Part shown: positions 1 to 64,000 of the stretch, piece after piece
Position numbering within the stretch: the stretch's first letter is position 1
Layout: each line of letters begins with the position of its first letter
NCBI RefSeq assembly: GCF_041956535.1
Contig: NW_027192202.1
Coordinates: 257,723-321,722, forward strand
Direction of reading: 5' to 3'
Origin: Calcarisporiella thermophila CBS 279.70
Lineage: Eukaryota; Fungi; Calcarisporiellomycota
DNA: 64,000 nucleotides
Notes under the pieces: generated by a model
The model's database searches: none
The model's input: only the letters and a program-made list of their open reading frames with translations
What the model was told of the DNA's origin: nothing
Position numbers and translations under genes: made by a program

Positions 1-1767
<1,767 letters not shown>

Positions 1768-2107
1768 ATTGTCTTGCATCCCCTTTTCTCCTCCGACAAC
1801 TTTTTTCCCCCTTCTTCTACTTCTTCTTCATTAAGCTATTCCTTTTTATTTGTTGTTTAATATTCATTCCGAAAAATTGCCTCTTCCGTAGTGTTTATGT
1901 ATGTTTCTTAGAGAGAAAAAAAACGAAGACAAAAAAATAGGGTGAAACCATTTATATAAAAATAACACTTTTGTAAAGACACTTGACGTAGAAAAACAGG
2001 GATTGAAGAGCAGCGAGGAAAAAAGTAAGAAAAATATTGCACAGCATATTACACAAAAGATTTGCTTCGTTCCCCAAAGCACCCGTTGCAAGATAGGTCA
2101 AGAGAGT

Positions 2108-2761
2108 TCATGTATAGTATTCGGGTTTAGCTCCCAAATTCACGCCATACTCAGCCAGTGAAGCAGCCAGATCATCCATGGTTAACACTGTCTTGCGATC
2201 TTTTCCGTAGCGCCTCTCCTTACTGCTCTGCGCTCTGATCTTACTATGTTGATATGCGTCGGTGGCAATGTCGGCGATGAATTTTTGAGCGGCAAGAGCA
2301 AGCAGGCGCTTTCTAGTATTTTTTTTTTTTAAAAAAAAGGTAGCACATTAAATCCCCAGTGAGCGATTGAAATTTTAAAGTGATTCTATTTACATCCGCA
2401 CATCATCACAGTCGAATCCAGCACGCCCAAGATAATAGTCGGTGACAGCATCAGGGATCTAGAAAATAAAAATGTATATAATCAGAACCAAAGGAAAAAG
2501 ATATTCGCATTCGACAAGCTTAATTGATGAAAGGCCAGATTGATTTGGTCAACTTACTATGGGCGTGTAATCGTTCATGGTGACCAAAAACTCGGCAAGT
2601 GTCCGATTCTTTCGCTGCATCTTCTCTTCTCTCCACGAGACCGATGCTTTTGTATCGGCAGCAGAGGTAGGACGCTCGTCGCCTGATTCTGTATCCTCGC
2701 TGTTTGCACGGTCAACATGCATAGGATCGCTTGTGCTCTGAGATGCCGATGGTTCATCCAT
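2108..2761 (-). CDS. TAF10: TFIID/SAGA subunit TAF10 (3 exons)
   Basis: LAEFLVTMNDYTPI|IPDAVTDYYLGRAGFDCDDVRI|KRLLALAAQKFIADIATDAYQHS...VLTMDDLAASLAEYGVN...KPEYYT*, the TAF10 histone-fold signature. Confidence 0.95.
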
Positions 2762-2950
2762 ATTGAACTGTGAGGAGTGATTAGAGAAGTGCTCTAGGTT
2801 TTAGGCTAAGACGCAAGAAAAGTCTATGCTAAATTTCTTCCAACTGAATTCACAAGCCACCAAATAGAGAAAACAAATGATGTTTAACTAGAGCTAATAA
2901 AATTTTCACTACCTATACAGATCAAACAGTGTTTGAAAAAATTGTACAAG

Positions 2951-4176
2951 ATGGCAGATCCCAAATTTCAATGCCGTATGTATGAAAACAAGTTCCCGGA
3001 GGTGGACGAACTTGTGATGGTGAATGTGCGCCAAATCGCCGAAATGGGCGCGTATGTGAAACTGGTGATTATACTACTACTTTGTTAATCCTACATGCGA
3101 TGCAAATACTGAGAATTTTTTGACCATTGTTTCACTTGTTTCCTGTCACAGTTGGAATATGACAACATTGAGGGTATGATCCTTCTCTCTGAGCTGTCCC
3201 GGCGGCGCATCCGTAGTATCCAAAAATTGATTCGTGTTGGACGAAACGAGGTGGTAGTTGTAATGCGTGTTGACAAAGAAAAGGGTAAGCTTGGACTCTT
3301 TTGAGTGTCCATGTCACTTACCCTTTACTGATGCGCTTATGATTCCATAGGATATATTGATTTGTCCAAGCGCCGTGTGTCACCCGAAGAAGTCACCAAG
3401 TGCGAAGAGAAATTCCAAAAGTCCAAGGCAGTACATTCAATCCTACGCCACGTAGCCGAAAAGAAGGACATGGCGCTGGAGGATTTGTACCAGCAAATCG
3501 GATGGCCTCTCTATCGCAAATATGGACATGCATATGACGCATTTAAACTGGCAATCTTGTGGGTTACTTTCTCCATTATTCACCTCCCATCACACTGACT
3601 TAATATGTCTCATCTCTTAGTGAGCCCGAGAAGATATTCGAGGACATGGAGATCGATCCTGATGTGATGAAGGAACTCGTCTCAAATATCCAGCGGCGGT
3701 TAACACCTCAACCCGTCAAAATTCGTGCCGGTACCTATTCCATTCTCTTTGAAATAATTGCCTCCTCTGAAGCCTTTTTTGTAACTGAATTTTTTTTTTT
3801 CCTATCCATAGATATTGAAGTAACCTGCTTTGCCTACGAGGGGATTGAGGCCATCAAGCGTGCACTCCGCGCCGGAGAGGCTTGTCAAACGGAGAATGTC
3901 AAAATCCAAGTCAAGCTTGTAGCTCCACCCCTGTATGTCATGTACACGAACTCCCTCGACAAGGGGCTAGGAATTGAGCTGCTCGATCGGGCCATCGGCG
4001 CTATTGAGGAATCTATTAAGAAGAGCGGCGGAAAACTCACCATCAAGATGAAGCCCAAGGCCGTCACAGAAACGGAAGACGCCGAGTTGGACGCATTAAT
4101 GGCGAGGGTAGAGAGAGAGAACGCAGAGGTGTCGGGCGACGAGGAGTCGGATGCAGATGGCGAGATTGATGTTTAG
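2951..4176 (+). CDS. SUI2: Translation initiation factor eIF2 alpha (multi-exon)
   Basis: [31 protein letters not shown]|[31 protein letters not shown] (regulatory Ser51 context intact); [10 protein letters not shown]; acidic tail. Confidence 0.98.
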
Positions 4177-4677
4177 TTTTCTTATTAGTTGGCATTAAAA
4201 TATAAAAAGGGATGCTTTGTTTGGCTTTATTTTAAACACTTAAATTCTATTCCTTTTTCTCGCTTCAAGGGGGGGAGAAGAATAAACGACGACGTTTTTA
4301 TGCATTCTAAAGGAAAAGTGAAGAGTGCCTTCCCAAAATGGCCGCCCGATATTATCACATTTTATATGCGCTGGAGAGTAATATATTGAAAAAACAGCGT
4401 CATTCGGCATATAACTCTATCAATATTAGATAGCCATAGATGAGTATATTGCTGTAACCGTTTTTTTTTTTTTTTTTGAGACCCAAATCCTCAATTCATG
4501 TCGCGAAAGTTCGAGTTTTTCCAACGGAAAACAAATTCTATTAAAGTCATCTACAGTGTGATAAGATAGTCCAAAAATGCAAATCTAAAAATCCTCTACT
4601 TCCTCATTTCCCGCCCATTTTTTTTTACTTTGTAGCAAAGTTAGAAAAGGAAGGTGGAAGAGGTTGGGAAACCATCC

Positions 4678-7269
4678 CTAATTTTCCCCAACCCCCCATT
4701 CTCCTACCCTAATCATCGACTTTTCATCTCCTCGCGCAACCTCCTCATCCTGTAGCACACCTCCCACACACTCCCACGGGTCTCGGCCCCCTCCCCATTT
4801 AAGCACTTCATCTCGTAGTCGCTCGCCCATTTCGCGGCTTAGCGGGTCCTTCTCGAAACACCGTGTCCAGATCCTTCGCGCAAGAACGCGATCGAAAAGA
4901 TAGCTGTAATATCCCGCCCCGTAGCCAAACAAGTGCCCGAACTGCGCCTGCCACCGAGTTCCCTCAACGGGGGGATAGATACCAATGCTCGGGCTGCGTT
5001 GTAGTGAGTGAAGCTCTTCGGTGCTCGAAAAGTTAGACGCAAGCGGCCCGTGGTAGGACTGATCCAGCAGCGCCATGATAATTTGCGACTGCGTGTCCAA
5101 GGCTTGAAACACTCGTGCCTTTCTATGGGATTCCAGCAATCGGGGCGGCAACGGTTCCCTGGATTGATAGTGCCGTGCAAACAACTGGAGAACATGGGGA
5201 TGAGCTGCGAAATGCTCCATCAAGATCGAGGGCAGCTCGACGAAATCCGTCGGGCAACGGGTTCCTGCCACATTGTGGAAATCAGTGCGACCCAGCATGG
5301 AATGCATTGCATGCCCCATTTCATGGAACAGTGTTTCGGTCTCCTGCCACGAGAGGAGAGAAGGATGATTGCGACGGGGCCGACTGAAATCACAGATAAG
5401 AACCACGATAGGCAACTGATACCTCCCCGAGCGGTTACGTAGAGGTACTCCCTCGTTGTATGGCCCAGAGAGAAGCCCCTTTTGTCGGAGCCCCTCGTCC
5501 AACTCCTCCGAGTGAAAATCACCCAATTCGTCGTCATCATCCACCCTCCGAGAGCACCTCACCGTGTAATGGGCCGCATTTGACATTTTTCCGTGGCGCG
5601 AAAATAGATCAAGATAGATCGTCCCAATTCGCCCCTCCACCTCGTCCACTACATCCAGCTTCCGTACGTCGTCGTGCCAAGTTTCTCCGGGCTGAATATC
5701 AGAAGGTTGAAGAGAGATGCCGTACAAATTATGGAAGAGACGTGATAAACCCTGCATGACGGACCCAACTGAAAAATAGGGAGAGATCGGTGAGGTTGGG
5801 CGCATCGCGTTATTGGACGTTACGATCTCGGCGAAAAACTCATGATCCCATGCATGGAAGGGTGCATCAGTCGTCCCGGTGTAAGTTCGCTTGGCCTGCT
5901 TAAGCAATTGAAGATCCTGTTGGGCCTTAGGATGGTTGTGCTCGGCCAGAGTTCGAAGAAACATTCGCACGTTTTCTATGTGAAAAAAAGTCGCGAAAAT
6001 GAGCATATCTTTGAGGGCTCCAGGGGGATATCTGAAAATAAAAAAAATTACCAGGATTCTTTGCCATTTTATCCGACAAGAACATGTGGGCATAGCTCTT
6101 TTGCCCCAAAAGGTTGGCCAGTTTCGATCTTGTTCTCAATAATCCCTCCAAGACGTCTACCGACTCCTCAGTGGCCGAGTTGGTAGCCATGTACATCATT
6201 TTTCTCACTTCTTCATCCCGCACATATTTGAGCACCATTTGCGAGTCCCAAGGCAGTGTCGGTATGAACGCGGCATTCTCCTTGGGTCGCATTACTCCTT
6301 TGATATAGGTTGGACTTAAGCCTTCAAGGCGAGACGATGGCCACACTCGTATGTGCGATGTGGCCCGAGGATTACCTTGCATGAACTGCCTGCCCAGTGT
6401 GATTATCCGGTCGCACAAGGTGACAAACTCAGTACGTTGGGCGTGCGGCAGGTGGATTCCAGACTTTTCAAAGTCTCGGAAGAATACTTGAGCAACCTGG
6501 CGTTCCTCCAACGTTAATTGGCGAACAATATGAGGAGACTCAAGAACTTGTTTGAGTATCTAGAACAAGATCCCAAAATTGGGGGAAATCGTAAATAACC
6601 ATGTAGAAATGAGAATAGAATTTCTCTCGTACTGACCTGATACAGTTGCACATTTGTATTTAATGTGTTCATGAACGTGCACAATTTCTCATAAGCACGA
6701 TTTGCAGCCTCGCGCATGGCCACATCGGGATGGGCGGAACGGATGAACTCTGCTGTATCAATTACAGAGCAAAGGACATCCGACAGTCGATCCAAATTTT
6801 TCACGACTTTCCTTAATTCGCCGTCGGAGGTTCCTGCTCTATAGAGACGCTGTACAATAAGAGTTGCTCGGTGGAGAGCTTTGTCAGCGGCATAGTCGAA
6901 TCCTTCGGGCTGAGCAAGATCTGGGTTGCCGAAGAGTCCAATGCGAGCTTTTGCGCCTCCGTGCCAGTTGGTCTCGAAGACATCGCCCGCGGATAGATTG
7001 TAGCGAGGAACATGATCTTTCCATACTTGAACATCGTCGAACATCAGCCGCAAGTATTCATCTGCCCCATTCTCAGCATGCTCCACGGAGACAGTCGCAG
7101 CCCCAAGTGGCGGTGATCTCGGCGTGTTCCCAGAGTGTACATACCGAATTTTACGGCCTGAGCGTGAGCATTGGAGGCATAGCGCATTCCTTGCAGGTGT
7201 ATACTGTTTGTGTGCAGTGTCAAATGAACGAAAATTCAGCAGAATGTTATTATACAGTCGGCGATGCAT
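4678..7269 (-). CDS. OCT1: Mitochondrial intermediate peptidase (M3 metallopeptidase, octapeptidyl aminopeptidase); start approximate
   Basis: LDRLSDVLCSVIDTAEFIR, FERSG-like FEKSGIHL, zinc motif TLFHEMGHAMH, GTRCPTDFVELPSILMEHF, FGHLFGYGAGYYSYL; Arg-rich N-terminal presequence; introns near 6630-6560 and 6051-5977. Confidence 0.95.
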
Positions 7270-7487
7270 ATGATGATAATTAACAGAATTAATGGGAAAT
7301 AAACGAAAACTATATAGGGAGGCCCACACTCTACAACGATGATAAATTGTAGAGCTCGCATCAGTTAAGATAATACAACGGCTGCGCACACAAAGTCACA
7401 AAATCAATGTATATCGTATCTGTTTCATGATATTGATGTTTTTGTTATTCTTAGCCCTCTCTCTTACTAATTCGGAAGAAAACCAGA

Positions 7488-8620
7488 ATGTCTGCGGCAG
7501 TAGCACCGAAGCAAAAGAAGGTCCATTACCCTTTCTGGTTAGGAGGTAATCTCTTTTGAAAACACGCAAAATTGGGTTCATTAACTCCTACCATGGCGCT
7601 CTATAGGAGCTGCGTCCTGCACCGCCACGCTTTTCTCTCACCCTCTTGACCTCACCAAGGTGCGTATGCAAACCCTTCGTGGCTCAAATCGGGGCATGCT
7701 TCGAACCATGATGTTGGTGGTCCGTGAGGAAGGTTTTCTGGCGCTTTACAACGGGTTAACTGCCTCCCTGCTCAGGCAAGCCACCTATTCCACTGTGCGA
7801 TTCGCCATTTATGACTTCCTGAAAGAGAGGACTCAAGGTATATGGATTTGGATACGGATTTTGCTCCTGTTCTAATCACCTATTGGTTCTTCTTTCTATT
7901 CAGGTCCACTTACTATGGACAAAATGGTGTTTAATTCGGTGATTGCCGGCTGTGTTGGTGGCGTGGTGGGCAACCCAGCCGACATTGTGAATATTCGTAT
8001 GCAGAATGACGGAAACCTCCCAAAACATCTTCAAAGATCTTATCGCAATGCCCTAGATGGTTTATATCGTATTGCAAAGGAGGAGTCAATAGTTGAATTT
8101 GCGCGTGGGCTCGGCCCAAATATCGTGCGCGCAACTCTTATGACAGCATCGCAACTGGTATCCTATGACGTATTCAAAGCTTTGTTACTACAGCAAGTTG
8201 GACTAAAGGATAATGTATGGACGCATTTTGGCGCAAGTTCAATGGCTGTAAGTTCTCCCTCTCTCTTCCTGGCCTTTTGATGCCGTCGAGGCTGAAAATC
8301 CGCATTTCTTTAGGGCCTGGTTGCAACGACTGTATGTTCGCCCTTTGATGTAGTGAAAACACGAATCATGAACGCGTCCAAAGATGGGCGCAGTGCACTT
8401 GATGTTTTCAAACTCACGCTAAGGCATGAGGGGGTATCCGCATTTTTCAAGGTACGCGCTCTTGTTTGATGACCACTGTATTCAGAGTAAAAATCTCCAT
8501 GACTAATCCTACTTGTCTCTCCAGGGATGGACACCAGCCTTTATTCGGCTTGGTCCGCACACCATTGTCACATTTATGGTTTATGAGCAATTGAAGAGAG
8601 CATGGAATAATCTGTTATAA
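7488..8620 (+). CDS. DIC1: Mitochondrial dicarboxylate carrier (SLC25A10-like; multi-exon)
   Basis: YPFWLG|GAASCTATLFSHPLDLTKVRMQ, ASLLRQATYSTVRF, GNPADIVNIRMQND, CSPFDVVKTRIMN, GWTPAFIRLGPHT: three PxD/ExxK/R carrier signatures. Confidence 0.92.
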
Positions 8621-9112
8621 AACAAAGCACCAATACTGTATAAATACCCTATAGAATATATTATATATAAGTTATTGATTCTAGATAACAAGCATTTATT
8701 ATTAAATTATCGCTTTTTTTTTCTTTCAGATAAATGAAGGCGCCAGTGATGATTTTTAAAGGAAAAATTAATTGAGAGTTAGGGTTTGTGCATTTGGATG
8801 CCAACAAGAAATTGGTAAAGAGCACTGATAGTCAAGGCGCTAAACTGCAGCAGGAGTAGCGCCTTGCATTTGTTGGGTGACTCCCCCCTCAAATTTAATT
8901 TCGAAAAAAGCCGAGGTAGAACGGCATCGAAAAATGCAACCAGCTCAGTTCAATCCAAATGCTTTTATTCGGTGTATAACCAATGGGACACAAAAGCAAG
9001 ACTAGAGATATATTGAACATGGGTCCATTTCGAAGACACAATGAATAAAGAGTTCCACAACAACTAAATACATTATAAACAATTGATGAACTATTCACAA
9101 ATAATTAAAAGC

Positions 9113-9424
9113 CTAATCGCTCGAAGCAGACGAGACCACCACAATCTTCGAATAGGTACTGGTGGGGCTGGTCGAAGGGATGAAAGTGGCATCTTCCGAG
9201 AGCTCTGCCATTTCGTCGCCCTCTCGGCCCCAGTTGCCGCGTCCTGCGCCGCGCTTCTTTACAATGACCCGGGGGTCAGAGCTGAAACCGTTTCTACAAA
9301 GAGATGGAGTCAGTATCATCTGGAACCGGTCAAGCTGTGTATGACATTAGTCTCCCTCACTCTACCTAGAATAATGTTTTACGTCTCTGTCAGTAGAAGC
9401 AGGGTGTTTGCAAGTACGGGTCAT
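9113..9424 (-). CDS. Small STF2/TMA10-like hydrophilic protein, 79 aa; exons 9424-9366 and 9293-9113
   Basis: Spliced: MTRTCKHPASTDRDVKHYSRNGFSSDPRVIVKKRGAGRGNWGREGDEMAEL...; the MTRT start and KKxGxGxGNWGxxGDE motif match yeast Stf2/Tma10 as recalled; 72-nt GT-AG intron with CTGAC branch site. Confidence 0.85.
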
Positions 9425-9799
9425 AATCAAAAGAGGAGAGAAAAAGGAAAAGAAAAAAGAAAGCTGGAGAATAGAACTTGGGAGAATAAAGATATTTAGC
9501 TAAGGTTTGGGTGAGGAAAAGGAGGAGAGTCAAGGAATTCCCCCCCTTTTTATAATTTTTCGACGGGCTTTTTCCACTCATTTTCGATCAAATTGCACAA
9601 GATATCGCGTGACTTTCTTGCGTAGCCGGTGGCTGAGGACTCCCATGCGCAGCACAGTTGGTCGCGAAAAATCTGGAACCTGCCCTCGTTCTCCATAGGG
9701 AGCATTGCGCTTACACCTCATTTGCAATTCACCCCCATCGGTGACGATTCCTCCGCCCCTCTTTAGTCTCTATCTATTATAGATCATATATTTCAGAAC

Positions 9800-10948
9800 A
9801 TGAACTACCTGACTAATCTTGTGTCCTACGGTCTCTATGGAGCTGGCATCAGCATCCTGGCAGGAGGAGCCCTCCTCTACACTTTTCAAACCGAGCTCAT
9901 TTATCCATCTAAAATACCGGAGGGATCGCGGACGCATGTAATTATTTCCTCTACCCTTGACAATGTCTGGCACACCCTTCTGGCATTAACACTGAATTCC
10001 GGAATTGTAGGTTGATTTGCCTTCGTCTTATGGAATGAACAATTTCGAAGATCTTACTCTTACGGCTCAAGACGGATTGAAAATACGCGCATATAATATT
10101 ATGCAACCTGACGAAGAGGCGACAAGAAATGCCAAAACGATTCTTTATTTACACGTATGGTTTGGAATGTATTACAACGCATTTCTTGGCGTAATCTAAA
10201 ATCGTTGGTCTGCATTTTAGGCTAATGCAGGGAATATGGGTCATCGTCTCCCGATCGCGAAAGAGTTCTACAATCGATGCGGGCTAAACGTGTTCCTATT
10301 ATCTTACCGCGGGTATTTTTATAAATTCCACCACTGTAGGGATTGAATCGCCTTTGACAATCCCCGTTTTCTCCTCCCCCTTTTTAGCTATGGACTGAGC
10401 GAGGGGACACCGAATGAGAAAGGAATGATGCTTGATGCAGAAGTATTTCTCCCTCTAATTGAAAGTTGTGCTTTGAATTGCCAGTTTATTTCTCTTTTTT
10501 TTTTCAGGCCGCACTGAAATACATTCGCCAACATCCTGTCCTTAAAAACACTACCCTCATCCTTTACGGTCAATCAATCGGTGGTGCTGTCGCCACCTAT
10601 CTCGCGTCTAACTTTCAATCTCAAATACAAGGTGTCATCATCGAGAATACCTTCCTAAGTCTGCCGCAGCTTGTCCCGAACGTCATGCCATGGCTGCGGT
10701 ATTTCACCTTCCTGTGCCACCAGGTCTGGCCATCAGAGAAATACATTCAGCAAGTGGATCAGGTTCCAGTGTTGTTCCTTGTCGGATCACGGGACGAGAT
10801 GATCCCACCCAGCCATATGCGGCGCTTATATGCTCTCTGCCCATCATCCCGCAAGAAAATAGTGGAGTTCCCCCGAGGTACTCACAATGACACGTGTATA
10901 CAGCGAGGATATTTCGATACTATTGTGGAGTATTTGAAGGAGTTGTAA
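9800..10948 (+). CDS. BEM46: Bem46/ABHD13-family alpha/beta hydrolase (multi-exon)
   Basis: N-terminal signal anchor, TILYLH|ANAGNMGHRLPIA, SYRG|YGLSEGTPNEKG, nucleophile GQSIGG, ENTFLS, DEMIPP, GTHNDT. Confidence 0.92.
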
Positions 10949-11329
10949 CAAAATAAGTTCATTCACAACTTGGAATAAACTGTTCTATTAGCCACTTATT
11001 TTTTTTTCTGGATGAAGTAGTTCGGAACGGGTTCAATTCAACCAATCCATCCACTCGAGAGACGAGAAAATCGATAAAAAATCCGAATGGAAAATTTAAT
11101 CAGGTTTGATGAAAGTGTGGTACAAACAGAATATTCAGGCAAAATAAAATAAAAAAGTAGCACAATTAAGGAAAGTTATACAATATATATGAAAGAAATG
11201 CCAGAGAAGGAGCGGAGGGAGACGGCTAATAAAATAAGGGGGAAAAATTACATAGGTTTGGCACTAGAAACAACAAGGAATAAATATATGAAGCCCAAAC
11301 TATAAAGATACAATCAAAGCAACAAACAC

Positions 11330-12879
11330 TCATTGGTGTCTCTTATTTCCCTGAGCGAGCACATGGAAGTGCTCACGATAGGATCCACGACCATTATCGC
11401 AGACCTCGATGCGCTTGAACCATGCATCCTCAATTATCTCGGGGATTGTAATGCGGGTTTTTGGGTCAGGGTCTAGAATGCGGTACATCATCGACCGAGC
11501 TCCTTTGCCAAGCCTGTCAAAGGGCTCAAAGGTGCGAGTGCGATGGGCCTCTAGATATTGTTTGTAGCCAGGATCTTCAAGGGTCGCGGTTCGGAAAGGA
11601 ATGCCTTGATATGTCATGCAGTAGTATACAATCCCTGCTGACCATACATCCAGCAGACGAGCGTCGTACTCGCCGCCGGAGAATGCCTCGGGAGCGATGT
11701 ATGGCTCAGAGCCGCAAAGGCCGCGCGATAAATGCGTCGCTTTCTCCCAACCCACACGGAACACATCGGATACGCCAAAGTCCGTGATCTTCACATGGCA
11801 CTGATCATCGAGCAGAAGATTCTCCGGTTTTATATCACGGTGCGCAACGCCATTGGAATGCAAGTAGTTTAATCCGTTTATAATTTGCTTGAAGCAGCAG
11901 TCTACCTCAAGGGTGGTCATGTGGCCGCTTTTGATAATGGAATAGAGGTCTCCTCCTGCGCAGAACTACCATGAATAACGAAAAAAAAAATAATTGCTTA
12001 ACAGGCCTCTACGAACAATAAGATCGAGTAAAAATTTACCTCCATCACCTCACACCAATGTTGGTTTTCATCAAGCACCAAGTCGACTGTCTCAACGACG
12101 TTGACATGGTGTAACGACGAGCTGATGCAGAACTCGCTTGTGAGCTTCTTAATATACTCTTTTTCGGACTCGTTTTTCTTGCGAGCGCGGAACTCTTTCA
12201 CCGCATACAACTTGTCTTGACTTCTCTTTTCGCCAACCGGGGGCTGAAGCTTATGAGCAAGTCGTACCACTGCTGTTGCGCCACGTCCGATGCATTCCTT
12301 GTCTCTCACTCCATACTTTTGGAAGAGCTGAGCTCTGCTTCTCCCACTGGTATCGCTTCTAGAGGAGGCTGAACCCTTACGGTTAAGGAGAGGCGCCCAT
12401 AGTTGATGCAGGACCTGACGGGATCCACTTTCTTGCTCTTCTTCATTAGTTAGCACCACTGGAGCATGATCATCGTCATCATCCTCATGCTTCCGCCGCT
12501 CGGGGAACATTTTGTGGACAAAAGATTTCTTATTTGCCCCGGGGGTATTTGCCGGATATTGACGGGGGGAGGCAGGGACCGAAGCATTGTCTCGCTGCTG
12601 TTGTACGCGAGGAGAGATACTGGATGTAGAGGATGTTGTGGAGGAGGGAGGCGAGGCTGAGAGGGCATATTCGCTTCCTGTGCGTGGACATGACGCCTTC
12701 GAGTCGAGCTGAGGAAGCCCGGCTGATGAGGCGGTAGAAAAGACAATTCCAGCAGAAGAATTTACGGACATCTCCGGATCAAAGAAGTGTTTTGTGGCAT
12801 CCCGCTTTGAGGTGACAGGGCGTCTGCGTACGTTACTATCGGCGGCAGGTGCCCAGAAGTTAGTTGTGAATGTGACCAT
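11330..12879 (-). CDS. Ser/Thr protein kinase, NPR/HAL (Hrk1/Ptk2/Sat4-like) family; one intron about 12039-11967
   Basis: [53 protein letters not shown]; Ser-rich disordered N-terminus. Confidence 0.92.
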
Positions 12880-14068
12880 GATTATGTGGGGAAAAGCAGG
12901 TATAGGGCTTTTGAGGAGGGGAGAGCAAAAGGGGAGGGGGGAGAGAAGAGTGTTTGGATTACGTTCGAGTATATAGGAAAATTGTTTGTAATAAGAGAAG
13001 GTTCAAGAAATGGAACGGCAATAGAAGGAAAAAAAAGAAATAGAAGAAAAAAAATACTCAGTCAAGGCTGTGTATGATTGTGATGCAGAGTGAGAGTTTT
13101 TCTATTCGCCGATATTCCCATCTCAATTTTGACGTCAGCGCAGATTACCCCTCTATTTGTTTAATGTATGACATATTAATCCATGCAAAAATGTGGTTGT
13201 AGAAAATATATCCGCTATCATTCTCACGACAAAACAGTAAAAAACGGGGAATGGGATAAACTAGCATCGACAACACATGCTCCGATTCCCCCTTAGGCGA
13301 GCTGGCGACGCTTTTCTGGTCTTGGTGACATAGAGGACTCGTGAGAAGAAGCATGACTAGTATGGTGTTCTCTGTGCATGCCTAAACCGATTTAAGGCAA
13401 GAGAACCCCTCACTGTAAACCCTATCTCTCGTTGTTGCATCACAAGAGCATGTGTTGTGCCAGTTCCAAGCGCAAAACAAACACGTTCAAACTCGCAGAA
13501 GCTCTATGATCTCCTCCTCGTGCCATGCTCTTACACAACGCAAAAATGGGAATTACAAAATTCTTGCGTTATTCCATATTTCGGATCCGTATCAAAGCGC
13601 AAATTAGACCCTATCCAACGACTATCCGACCTTGTCCTTGATTTGCAGACACTGAATTATCACCACAAACCCAGGTTTGTCTTTCTTTGTACACTTCTAC
13701 AAAAGCTACAAGTTTCACAATGGGCGATCCACGCGATCCATTGCATTGCCCTAAGCATTATATACATATTCCAGAGAGCGATTATACTCTCCATCCCGCG
13801 TTACCATCTATCCATGATGCCGTAGATGTTGACTAAATCGTTTGGATATTCGAATTTTCTAAAGAAACTTCTAGATTAACACGCCCTCAACGAACAGATA
13901 AGGAAAAACAGACTCCCGTTAGGTAACCACGTTTTCCTTTCTTGATCGGGCAAGTTAATCTCGATCATAAAAAACCGGGGGAAACACATTATTTAGCGAG
14001 TAATTGTTACCCCCTTCTCTTTAATTCCTTTGTTGGTCATTGCACACAATCCTTTTGACGAGAAGGAA

Positions 14069-16809
14069 ATGAGCCTTAGCAGATCCTCTCCGCTGCCAGG
14101 GAGTTCCTTTGGGGAGAAAGTGGTAGTTACAGAAGCTGAAATCGGGTTTGCGCAAGAAAACCAAGCACAGCCTAACACTAGTTCAAGCTCTAAACAAGAA
14201 AAGGCTAGCGTAACTACTTACATCAACTCGGGTCTCACCGACCAATCTCGAAAGGAAATCTCTCAATCGTCCGAGGCCATCCAAACATGTCCAGAGGAAG
14301 ATCTCCAGATTCAAAAAGATGTCGAAGCGCGAAACTCCTCCTTATCCAGCTTCAGCCAAATATACAGGAAAACTATAGTGCCGGATGAGCTTATTATACA
14401 AGACATTATCGAGTCCAAAAATGCAATTGATCTTTACATCAGCGGGTATTGTTGCGAAGCGGAAGCAATATTACTTCGACATTATAGAAAACGCCTGTAT
14501 TCAACGCTCAGTTATTCTGTGGTTCTTACGTTTCGTGCGCTCATGACATTTCATGAGGATGACATGGAGCGCGCTGCAAACGCATTTGAGGCCGCGTTTG
14601 CTATTGCCAAGTCGATGCGGAAATCAAATAAACCGCCCTGGGCTGAAATACTCTGGCGCGGGCCTACCGTGAAAGATTTAAAATCATTCACTATGAGCGA
14701 ACGTCATGGAGTAATTATTCCTCCGCCTCGCTATGAAATCATGAAAAGAATAATAACTCCTTAATTTTTGATTTTGGATGATAGGAGTTGGTCTATGCAG
14801 AAACACGTCTATTCTTGGCTGGGAGAAATTTTCACTTGAAAAATAGAAAACGCGACTTGCTCAAGCTGTTATATTCTATAAAATGCGCCCAGACAATTTA
14901 CTCATCCCTGCAGAAGTTCATCGAGGAAATAGAGCAAGAGGCGGATAATGGGGTTGACATTTCAAAGTACAACATCGATAAGGAATTCTCTCATGGGATT
15001 GCTCTGGTAATCCGACTCTGGATTTGTAGCAGCAAAACCTAGCGGATGAACATCTAACCTTATCCGTACATATTTCTAATACAGGGAGTAGGATTCCAAA
15101 ACGTCCTGTTCTCTTTCACAGAGAAAATCAGGCCTAAATGGTCTTCGTTTGTGGGCCTTGTAGGAGATCGTGAGTTTGGGCTTATGACCCTAAGTGCGAT
15201 AGGCAGTGCGCAAGAAGAGGTTGAAAATATGCCGCTGCTCGCGCGCGCAGCTCGTCGTGGAGATGGGATATCTCTGCGCAAGATCTTCTGTGATATTTTG
15301 CTGGCCGCCTATCACTTTTTGTTATCGAGCTTTATCCCCAATCCGAACTTTAATCTCAACACCGCAATTAAGTTGGCCAAAAATTTAAATCAGCTCAACC
15401 CACACTCATTGTTTTACCTCACCTTGATTGGTAAAGTTTACCAAATGAGCAGAGACACCGATACCGCCTTGAGGGTTTACAACTTCATATTCCGCGCATC
15501 CAAGGAAGAGAGAATATGGCTCCATGTCACACATTGGGAGGCATTTCTCTGCTACTGCTCAAAGTTAGACTGGGTCAAGGCACTACGCCCCATTAGTACA
15601 TTAGCACAAGAGAGTATGTGGTCGAACGCTGGGTATCTCTACCACAAGGCCGTGGTGATGTACACTCTTGGACATGAGGCAAGCGAGGTGGAGGAGGTGA
15701 TGCAAACTATTCAACACTTGGTATCGAAAGACTGGTTTCTGAAAATCCCAATCGAGGTATTTTCTATCTCCATATTCGTTTCCATTGCCCCCTCCCTTTT
15801 CCTTGCCTCGATGAAGCGCATGCATATAGGTTGCTAAAGATGTGTACTTGCTCTTTAATTCAAATAGAAATTCGTTGCAAGGAAAGCCCGCAAATTTATA
15901 TTGCAAGGCTACCGTCTCTTTCTCCCCTTGCATGAACTCCTCTACATTTGGCATGTCTACGATCTTATGGATATCCCGGAGCTGCATATGTGTCTTGAAT
16001 TAATCACCAACGAAATCGATTGGCTTGAACACTTACTTAGACGTGGTGTCCGATCTATCCCTACTAAAAAAGAGAAATCCAACCGGAAACAATTCCTGGC
16101 TTCTCCACCTGAGGATGGGCAAGACGCATATCCCGGCAATGACAACAACACCTATGTTAATTTTTGGGATGACTATTGCCTCGGCTACCTACTGAAGGGG
16201 GTGGTGGCTAATCGGCTCGCCTTTCGCCCAAGAAGAGATGCCAATACCCTTCCACCCTATCCAGCCTACTACAAACTGGCTCTTCAGGCATTCGATAAAA
16301 CGCTTGCGCAGGGTTCCAAGATCGCGCTTGATCACTATATATTTTATTTCGCCAGCTTTGAGCGCGCTCGCACCCTCATGTACTTGGGAGACATTGGTGA
16401 TGCCATGAGCGAGCTTCACGCTTTGCGTAAGAACCTGAACTTGCCCCAAACGCACGGGAAGTACTCGTTTAGGAAACTCCTTATGTTTCAGATTGAAAAC
16501 GTGCTATTCGAATTACAAGAGCTGCGGGAAGCGATACAGCGCGATGGGGAGGAAGTCTTCATCACCTCAAATACCCCACCCAATCCTCGATCGAATCCGA
16601 CGGATGTGTTCTTGAGGAGGAAGAGTGTGGGGAGTTGGAAGAGGGATCCGCGACACCGCGTTCTCACCGCTTCCATCAGCGAGTATTTCCGCAAGAAGGT
16701 GAAGGAAAAGGATGAACTGCACGAGAACCTCCCCGATATCGGAGACGTGAGTAGGCGTTATTTGCAGAGTCGGCGTTACTCGTCAAAAAAGGGCCCGGGG
16801 ATCTTATAA
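14069..16809 (+). CDS. IML2/TTC39-family TPR protein (multi-exon; start approximate)
   Basis: ALMTFHEDDMERAANA, GLVGDREFGL, WEAFLCY, ESMWSNAGYLYHKA, KIPIE|KFVARKA, DHYIFYFASFE, GKYSF..LLMFQI follow the TTC39/Iml2 pattern. Confidence 0.8.
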
Positions 16810-17307
16810 ACACTGCGCTGCTATGGCTGTCGTCGGTCCTCATTCTTCTTTGCCATGTAGCACTAAGCTCTACTGTATATAGTCCCTGACGAAAAGGAGA
16901 CTAACTATTGTAAAATTGCTTGTACGAATTAATACGCATATTCGCTTCCAGGATCGCCGAGAAGTTTTATTTTTTTTCCTTTTTTTGCATTTTCATTAGA
17001 GAAGGATTAAGAGTAATATCCGCACATACTGGGTGGATCCATATAGGTCCATGTACAAAAGGATAGTCTCGCTGTATTTTTAATTGTCAATGAAGGTAGA
17101 TATCACGAAATAAATAATAAATAAATAGTGAGATTAGAACAATAATAAATAGAAAGAGAATGTACAATTTGGTAAAGCAACATGGGCCCGGTGAGAAAAG
17201 TAGAGACAAAATGGAAAATGTACAAGGAGACTTGGTGGTAAAGCGCGACTCTTCTATATTAGGCCCCGTCGACCCCAGCTTCTCTCTTCTTCTTTCCCTC
17301 TATTGGT

Positions 17308-18102
17308 TTACAAATGCCCTTCAGCAATGGTAAGCATGTCCTGTAACATTCTACCATCTCTATGTTTGATGTCATTGAGAGCTCCTGCTTCGTCAACAAG
17401 CTCGTCGAATCCTAATCCGAGGGGACGGAAGGTTGCGGTGACGCGCCTCGATCCATTTTCTCCTCCATGGAATTCCCAAACCACTTGCCTCACACCATGT
17501 TGTACATTTCCCCACATTACCGGTAGTGCCGTCCGGAGCTGCTTCATGATTTCCTTTATGTGGCCAGCCACGTGCGTATCCATCTCTTCCACCAAGGCAT
17601 TTGCCCGAGTTCGTAAGCACTGAGAGATATGCGTGGAGGAAGTGCACCGCGCAAGAAGCATTTCTTCTATCGCCTGGGCGAGCGGCGATGCAAATAGTGG
17701 AGAAGCTGCCAAGACGAGGGGAATTTTGTCCTTGACATAGGTGTCCACCGCGCCAGAAACTTGCTTTGAGAATACATCCAAATCCAGATCATAAAAATCG
17801 GCCTGGGACCGGTCATCCAGATGGGCCTGCTTCTGCTGTGGTTGTTCGTCAGCTGGGTATAATGAGGGAGGAGTCGAAGTGTAGTTGACTTGGATGGATT
17901 CTCGAAACTGCGCCCCCACACGACCCGTAATCTTTTGGAAAGTGGTCTCGAGAATTTCTAGGTAGTGGTTTGCAATATACGAGGCGAGTTGGTGCGTGTC
18001 CAGGGTGCGAGGCTCATCATACAGAGTAATGCGGGACAAATCGATGGGAGAAGTCTGGGCGAGAATCGGGATGATGAAGAGGACCCAGAGCACCAGTATC
18101 AT
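17308..18102 (-). CDS. Secreted hypothetical protein (264 aa)
   Basis: Uninterrupted ORF with a hydrophobic signal peptide (MILVLWVLFIIPILA|Q) and a C-x7-C pair; no family recognised. Confidence 0.7.
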   Translation of the reverse strand: MILVLWVLFIIPILAQTSPIDLSRITLYDEPRTLDTHQLASYIANHYLEILETTFQKITGRVGAQFRESIQVNYTSTPPSLYPADEQPQQKQAHLDDRSQADFYDLDLDVFSKQVSGAVDTYVKDKIPLVLAASPLFASPLAQAIEEMLLARCTSSTHISQCLRTRANALVEEMDTHVAGHIKEIMKQLRTALPVMWGNVQHGVRQVVWEFHGGENGSRRVTATFRPLGLGFDELVDEAGALNDIKHRDGRMLQDMLTIAEGHL

Positions 18103-18703
18103 TATGAAGAGCCCGAGAAAAAGAAGGGGATGGAATAGTGGTATAGCCTCGAAAGGGGATAGGTATAGAATACTAAAGAATGGAAGCTCACCGAGGGAAG
18201 AACATAAATAAGGGAATCGAATGGCCAGCTAGTAATGAGTGAGGAAACGGATGGAAAGCGCAACAAAACACGAGGAAACAACAAAGGCTACAAACTCTAG
18301 CGATAAACAACGATCAGATTCTAATGGGCCGTACCAGGTTACACCCCATAACGCTAAAAGAAAATCAGAACGTGGCGAGGCTCCCAACTTCTTAAAAATA
18401 GCCTTGGTCGTGCAAAATTTTGCACCTCCACTCTCAGCCATAGCCTCGAAATAAACTCGCACTGTGGCCTTGGATGGATTGCCTAAGAAAGCCACACGGA
18501 GGGCGTGATTTTGGAGGAAATTCGAGCAAGTTTGTGTTAGGTTGCAAGGCATTTCGCACTACTAGCCGACTCGTGGATTAGGATCTGATATTATTCATTT
18601 AGAAGGTGAAAAAACAATGGAAAATGATAAACAAAGAGTTGTGGAAGCACTCTTTTTTTATAAAAAAATCTTGCATGAAATAAGTAAAATGTCTTATGCA
18701 TGT

Positions 18704-19126
18704 TTATAGGGAGAAGAACGCCGCACCCAAGGCAATAATTCCATATACCGCTGGCTCAAATCTTGAGCCGGCGCTGGTTCCGACAACACTTGGACGGGCA
18801 GCGAGGGAAGAGGATGCACTGGCGGCCGAGGAGATGGCGCTCGACGCAGAGGTAGCGACGGAGCTGGCAGAAGTGGCGGCGGACAAGGCAGACGAGGCGG
18901 CGGAGGTCGCGCTCTCCAGGGCAGAGGATGCGCTCACTAGAGCACTCGTCGCCGAGGCTGAGGCAGACTCAATCGAGGTGGCCTGCGAGCTCACAGCGGA
19001 GTCTGAGGCTGAGGCGGAAGCAGAGATGGGGTTAGACGCGGACGCGGACGACGCAGAAGTGGTGCCCAAGGCGTAGACGGAGAGCGCAAGCGCAAAGAGA
19101 GCAAAAACAAAGCAAACGAACTTCAT
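18704..19126 (-). CDS. Small Ser/Ala-rich secreted, probably GPI-anchored cell-surface protein
   Basis: Signal peptide MKFVCFVFALFALALSVYA, S/A-rich body, SAG omega-like site followed by hydrophobic C-terminus; TATA-like TATATA just upstream near 19230. Confidence 0.85.
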   Translation of the reverse strand: MKFVCFVFALFALALSVYALGTTSASSASASNPISASASASDSAVSSQATSIESASASATSALVSASSALESATSAASSALSAATSASSVATSASSAISSAASASSSLAARPSVVGTSAGSRFEPAVYGIIALGAAFFSL

Positions 19127-19878
19127 GTCTGATCAAGCAAAGGAAAGATTGAGACTGGATGGCAGGCCAGGAGATAGAAGAGAATTAACTAGAGAACAAG
19201 ACAAGCTAGAGGAGGTGTCGGGTGCCTTATATATTCACCCGCTTCATAGTTCAAATAACTTCCATATACAAGGCATGGATGCAGGATGCTTGACAACCGC
19301 GATGGGCCAGCAAATGGAAAGGGATCGCTGAGCGTTTTATTATTAAGTTTGCAATTCGGAGTTGGCCATTCTTGCATCATTATGTCTTCTGCTTTTGAAT
19401 CCTGTTGCAGTGAGGTTAGAATGCGTCGATCGATAATTCGAGCATTGCACCCAGACCAGAGAGGGAAAGGGGGGGGGAGGGAGGAGAAGGTGGGAAAAGG
19501 CCAAGATTTGCAACATGTTTGCAACGAGTTTTTCTCGTTTTTGTTTTGGCTTGACCCGAGGGTTTTAATTAGTTCTACTCAATGATGCAAGCTTGAATCG
19601 GGCCTCAATTTAGCGCTTCTTATATTTCTTAAATTAGTGATAGTGATTGTCTCAATTAATTTAAACCGCCCTTGGAGCCAGTTCTATCTCGTTCTTGATC
19701 TTAGTCCTATTCAGGAGTAGGGGGAATGCGCAGTTTGCGCAATTATTTATATCTCCATAAGAAGAGTGAAAAAAGCCAAGAAGATGATGCCCGTAGGGCC
19801 GCCCACAAAATGACAATTAAATAGGGAAGGCAGGTTGGTGCTATAAATAAAAGAAATATAAAGCAGGCACACAAGCCA

Positions 19879-20626
19879 TTAGTTCTTGGTACCTTTGTCA
19901 ACCTGAGCCTGATATCCCGCTCAATGGCTGGTACAGACCGAGTCGCCCCGCAAGCCTCACATTGCAAGAAATAGATGTGCGTTTCTCTCGTCAGAATAGT
20001 GTCCGGTGATCTGCAGGTCTTGCATGTCACAAATTCGACGATATAGCGACGCAGGATGTTCTCAATCTACTTCTGCTGGAAGCGTCCCTTGATCACCAGG
20101 CGCCGACTTCCGTCCACCGACCCGCTTGTACCCAACTCAGCAAATAAGGACTGGATAACATGATCGGGAGAGCGATTTATCCTAAGGGTATACATTAGCA
20201 ATATAGTCAGAACAATCCGGTACCATCAATGGAACGTTGTAGCTTCATATGAAAACCAACTCACCTCTTGCAGATATCGTGAAGATTGGCAAAGATGGTT
20301 TGCCTACTGCCTTCTCCAAATACTAGTGGGGGAGACATTGAATGCCGCCGCTTTTCTCCAACAAGCTCGGAGTTGTTATGACCCAATATTTTGAAGAGGC
20401 GGGTGAGCAATTCATGATAAGCATAGTCCCGATTCAACTCGTGGCACGCCCTCTCATTAATCACAATCTTGTTGCCTCCTCATATTTTTTCCCCCACTTT
20501 ATTCGTCCTAAGATCACCTTCAAGGAGAGTAGTCTGAAACTTCCCATGGCTACTATTCTTCTTCTTGGCTCTCCTCTTTCTCATCCCGCTAAAATCAAGT
20601 ATATCCTGTGTTTCTGGGATGAGTGG
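19879..20626 (-). pseudogene. Degenerate tandem duplicate of eIF2 beta
   Basis: Collinear with the 3' part of the neighbouring SUI3 and keeps its last intron, but has an in-frame TGA (20482-20480), CAG>TAG (20069-20067) and a 1-nt deletion near 19920. Confidence 0.9.
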
Positions 20627-20897
20627 CTGCGTTTTTGGTTAGTTGTATTATTATTATTATTGTAGGCTCACATTCAGTATGGAAGATGATGGTTTTTATA
20701 CTTCAAAATTAGAGTTGGTGTGATTTCGTGTGATTAATTTTGAGGCTGTTTCTTGCTCTAATTCCCAAGTCAACCTGTGAAGCGGCAAGCATTCCGATAA
20801 AAGTAAAGACCAACCCAAAAAAAAACAAATTAAAAATTGAAGAGGGAAAAAAAGTATATTGTTTTTTAAGCAAAAATAAATGCAGATACACAAGCAA

Positions 20898-22178
20898 TCA
20901 TTTCTTTGGCCGCTTGCCAATCTGGGCCTGATATCCCGTCTTAATGGCGGTGACGGACCGTGTCGACCCGCAAGCCTCGCACTGCATGAAGAAGATACGG
21001 TTTTCTTTCGTCAAAATTGTGTCTGGAGATTTGCAGGTCTTGCACGTCACATATTCGACGATATAGCGACGCAGAATGTTCTCAATCTGCTTCTGCTGGA
21101 AGCGTCCCTTGATCACCAGGCGCTGGCTTCCGTCCACGGACCCACTTGTACCCAACTCAGCAAATAAGAACTGGATAACATGGTCGGGAGAACGATGCAT
21201 TCTGTAGTTAACATTAGAGTTAGTTTCATTCTGTCTCAATATAAAGGGAGCAGACTCTGATGGGAAATCAGCATACCTCTTGCAAATGTCGGGAAGATTG
21301 GCAAAGATGGTTTTCTTGTTGCCTTCGCGGAATACTGATGGGGGGGCGATTGTATATCGTCGCTTTTCCCCGACCAGCTCCGGGTTGTTCTGGCGCAAGA
21401 TTTTGAAGAAGCGTGAGAGCAATTCACGATAAGTATAGTCCCGATCCGACTTAAGCCATGCCTCCTCGTCCACCTCAAACTCATCGCCTTCGCCCTCCTC
21501 CTCTTCTTCTGCTGCGAAATCTCCTTCCTCGCCCTCTTCTTTATCAGCTGCGTCCTCTCCTTCGCGGAGTTCCGCTTCAAATGCCTCCAGATCGATATTC
21601 TTCTTCTTCTTGGGTTTCTTCTTTTTCATCTCACCAAAATCAAGTGACTCATCAGCCGCTGCTTCTCCCTCCTCTTCTCCAGGAAGTGGCTACAAGTGGA
21701 AACAGGGTTTAGAAATAGGAAAAAGAGCAAAAATAAAGGTGGATTTTGTGGGTTTGGAGTAATCACCTCTGATGGTTTCGGTGTTTTCTTCTTCTTTTTC
21801 TTCTTCAAACCAAGGAAATCCATATCCTCCTCTTCGCCCTCAGCGGCTGCTAAGTATTCGATTAGTATGAAAAATCAAGATCAGCACGCATCTCCTTTAT
21901 ATAAACAATAGAACCAATCTTACGCGCTTCAGCATCGTTATTCTCCTCGGGCTTGGATTCCTCTAGATCTTCAGCGAAATCCACATGCTTCTTCGGCTTC
22001 TTTTTCTTCTTTTTCAAAGAGAGATCAAACATCTGTTGGATTAAAAGAACGCCTCAAGTTAGAATTGCATGAGCCCTGATCAAGTCCAATGTGACCCAAT
22101 CCTATGTATTCGTTTCAACCCATTTACCTCTTCCTCAGCTTCGGGATTCTCTATTTTAGGATCGTGCTCTTCTGACAT
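20898..22178 (-). CDS. SUI3: Translation initiation factor eIF2 beta (multi-exon)
   Basis: Three poly-lysine K-boxes, [23 protein letters not shown]2-C2 zinc finger CKTC...CEAC. Confidence 0.97.
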
Positions 22179-22375
22179 AGTGATTGTGCTTTTTATAGGA
22201 TAGATTATGTGAATTACTCAACCACCAAGGGATACAACAACTCTTGTAGAGCAAAAAGAAAACTGGTGCCTATGATGATTTATTTTGAAAAATTTTCCCG
22301 CTGTAAATCCAAGCCACTAAATGCAGCGGCAAATATAATTTCGATTCGCGAAAAATACTAGCTTGAAGAGCCAGC

Positions 22376-23835
22376 ATGAGCAGAGCGTTACTACGGTGTT
22401 TGTCACATAATTTCCATCGAATTAGAGTGAGTACAGGGGTTTTAGTGCCCTTGGCAGCTATTTCGTCGTTAAATGGGCTGCGGCTTTAGATAGCAAGGCA
22501 TAGCTGTGTCATTCCAAACTATGGGCGAACATTTCATACGACCAATGAGCCTCCTTTAACAGAAGAGCAGCGAGGATATCGTGTTTTATTCTTTGGATCC
22601 GATGAATTTGCATTGAGGCATCTCCGGGCCCTCTTGGAAGAGAAAGGTTTAATTACTTTTATCCAAATTTGCCGTGTTTAGCTGTTGTTTATTAGGTTTG
22701 AATAAACAGGGCGAGTCAATGCAGCCATAAAAACATTAGAAATTATCACTCCAGAACCAAAACTGGCCGGGCGCAATTTGAGAAATGCAGTAAAAGGTTT
22801 GATCACTGTCCAGTGCTACCCTAAAATCCCTGGCATCCTTAATACCCCCTTGTACTTATGCAAGTAGTTCCCGTCAGATCATTTGCAGAAGAACAAGGAC
22901 TCATCGTCCACAAAGGTCCTGTCGAAAGCATGAGAGATTTTGTTCTCCCCAAACCTGCCGATTTACCAGGTACCCCGTATGACCTTGGCGTCGTAGTCTC
23001 CTTTGGCTATTTGATCCCGCCAAGAATAACCCGGGCGTTTCGTCTAGGGGCAATCAACGTTCATCCTTCGCTACTGCCAAGATATAGGGGAGCAGCTCCT
23101 ATCCAACACGCAATATTAAATAATGAGATTGAAACTGGTGTGTCCATCCAGGAGCTGGCAGAGGAGTTTGATGCCGGACGAATACTAAAACAAGTCAAAG
23201 TGGTACCGTGTCTTCTAGATCGCTCGAGGTTTAATCGGATAGAAAAAGGCCCAATTAACCTGTTTTTTCTTTTTATTTGATAGCCAATCCCGAAAGACGC
23301 GGCCTTCGACTCTCTTTCTAGGCTCCTTGCAGAGTATGGTGCAAGTGCGCTCGTCGATGTTGTGCAGAATCTCGATCATTATCGAGCCAACTCTATCTCA
23401 CAGGACTCATCCCAAATCACGCACGCTCGAAAGATACAGAAATCAATGTCGGTGGTGGATTGGAAACAAATGGACGCTGACGAAGTGTACCGGTTACATC
23501 GTGCAATAGGGCATCAAGTAGGACGCAAACATGCAATTGCTGTATCCTCTTTGTCAGTACTGATTTTTGTTCTTCTTTAGTTCCCTTTGAGAACCCAATT
23601 TGATGGGAAAACCGTCCAACTCCTCCAGCCTTTTCTCCCTCCAGCTTCCACCCATAATAGTTTCCTTCCTGGCAGTGTCACGCTCACTCCAGATGCTATC
23701 CTTATTACATGTGCTGATGGTTCACAAGTGGGTTTTAGAAAAGTGAAATTTGAAGGACGGGGAGCGATTGGCCCAAAGGACTTTGCGAACGGGTATCTGA
23801 TGAATGGCAAAGAATCGGTGCAGTTCGGGCACTGA
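22376..23835 (+). CDS. FMT1: Mitochondrial methionyl-tRNA formyltransferase (multi-exon)
   Basis: Presequence MSRALLRCLSH..., RVLFFGSDEFA, VVVSFG, INVHPSLLPRYRGAAPIQHAIL, FDAGRIL, C-terminal KDFANGY. Confidence 0.93.
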
Positions 23836-24094
23836 GCCGCGTTGTAATGCAATTACCTGGGAGTTTCTGGGATTCTGAATTTTGTAGTGTCTTCCAAAAT
23901 CATCTTCGAACAATTATACCATGTTTCCGCATCCACAAAATCCTGTTTCTATTCAACTAATCTGAAAATCCCCTGTTATACATGTATGAAAAAAGAGAAG
24001 GGTTCTGTGTATAAAAAAAAGAAGCAGAAGAAAAGATTTAATAAATTAAAAAAAGTTATTTGCTACATAAAAAAAGAAAAAGTGTATGATATGA

Positions 24095-26190
24095 TTATTC
24101 CGAGTCTTCCAGGCGGCTTTCCTTTTGTGCATCCAATAGTTTCCCCTTGGAAACATTTGTGTTCATCCCCTCTCCGTTCTCCGTTGTCCCATACGCCTTA
24201 ATGAGCTCCAGGACTTCGAGGTGCATCTTCTCTACCCCATCTGCCCACAGGAAATCAAGGTGCTCCCACATAGGCATTTTCTTTACTTTGACCGGGGGAG
24301 GTAGATCACGCAAAAGGACGTCGATGTCCACGAGGGAATCCGCAGTACCGTAGAAGATGGCAATAGGCGTCTGAATCTAAATTGGAGAGAATGGAAACAA
24401 CCATTACCATATACCGGAAAAGCCATAACCTTAATTGTATTTCTTACCTGCTGAGTAGGGAATCTATGAGGAGAATGGCCGTCGGCGGTAGAATAGTATG
24501 GTAAGCGAGATGGCATCTCATCGTACATCTTGCATCACGGTAAAGTTTGGTTAGAGTTCAAGAGTCTACATAGTTTTCGGGAAAAAATGTGTCAATGCTC
24601 ACCTGGAATCTTCCAGTGCGAAGGATCTGGAACCAGTGCTAAAAGAAGAAAAAGCATTTCGAGAAATCAGCCAGAATAACTTTAGATTTCACTTCCACTC
24701 CACATACCACAATCGATCGCACGCTGGTGAAGCTGTAGAGGTGTTGATAGGCAACGTTTTTTTGGGCGGGTGTCATGTTACGCCCCGTCCAACCAAAGAG
24801 GAAATTGCAAGACATGTCAATGAGATAAGCGAACAGAGGTGGCGGGAGCACCCGTTGCCAGAAGAGTGCTGCAGACAAAGCGCTCTTACGACCAAAAAGC
24901 AAATAGATTACGGCTGGGGTAGCCTTTACCACCGCATCGATCCAGGCGTTCTCAAGACCATGCGGTGTCTAAGCAGGTCAAATATAACCGAAAAAAAAAG
25001 GAAAAAGTTGAGGAAAAAAAGTTAGCCCACATGATATATGTAAAAGGAAATATGCGGGAAATTTATACCGTAGCAGGTGCAAGGGCAACAAAGAGATTGA
25101 TTTGCTTATTGAGTAGAGGATTAATAGAGAGGGCGGCGAAAGCCATTGCAGTTCCTTGACTGAAGCCTACATAGGAGCAGGAAGGAGCGCCGGTAATCTT
25201 GAGAATATGCTATAAACATAAAAGGTAAAAAAAATCAACGGAATAGCTCCGAATACAGTTCTACTATTTCAGATATTCACATCAATGGTGTCTGGCAGGT
25301 CATACAGCGCAAATTCATCTAGCGAAAATTCCCAGAAAGGCCGAGAGTGCGGTTTGCGCTGCAAATGTTTGAGAGAATATTTATTCCCTCTTAAGTTTCC
25401 TAGCCATACATCATATCTATTGCGAAAAATTTTCTTGTTAATATACTTTTTTTTCAATTTAATAGTGATTAGTGGATGCTTACCCAGCATCCGCCAGGAT
25501 GAACGGCAAATTTTGTTTCTCCTCGGTGCATGCAACCCAGACCTCGCTGTTCATCATAAAGCCGTGCATAAGAAGGACGACCGGTTTTCCGGGGCGTTTG
25601 CCGTTCTCAGCCCTCTGATCAGCATTCTCATTCTTGCCACCTGGAATGCGGAATAGGCCTAGAATGTAGTCATCTCGAGTGGTAACAACGTGGTTCTCAA
25701 CAGGATATCCCCTTTTTAAAGTAGCCATGATTAGTATTATAAAGGCTATGAGAGTTTAGGTAAATTCAAAGAGACTTACCATTTCTTCACCATATCAACG
25801 AAATCCTCAATTACCTCCAACTTCTTTGTCTTGCCCGATGGCCCAGTGCGATATAGCCATGGAAATAGGCTAATGGGTAAAAAAAGGGGATGAGTTAGGA
25901 TCAGCATTGTCAATAAGTAATAGCAAGAGGTTGCGGCATCGAGTAGCTTGTAGCTTACCTCCTAAGGACATTTTCAAACATCTGGATCACAAATTGTGGT
26001 AACAGGGTCACCACAATCCGCAACAAGCCTTCGAGCAGGAGGAAGAAGCTTGCCGCAACGAGCGCCTGCAAAATGTACAATGGGAAATGACGGTCAGATG
26101 ATAACCTGAAACTACTCAACCGCTGACACTGCTAAGCAGCGTTACCTGATAGTCTCGGAACGTCAGTCTATTGAGTATTGGGATAGACAT
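24095..26190 (-). CDS. TGL1: Tgl1/Yeh-type steryl-ester/triglyceride lipase (lysosomal acid lipase family; many exons)
   Basis: N-terminal [50 protein letters not shown], nucleophile [21 protein letters not shown]. Confidence 0.9.
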
Positions 26191-26494
26191 AGTTTAATGG
26201 CGAAAAGAGGGTCAAAAGGCTAACGGTACTACTAGGAGAAACAAAATAGAAACATGTTGAAGGAAAAAATTAAATTCCCTAATTACGCCGGACAGTCACA
26301 AACTCCATATGAAATGATTCCAAAACCTAAACGATTCGGAGACTAAAAGAAATTCGAAGAGTATTTCTATCTTTCTAAAGGCAGAGATGAATCTTGGTAT
26401 ATACTCGAGATATGCAGAAATGTACACACAAAAAAAAAAACATTAAAAACACATCGCCTACAACAGCAATTTTCTAGATTTGATATATAAAGGA

Positions 26495-28171
26495 CTAAAA
26501 CTCCTCTTTAAAAAAATTAAATTGGATATCTCTCGTGCTTGCAGCCTGGCATTCGCTGCGCACCTTGTGGGCAAGTCGGGGTGGCCCACAGTAGAATACG
26601 CCAATCTTGACACGCTTACGAGGGTTGTTCAAAAAATGATCCTGCTGGGCAACCTCAAGCTTGATTTGCTTGAACACATGGTTAAAATCGGGGTGGCCAT
26701 AGTTGGTACGGGTAGGGAGCAATTCAGAGTCGGCGAGGTCGTCTCCCAGAAGAAGCTCACACATACTCTCGTCTAGCACTCGCGCAGTAAGATGTATGTG
26801 AACTCTGAGGAAGTCGAGCCGCGAAAAAGCCTCCTCCATCGATTGTAGGAGCTTATGAAACCATTCGAATGCCTAATAGAAACGGTTAGCTGGAATTCTT
26901 CCCAGGAGCACGCCGCCGAAGAAGCCTTACCTGCATGTTTCTGTAGATCCATATTAGCTCAACTCGTTGAAGTTTAAATAACTGGCCCTGTTTGTACCGA
27001 ATCCTAGTGAAAAGGAGGGCAGAGGTAGAATCAGAGCTTGGATGACATGCACTATCTCGATCTGCATATTGCAACCCTACCATATGTGCTTCAAAATGCT
27101 GGCAAATGGTGTCACGCCTATACCAGCCCCAATCAATACCACTATCTCGTTGCTAAATACATCCTCCGCTGGGGCGCCAAAGGGGCCATCGATGAGTAGC
27201 TCGGGTAGAATCCCATCGCTGTGGGAGAGTATGCACCGCTCCGATCCAGCAAGGAATGAAGGAGTTCCGTACCCTAGGAGCTCTCCCACTGCCCGTGTCC
27301 AGTCTCCCACAAGCCGCATATGCACCGACAAGTACTCCTCATCTGGGGACGAGGTGATTGTAAATGGATGCCACTGCCACCTGGATATGGCCGGCATATT
27401 CAAAAATATATACTGTCCTGGACGGAAACGCAAATTGGGTTTTTTAATTCGTAGCTCAATGACATCCCACGGATGGGCAATGGCCTCTGCAAAATACGTT
27501 GTCTGCGTTGCACGGATCTCCCGCATGACACGCTCTCCAATATAGATGCAATACCCAACCACGATACCCACCCAAGAATTGTATCCACGGCACTTTCCAT
27601 CGTCCGTGTGAACAAAGCAACCTTTGGCATGGAGCAACGCACATAAGATGAACAACAGAGAGAAGTGATGTGTGTACCAGAAAGTCTCGTAGCTAGTGGA
27701 ACGCACACTCTGCACCGATGTTGTATACATAAGCACCATCAGCAATAGCATCAAGTTCCCAGTGGTACCGCCCCACGACGAGTAGTGCAACTCAATGGCC
27801 TTTGCTCTTCCCAGCTGCTCGAGTGTTGCGAAGTTGACATAGTGCGCTGCAGCGTGCACCAATGCAAAAAAACACATGGTCCATGCAACCACCTTATGAA
27901 ACCACACGTTTTCATCAAAGTCCACCCATTGGCCAAATCTCGATCGCAGAAAACGGATGAGGGTACGACACATGGGCAGGAGAATTAGAGACAGGTCGAG
28001 CGAGAGTGCTAGCCCAGCCCCGCGAGAAATTAGGACGCTGAGCCCAATGTCATTGAGTCGAGAGAGTTCTGGGTCAAGCTTCTGCTTGAAAAAGCCACAG
28101 ATGAAGAGAAGGGCATGCAGGATGAGCCAAAATGCCAAGAAGATTTCCTTCCGTGACACTAGAGTGATCAT
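26495..28171 (-). CDS. NADPH oxidase, NoxA/gp91phox-like (3 exons; start approximate)
   Basis: Heme histidines WFHK...VHAAAHY and WYTHH...LHA; FAD motif HPFTITS; DGPFGAP; NADPH motif GAGIGVTPF; FYCGP; C-terminal FFKEEF; no EF hands. Confidence 0.9.
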
Positions 28172-28622
28172 ATCATCTGGTGTGAATTTTGGAGGAGATA
28201 AGTAGGGTAAGCATTAATTTGATTAAATAGGTATATGGTCTTTAAAAGGGGGTGGCTGAGCCTGCAGGTTCCAAAGAGCAAGTCAGCCATGCTATTCTTA
28301 GCACTTTTGGTTATAAATTATAGCTTACAATACAGTCCCCAAATAGGTAAACTGCGGGAATGGGGATAAAATAAATCCCTTCAGATACCGTACGTAGTCA
28401 AGTTTGCTGCACTCATTCCATCTTTCAATGGTAGCAATCAAAATAAACCTGTCATCACTGGGATTTATTCTGCCGGGTATTGAACCTACGGCAGCAAGAG
28501 CCAAACTGAGGCGAGACTATTTCAATTAGCCACTCCCTCAAAATAGCCTCGAATTTTTTTCCAAAACATATCTACATTATGAACAGGTGGCGCAGCACAA
28601 CTAGAGTGTTTACCAGGCTTTT

Positions 28623-28722
28623 CTTGGGTCTCAGTGACTATCAATAATTGATAGTCACTGAGACCCAAGTATTCCTTGCATGTAGTTATACAATTATTGT
28701 ATAACTACATGCAAGGAATACT
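28623..28722. repeat. Two abutting perfect inverted repeats (23-bp arms at 28623-28669; 27-bp arms at 28668-28722)
   Basis: CTTGGGTCTCAGTGACTATCAAT-A-ATTGATAGTCACTGAGACCCAAG and AGTATTCCTTGCATGTAGTTATACAAT-T-ATTGTATAACTACATGCAAGGAATACT, checked base by base. Confidence 0.97.
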
Positions 28723-30982
28723 AAGCGGCTACAAATATCTGTAGCAAAAAATTCATAAAGAGAAATCAAAATACAAAAAATGGGAGATCAAGGAGTGGAT
28801 TTGGCGAAATAGGTGGCGATCTGGAGATATCTAATATTATCTATAAACACAACCGCACTCTTCCACAATATATCTCATACAAATCCATGACAAGCGAGAG
28901 TAACAAAATACGTCCCGAAAAAAATAATTACACTCAACCTCAAAATTACTGTATATAGTTAGATTTTGTAGAAAGGTCATATTTATTTGTGTATAAATCA
29001 AAGAGCAGCAAAAAAGTCAGAACGACTAGTTTCGGATGGAAGATACAGGATATTCAATATTCATGTATGGGAGAGTATATTGCAGTTATTCCTGCCTAAA
29101 ATCTGAAATGTTACAATTGTTCACAACTTCAATATCGCATTTCAAAATACACTCATCCTCCTTAAGAACGCAAAATGGCAGCTTTCTCACGTTCTTTAAA
29201 GTCCTTAACTCGTCCTCATCTAAGCCTGAAATTCTGCCTACTTCTATTGATAATGTAATATCCCCTGCTTTCATTGATATACCTTCGAAATCATTAGCCT
29301 TTGTGATAACATCTCTCCAAAGAATTGGATATTTATGTACAAATATATCGTATTTAATAATTTCCATTAGTATCTATACTAAGATTTAATTCAGGGGTTA
29401 TAAGCATCACAAGTCGCCTCATTTTACTGTATATATCTTCTTGAAAAGAGGGCGACGCAAGAGTGCTCATGGCCTACATTATGTGAGTCACCCATTAGAA
29501 TTCCTTCATATTGTTATATTAAAATCAACTCTAAAGGATGAGTTATTTATCTTATTTTTGTTTATCTCAGCGGTCATTGCATGAACACAAATGCTTACCC
29601 AAAGACAGGAAAAGTTACTCAGTTTCGCGTTCTATGAATACACTATCGATTAGAATCTGTCATCAAATATTAACAAAAAACTCTTAGTCTTTGTTACAGT
29701 TTAACTCTAAGAAAGCTAGTTGAATATCACAAGGGAAAGTCGATTTGAGAAATGCCACAAAGAAGCTGTTTATTATTTATACTCTTCATGCTAAAATGCG
29801 ATGAAATATGAGGTTTCTAAATAAAATCTCGCAAGACCCCTTGTGCATATCACGCATAAACATATAAAAGATCTGTTACGTTGGCATTCTAGGAGGCAAA
29901 CGTATGATCACAATATAAATAATGCAAAATTACCGTGGTTTTGGCCCAAAGTTGCCTCAATGAAAATTGGAAAATAAAATGCGTAAATAATGAATGCAGC
30001 ATCTTTAGCATTGTATTTTTAGTATACATTTTAAGGTTTTAACTACAAAGCAGGCGTAGCAGTTATATCCTGTAATGCATGTGCGAGAGTAACAATCCAA
30101 GTGACACCAAGTGCCCACCCTCTAAGATTATGAGTAATGACTCGTGGGATATGCGTTTCAAAAATGGACAACATAATGACCGACAAAATCGGCCCAATAG
30201 ATACGCACATTAGTGCCGCCAGGAGCAGCCTCCGTATTTCTCCTCCAGGTCCTTGAAGGGCTCTGGACCGCCATAAATAGGCTGCTGTGCCACCGGTGAT
30301 TCCTTGGGATTCCGCAGGCACTCGACTTTTGTTAAGTTCGTGACAAGAAGAGCCGGCTCCAAAGTTGGGCCATGACGTTACCCTATTCGCATTTCGAACA
30401 ATACATGATTACTTTTTTGACTATAATTATGACCAATGGCTTGGATTCCATAAAAGCCAAAACTAAACATAGACATGCGTTTCTCGGCGTTTTATGTGGC
30501 CCTAGTTGTATACAGGATGCTAGATCAAATGGTTTAGGAAAATAGCTCAATGAGTCTGGAGAAATCAGACCTAATCACTTTACATCAGCCGTATTCCATC
30601 GAACAGCATGAGGTTCTGATATGTGCCAGCAATGCATGGCGCAATTATATACTCGGTGGTCGCCGCGGGTGGAATCAATAAGGTATTGATGAGGTTTGGT
30701 GGTTTGGCAGCTTGGATAATTGCGCTGATACATAATTGTAGGGGCATATATGCTTATCCAGCTGCATTGCGCGATTATGATACCACGGTTGTGCCAAGGA
30801 TATTGGGAGGTGGCCATTAATACTTTCAAATTTAAATGAATTCATTTTTCTGTATACTAGTGAAAGAATGGATGGTTGTTTTCGTATTCTCAATGCTACG
30901 CTGAACACCTTAATATCTTTCCATGTCAAAAAAATAGATTGCTTAGAGATGTGTGGATAAAGCAACTTAGGTACTTAGCGGT

Positions 30983-31027
30983 ATGAGGCGAATAAGGCGA
31001 ATAAGGCGAATAAGGCGAATGAGGCGA
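30983..31027. repeat. 9-bp tandem repeat AT(G/A)AGGCGA x5
   Basis: ATGAGGCGA ATAAGGCGA ATAAGGCGA ATAAGGCGA ATGAGGCGA, about 200 bp upstream of the SDR gene. Confidence 0.9.
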
Positions 31028-31223
31028 TTCTCAACTTGATCGGGGGAATCTTCAAAGGATGGGGGCCATTTACTCGTCGAAATATATGCATCGATAACTA
31101 TTAAAAATAAGTCACAGGGGGACGCCTTCTTTGTTAAGCTCTTCTCCGGTTCATTGCTTTCCTATTTTGCTTTTATACCTCCTTTTTTTTCCCGCCCTTT
31201 TATAATCTTTTAATGATAAAACA

Positions 31224-32510
31224 ATGGAAAATATAGGGACTCTCCTCTTCGTTATTGCTCAGGCCATGAGCACCTTCTTTTTTGAGTTGCCCTTAACTTG
31301 GATACTGCTTGCCCGTGAATTTACCATTCGACTAAGATCTCTCCTATTGCCCTCACAACCGTCACCACAGAAAATTGTCATCGTCGGTGCAAGGCGAGTA
31401 TCCTAAAGGGTGACTCCCTTTTTTTATAACTGCTCGAGATTTTGAATATGTGGATTATAGTTCAAGTATCGGCTACCACCTCGCCGCACAATATGCCAGG
31501 CGTGGAGTCAAGCTGTATCTTATTGATGAACCTGGAAGTGCGTATGGCTCTCTCTTTGTTTTATAACTCCCTCTTCTCACCGATCCCCCCAATATTTTTT
31601 TCCTTGCTCTGTTACCTCTTCTATCTAACCATATGCATCCAAAGAGAATCTCGATGCCATATCGCAGGAACTCTTCACCCATCGGGGCGCCGATGTCATC
31701 AAAATCACGCCTCCCACCTTCACCGATTTTGCCACCGAGGCGCGTCGTATCTGGGCATTCCCCGAGTCCGCCCCTGACCTGTTCATCGTGACGCTTGACA
31801 AGATTGGCTATTTTCAGGAGGCTACCGAGATGGAGGAGGAGGAGTGCTGTCGGATCATCAACTATAATCTTTCGGCCATGTTTCGCACACTTTTTCCGGT
31901 CTACCGGCTGATGCTGGAGCGGGGCCGGGGCCGAATAATTATCGTCGCGTCGCTGGCTGGGGTGTTTGGTCCACCCAATCTCCTTGTGTAAGCAGTCTTG
32001 TCGCTTGGGGATTTTTTGCCTCTATATTATTTTGCTGTTTTCCTGAGAAAAAAGCACTCAAACTAAACCGCAATGCTGCCCTAAAGATATAACTGTACTA
32101 AAGCAGCGATGCTCTCCTTCGCCCGAGATTTTCGCGCCATGGCTGAGGAGCGAGGCATCGGAGTGAGTGTTGCCATCCCGGGCTTTATTAACACGGAAGA
32201 AATGCGTAGTGTTCGCACGGGTATTCCCCCGTTTACTTGGATGAACCCAGAGTACGCGGTGAGTACCCTATCCACTTCACGACGGCGCGCAATGCGCAAT
32301 TCATCTTATTAAAACACGTTTATTTATATATGAATTGGGGTTCAGGCCCGTGCCATTAAGCAGGGTATCGATCAAGGGCTTCCAGTGATTGTGTTCCCCT
32401 TGGCCTTGGCGTTGCCTGTCTACGTCGCCTCTACCCTACCCCCAATCTTTCAAAATTATATCGCAAGGATGTGGTACAAGCTACGGATCAAGGGAATTGA
32501 GAAGGCTTAA
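31224..32510 (+). CDS. Short-chain dehydrogenase/reductase (atypical motifs; multi-exon, first intron GC-AG)
   Basis: KIVIVGAS|SSIGYHLAAQYARRG, GRIIIVASLAG, catalytic YNCTK, IPGFINT. Confidence 0.85.
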
Positions 32511-32766
32511 AAAGGCCCCGACACAACGTTTCTTGTATAGCAAGATGCTTTAATTGCGTAAAGTAACAAACCAGACCATTAGGGAATAAAAAAAGTACTG
32601 CGGAATTAATGAAAAGATTGCATAGTAAATCATAGTGAACAATGAAAAAAACAAAAATAGTAAACATAAATATTATTGATAGAAGAAAAAAAAAGATAAA
32701 AATGATCCAAGATTATCCTGATGAATTTGGGCCATGAAGTTTTCCCAAAATTTAAGTTAGCAGCGT

Positions 32767-33747
32767 CTATACTTCATCAGGTTTATGAACCATGTCGGGC
32801 TCGTCAGGCTTGAACTGCTGGACCTTGACCCCCAGCGTTGTTGGCATTGTGGGGTGAGGAGCTTGCGGGGGTCCTAGGTTGGGAAGTGGCTGTACCAGGC
32901 CCTGAGCTACTGGGCCAATCTGTTCCTGAACTTGCTCCCCTTGTGATGCTGGCCAGGAAGGAGGCATCGCCTGCTGTGGAGCTAGACTGAATGGTTGCGA
33001 AGCCTCTCTTGCAGCGCCATTTTCTAATCCTTGGGTTCCGTGAGGTGTTGGCCAGGCTGGGAGTGGAGCTTGCTGTACCGCCTCCGATGGCGGAATATTT
33101 CCGTATTCCTGCGCATCCTTCCCTTGCGATTGTACACCAGGAGGAGGGGAGGCTGCCAGATACTCTGAGCTTGGTTGCTGCGCCGTTTCAGTTGAAGGTA
33201 TATTTCCGTACTCCTGCACATATTGTCCCTGTGAAGTAGGCAATGTGGAAGTTGGAGGGGAAGAAACTGGAGGGGCATGTTGTTGCTGTATGCTCGGCTG
33301 TTGTGTCATTGGCTCTGTAGGTGCGTTTCCGTATTCTTTCGCATTAGCCTCCTGAGATGTTGGCCAAGGGGGCGGAGACGATTGCAGATGATTTTGTCCT
33401 GATGGCTGCACGGCCGCCTGCGGCGGTAGATTTCCGTATTCTTGCACAGGAGCCGGCTTGAATTCTCCCGCGGATGTTGCGGCCTGCGTCATAGGCGGGT
33501 CCAATAATGCATTTTGGGCTAACGAGTTTTTTGCGAGTTTTTGCCTCCGACGACGTAACCAGAGGAATATCGCAATAATCAAGGCGAGAACTAGAACAAC
33601 TCCAACCACCCCTCCAACAATGGGCCCGATCGGTGTTGAGGATGATTGCGATTGGGCATTACCGGGATTACCAGGGTATGAGTTTGACAAACCCGAGGTG
33701 GCGGCGGATGGGTATTGCGTTGGAGTAGGAGCATAGTATGAATTCAT
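32767..33747 (-). CDS. Single-pass membrane protein with Pro/Gln-rich tail and EYGN repeats (paralog A)
   Basis: Ser/Pro/Tyr N-terminus, PIGPIVGGVVGVVLVLALIIAIFLWLRRRR TM plus basic stop-transfer, four EYGN units, C-terminal KPDE x2. Confidence 0.8.
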   Translation of the reverse strand: MNSYYAPTPTQYPSAATSGLSNSYPGNPGNAQSQSSSTPIGPIVGGVVGVVLVLALIIAIFLWLRRRRQKLAKNSLAQNALLDPPMTQAATSAGEFKPAPVQEYGNLPPQAAVQPSGQNHLQSSPPPWPTSQEANAKEYGNAPTEPMTQQPSIQQQHAPPVSSPPTSTLPTSQGQYVQEYGNIPSTETAQQPSSEYLAASPPPGVQSQGKDAQEYGNIPPSEAVQQAPLPAWPTPHGTQGLENGAAREASQPFSLAPQQAMPPSWPASQGEQVQEQIGPVAQGLVQPLPNLGPPQAPHPTMPTTLGVKVQQFKPDEPDMVHKPDEV

Positions 33748-33975
33748 GATGTGAATACTAGTTTCGATCGGGGAAGATGAGCCGCTGAAAAGAAAGAGGG
33801 GAGGCTGAAAGTTAAGCTGAAGATTTGGAGAAAGAAAAAAAGTGCAAAAATAAACTAGCCAGAATACTGGGGAAAAGTGGAAGAACAAAAAAAAAAAGTG
33901 GAGCGCGAATGGCTAAGTGCGGCAACCAAGGCTTCATTTCCTATTCACTGCTTTTTATAACTTTTGCTTCGATTT

Positions 33976-34064
33976 GGAAGCGCGATCACACAACCATTTC
34001 AAGCCTCGATGCGTGTCTGGGCTCCTCCAATTAGCTTCGGATTCTATAGCCCCGTTTTTGGAAA
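33976..34064. promoter_or_regulatory. Conserved upstream element shared with 36487-36579
   Basis: Identical blocks GGAAGCGCGATCA and ATAGCCCCGTTTTTGGAAA at similar spacing upstream of both paralogs. Confidence 0.65.
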
Positions 34065-35175
34065 AAGGCCCAAACCTCACTGAGTGGCTCGTAATCTGGA
34101 AGGAGCCGCTTCCTTATTGGATGACAAGGGAGGCTGCAGCAAGATGCCAACCAAAAATAAAAAAACGGGATGAACATATATGGCGCATGCTATTGATAAA
34201 TAATCAGAACCATAGAGCATCCCTGCTGATACAAATAAGCTGCGCGCTTGGTCCCGTCCGCTTCAACCTACGAGTAGGCACACCCTTCTTTCCGAACTGC
34301 TTGGAGCTTGGGCAATTATTGGGTCTGAAACATATTGCTTACACCGTCGCAACCCGTGCAGCATTCAATTTAATGTGATAGCGAACCTAAACTAATGACA
34401 CCACGGCTTCTCCAAGTCCAGTTTAGAGTGCATCGGCAACACTCTCTCCAATTCCTTGCCACTGGTCACCATCCTAGAGTTCACGCCATCGTGCTCGATC
34501 GACACCATACATGCATGTAGCCTGAACCAACGGCGGCACCACCCTCGCAAGGCCCGACCTCAAGCGCCCCCATAGGATGACCGAAGCTCTGCAACTCGCA
34601 CGCCCAGACTACAATATGCGAGTTGAATGGGGCCCGAATGCCTGGAGACACCCAAATCTCCTGTGAGTTGGGAAAGGTAGAGGTGTTTTGCAATTATTTT
34701 CTTGGAGTCATCGAGAGTATACGCTTCATCAGTGCGAGCCGAGCTATTGAATCATGTTCGGCGCGCACAAAGTGCCCTACGTTTCAGTCGGTGCTTATTG
34801 ATTTTCTAATCTAGCCACCGAGCAGGAGATCCGCCGACCTATAGATCCTTTCCCCCTGTCACTTGGGCTCGCACTTATTTCCAGGATGAAAAACAAGGTG
34901 AAGATCAAGGAAACAGATTTATTGAGGTGTCGCTGGAAAAAAAATACGTTTCTTTTGTAGATTTACGATTCGATTTGCATATAAAAAAGCACATTGAACA
35001 TTAGCGAATAAAACACGAGATACTGCGAAAGGTGAAAAAATTTCATAGCAGAGCCAAGTGAAAAAACCATGTCGAAGTTAAATATCATTATCTGAGGACT
35101 GCATGTATGCGTATTAAAGGAGGCGGGCTCGCTCGTATCGTTCGATGAAATAGATACTATGGGTATTTCCAGAAT

Positions 35176-36312
35176 TTAGTCCTTCTTTTCTTCATCTGGT
35201 TTATGAACGGTTTCGAATTCGTTGGGTTTGAACACCATCGCTTCAGGTTCGTTGGGTTTAAAGCCTGGGCCTTTGGTCCTCTGCATTGGAGGCTCTGTAG
35301 AATGAGGTGGTTGTTGGTGTTCCGGGTGGGGAAGCTCCTGGGCTGCGGTAGAATCATAGCATCTATTTCGCTCTCCTCGCTGTGTTGAACTTTCAAAGGC
35401 CGCAACATGGGACCGTTCCAGGTCTAATGTTTGCGAAGGTTCACCTACCTTGCCGGCATCTTGAGTTCCCCTATACACTCCCGAAAAATATGGCGGATCA
35501 GGAGGGGACATTTGCCGTTGCCCTAAGCTTGTCCGTTGAGGAGGCTCCTGCGGCAATGTTTCTCTTATCTCCTGTATATGCAGTGCTTGTGCAGGTGCCC
35601 GGGTAGGAAGAGGAGTTCGATGAACTTCCTGGTTAGTTGGCTCCGCAGCCTCTAATGATCCTATGGTTCCGTATTCCTGCGCATACTGACCCTCTGATGA
35701 TGGCCATATAGGAGGCTGCACTTGCTGAAGATTCTGACTTGATTGCTGCGCGACTTCCTGCGGTGGCAACTTTCCGTAATCCTGCTTATCTTGAGCCTGT
35801 GATGGTGACCATTTAGGGGGTGTGGGAGGAGAAAGAGGCTGAGGAGAATGTTGCTGTAGGCTTGGTTGTTGCGCCATGGAGTCTCTTGCTGTGGCCCCAT
35901 GCTCCTGAACATCCTGCCCTAGAGATGCAGACCAAGTGGTTGGAGGCGCTTGGTGCTGTCCCTGTCCTATTGACCGCATGGGCGCCTGAAGCGGCTTCAT
36001 TCCATTTTCCTGCAGAGGAGCCGGCGGGGGTTTTCCTGCAGAAGTGGTGGTCTGCGTCATAGGCGGTTCTAAAAGTGTATTTTGCACTGCATGATTGACA
36101 GGCCTATGCTTCCGAAACCAGAGGAAAATTCCAGTAGCTAAAATGAGAGCTAGCACGGCCCCAATTATCCCTCCTACTATAGCTCCTATCGGTGGCGAGT
36201 ATTCTTGCGATGTAGTGGCAATAATGGGACTCACATAACTCGATGGGGTAGGAGGATAAGAATAATATATGGAGGTCGATGTTATGGGTGTACTTGTAGG
36301 TGGAATGCCCAT
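35176..36312 (-). CDS. Single-pass membrane protein, tandem paralog B of 32767-33747
   Basis: PIGAIVGGIIGAVLALILATGIFLWFRK, QNTLLEPPMTQTTTSAG (A: QNALLDPPMTQAATSAG), QDYG/QEYG units, C-terminal KP[ND]E x3. Confidence 0.8.
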   Translation of the reverse strand: MGIPPTSTPITSTSIYYSYPPTPSSYVSPIIATTSQEYSPPIGAIVGGIIGAVLALILATGIFLWFRKHRPVNHAVQNTLLEPPMTQTTTSAGKPPPAPLQENGMKPLQAPMRSIGQGQHQAPPTTWSASLGQDVQEHGATARDSMAQQPSLQQHSPQPLSPPTPPKWSPSQAQDKQDYGKLPPQEVAQQSSQNLQQVQPPIWPSSEGQYAQEYGTIGSLEAAEPTNQEVHRTPLPTRAPAQALHIQEIRETLPQEPPQRTSLGQRQMSPPDPPYFSGVYRGTQDAGKVGEPSQTLDLERSHVAAFESSTQRGERNRCYDSTAAQELPHPEHQQPPHSTEPPMQRTKGPGFKPNEPEAMVFKPNEFETVHKPDEEKKD

Positions 36313-36486
36313 GATGTTGAATGGCAATTCTAATCTACATATGAGCAATTGCGATGACAAAGAGAATGGAAATTCAAATGGAGAGGCTAAGGAAAGGAAA
36401 AGGGAATAGGGAAAAAAGAGAAAAGAAAAGCTATACGTGTGTATTGAGAAGAAATGGAGGAAACTTTACAGAAAGAAAACGTAATG

Positions 36487-36579
36487 GGAAGCGCGATCAT
36501 ACAATCTTATCAAGCTTCGGTGTGCCCGGGTTCATCCATTTCAAATTAGGCTCGGAATCCATAGCCCCGTTTTTGGAAA
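36487..36579. promoter_or_regulatory. Conserved upstream element shared with 33976-34064
   Basis: Same two identical blocks upstream of paralog B. Confidence 0.65.
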
Positions 36580-38012
36580 TAATAGAGTTTAATCCTCGTC
36601 GAGCGGTTCGCGTTCAAGGGAACGCCGGAGGCTCCTTAGGTGGTTAGGACGGTTGCAGCTAGGTTATTCTGCTAAAGATACATATGGATGGAGGGTTCCA
36701 TGATCAAAGAATTTAGAAAACTCATTCGCATCTTCATTCCACCCATATGCGCACAAGTACCAACGGAAGACGGGATATCTTCTAATGGTGTCAAGCCACA
36801 GGCAGAACTCTTCTCTTTTTCGAGGTTGAAGCTTGTGCAGCTCTTGAACGCGTGATCCGCTGTGTATATGGAGGGTTGCTATGTAAGCAGCGTTCCCTCG
36901 AGAAAAGGCACCCTCTGAGATGGCCTGATATCACACGTTCAACTGTCCAAATCCTATGCTGCTGTTGCATTTCCTAGAGTCCAAGGCATTAGAAACGACC
37001 AGTGCCCTCCATGCACATTATCTGAGACGACTCCACCGCCACCCCATAGCAGAACACGATCGCCATCGATCCTGCAAAACTTTAGCGAGTTATGCAGTGC
37101 GTTGTGCGTAATCTGCATTACGCGAGTTTAAATTGCTGGATGACTGAAAAGACAGTTTCAAAACCCCATTCGAGAAATAGGGAGCAAAGAGTAGATGCGA
37201 TTCCATTATCTTATGCCCGCATGGAAAGCAGGGGGGGAAGGAACTGGCATTCACCACCGTGGCGTTGTGACTGGACTCCTCATGACATGCTCTATGACCA
37301 CCGCGCTGACGCATATACATAATCCATCGGGTAGAAATGGGATATTCTTAAGGCAAACTAAACAAAGAGAGAGAATGGATAGGGATTCTCTTCTTTCTAT
37401 CAGGTAGGCTTTGGGTCCATGCTCAGCACTCATGCATCGACCGATTTTTTTTTTTTTGTAGAGTTTCTAACGCCCCGGTTCAAGGGGAATTTTCATGGCA
37501 AGCAAGGTTAGAGCGTTCTTCCAAAATAGATTAGATCGTGCATGAGCACGACGCGATTTACTAATAGGATAATAAGCAGAATAACAACCTCTGGATAAGA
37601 ATAACAGGGACCATAAAAGCTCGTTGCCATAAATCTCTGAAGAACATAAAATATAAAGAAGCAGAACAAAGTGGAGAGAGATGGAACCCTCGAGTGGAGA
37701 ACCACTCCATAGAATGCTGCCTAGGTCCGATGGATGACATAGTGGAAAAAGAATAAACACAACATGAACAAAATAATGGAAAAATAAAAGACAAAAGGAC
37801 ATGGTATACAGAAAGACAGAATGGCATGCATTTTTTCATACATTTTATCAAGAAATAGCCCGCTACCGTCTAGGCACAGAAACAAAGAACAAAATCCTCG
37901 AAATGAAGAAGACATGAGAGTGTTTTTTTTTTGACAAGTGCGCCGCGAAATTGCCCATTTATAGAGTGCATTTTTCTTCATTCAAACCCTGGTGAAGAGG
38001 CCCGCCCTCCCG

Positions 38013-39758
38013 TCAGTACACCGGCCCTTGCCAGATCTCCTTCATCACCGCCACCGCAATCAAGTATACATAGAGTCCCCATCGCAGCACCAGGGAAAAG
38101 ATGCGCTTGGCCAGCCGGTACACCAGCCCGATGAGGCCGTTCCGGACGCGCTCCTTGATGGCCGAGGCGTACCGACGTTGCCATGTCAGCCAGCAGGCAA
38201 GGTCGAGGGTCCCGTCGAGGATGCGGTCGAACAGCCCATCGATCATGGCGAAGATGGACCTGGGCTCGGGGGGCGCGGCCGAGTCTTGCGCGGGCTTTTC
38301 GGGGGGGAACAGCAGGCCGGGGGCCAGCCACGACTCGAGCAGATCCATCGGGAGGGTCATGTCGTCGCGGGACTCGTCCTCGTCTCCACATTTGGTGGTG
38401 GTGGAGTTGTCAGCGCTTCGCACGCTCTTCATCCACTGCTCCTCCAGCTCGAAGAACAGGGGCTTCCGCCCGCTCGAGCGCCGGCGGTGTTTTTTCGCCC
38501 TGTCGCCGCCGTCGCTGGGGTCGTCGATCCCGTCCGACCCCTCGCCGAACATCTCCATCTCCATCATCTGCTCGACGCCGAGCCCCTCCTCGCCGCCCTC
38601 CGCCTCGTCGCCCTCCTCGAAGGGGGAAAGCGGGGGCGTCCACCGGCACGCGGGGGGGAGGCTTTCAATCTGCTGGCGGTACTCCTCCAGTTGTTGCTCG
38701 AGCTCTCGCACCAGATGGGTTTGGCTCTCGTAGGCCTTCTTGAGGGCCTCGTAGTCGTCGCGTGTGAGCTGCAGCGACTCGTGCTGCTCCTTCAGGCTGG
38801 CCAGGTCCTCGAGGGTGATGCGCAGCTTGTGCTCGATTTCGCGCTTGGACGCGAGCAGGGTCGAGTTTGCGCTCTCCAGCATCGTGCACTTCTCCGCCAG
38901 CTGCTCGAGAAGCATGATGTGCGAGTTGCAGCGCTTCATGCGCCCGCGCGTGCGCGTGAGGCGGGCGTTGGCCGACTCGAGCTCCTCGATTTTCGAGGTG
39001 GCGTCCTCGACGCACGACTGCAGCCACTCGAGCTGCGACTCGAGCAGGTGGAGCTTCTTTCCGTAGTTGAGCTGCTTGTCCTGGGCGTCCTTCTGGATCG
39101 CCTTGAGCTCGGTCTTGAGCGTCATGTTCTCGCCCTCGAGCGAGACGATCCGGCGCAGGTCGGAGGAGCAGCGTCGAATGAGCCGGCCTCTGCGGATGGA
39201 GGCCGGAGTCTGGCTCCCGTCGGCGGGGGCCTCGTGGATGAGGAAGGTGGGGGTATCGATCCTCTGCAGGCTGCCGAGTCTCTCTCCGCCCCCCTCCTCC
39301 TCCTCCTCCTCCTCCTCTTCCTTCTCGCCTTCTTCCGACTCCTCCTTCTCCTCGTCATCGAGGTCCGAGAAATCGTCCGAAGAGCATGCCCATTGGTCGG
39401 CATTTCTCAGATGCTCGAGGAGCTGCTGCTGGATCATGCTGCTGTCCAGCCCGAGTTCCGCGAGCCGGCTATTGCGCACCTTTTCACATGCATGGAGCTT
39501 CTGGAGCAAGCCTTCGTATTCAGCTTTAAGACTCCAGCTGCTTTCGAGGAGCAGGTTCACGAGTTCTTGGCGAAGCTCGGCGTTCTCTAACATTGAGGAG
39601 TGGGGGATGAGGAAGGTTAAAGCGGTGCATCTGTATTGCAAGCGGCCCGATTCCCGCAGCGTGCAAGAGGGGAAGGGGAGGTCGTGCTTACCTATCTCTT
39701 CGGGAACTAGCTCATTGTTTGAGCGAGGTTGGGCCACACAGGGCGCGTGACGAGACAT
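38013..39758 (-). CDS. Coiled-coil protein with acidic tract and C-terminal hydrophobic anchor (likely 105-nt intron at 39691-39587)
   Basis: Heptad-rich E/L/Q/K region, poly-Glu, C-terminal WGLYVYLIAVAVMKEIWQGP; strong C/G third-position bias; GTAAGC...TTAG in-frame intron. Confidence 0.8.
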   Translation of the reverse strand: MSRHAPCVAQPRSNNELVPEEIGKHDLPFPSCTLRESGRLQYRCTALTFLIPHSSMLENAELRQELVNLLLESSWSLKAEYEGLLQKLHACEKVRNSRLAELGLDSSMIQQQLLEHLRNADQWACSSDDFSDLDDEEKEESEEGEKEEEEEEEEEGGGERLGSLQRIDTPTFLIHEAPADGSQTPASIRRGRLIRRCSSDLRRIVSLEGENMTLKTELKAIQKDAQDKQLNYGKKLHLLESQLEWLQSCVEDATSKIEELESANARLTRTRGRMKRCNSHIMLLEQLAEKCTMLESANSTLLASKREIEHKLRITLEDLASLKEQHESLQLTRDDYEALKKAYESQTHLVRELEQQLEEYRQQIESLPPACRWTPPLSPFEEGDEAEGGEEGLGVEQMMEMEMFGEGSDGIDDPSDGGDRAKKHRRRSSGRKPLFFELEEQWMKSVRSADNSTTTKCGDEDESRDDMTLPMDLLESWLAPGLLFPPEKPAQDSAAPPEPRSIFAMIDGLFDRILDGTLDLACWLTWQRRYASAIKERVRNGLIGLVYRLAKRIFSLVLRWGLYVYLIAVAVMKEIWQGPVY

Positions 39759-40906
39759 GGTTTGCTCGCCTGGATTACTTCAACTTCGAATGCGAGGTGG
39801 TTCGGGGTAGGACCTCTTCGAATGCGACAAATGGAAATGGGATTGGGTTTGATTGCGAGTAGTCTTATGGCTTCTCTAGCGCCTTGCAAAGCGAACACGA
39901 CTGCACGCCTAGTCTAAACTACCTAGCTAACTACTGCTCAGCGCAGGAATGGGGGGGGGGGGGAGGAGAGAGGGGTGAGTCAATGGCCACGGGGGGAGGA
40001 TGCCGGACGCAATGAGGATTACCAGCGATTAATGCTGAACGGAGGAAGGGGGAGACAAAGGAGGGAAAAAAGAAGAGCGCCCAGCTGAGATAAGGGCAGC
40101 ATATTCCCGTATCTAGCATTTTTCAATTAATTATCGACGCGTTAAATGCGGTCATTAATGGGAACGGTATGAGGGCCAAAGGAAAATTAAGGGGGGAGGA
40201 ATGATCGGCCGCCCAATCATCGGCGCGGTGGTAATTGAATTTTCGACTGTTGAGGAACGCGTGACTTGCGTGTCTCCCTCATGCGTGCACAGGGGAAAAA
40301 AAAAAAGCTGAGCTGGCTTGAGAGCCCCGGGACGAGGGCTGGCAGGAGGCCGCGAGCAAGCAGGGTTTGGGTTTGCGCGCGAGCTCCCGCTGGGCTAAGA
40401 AGGGGTTAAGAACGGCGGAGAAAAGCAACCAAAACACACGCCACGAATGGGCTGGGCCGTGGGCAGGGGGGAAACGCCCGGAACTGGGAAATGTGGCCGG
40501 AGCACCGGGCCTTATCTCGGGGGCTCGAGGCGAGCGGCGAGACTCGACGGGGCTTCTTGAAACAGGCTGCAATCTCGTGGGATTGCGACTGGAGCAAAGC
40601 ACTCCGGCAGGAAATTAAAATAAAAAAGAGACACGGGTGAGATGACGGCCCCCCGAGTCGCGTGCTGCTGCTTTGGCCTGATTTTGCTTCACCGCAAAGG
40701 AAAATAAACAACAAACACATCCTCCTCATATCATGTGAACCTTTTTCGCGCGTGACCATTTTCACTCGCTTGAGACTCCCCCTCGCCATATATAAACATG
40801 CTCGGCCCGTCTCCACGCTCGCTCCACATCCCCCATCCCCATCCCATCCCCGCCCTGCGTGCGCTTCCCCATCCCCTTCGCATCCATCCCCTCCTCGATC
40901 CGTAGC

Positions 40907-41422
40907 ATGTCATTTGGAGCCCTCTCTTCGAAATCCTCCGGCAAATCCTTCCACTTCACGCTCGACGACCACCGCCTGCTCTCGACATACACCCACTTCG
41001 ACGAGGACGAAGATGGCCTTGACGACGACTACCTAGACCCCGCCGCCACCGCCCCCGAAAAGGACGGCTGCGACGACCCCGACGACGACGGCGCCCTCTT
41101 CTCATTCGACGATGACGACTCCCACCCGCACCCTCGCGAGCCCCCTTTGCGCCACAGCCCCAAGTCGCACGAACTGCTTCCGCAGCACTTCTCCCCCGAC
41201 GCGGCGGCCCTGAAATCCAAACCCCGGGGATGCTCGGGGCCCCTGCATGCCCAGCCCGCCTACACCGCCCTGACGCGGTCCCTGGGATGGGCATGCCCCA
41301 TTTGCAAGTTCGTGTATGGCGAACGCGCGCTGGCCGAGAGCTGCATCAACCTCCATCCCTCCCCCCTATCGACAAAATCGGCAAGTCATGGCTGGAGACA
41401 CAGCACCGCCCTGCAATCGTGA
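40907..41422 (+). CDS. Small acidic protein with a C-x2-C-x12-C-x3-H zinc-finger-like motif
   Basis: D/E-rich N-terminal half, WACPICKFVYGERALAESCINLH; TATATAAA near 40789; strong GC3 bias. Confidence 0.7.
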   Translation: MSFGALSSKSSGKSFHFTLDDHRLLSTYTHFDEDEDGLDDDYLDPAATAPEKDGCDDPDDDGALFSFDDDDSHPHPREPPLRHSPKSHELLPQHFSPDAAALKSKPRGCSGPLHAQPAYTALTRSLGWACPICKFVYGERALAESCINLHPSPLSTKSASHGWRHSTALQS

Positions 41423-41940
41423 GCCTTCTCTCTCCATGGCCGATGCTGGGCACCCGACATCGCCTCAGGTCTTGGAACAAACTTTTTGTACATACCCTAT
41501 ATCGCTTTTTTTTTATTCTTGCGTTCTCCATCATCTTTTCTAGTGGCCTATCTTGTATTTAACCAAACAGACAAAAAACACCCCCCACCCCACCCCCCTC
41601 GGAAGGAACGAGAAAGAGAAAGAGAAAGAGAAAGAAAAAAAAAGGAATATGAATTGATTATACTCTTTTTATTTTGTACATACTCACCACTCTATAACTC
41701 TACTGGATAAAAAAAAGAGATGCATCAATGAGTTCATATTTTCTTTTAATTTCTTATTTTCTTTTTTATTTTATTACAAGAGGGTCTACATATAATTACA
41801 ATAAAATAGTGTGTTTCTAAGTAATTCAGGGGAATAGGGTGAGGGCCTAAGGGCACGCAGAACGAGGAGGAATGGAAAGCGCGGGATCGAAAGAGCGGAT
41901 CTTCTTGGGTGTCCCCATGGTAGACGGAGGCTAGGCCACC

Positions 41941-44191
41941 TCACCCACTCGTTCCCACAATGCCGACGACCACACTTCCCAGCACGACCCACCCCACCAC
42001 CGCCGTGACCACCACGGTGACGGCCCGCTCCACCCGCCTCCACCCTTGCTCCCGCGTCCCCCCCATCCCTGCAAAACCGCCGCCGTCCTCCCCTCTGAAG
42101 AGCTTGATAAAGTCCCCAAGCGCATGGCTCCCGTCCAGGCCGAATGCTGGCAGGGCATTGAGCACGGACAACGCGCTGGTGAAGGAGGCCGTGTACCCGA
42201 TGGCCAGCTCGAGGACCCGGGGCAACCCCACCGGCAGAAAGCTTGCCCGCGGCTGGAGATCGCTCACTTGCACATTGGACCATAGCTCGCCGGGATCCCC
42301 GAAATAGACTAGCACGTTGGCGGCGTCGGGCTCGGAGAGATGCTCGCGGAAATAGAGGCGAATGGCGCGCGCATCGTAGTAGGGGGTATAGGGGGTCATG
42401 CAGGCGTGGTCGGAGGGGCAATTCTCGGAGGAGATGCAGCGTGGCGTAGGGGTGGTGGTGGAGGAGAGAATGGACAAGGCCGGCAGGCATGCAGGCGAGA
42501 GGGGAGGAGGCACGGGGTGCTTGGCGGCATCGTGGTAGCTGACCCGCGGGGGTGGCTTGTCAAGCCGGAAGGATTCGAAGCACGTGATGGACTCGTTTTT
42601 CGAGTGCCCGAATGGGTGCTCATGGCTCACCTGGCAGCACGAGAGATCCCGTCCCGCGGCTTCATCGAGAAGAGGGCTCCGTCAGTAACTGGGGGGGGGG
42701 GGTTGAGGGGAGGTTCAAACTAACATGCATTTACCTTCAAGCTCGCTCTTTGGCACACAGAATCCCTCCAGACTTGCCCAGCTCTCATTGTGTGGATTGA
42801 CTAGCAGCTTTGTCCAGGAGTTCAGTGGATCCGCGAGAATCACGTCATCAACCCGAAGGATAACGGAGGAGGGTGGCAAGTGGTGGTGCAGTGCAGAGTT
42901 CTGCTCGCTCAACATGGTTAAATGAGGAAAAAAAAAGCATGGGTTTGACCGGATCAGACCGTCCAATTACCTTTGCAATATCGGTCACCACGACTCCGTC
43001 CGTCACCTCTTGCCATCCACATAGCAGCAAGATCGGTCTAAGCAAGGTGGTGAGAAAGACCCAGCAGACCACATACAGGACGATGTTATGCCACACGCCC
43101 GCGCAGATGATCTTGAGCTTGCGAAGAGGGGTGAGAATGGAGAGGGCGCGCGAGGAGAGGTCGACGAATGCCCCAGGATAGAGCACGAGTAGAAAGACGC
43201 CGGTATTGTTGATGTGGACACGCTCACTATAGGAAACGGGTTGGAAGCAAACGTAAGCTAAAGCAATCATGGGTGACGAAGGGGGATTCCACTCCGATGC
43301 CTTTTTACCTAGCGGCAGCAATGGCATGCCCTGCCTCGTGGATAAGCGTGGAAAAAAGCAGAGCAAATACGTAGTAGCCCATGTGGGAAAGAGGCAAGGT
43401 GATCCCAGGAATCACCGGCACAAACACCTGCCCGTCCCCTTGCGCCAGATCCGCCATGGCCCTTTTTGCCAGTCTTCTTGCCGCAGGGGGTGTCACTGTG
43501 GCAAGGTGGGTTAAATTCATCATCCAGCCGACCAATTTCAATGCTGCCCATCCAAGAACGCACACCCCTACCACGAGTGCAACCCCGCCAAATACAACCC
43601 CTGCCGCAAACCACCACTCCCAGAACCGTGGTGCATAGGCCACAGCTCTTAAGAAAGCTGAATTCAGCCTCGTTGTGGTCACTCGCACGTAAAATGGTTT
43701 CACTCGAAGAGAAAAGAGTTTTCGTGGCTTCGATGGGGTATTTACCGAGGAAGAGGAGTGGGATGCGGAGGTAGATCGCGAAGCACTAAATGGCATGCGG
43801 GAATGTTGGCGCTGGGTGATTTTATGGCGCGCCAGAGGGAGCAATCCCTCGTTCCCACTCTGCTCTGCGTCGGATGATGCACTACTCGAGGTATCGTCAT
43901 ACTCATCCAGAGCAAACTGTTCATTTTCATCGCTGGATTCTTCACCCCTCGACTCCAGATCGGGGAAACGTCGGGGTCGTGAGCGAAAGCCACGCTTCGG
44001 CTAGGCAGATCGCATTAGGATTGACATCAGAAAGTTGGATATAAATAAAAAGGGCCCATTGAGCGGGAGCAAATGGGTGTATAAACTACCTTTAGCCATT
44101 TTTTGTACACAAAGAATGCCAAATGGACCCAAAACCAGAAGAAGAGGACCGAGGAAATGGTATCACGTAATGCGTACCATACGTCTACCAT
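41941..44191 (-). CDS. MBTPS2: Site-2 intramembrane metalloprotease (MBTPS2/Stp1, family M50; multi-exon)
   Basis: VIPGITLP, LIHEAGHAIAA, YPGAFV, ICAGVWHN, PDZ-like segment, Cys-rich insert, NALPAFGLDG; first exon MVDVWYALRD...KKWLK. Confidence 0.93.
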
Positions 44192-44538
44192 GGCTCTATT
44201 GATAGCGATGAAGGTTTGGAAATAGGGGGGGGGGATAAGGCCACCACAGAAATCGAATCGCCTGAATCTGATACAGATTGTCAGCGAATTTCTGTTTGGA
44301 AAATGCGATCACGGTGGAGATCCCCGCGTCCTGCAAAATGCGCTGTATGTGCCGAAGAGAAAGCATTATTTCTATGTTATATTTCATCATTGTTCGTTGG
44401 TAGGCAGGAAAAAAAAGGAGCAATAGCAGAAGAGACATTACATACAAATAACTTATATATAGGGAGGGAAATAGTATATATAGCTTGGGAAGTGTAAATG
44501 GGTGAGAGAGGGTGTGGGGTTGCCAATGAATCCATTGA

Positions 44539-45240
44539 TCATCCTTCTATTTCAAATATCCTCTCTGACGAGAGTGAATCCATCTCGAAGCTCCACCCCG
44601 ACCGCTCGCAGTCGATGGTGTTCCGCCGCGCCCTCTCCCTCTCAAGCTCTGCTGCGTTCTCCTCCGCCTCCCCCTCCTCCAACAATCTAATGTAACTCCA
44701 TCGTCTTGCCTTTGGCCACGAGTTTCTATTGCGTCTCTCGGGTAGGATAGAGCCGCTCCATCTTGTCAAAAAGACCGACAGCATTGCCCCGGAGAGTGCA
44801 TCGGCCACATCTCCCAGCCGTAACTCGCGGTTATTGATTTCGGAGAGTTTCAGCAGGATACGCGGCCATCTGCCTTGAGTTTTGTCGCGACATGGATCGT
44901 GGACTCGGAGCTGAACAAGGGTGCGCGAGAAGGGCGTGAGGTGCAGACGCCATAGTGTATCATTGAGAGGATCGAGAGACTGGCGGCGCGTGTTAAGAGG
45001 GCCCATTTCCACAGTGACGGAGTGGACCTTGTTTTCGTTGGCAAGGGTAGGGTAGTTGAAATTTACGGGCACATGTTGATTCTGGCGGAAAAAGTCTAGA
45101 GCTTTGGAGCGCGAGCTTGCGACTATGGCGAATGTGGTTACGGTGGGGGAAAAGAGGACACGAAAGGGAACGGGAGTTACAAGCGCCCCAAGGTCTAATG
45201 AACCGCATGATGAAGAAATTGCACAGTAGAAAAAAAAAAT
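44539..45240 (-). CDS. Hypothetical protein (last exon; upstream exons not resolved)
   Basis: About 230-codon open frame following a polypyrimidine/AG acceptor; charged C-terminus; no family recognised. Confidence 0.55.
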   Translation of the reverse strand: MFFFYCAISSSCGSLDLGALVTPVPFRVLFSPTVTTFAIVASSRSKALDFFRQNQHVPVNFNYPTLANENKVHSVTVEMGPLNTRRQSLDPLNDTLWRLHLTPFSRTLVQLRVHDPCRDKTQGRWPRILLKLSEINNRELRLGDVADALSGAMLSVFLTRWSGSILPERRNRNSWPKARRWSYIRLLEEGEAEENAAELERERARRNTIDCERSGWSFEMDSLSSERIFEIEG

Positions 45241-47416
45241 GGATGATGAGCTACAGGAATGGGCGTGCAGGAACGGGAGGCTCACTACTAACCTGTCAAA
45301 TAACCATATTTTGTGACCATGCTTCTAGTGATGCAATGCTGATAATGAAATGATCAAACAATGGATGCAACAATTTAAGAAAGGCCTGACAACCTCCACG
45401 ATATTTATATGTCTCATGAGGGTGGCAATACAGGGAAACGGAAAAAAAAGCGTCCCTAACACTCATGTATCATGCTGGCAATCAGAGGAAATATTCACAC
45501 GTGGACTCATTTTACCCTTTCTGAGCCATTTCATGTAAATTGAAATTATGAGGGTAAGGATCTACAATAACAAATGTTTGTAAGACATCGTTATATTCGG
45601 AATAGAACAATCCATTCTGCAGCCTGAATCTCCAAAATTAATTCCAGTGGCCCTCAACCACGGTGAGCGGCGTCTAAATAGAAACAGCGTGGATCGTGTA
45701 ATTATCTTCTCGTAAATTCCATGGAAGAAGATCTCGTTTGACTCGCCCTCTTCCTCCTGCTCTCCGACAAGAGGAAGAGCAAAAAGGAAAATGAGTCTCA
45801 AGTGACCTCCTCCCAACTCAAACCCTTCCATATATTCTTTTCTTCTATTGCTCTCTCATTTGGAAATCCACCGCTCCCCACCCCCCCCTCTCTTGCCCGC
45901 AAATGACAAGTCACGGAGTCTCCTCGGACAACCGCATTGTGCCTTTAGCTTTTCGTCTCGATTGCTTATGCGTGGCAAGCTTCATCTTCAGGGGGGGAGG
46001 CGTGCGGGCCCCTTCCCTTTTTTTTCCACAGTCCCGCTTTCTGGGCCCTACCCTCGCTTGATTCCTAGATCAGGGTTAGCCGTGTAGTCTGGGCCATTTG
46101 CATTTCGACCGGCCTTCGTAGTCAGATGAGCCGGAGGAGTTAGAGTTGCGAATCCAGGTCTCAGTCAGAAACATTTCAGACACGAGATGCAAGCTTATTT
46201 TTCCACTGCAAGGCGTGCGAACGCGATCATTGGATTTCCACTCAGAGTGATTAAATTTGTGTTAATTGGGAGGCATATAGGAATCAGGCGTGAAAAAAGC
46301 CTTCCATCCGGATGCGTTCAACAGCGTGGCGGCCAGGTTAACTCATATATGGGCAGAGGCAGCGGAAAAGGGTCAAATTAGTCGCGTTAGAGTTAACAAA
46401 CATATCCTTTGTGGATCCCGGCTCCCACAAAGAGGGCGAGGAGAGGGGGAGACCACGGCGAGCCATCGCGACTCGCACTCCATCAAGGTCGCCCTCCGGA
46501 CTTCACCCCTGTCCCACCTAATCGAATGCTAATATTAACCTATGGGAGCACAACCTTCATTGCGTTTCAGATGTTGACATATGAAATTGTGCAAAGAGGA
46601 TGATGTAAGGCGGGAATACAACGGTGCCATGGGCAAGACGGTCATGCATCTTGCCGGCTCTGGGTGCAGAAGAAAGGAATACCTTTACACAAAACCCAAG
46701 CTAATCAGGGCAAATAAAGGCATCCTCAGATGGGAGGGGATATTCGGGCAATGAAATGCAAAAATGAAATGGAAATGGAAAGAGCCAATTTAATCGGTTT
46801 GATCGGCTATTTGCCAGGCTACGATCCTCTCTGATTCAAAACAAATGCGGGGAAACTGGCCGCCTACGAAAACAAGTCTAAAAAAAACACAACTGACAAT
46901 TTGCATCGCAATGCATCATCGGCCGTATACAGAGACGACTTCCCTCTGCCCCTCCTCTGAATTTCTCCGTCCAAATCCATCCATTAAATAATGCTAAAGT
47001 GCTAAGCGCTGTCTTGCACACGAGTGCTGAAGCTTTACCCACAGCTCGCCCAAAGTGAGCGGAGATGGAGGGAAAGGAGTGGAAGAGGAAAAGAGGGAAA
47101 CTGGCTTTATGGCTATGCTTTGGATATCGACGCAATATCTTTGGGCGCCACCCTAGACATCGTTTTACTTCGGCGGGCAGCCTGAATATTGGCCCACTGG
47201 AGAATAAACTTATTGCTTGGGACAACGCGGCAAAACTCATTTGCAGACAAGCTGTGGAGATTTTGAAGTGGGTGCGGGATAGCGGCCCTTAGTCATCGGT
47301 GGAGGCTAGGGCTCAAAAGGAATAAGGGATAGGCCCTGGTGTTTCTTGTGCTTCTGCTAACAGCTGGTTTTGGGGAATAGGACAGCTGGATCGCGTTAAA
47401 TAAGCTTTCATTAATT

Positions 47417-49438
47417 TTATTTTGCGGAAGGAACTGCCATAATGGCCACATTTTCAAGGGATATAGAGGGGTCCACGTAGCGCACAAGCTCCACATTAAA
47501 GCCAAGCGTCTGGAGGAATTGCAACCGTCCCACGTCCAGGATCCGTTTGCAAGAGAGGCCCAGTTGCTCACGCTCCTCGAATGGCAGGCCTGAGAAATGT
47601 TTCCTGGTGAAAGAAAAAAAGGGGGCATGATAGGTTAGACCCACAGGGAAAGGCAGTGCAACACACACAAAATTCCATACTCGTTATTCCCTTGGGAGTC
47701 TTCGTCGATTGAACCGACGTGATCTACGTCCTTCCCATTTCCCTCATCCACCCCTCCTGCCATCTCCCTCTTCGTCAACTTCTCCTCCTCCTCCTCTTCC
47801 TCCTTCTTGTCTGTCTCCTTTTCGGTGTGTTCATCTACGGTTGGCCTCTGTCCACAAATACCCCAGCTTGACATTCGAGTTATTCTCGCAAAGTTTTCCT
47901 CGTCAATCTCAGCCTCACGGAGGTACTCATGGTTCGGGAACAAGTGCCAGCGACAGAGTTGATGACAGCAAAGGGCAATGACAACGCCGGCAACTGCTGA
48001 TCCGTCTTGGATGCTAAATATAAATATTAATCGAGGGTTCAAAAATTTTCATTAAGCAAAAAAGAAGGTAAACATGGTAATATGTCTAAGTAAACTGACC
48101 CTTCGCTGCGAAGGCGTTCTATGTAGTTGGCGAGGCATTTGAGGGTAAGATCGGTAGCTGCTCCGCAGAGATGCTTTGAAAATGCAATCACTTTCTTGCC
48201 ACGGATCTCAGGAACTCCCATCAGGTCGAGATCCTTGATATCAATCGTGACACGTTTGACAATAGGCTTATTGGGTCCCTCTCCGAGGATGGCATTATCA
48301 AACTATGTGGGGGGCGAGAGGATTGAGTGCCACACTAGATTCCTGTTGACAAAGTAAATCCACACCTTCCCTCTTGTGATCTTCCTATCGACTAGAATAA
48401 ATGTGGATTTTCCCTCAGAGTCGTTCAATGCCTGCCGACAATAGCTAGAGAGCTCCCCACGACCTGCACCAAATTCAACAAAGCATGCTGACTTATCCTC
48501 CAACATTCCGAGCCGCTTCATATGGCCGATAAGGGAAGCCTGTTGGTCCGCGTGTTTGTAATTTCTGGTTTTCTCCCTACAGATACGAAAGAAACCAAGT
48601 TTAGCATCCAATGCTAGATCTATTGACCCCCCCCCCTAACCACAAACCTTTTACGCTGTAACGCCTCATGATCTTCTACTCTTAATTGAAGCTCCGGTAC
48701 GTATCGTGTATGCAAGTGTCGTACTCTGTCAATCAGGGCCTGTAATAGCTTGGGGTCCAATTCGGAAAGCATAACGCCCTTTTGACCCGGGATACGCTTA
48801 AATAATTGCAAGTGCATTGTATTATGTTCGTCATCAGGAGGAGGAAGCGTGCAGTTTGCATCGAGGCGGAAGAACGGCTGTTCTTGAAGCAACTCTGGTC
48901 GAGCATTGCAACGCGTAGAGAGGTGTTTTTCCAGCTCTTCCTCAAAGACCGTGCTGAAAGGTATGAGGAGACGGATACCTCCAATATTAAACATGGGAAA
49001 AAAAAGTTGAGGACTGAATAGATACTCACTGAGAGGGATCGTATGGGCAAGGAATTCTTTTTTTGTATGCATTCACATCGTGAATAAGATGCTCGCCACA
49101 ATACCGATTGCCGAGTTTAGTAGCGAGATGGCAGTAGCGCTTTTTGCGTTTGACGTAATAATGACCTAAATTAGATGGTTTAAAAGTTAAGATGAGAACT
49201 ACTTGTGGGAATAATAGCTCATACATTGGTTCGGCTTATTCGGCGGTGGAGGAATTACTTCATCGTCTTCATTCTTTTTCTTCTTCTTCTTCTTTTCTCT
49301 TTTCTTTAACTCTACCCCATCTTCCACAATACCTTCCTTTCGTTTTCTTAAATTCTCGGGATGGTCGCCCGAATTGTTGTGATTGCCAACTTCTGAAGGC
49401 AATCCATTATCTACAGTGAGGGATTCCTCCTGCTCCAT
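47417..49438 (-). CDS. TRM13: tRNA:m4X 2'-O-methyltransferase Trm13 (multi-exon)
   Basis: CCCH finger C|HYYVKRKKRYC...YCGEH, CHHC finger RIPCPYDPSH|TV...KHLSTRC, VEFGAGRGELS, KHLCGAATDL, IALCCH, ISLENVAI. Confidence 0.95.
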
Positions 49439-50135
49439 GGTTATTAAGGTTTTACTGGAGGTCTAAGATTCAAGTAGGAGGACTGTTTATTGTCGGAGGA
49501 CTTTGAATGTGACTTGCCTCTAGTTCACATTAGGAGCAGGACATTGCACACATTTTTGTCTTAACGGAGAAGGGTAGCGGTGAGCCTCTTATGAACCATA
49601 TTAATAAAACGGGTGCTGTTTCCTATGCGGTAACTTCAAACATCCATACATATATATCCATTTATCTTCATAATGCTTAAGCCTTGTTTGCAGCGTCTTC
49701 TTGAGTGCTGAGAATTTATTGCATTGGAAAATTTCAGAATGAAGCGTCTATACATATAAAAACCAAGAGTTTTCCGAGCGAATCTTCAACGGCCGAATTT
49801 GTATATTCTTCAATAATAAGTTTAAGGACATTCGTCGTGGAAGAACTTGTCTTTGGAATTGAATGGCTGAATACAAATAATGACTTCTTAAATGCGCCGA
49901 ATGGAGAGAATAGTGCTGAATGCATAATATAACAGAATCACGAAAGTGCAGAATCTTTAATAGCCTAACTAACGTCTGCTCAGGGACTCATGAACCAGCA
50001 TCAGTCCCATTCAAAGGGATCATTTTATTTTAACATCAAGGATGGAAACCCCGGGTCCAACAGTGTGAAACGCCTCCGGAGTCAAGCATTATGTCTCGAT
50101 GAAATAGTTAAATAATTAAATAAAATGGGTCATCA

Positions 50136-51164
50136 TTAGTGAAGGAGTAAAAAAGTGCTGGCAAGCGCTGCTGCCATGAGAGCCATTGCTTCTGGCAGAA
50201 GTGTCGCCCCAGCCCCCAATGCCAACCCCATATTGTTGGTTCCAGCCAGCTGATTTAACCCGGTGGGCTGACCGTGTGCTGTTCCGGTCACTGTCTGGAC
50301 CACTACAACGGGCTCGTCTTGAGGGACATCGTCGTGCGCGCCTTGTTCTTGGTCCGCATTCCTATCTTGCTCTTTGAGATCTTTTTTGGGTTTAGCGGTG
50401 GCAGTCACCTCTACGACTTTCTGCGTGACGGTTGCAGTCTTGGTCACCGGTTCAGGAGTGGATTGAGTCACGGTGCGTGGAAGAGAGGAGGAAGCGGGAA
50501 CAGAGGAGGGTACAGAAGATGAGCCACTAGACACCGAGGATGCCTTTGACTTAGACAGGCTTAAGCCACGCGACGAAGAAATTGTGGCGGCAGGATCGGA
50601 TTTGGCAGCACTGGAGGCGGTGGGGATTAATTTCGTAATGCCGCTGGGCAATAGCGTCAGGAGCTTGGATTTGGGCAACCCAAGGGTTGGGAGGTTGATG
50701 CTCGTGGGGACGGTTCGGGTCAGAGGAGGCGGGAAATGGGTCCCGCTTGCATTGAGCGAGGCAGAGGTGTTCACAAGGGCGCTCGGGAGAATGCTTGGGT
50801 CAATCAGTGTTCTGGGGCCATCAGACGAGCCGGGGGGCTTTTCTTTCTGGGGAGGAATACCCAGCGGTGGCAGTCCTACGGGGAGTTTGACAAGGTCCGA
50901 GGGTTGAATGGGCAGTTTACCGAGCAGGTCGTCGACCAAGCCACGCTTTTCAAGATACAAAATTTCCGTTCTGATATCGTCAAAAATGACTTTGGCTTCA
51001 TCTGGATGGATGGAGTAATCCATTTAGCTCCCATGTAAAATGCAAAGTGGCGAAGCAGTCCACATACCTTCTTCTTGGGCATTAGGAGGAGAAGCCTGCT
51101 CCTCCGCCATTGAGACTGCCGCGATGGCCAGCACGGCGCAAAGGATGGTGAACTTAAGCTTCAT
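50136..51164 (-). CDS. Secreted Ser/Thr/Pro-rich, probably GPI-anchored protein (2 exons)
   Basis: Signal peptide MKLKFTILCAVLAIAAVSMA, acidic pro-region ending in LEKR (Kex2-type site), S/T/P-rich body, hydrophobic C-terminus. Confidence 0.82.
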
Positions 51165-51708
51165 TTCCAATGCGACGACCAAATTAGGGGAATGAGTGGA
51201 TGGAGATTACAAATTAGAATGAGGATATGACAATGGGGCTTCTTGAAGAGAGCGAGGAGGAATGGGAACGCGGAGGAGAGTGGGAGAACAGAGGAAAGTA
51301 GGCGGAACGAAGCGACGTTAATTCAAGTTTAATCAGACGAGAAGGGCATTAAGGTTTGTAGGCGGTATGACAGGTTTAATGAGCTACCAGTGAGACGGTC
51401 GGCGTGCTGTCGCACGAGAACATGATTGTATTAGCACGAAAGCAGGGAAGAATATTAGATGCCCGCCTTTGTTTATTGAGGAAGGCCGCGCGAAGCTTTA
51501 AGCTTCAGACTCGCAATGGACTCTTCGAGGCACACCAACCTAGCCTGTGACTAGCGATTCCCACAAAAGTCCAAATGAAAGCAACTCTGGAAACGGCTTG
51601 AGCCAGGTTGGTTGAGCGCCTATTGCCTGCAACGATTTGTTCGAATATTCTAAACTTGCGCTTGTCTAGCGAGGAACTGGCGGACCACAAGGTGCAATCG
51701 CGGTGGAC

Positions 51709-52315
51709 TCACCGCCGGCGCCCCAATTTGCCCTTCCACTCCCAAAAGCTCTCCAGAATTCTGCTTTCCTTGTCATGCATCTTTCATAGCCATCAAAGAG
51801 ATTATAAATGCTTTTGAAATAAAATACCACCGACGGCTTTAGTTTACCTCAAGATAATCTTCATCGGTCTCATGATCGTACCCAAGTAAATGACACACCC
51901 CATGGGCGAATAGGACCGGAAATCGCGCATGAAGAGTTTCTCCATGCTCACGGCACCATCGCGCAACGTATGGTATGGAGATAATCATGTCGCCGAGATT
52001 CTTGTCATCCTCGGTTAGAGGGGGCGGAAGATTGCCTGGGGTAATAGCCTGATAAAAAAAAAGACTGAATCAGTTCATGTGCGTAAGATCCTAGAAATCT
52101 TCGCTGGCAACCTCTTGAAATGGAAAAGAAAGTATGTCTGTCGGTCGATCTTTATTCCGATAGCGTTTGTTGAGAGTGCGAATATGGGCATCGTCCGTAA
52201 AGAGAATCCCTAAATCATAGTTTGGGACGCCTGCACATTTTAGAATTTGGCTGAGATCGCGCCTGAGAGTCCGAGTCGGAAGTTTTAAGAGAAGCGAAGA
52301 TCGAATTGTGATCAT
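51709..52315 (-). CDS. YBEY: YbeY endoribonuclease/ribosome maturation factor (3 exons)
   Basis: [29 protein letters not shown], metal-binding H-x3-H-x5-H motif [13 protein letters not shown]|MHDKE..IL. Confidence 0.95.
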
Positions 52316-52483
52316 GGTATGGGAATGGCCCCCGTTTTCGAACACAAAGGGTATATCAACAAAAAAAAATTAAGCTGAAAACGAAGAGTGCTTCGGCGGC
52401 AGAAGTCACTAATTAATTTTATTTTTGAGTGTAGCAACGGGAAATTGACAAATATAAAACAAATGGAGACATGCTTCGTGGTG

Positions 52484-53121
52484 TTATAAATGAATACTGG
52501 CCATTGAATTGCTCAGTGCAGATAAGCTGCGATTCCCAAATGAAATTCTACTTTCATCGCAGCCCTGGTGCTGTCCAATCTCTTTCATAAGCCTTTTCCT
52601 TGTATATTCCCATTCGAATTGCAGACCATTCTCAATCATCTCGTCAAAGTCCCTCTGAGTCTAATTTCAAAACAAAAATAAGCGGTTTAGTCAATTATCC
52701 GAGATGTTCCAAAAAGATTCTGACTTCTCTCCGGCATTCTTCGAGAGTACTTATGATAATTCGTTCGTAATCGTGTTGATAGAATTCCTATGGGATCAGA
52801 TGGGGAAGTTTAAAGATCAGAATGGATCAATGATTTGCAAAATGCCCACGTATATACATCAATATGAAAACTCTGTGTTTGCTGATCGATTTCTACAGAA
52901 TATCCCTTTGTTGTTTTTTCAGGGGCTAATGGTGTCGCTTGTTGTAAGGAAGTAAGCGAATCTTTGTGACCCACAGATTGAGCGGCTTTTGTAGCAAGTT
53001 TTCGCGACTGAATCTCCAAGGATTCCAGGTTACGCTCAACATAGGGTAAGTCTACCGTCTGGGTGGCAAGCCGCTCGGATTGTTCTAATAGCTGCTTTAA
53101 GGATGGCGTGTTTGAACTCAT
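52484..53121 (-). CDS. Nic96/Nup93 N-terminal-region-only protein, 167 aa (exons 53121-52858, 52787-52725, 52660-52484)
   Basis: LKQLLEQSERL...LPYVERNLESLEIQSRKL and IISTLEECRRE|TQRDFDEMIE...EWEYTRKRLM resemble the Nup93/Nic96 N-terminal helices; frame stays open across two GT-AG introns. Confidence 0.78.
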
Positions 53122-53338
53122 TACATTAATGGAATCCTTAGTAGTTTTCCAATTCCCTTGACAGCTCGGGAGCCAATGTTATATAAGCCACACGTTATTT
53201 AATATTTCTGACCATTGTAGGTAGGATGTGGCAATTAAATGCCGCCGTCACAAAGGCAGTCTCAATTTCATATTTAGCCTTATTTCTGGGCACCCCTTTT
53301 TTCTGCTCCAACTCTTTATATACGCAAGTACAAGAGAA

Positions 53339-54340
53339 ATGATGAAGTTGTTCCTTGGAAAGCGTGCTCAACATGATACAGGAAAAGCAGCCATCCTCAG
53401 GATCAAAGAAACTATTGTAATGCTCGAGAAGCGCGAGAAGCTGATTCGGGAGAGAGCAGAGAACGAGCACAAAAAGGCCAAGAGTCTAGCTACAAAAAGC
53501 AGAAAAGGTATATGCTTTGATAATTATCCACCTCCTGAAGGGTAGTGCTTGAGTGTATCAGTGGATGATTTTCCTTTGCAAGAGCGTGCATAAGGAGGGG
53601 AGTCGGGATATCATCTTTTACGGGATTGCTTACAGTACTCCTTTTTTTTTATAAGCTGCTCTAAGTGCGCTCCAAAGGCGTAACTGCTTCCTCGATCAAA
53701 TAGAGAGGATCGGCCTGCAATATGTCAATCTGGAGAAACAAATCGTGGCCCTCGAGTCTGCCATGGCCAATATCGAGACGCTGAATGCAATGCGTTCTGG
53801 TGCAGAATCTCTCCGAAACATATATGGAAAAATGTAAGCACTTCCCAAAAGTTTCTCCATCTTGGAGCATCTTAGCACTATGTTTTTTATATTGCCACAT
53901 CAACTAGGAACGTTGAAAAAGTCGATGAACTAATGGATGATATTCGGGACCAAGTGGATATGAATGAGGAGATATCAATGGCAACCACCCAGTCGTTATG
54001 GAGCACACAGGATGATGTCTGCATCTCCCCATTATTCGCTCTTGCTATTTTCATTTGACGCCTATCTTTTAATCCCGTTCAGGAGGAGTTGCTCAAGGAG
54101 CTCGACGATCTACTGCAGGAAGAGTTGAATGAAAACATGCTCAGCACGCCTCAGCCTGACACCCTCCATTCGAGGGTGTCTGAGCAAGAGCCCAAGTGTA
54201 AGTGCTCATTTTGCGAATTTCCCATTCTCCTACGCTCAAGCCCCATCCCCAACCATCTTTGAACCATAGGGAACCAAGAAGACACGGAAGAGAAAAAAAC
54301 ATTGCGCGTCTTGCAATCGACCATGGAAGAGCCGCTGTGA
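53339..54340 (+). CDS. SNF7: ESCRT-III Snf7/Vps32/CHMP4-family protein, divergent (5 exons)
   Basis: MKLFLG, AILRIKETIVMLEKREK, AALSALQRR, LEKQIVALESAMANIETLNAMRSGA, VEKVDELMDDIRDQ, EELLKELDDL, C-terminal LRVLQSTM. Confidence 0.88.
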
Positions 54341-54741
54341 CGGTTAAGCCGCTCTTTACCTAGGCAAACCGCAAACATTGATGATGCTATTAGTTAAGAT
54401 GGAATAAACTAACCCCATTGAGGCCCAAAGCTGTTTTCAGAGAAGAATGCATACTCTCTAGGGAAAGATTGGTGTAGCTCTTATGGAAATCTGATTTTAT
54501 ATATTGACTTCACTGATGCTTTACATAGGAGTGGGAGAAGGAAGAAATTTAAATTGGTAAAGACAAAAAAAAAAATAGTAAAAAGTACTATGCCTAAATA
54601 AAGGGGTAGAAAAAAATATATTAAAAAAGAGAGGGAAAAAAAAAGATTTAGCACTATGGAAACCAATTCCCAGTGAGAGCAAAGAAAGCAAGACCGAAAA
54701 GATTAGGAAGCAAAAGTGAAATCCTCTATCTCTACTCTACC

Positions 54742-56040
54742 CTAAGGCGGCCATTTATTGATGTTGTCCTGCGGCTTCTTGGACGCACGCAGGACGGCCT
54801 TTACGGACTCTAGCAGACGCCGCCTGGCGGCACTGCTGAGACGAAACAAGATGGCGAAACCGTCGGCGTCAGCCCGTCCCGACGCCGTCTGAAACGGCGG
54901 CTGTCGGCCCGTCCAAATCCAAGATAAGATTGAGAAAGTCAGGGTCAAAGTGGCCAAAATCGATGGATTCGAGCTGATGAGACTGACTTTCTTCATCTGG
55001 AGTAAGTTGAGGGGTCGTGTGGGTGGGTAGGGCGAGTGACGCTTCGATTTCCCGTAAAGGCTCCTCTGGTTCGGTGGACTCCGCAGCGGGGAGGTTGGCA
55101 CAACCCCTGCCGATCGAGCGGCTCCATTGCCGCTCTGTTTTTCATTACCAGAGCGGGACAATGGCGCAGTCGAGACATCACGGCGGAGGGTGAAGCGCCT
55201 TCTTTCAGCGAACGCAGCTGGTTCGCGAAAACCACCGAGGAGGATATTAGCCATCTCGTCGAGTTTGAGTTGAGAGCGGATTTCGGAGAGCTGGGAGGAA
55301 AGCGCATCGATGCGGGCGGAGAGTGTGGCATTCTCCGTCTCCACCAGCTTTAGGCGCTTGCTCAGATGCTCGTTCTCCTCTTTGAGACTTGAGTTCGCGG
55401 TCTCTAGCTCCGTTATATAACGGCGTTTCTTTTCACGGGACTCTTGGGCAGCCGCGCGATTACGGAGAACTCTGCAAGTATAGTAGGCAAAAAAAAAGTG
55501 AGCAATCCAGTTATACCATTGTCATCTCTAAATTTAGCTGGAATTTATGTTGGAAACTTCAGAACAATACCTTGTCTTCATTTTCTCGTCCATGCCCTCG
55601 AGCGATATTCTCCCGCGACGATCCGAGTTTTTCTTTGGCGCAGATTTCTTTGTCTTTTGAGCAGATTTAGCGTCCGAGACAGGCGCATCTGCTGTAGTGG
55701 TGGCCTTTGTTGACGATTCGCTCTTGCCACTGTCGACATTGTTGGATACACTGGAGAGCAAATCGCTCACCATAGCGTCAATAATGGGATCACTCGGAAT
55801 CATGGCAGGCTCGAACTTAAATTCAGTCGAGAGAATACTTGAGGGACTAGGGGGCGAGGAGGAAGAGGTGGTGGAGGGCGAGAATGGAGTGGGCGGCAAG
55901 AGGTAGTGATCTGTCTCATTTGCCGACTCCGTTGCGAGCATGGAGCAGTCCTTGTTGGCTTCCCAGGAAACAGTATGGGAATTGTCCACAGTGCCATCTA
56001 CATGGGCTTGAGTGTCGGGGTTGGCACTGGACAAGGACAT
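54742..56040 (-). CDS. HAC1: HAC1/XBP1-like bZIP transcription factor (spliceosomal intron 55570-55472; candidate Ire1 intron 55217-55087)
   Basis: KTR|VLRNRAAAQESREKKRRYITELE plus leucine zipper, followed by EPAA at an Ire1-type stem-loop. Unspliced product 399 aa; spliced product 313 aa ending at 54869. Confidence 0.88.
55087..55217 (-). other. Predicted unconventional (Ire1-cleaved) intron, 131 nt
   Basis: 5' hairpin GCGAAC-CAG|CTGC-GTTCGC; 3' hairpin CTCC-CCG|CTGC-GGAG; flanking exons pair via TCGGTGG/CCACCGA. Confidence 0.78.
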
Positions 56041-56497
56041 GGTTGGGTGAGTTGTATGGGGGAGAAGGGGGAGGGGGAAGGCGAGTGAATGATATATTCG
56101 ACAACGTCCGCTCTCAATTCCCGTTTATTTAAAAGATTGATATTTCTTGGCTAAGGCTATATCTGAATTTTTCAACACTTGTTTAAATATGATTGGCTGA
56201 GCCAAATTGTTCGGGAATATTCCACTCTTTTGGACAGGGTTACTATATGAAATGGTCTGTCTGAAATGCCATAATCAAAATAAAGCATAGGCAGAGGGAG
56301 GGTTCAATTATGTACAAGTGCATCATTATACGTGGTTATAAGTTTGAGATTATTTACGTTGTCATGGCTTTCGTGACTATTGAATAGAGAAGAAACTGTA
56401 AACAGTGTTCAACATGCTGCAAGGAATATTTGGGGGGGAATGTTTATTGAGAAGTTGGCCTGGACTTTGAATACTACAAATAAGGATCGCATGTACA

Positions 56498-58056
56498 TTA
56501 AGTGCGCTCTGGCGGAGGAGTTTGGGGAGGAAGATCAGGATTGATCGGTTCAAATGCAGACGGAGGGGGAGTCTTCGTGGCAGAATCCCCGTTTTTGCCC
56601 TCCACAATAGTATTGCGGGTGCCTCCAGGGCGTTTGTTGTTGATGGTGTCAAAGATGGAAAGGGCTTGCGCAACCATTGAGCCTGCATCCGCTGCTCCCG
56701 CAGGTACTATCACCGTCGTTCCTTCTTTGGCTAAGTTACCAAAGGCATCCACGTATTTCTCCGCCACTGTGAGCGACACTGCATCAAGCCCATAGGGTCT
56801 GGTTTGGATTGCCTCGGCGATACGCTCGATTCCTTGCGCAGTAGCACGGGCTTTCGCGAGAATAGCTTCTGCCTCACCGAGAGCACGGTTGATCTGTTCC
56901 ATCTTCTGTGCTTCGGACTGGAGAATCGTCGATTGTTTGCGACCCTCCGCCACATTAATAGCAGCCTGACGAGAACCTATAAACAAGAAGTCAAGTTGAT
57001 GGGCACGAAATCACTAGGGAGAAATTAATGAATGAAAAGATACCTTCGGATTCCAAAATTTGCGCTCTTTTGCTCCGCTCCGCACTCACTTGGCTGTGCA
57101 TGCTTTCCACTACATTTGCTGGGGGATGGATGTCTCGGATTTCATACCGCAGACACCGAATCCCCCAGTCGGATGCCGCAGTATTGATCTGCTCTACGAT
57201 ATTTGCATTCAAGTACGCGCGCTCCGCTAGTGTCCGGTCCAGCGTCATCTGACCTATCTCAGCACGCATTGTTGTTTGCGCAAGCTGTGCTACCGCAAAT
57301 TCAGCGTCCTCAACTCCATAGGATGCCTTCGGATAGAGGAGGCAATAAGCGCACGGTCAACATCAAGCCTGAAAGCGAGGTTCAAAATACCTTATACGGA
57401 TCCACAACTCGATAGTAAAGGATGCCATCAATATCTAGTGTGACGTTATCTATGGAAAAATCAGAAATACAATGCAGCAGACTGAATACGAGGCTGATAC
57501 CACGAGAGGACATTTAGTTACCTTGCGTAATAGCACTTTGACTTGGGATCACCACCACTGCTTCTTTTAGACTCTGGACGTATTTGATTTTGTCAAGGAA
57601 GGGAACCAAAACGGCAAGTCCTGGATCGAGAATGCGGCTGAATCTACCCATTCGTTCCACTATCCAAGCTTCTTGCTGCGGAACAAATTTCACAATCTAA
57701 GAGGGGGGGAGGGCGTGTAGGAGGTGTGTCAGCAAATCCCGGCATTCAGTTACTAGGGTAGTATAGAGACAAAGCTAAATTCATACCGTATTTCTGGGAA
57801 GTGATCGGCGAACCCAACTAGCACCGGCATCACCGCCACCTATACTGTCGGAGGTGTATCCATTAGTGTAGTTCGTCAGAGTTCGCCGTTGGCTGTTCGC
57901 CAAAATTGGAAGACAGCGAAAAGCCTGGTGGAATAATGCACGTTAAAAACGAGTCAAAGAGAATGAGTTGTAATAATGCCAGCTTGAACTCACAGTAAAT
58001 GCAACACGCTTATGTTGCTGCCTCAGTAAATGACTCGGTAGGGTCCTCAATAACAT
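56498..58056 (-). CDS. STOML2: Stomatin-like protein 2 (SPFH/Band-7, mitochondrial; multi-exon)
   Basis: VKFVPQQEAWIVERMGRFSRIL, PSQSAITQ|DNVTL, LAQTTMRAEIG, CLRYEIRDIHPP, AERSKRAQILESEG, AEKYVDAFGNLAKEG; presequence-like N-terminus. Confidence 0.95.
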
Positions 58057-58216
58057 TAGAATCGATAGTAATTATTATAATCCAAATCCTGGAGCAATTT
58101 GGACGCGTCTTTTTAACTCGAGAGCCAAGCCGCCAAGCTATAACCTAACCTAATACTATGATGTTCTTGTACTCTCCAGAGGCAAGAACAGTGAAATAAG
58201 GTTTCCATTTAAGTAT

Positions 58217-61200
58217 ATGAATGAGGGGGCGGTAATCACTGCAACCACACCAACTACGGTATTAAGCTTACCGAGCAGCTCGCTCTGGCATCCCGAGCAA
58301 GCTCAGGTGTTCTCGAATTTCTCCCATCTTATTCGATATAATCCTGAAGCACTTGTCCCTGAGCTTCTTTCCCACATATCCCGTCAGTTCCGCCCTCATG
58401 CACCACTCTTCTCCGTTATCTCCAGCGATTCGCCACGACGAGTGGTGCATCTACTACTAGATGCTCTTAATTTCTCGTTGTGTTTGGATCTTACCTTCGC
58501 GTCAAAAAATGCTGACAGAAGATCGCGTTTGCAAGAAATAGTGGTCAAAGATAGCGAGGGCAAAGACGTGCTCCTTTTTGCAGATCGGAGAGCAATAGCT
58601 AGGATTGCATGCTTATATAGCTTAAGTGTTGCGCTGAAGGAATTGTCACAGTAAGTATACCCAAAGTTTTTTTACGCGTTGTGTTCTCGCATGAAAACTG
58701 GAGTGCGTATTTCTGTTAGTTACGAAATCCGTAAGCTCTTTTCCGACGAGAAGCTTGACCCGAAGCAGTTGAAAATCGCGCACGATAACTCATACCTCCT
58801 CGCCACTAATTATGACGTTCTTCTGCGCACTTACTGCGCGGTCACTGTTACGTTAGATTCCATTAATGAGAAGGAGGAGTGGATATCTCTCGCCTGCAGT
58901 AGCATGATAGACATCAATGAAACTCTAATCGATTCGGCTAATGGCGATGCTTCCTTTAACAGAACGATCCTAAGTGTATTTAACAAGTTTCTTGACTACA
59001 TTGCAACGAATACAGTTGAAGTCGAGCATGAGGTGAGTACAAGGCATGTCTTATTGTATTGACCAGGATCTTCATTTATCCAACCATTTTACAACGCTTC
59101 CTCTACAACCGCTTAGAGATATTCCAATGTGCTTAGCAAACTCCTCCTCGCAATTCCAAAGATCACTCTAGACATCACCTCCAGCCAGGACGATGTCTTG
59201 TTATTTTTTAAACTTATTTTGCGCTTAATACGATTAATCTGCTTTAGACGCACATTGACGTTATACTCCCGTAGCATAGTCCTCAGCCTTCTTTCCGAAT
59301 TATACCCAAGCATCACGGATGTTACTCACCGGACGCATATATCAGACCTTCATACTGCTTTATCGACGCTTGCCACATTCACTATTTTTCTCAGGGATAT
59401 CCTGGCTTCCTCCGAACCTGCTCCAAATTCTGGCTGGCAGCTTTGTTCTGAAGTGGGTCCTACTGCCCAGATATTGGCTCGGCATTTTCTCGACGCTAAA
59501 GAATGGGTGAGAGAACCCGCATTTGAACACCTTTTCTTGCCAATGTCGAATTGGCTCATCGAAAATTTTACGAATGGGAGAATGCAGTTTCAAAGAATTT
59601 TATGGGAGATGGCCAAATGCATTCTGGACCGTCAAGATCCTGAATCCGATAGTAAACCTATCTCAAGATGGTTGTTAAAGAGCGCTTCGTCCTTTTGTAG
59701 TCCTAAAAGCGGCCCAGGACCCCAGCGGCGAAGCGACACCGCATTCTCTGTTGACATACAAGAAATATGCATCGAAACACTGGGATATTGGCCAGCTTAC
59801 CGTGAAAAGGTAACCAAGCGCCAGTGCACAGATTTTCTTTTTCAATATTATCTAATGCGAAAACCAATTTTGTTTCAGATATTCGCTTTTCTGCGAGATT
59901 TATTCGCAGATCCGACTAGCACTAAGCGCCATGCAGCAGCCGTCTCGGCAGCAGTTTTGAGTGTCAATGCTGGTGGCCCGATAGGCGCATCCCTCTATCC
60001 AGATAAGCAGCCTCTACACCGACTTGATGGCCAGTGCGAGCAAGTCACTTGCAGGAAACAGAATCTCGATCATCACCCCATTCTTCCATTGCCCTACAGA
60101 AAGCTAATTGACAGTTTGGAGTCTCTGTGTCAGAATGGGTGACTATTATTAGCTTTGAGCCGTGATTTATTAGTTTTGGATCTCATAATAACTATCACTC
60201 TTGAATGTTTAGCCGTCCACCTCGTCTCTCTAGGAAAGAAATTAAAAGCTTCAGTGCTTGGGCTTATCAAATCACGCGGCATTGTTTTATAGATTGTCCT
60301 CTGATTTGGCAGTTGAATCGAAACATAGGGTTAAATACGTGTCGAGATTGGGGGTGTACTTGCATTTGGGAGTTGGAGAGATTGTACAGTAAATGTCCGG
60401 ATGAAGTTTCATTTTCGGTATGTGAAATTGTTTAGTTACTTCGATATTTCAAGAGTGATAGAATTTATTGAACTATGTTTTCTCAGAGTGTGATTATCCA
60501 TGTTCTTGCCGGGATTCTCGAAGGAACTTTCAAAGCCACTTCCTCTGCTTCTGTTCCACTTCCCCTGTGCGATCCTGGCATAATTCGAGCCTCATTTCCC
60601 CTTCTACATTTGCTTCGCACCTCCGCTCTTGTTGAGAATAGATATGCATCTCTTGTCATCTGTGCACGTATGATTGGCTTGGATCATCTCCTTTCTGAGG
60701 AAAAAGACAAGCTGAGTATTCCCGGTGGATTCAGGGATGTGAGTGAAATTCCATTTGGTATTTTGGCTCCCCAGGAATCGAAGGAGTACCACCAAGAGCT
60801 GAGGTATATTTATCGGCTAATACAAGGGAGAAAGTGGGATAACGGAGAATTGCACGACGACCAGGAAGAGCAGCCAACAATAAAGAGATTAATTCAGAAA
60901 CTGTTACAGCATTTCCCCGAGACGCTCTTAAACCAGTTCGAGGAGGAAAAGAGAGAGGAGAACCGCTTCACCATGCCGCCGACCACAAAACTTACTCACT
61001 CTGGGATCAATCTTGCTAGCGATCTGCACCGAAGCGAGAAGAGAGGGAAAATCGCTCGGACTCGTGCTAAAGAAAGGCAAAATTCATCCGACAAATATAA
61101 TGCAGAATCAGAGAAGAAATTGGTGCCTAAGAATGGCCATGCTAGGTTAGCTGGTATCCCAAGCACAAGTGCCGGGATTAAGCCAGTTAATCAAAATACG

Positions 61201-63309
61201 AATGAACTCCTCTCCCACCATCGTATATCACCGGAAATCGCCCCCTGGAAGTTAGATCACCCTCAACCGATACGTGCATTTACACGCTCAAACTCGCACT
61301 CTCTGAAGGACACCCCTCCCCTTCATATGCCTCTGCCACTGAGACGCATCCCGGCGTCCATGCATGCTTCGTTGTCGAAACAATGCGAGAATGTCTCTTG
61401 TATAGGTCTGTCTGATTCACTAAGAAGAGAAACGTCTCAAACTTCCAAGGCTGCACCCAGGCTTCGAAAACAAGCATCACTTCCGCTTTCATTGACCAGA
61501 GATCACTCCTACTTGGACAACTATCTCGAGGAAGTAGTCACTCGATTTCTAAGTGAGAAGCAAACTTCAACCTTATACCCCCTTACCCAATCCACTGGCC
61601 AGTTGAAGGACAAGAGACATTCGAACACCGATATTCCTGAGCCTCGTAACTTCCATGAAACGACTTTCACACGCCAAGTTGAAGATATCGTGAATGATGA
61701 GCTTGGAAAAATATTCGGAAAGAAAAGGCTGGAATCGCGTGACGAAAATCAAAGCCCGGGACCCTTTAATCGAGAGGAACGTATATATCCCGACGCCTTG
61801 GTAACCGCGCGTCAGTCACACCCAAGCAATCTTGTCGAAGAAGGAGTTATGCAAGATATTAAAAGAAATCCAAATGCTTGGACCACGGCATCCGCTCCCG
61901 CTGCATTGGCTAAGGTGGATGCTGGCACCTCTATGTCATTCCAACGGCAACCCCAGCAAATACAGAGTTCCAGCGCGTACAACGCACACGTCGAGGAAAC
62001 CCATGGTGTAATGATAAACGAACTTCCTATGCAACACGATGAACTTGCTTCCCCCCCACGGCCTCCACTCAATGCTGCCGCCTCGGATGGGGAAGGCAAC
62101 GCTAGCGGCGGTAGTAAAGGATTAGACGCGCTGTTGATGAGTGCGCGTCCACTCTCGCCGTTTTCGACTGCTTTCTCACGGATGACCTTGGTACCTCCTG
62201 AAGTCCTAAGTGCTGCTCAGACCACAGATCACGACCCTTTCCGGGAGCTGAGTCCATCCGACTCTTCGGCACCCCTTTCTGAGGGACCGGATAACACTGG
62301 AGAATCCGAAGCAGCGCATAGCTCAAGAGAAGGCCGACGGGGAGATCGGACGAAATCCCGACGATCTCACGAAAGCAGGCGAAAGAACCAAAGTCGACGG
62401 AATGGTAAAAAAAGAAGCCATCGCTTACCGAGTAGAGATCGAAGCATAAGCTCGAATCCACAACGCACCTGGAGACGTAGTCGCAGTCGCAGTCGCAGCC
62501 GTGGACGGGGCCGGGATGAGCGACGATCAAAGAGCAAGAAAAGGAAGAAGAGTCGCTCTCATCGCAGTCGCCACTCTTCATCCTCGTCGAAAGAGAGGAG
62601 CGATAATGAGGCATTTCAGTTGAGAAACGAAAGCGAGGAGGATAAAGATTGGAAAGAGGATGAGGATGGAGCTAGCAGTCCACTAAGTTTCTCCTGGACG
62701 TCGGCTAGTTACTCACCGACCATGGGGGGTATGCGTCCTGAAGGAACTCTGGTGGGCATTTCCAACGATTCCATCCTATTTTCTCGCAACGGCGACCCAA
62801 CCTCCTCCCCGATGCCTCACGTGGTGGGTTCGCGTGCACGACAAGCTATAGAATCTTTTTTGAGATACCTGCCATTCAGTTCGATGCAGTTTGGCAGCCA
62901 CAGAGTTGTATTTGAGGACCTCAGCGGGAAGAGCACCGAGGAAAAAGCAATCGACTTTCGTGAGGCATTACACCCTTCTCTCCGGGGAGTTTTCAAGCTG
63001 GACCCTGCCCTACTCATTGAGCTATGCCAAAAGTTGGTGGAAAATCGGGACGTTGACCGAGAAATTTCTTCTGAGGAGTGGTAAGTATATGCCCATTTTC
63101 GAAAGATGCCATGGCATAGAAGCTAATAAGTTTTTTTTGCATCCTCATTCAACAGGAAATCCCGTGTGCTTGAAATCCATCGACTTCTTCTTCCTTCCTC
63201 TCGCGCACTTTTCAAACTAGAGCGCCAACTTGGGGAGCTCTCTCTCGCCCAGGCTATGGTCGTCATTAAAGACCAGGTCGCGCTCGCAAGGATATATGGG
63301 GGCACATAG
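58217..63309 (+). CDS. Large hypothetical protein: helical Leu-rich N-terminal half, long disordered region with RS-rich tract, small C-terminal helical domain (multi-exon)
   Basis: Consecutive long + strand ORFs joined by GT-AG introns; last intron near 63081-63154, stop TAG at 63307-63309. Confidence 0.7.
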
Positions 63310-63409
63310 CTGGAATAGGTTGATTGTTTTGTCCACTTTTATTAATTCTATTCACGTGTATAATAACAAAAGATAATATCGAGCAAGCAATAAATAATAT
63401 GCATTGTTT

Positions 63410-63896
63410 TCAAGACGATGCCTCCTCCTTCTCCTGCAGTTTGCGCGCGTGCTCATTGACCAGCCCTAGAACATCGTCGATTTTCATATTACTCTTGTCA
63501 GGGCTAATTTCTAGCTTTTTACCGTCTCCTAAAAAGAAGAATTCAAGGGGCATGAGTAAGCCAACCCACGGGAAGAATAATCAAGGAGATAGAAAAATAG
63601 GAAATGAATACAGTACGATATGTAACGAGGATCTGCGAAGGTGCCTGCCCAGAGAGCAGTGATGTGGTGAGTTTCAGATTAGGGTTGATTAATCTTGCTT
63701 TCGCGGTCATCACTCTTGAGAGGAATATTCTGTGCAGCAGGCGGGCATGAGCGACATCAGGGTTAGTTAAAACGGCGATCCTTCGAAAGATAGAATATGA
63801 AAACTTTCAATACCTAGAGGATTTGGTTCCAGGACTAGAGTGGAAAGGTGAAAAGGAGATCTTGAGTGTGTCGATGTATTTGATGAAGTTGGACAT
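63410..63896 (-). CDS. MRPL44: Mitochondrial large-subunit ribosomal protein mL53 (yeast Mrpl44); exons 63896-63814, 63729-63617, 63528-63410
   Basis: MSNFIKYIDTLKISFSPF...SR|IFLSRV...SQILVTYR|DGKKLEISP...IDDVLGLVNEHARKLQEKEE matches the mL53 pattern; absent from the ORF track. Confidence 0.88.
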
Positions 63897-64000
63897 GGTG
63901 GATAGGTACGGTGTGCGGAGATCTCATAGCTAATCCCATAAAGAACAAATTTTATTTACGAGAGAGTGCTGCGCCTCAGGGTGGCAAGTTTATTTGGGAG

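Follow-up and report, generated by a model that had tools for sequence, protein, structure and literature searches.

A candidate Ire1-dependent intron and a dual-coded tail in the probable HAC1/XBP1 orthologue of the early-diverging fungus Calcarisporiella thermophila

In Saccharomyces cerevisiae the HAC1 mRNA contains an intron of 252 nt (0 mod 3), pairing of the 5′ UTR with this intron blocks translation, and the 3′ UTR carries a targeting element. The mRNA of animal XBP1 is built around a central exon-exon stem from which two hairpins extend as arms, and a zipper drives the intron out and brings the ends to be joined into line (PMC4687415). The unspliced XBP1u mRNA reaches the ER by way of a hydrophobic region, which emerges during a ribosomal pause some 50 residues further on; the plant bZIP60u orthologues likewise stall about 50 residues past a hydrophobic region, and in Selaginella the last two codons before the stop, Pro-Pro, cause a stall in termination and promote cytoplasmic splicing (PMC11077094). 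The HAC1 introns published from fungi range from 19 to 848 nt (PMC6222058). A Hac1 candidate of Rhizopus arrhizus has a non-canonical intron according to RNA-seq (PMC10946435), and the hacA genes of Aspergillus have long, conserved tails of unknown function in the unspliced frame (PMC13703316, a review of 2026). We found no description of a HAC1 from the Calcarisporiellomycota, the separate phylum in which the NCBI taxonomy places Calcarisporiella thermophila, in the open-access literature.

In a 64-kb window from C. thermophila (the window is the whole stretch of DNA that was analysed, 64,000 nucleotides; coordinates refer to it and, for this minus-strand gene, are written in the direction of reading) there is a bZIP gene that we regard with good confidence, judging from the sequence, as the single HAC1/XBP1 orthologue of this fungus, with positions 55217-55087 as its Ire1-dependent unconventional intron. 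The reading frame starts with the ATG at 56040-56038. Exon 1 (56040-55571) codes for a Ser/Thr/Pro-rich N-terminus and is followed by an ordinary spliceosomal intron of 99 nt (55570-55472; GT...AG, aag/gtattg ... ttgcag/a), the removal of which is needed to reproduce the annotated protein. Up to the predicted 5′ cut, exon 2 (55471-55218) encodes a basic region and a leucine zipper (Pfam bZIP_1, 2.6e-9; bZIP_2, 1.2e-8) that align with the orthologues. Joined, the two exons measure 1200 nt, stop codon included, and their 399-aa product is the very protein annotated as P0001 (VTP21DRAFT_1647), which exon 2 matched with 100% identity in a word-based protein search. This annotation represents the unspliced state of the mRNA. 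The gene is the only copy; among the other bZIPs of the 28-Mb genome the best matches have E values of no better than about 1e-5.

The candidate intron is bounded by two hairpins. The 5′ splice-site hairpin (55226-55208) has a 6-bp stem, GCGAAC (55226-55221) with GUUCGC (55213-55208), and the loop CAGCUGC (55220-55214); the 3′ splice-site hairpin (55093-55079) has a 4-bp stem, CUCC (55093-55090) with GGAG (55082-55079), and the loop CCGCUGC (55089-55083). Both loops are 7 nt long and of the CNG/CNGN type, and in both the cut is predicted after the G at loop position 3, CAG/CUGC at 55218/55217 and CCG/CUGC at 55087/55086. Direct reading bears out an earlier note on this DNA, which had named these two hairpins with the same cuts and had pointed to a 7-bp complement between the flanking exons, TCGGTGG (55238-55232) and CCACCGA (55077-55071). 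The 131-nt segment (2 mod 3) between the cuts begins with CUGC and finishes with CCCG, so that its ends, CU...CG, are non-spliceosomal and lack GT-AG; loops of the same kind bound the introns of the orthologues. Such hairpins are rare in the surroundings. On both strands of the window (128 kb) just eight hairpins combine a 7-nt CNGNNGN loop with at least four Watson-Crick pairs, and only three have a CNGCNGN loop, two of which are the Calcarisporiella HAC1 pair. Within the gene no further candidate was found, even when stems of at least 3 bp with G-U pairs were permitted.

The 211-nt region folds more stably than shuffled versions of it (z = −2.77). Partition-function calculations give base-pair probabilities of 0.91-0.95 for the 5′ stem, of 0.58-0.60 for the 3′ stem and of 0.92-0.999 for the exon helix formed by UCGGUGG (55238-55232) and CCACCGA (55077-55071), the S1-like central stem, which is also part of the minimum free energy fold and recurs as a helix in the orthologues. 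The intron folds on itself (MFE −50.2 kcal/mol, z = −2.47), and within this longer self-fold lies a hairpin (55164-55124) of 6 + 8 bp with an 11-nt loop that contains TAA TGA. The mRNA is thus predicted from its sequence to be a bifurcated structure composed of the exon-exon stem, the 5′ hairpin, a self-folding intron body and the 3′ hairpin. An Rfam scan of positions 54000-57000 at E ≤ 10 yielded chance-level matches only, and the Hac1/Xbp1 intron family RF04247 was not matched. This is as expected, since the model describes short metazoan introns (PMC11701678) and here 131 nt are inserted between the hairpins.

The word-based search with exon 2 had returned the gene's own protein as sole match; the orthologues were reached by an exhaustive HMMER search, which gave 306 homologues. 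The best of them are bZIP proteins of early-diverging fungi, one called HacA by its source, and the nearest have features of the tail and of the splice sites in common with the Calcarisporiella gene. The DNA was taken for twelve orthologues: Geosiphon, Ambispora, Diversispora, Endogone, Bifiguratus, Umbelopsis, Phycomyces, Basidiobolus, Actinomortierella, Coemansia, a Logan transcript contig and a soil-metagenome contig. All twelve have twin sites at homologous positions. The first is a 5′ hairpin with a CNG/CNNN loop (CAG/CACG in the Mucorales type) at codons for G-F/V-R-x-S/P-A-A; the second, downstream, reads UC(C/U)CNG/C(A/U)GCGG and is near-invariant across the thirteen species. Between these fixed sites both the sequence and the length of the intron vary freely, with predicted lengths of 47 nt in Basidiobolus and Actinomortierella, 53 nt in Coemansia, 107 nt in Endogone, 131 nt in Calcarisporiella, 139 nt in Bifiguratus, 152 nt in Geosiphon, 158 nt in the soil-metagenome contig, 167 nt in Ambispora, 173 nt in Diversispora, 185 nt in the Logan contig, 193 nt in Phycomyces and 221 nt in Umbelopsis. 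Two earlier statements on length have to be given up. The intron of 131 nt had been called unusually long; it lies in the middle of the range, because the orthologous introns measure 47-221 nt, and it also falls within the published fungal span. The length of 2 mod 3, which the earlier note had pointed out as common to this and the short known introns, is no rule, because the introns of Bifiguratus and Phycomyces are 1 mod 3.

The proposal that the 7-bp exon complement could grow into a longer zipper after cleavage is supported by RNAcofold. For the cleaved exon ends of Calcarisporiella a duplex of about −32 kcal/mol is predicted, in which the 7-bp stem is continued, after one U-U mismatch, by a second run of 7 bp between UUUCGCG (55230-55224) and UGCGGAG (55085-55079), an ES1-like extension. 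Before cleavage part of the former serves as the upstream strand of the 5′ hairpin stem, and the latter consists of the 3′ arm of the 3′ hairpin together with loop bases. In 12 of the 13 species the ends left by in-silico cleavage are predicted to pair with each other, with duplex energies between −21.7 and −31.6 kcal/mol and z-scores between −2.2 and −5.6. When 3′ exons were exchanged between species, the cognate one ranked first as zipper partner in eight of the thirteen and second or third in four near-identical sequences of the Glomeromycotina type, the mean energy being −23.5 with cognate and −16.5 with non-cognate partners. The register is fixed, 5′ exon position −(8+k) pairing with 3′ exon position +(3+k), and in six lineages nearly all of the 14 zipper positions are paired, with substitutions that compensate one another (A-U, G-C and C-G, for example); in Endogone, Bifiguratus, Umbelopsis, Phycomyces and Basidiobolus the extension keeps to the register seen in Calcarisporiella. 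In Actinomortierella, where a spliceosomal intron probably ends just 5′ of the hairpin, the genomic 5′ flank yields no zipper.

Removal of 55217-55087 would change the reading frame. A codon opens with G 55218 and is completed by CU once the intron is gone, so that the predicted junction reads ...GAACCAG/CUGCGGAG.... In the spliced frame the 3′ exon (55086-54869, with TGA at 54871-54869) encodes a tail of 71 residues, AESTEPEEPLREIEASL...ESIDFGHFDPDFLNLILDLDGPTAAVSDGVGTG-stop, with 16 Asp + Glu and a single Lys + Arg, and the predicted Hac1s has 313 amino acids as compared with 399 for the unspliced protein. The tails are acidic in all thirteen species, and all orthologues have in this frame the motif (D)FL..LLD.D(W/G), for example DLLDSFLDYDW, DFLLDDLLDWDG or LDDLFDWNG, with DFLNLILDLDG in Calcarisporiella; splicing is therefore predicted to exchange the C-terminus for a candidate activation domain. 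The same frame is closed within the intron by an in-frame TAA TGA, and therefore a short intron starting at the 5′ site cannot reach the acidic tail. This argument had been made in the earlier note and holds, with the correction that the two stop codons are at 55147-55142 and not at 55148-55143.

Similar loops also serve Ire1 in the degradation of mRNAs (PMC4687415), and the two hairpins could accordingly be sites at which Ire1 or another RNase cleaves the mRNA for decay or down-regulation (RIDD-like), or the intron could be an inactive relic in this species. We consider this very unlikely, since both frames 3′ of the second site are conserved across phyla, the acidic motif can be reached solely by precise removal of the intron, the exon-exon zipper, which is relevant only to ligation, is conserved and covarying, and a ligase is encoded in the genome.

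The unspliced frame has no stop in the intron; it runs on for 158 codons, into the 3′ exon, and ends with TAG at 54744-54742. The alignment shows that the unspliced-frame tails are conserved like the spliced ones, with a hydrophobic segment followed by a C-terminus of the type (W/Y)-P-P-stop. In Calcarisporiella the hydrophobic segment comprises about 16 residues, is rich in Ser and Thr and has a mean Kyte-Doolittle value of 1.9; two-frame translation shows that the stretch coding for it (54960-54913) is dual-coded, being read as ILATLTLTFSILSWIW (the hydrophobic region) in the unspliced frame and as DFGHFDPDFLNLILDL (the acidic activation-type motif) in the spliced frame. The same overlap of a hydrophobic with an acidic segment is found in Geosiphon, Ambispora, Endogone, Actinomortierella and the soil-metagenome orthologue; in the Glomeromycotina the hydrophobic segment reads LLLTFSIVFWT. 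The unspliced protein of Calcarisporiella ends with Trp-Pro-Pro-stop (ccg cct tag for Pro-Pro-stop, 54750-54742), 57 residues past the hydrophobic region; in the sequences for which the homologous segment was chosen, this distance ranges from 53 to 69 residues. Pro-Pro-stop terminates eight of the nine long orthologue tails as well as the reading of Coemansia javaensis; among the 156 proteins compared it terminates 17, including those of Coemansia spp., Basidiobolus ranarum and Allomyces arbusculus. The tail of Actinomortierella lacks it. In Mucorales, Umbelopsis and Bifiguratus the unspliced frame stops 11-20 codons into the intron and there is no long tail.

The conservation of a hydrophobic segment in the unspliced frame could also mean that regulation acts chiefly on the unspliced protein, as a bZIP that is tethered to the membrane and released by proteolysis in the style of ATF6 or plant bZIP28, with splicing being secondary. 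This we judge to be highly improbable: for an anchor the segment is short, rich in Ser and Thr and of only moderate hydrophobicity, Mucorales, Umbelopsis and Bifiguratus have dropped the entire tail yet retain the intron, and a Pro-Pro-stop at a fixed distance suits a stalling device more than an anchor (PMC11077094).

Covariation across orthologues, which the earlier note had suggested together with folding as a check on the hairpins, was assessed for both stems. Over the thirteen species 93.3% of the cells of the 5′ stem are paired, a value as high as this was reached in none of 500 shuffles, and controls slid along the alignment were 25-52% paired; these counts overstate independence, as the orthologues are of common descent and four of the rows, those of the Glomeromycotina type, hardly differ. 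The covariation of the 3′ stem over the same species does not rise clearly above that of controls. With a 3′ site that hardly varies in sequence, covariation of so short a stem is not convincing; the Glomeromycotina stems, moreover, are bulged, with two pairs and a bulged continuation. That Ire1-like loops arose by chance in an unrelated bZIP gene and were conserved by protein-coding constraint is extremely improbable, for even though the 5′ hairpin lies within the conserved codons G-F/V-R-E/G-S/P-A-A and an invariant 3′ site cannot show stem covariation, a background of about six such hairpins per 128 kb gives about 6e-4 as the estimated chance of meeting two within an exon of 730 nt, in seven of the eight pairs of the 5′ stem both bases change while pairing is kept, and the intron is free to vary in sequence and length between fixed sites. 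The proposal of a HAC1-type mRNA with an Ire1 intron in an early-diverging fungus gains strong support from the twin sites of all twelve orthologues and from the covariation of the 5′ stem, and the predicted intron adds the Calcarisporiellomycota to the lineages with an Ire1-spliced HAC1.

The genome encodes the machinery for such splicing. A single KEN/RNase domain (PF06479, E 6e-46) identifies Ire1; the ligase, kinase and CPD domains of Trl1 are adjacent on one contig in the typical three-domain form, and RtcB is encoded in addition. In Mucorales, Trl1 is a sealing-only form (PMC10946435). We envisage that the unspliced mRNA is translated and that the hydrophobic segment, together with the Pro-Pro-stop 57 residues on, would bring the mRNA, with the ribosome that is translating it, to the membrane of the ER. 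The self-fold of the intron would hold the two loops near each other, and upon ER stress Ire1 would cut both of them after the third base, a G. The freed end of the 5′ exon would then re-pair with the start of the 3′ exon, adding 7 bp to the 7-bp stem, and the resulting zipper would expel the intron and keep the exon ends together until Trl1 (RtcB also being present) ligates them at ...CCAG/CUGC.... Translation would thereby leave the 158-codon unspliced tail and enter the acidic tail of 71 residues, giving an activator of 313 amino acids.

The Calcarisporiella mRNA looks more like that of animal XBP1 than like that of yeast HAC1. With metazoan XBP1 it shares the exon-exon stem, the two hairpins with 7-nt CNG/CNGC loops and the zipper, all of them predicted here, an unspliced open reading frame that crosses the intron into a dual-coded 3′ exon, and the removal by splicing of a hydrophobic region (HR2 in XBP1u), with a candidate stall about 50-60 residues downstream of it. 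It differs in that the intron has 131 nt and a stable fold of its own instead of 26 nt, that the candidate stall is a Pro-Pro-stop at termination rather than the arrest peptide of XBP1u, and that C. thermophila has a fungal Trl1 ligase beside RtcB. S. cerevisiae HAC1 is also a fungal bZIP factor of the UPR with twin CNG/CNGN loops, a medium-to-long intron and a 3′ exon that supplies the activation domain, and ligation by Trl1 is presumed for the Calcarisporiella mRNA too. Unlike the yeast frame, the unspliced frame of Calcarisporiella passes the intron into a conserved tail, and its intron length is frame-shifting whereas that in yeast is 0 mod 3. Pairing of the yeast type between 5′ UTR and intron, with the 200 nt upstream of the ATG assumed to be the 5′ UTR, was no better than in shuffles (fraction 0.117). 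Introns of the other fungal HAC1/hacA/HXL1/cib1 genes are elements of the same kind with widely variable lengths (PMC6222058), and from the Mucorales-type orthologues (Phycomyces, Umbelopsis) Calcarisporiella is set apart by having retained the long conserved unspliced tail. SmbZIP50u of Selaginella moellendorffii resembles it in having a hydrophobic region in the unspliced frame and, about 50 residues on, a Pro-Pro-stop; it differs in coming from a plant and in having a short intron, and its stalling was shown by experiment, whereas that of the fungal tails is proposed from their sequence.

Because the fungal tails closely fit the XBP1u/bZIP60u pattern, we propose delivery of the mRNA by the nascent chain; the analogy suggests an XBP1-like co-translational delivery of HAC1 mRNA to Ire1. 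The broader proposal is a tentative one, to which we give slightly less than even confidence: Calcarisporiella, Glomeromycotina, Endogone, Basidiobolus, Coemansia and perhaps Allomyces may run HAC1 like animal XBP1 and some plant bZIP60, with a translated unspliced mRNA, a dual-coded hydrophobic segment, a ribosome held at Pro-Pro-stop and the mRNA thus carried to Ire1 at the ER. An ER-targeting tail would not be universal among early-diverging fungi, because that of Actinomortierella lacks the Pro-Pro-stop and Mucorales, Umbelopsis and Bifiguratus lack the long tail. In the open-access literature we found no description of the arrangement of a hydrophobic region and a Pro-Pro-stop in fungi.

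The analysis corrects gene models: the annotated protein of C. thermophila corresponds to the unspliced form, and the models of Ambispora and Diversispora mix both frames. As predicted from the sequences compared, introns of medium length (47-221 nt) with an XBP1-like stem and zipper appear to be the norm in early-diverging fungi. If the proposed delivery by the nascent chain is true, such targeting would be ancestral in fungi or even in opisthokonts, and the translational block in yeast and the short unspliced tails of the Mucorales would be derived. The conserved dual-coded hydrophobic/acidic stretch with a Pro-Pro-stop at a fixed distance offers a connection, open to testing, between the switches of fungi, animals and plants.

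At the start of the 3′ exon of the Calcarisporiella HAC1 orthologue (window 55057-55073, minus strand), GAGGAGCCUUUACGGGA is nearly the same, nucleotide for nucleotide, as in the Glomeromycotina (loci L007:2596-2612, L011 from Ambispora leptoticha and L014 from Diversispora eburnea). The spliced frame translates it as EEPLR(D/E), the unspliced frame as RSLYG. This near-identity is consistent with a constraint that acts either on the two reading frames together or on the RNA itself. The gene models deposited for A. leptoticha (protein P0013, from L011) and D. eburnea (P0010, from L014) are chimeric: a spurious GT-AG intron leads into the acidic, spliced frame, after which the models return to the unspliced frame and end with ...PRDWRKYPP. 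To gene finders, both frames of these orthologues evidently appear coding.

The Pro-Pro-stop terminus of the unspliced frame is also found in more distant HAC1-like bZIP proteins, namely those of Coemansia spp. (P0066, P0074, P0094), Basidiobolus ranarum (P0032) and Allomyces arbusculus (P0108); the Coemansia and Basidiobolus proteins also have a hydrophobic stretch about 60-70 residues before the end. Coemansia javaensis harbors twin CAG|CAGC hairpins with a spacing of 53 nt (L018:1335-1388). In the Mucorales-type orthologues of Umbelopsis (L015:2540-2555) and Phycomyces (L016:2559-2574) the 5′ loop is CAG|CACG, with C at loop position 6 rather than the G usually conserved there, and the 3′ loop CUG|CAGC is retained.

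The exon-exon zipper was not found on the genomic DNA of Actinomortierella wolfii. The DNA directly 5′ of its 5′ hairpin is A-rich and terminates with ...tattag (L013:2441-2465), which suggests that a spliceosomal intron ends immediately before the hairpin; this would account for the lack of a zipper in the genomic sequence.

Outside the window, the genome of C. thermophila encodes two enzymes, either of which could seal the HAC1 exons: a fungal Trl1 with all three domains, ligase, kinase and CPD (G000:C1:409230-411550), and a ligase of the RtcB type (G000:C5:257733-258905). The Trl1 of Mucorales is reportedly sealing-only (PMC10946435).

In two contigs, L009 (Logan SRR21609001) and L008 (JGI 3300012469), the orthologue is unspliced and lacks any spliceosomal intron. 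Both contigs probably derive from transcripts, in which case the unspliced mRNA would be the abundant species in those samples.
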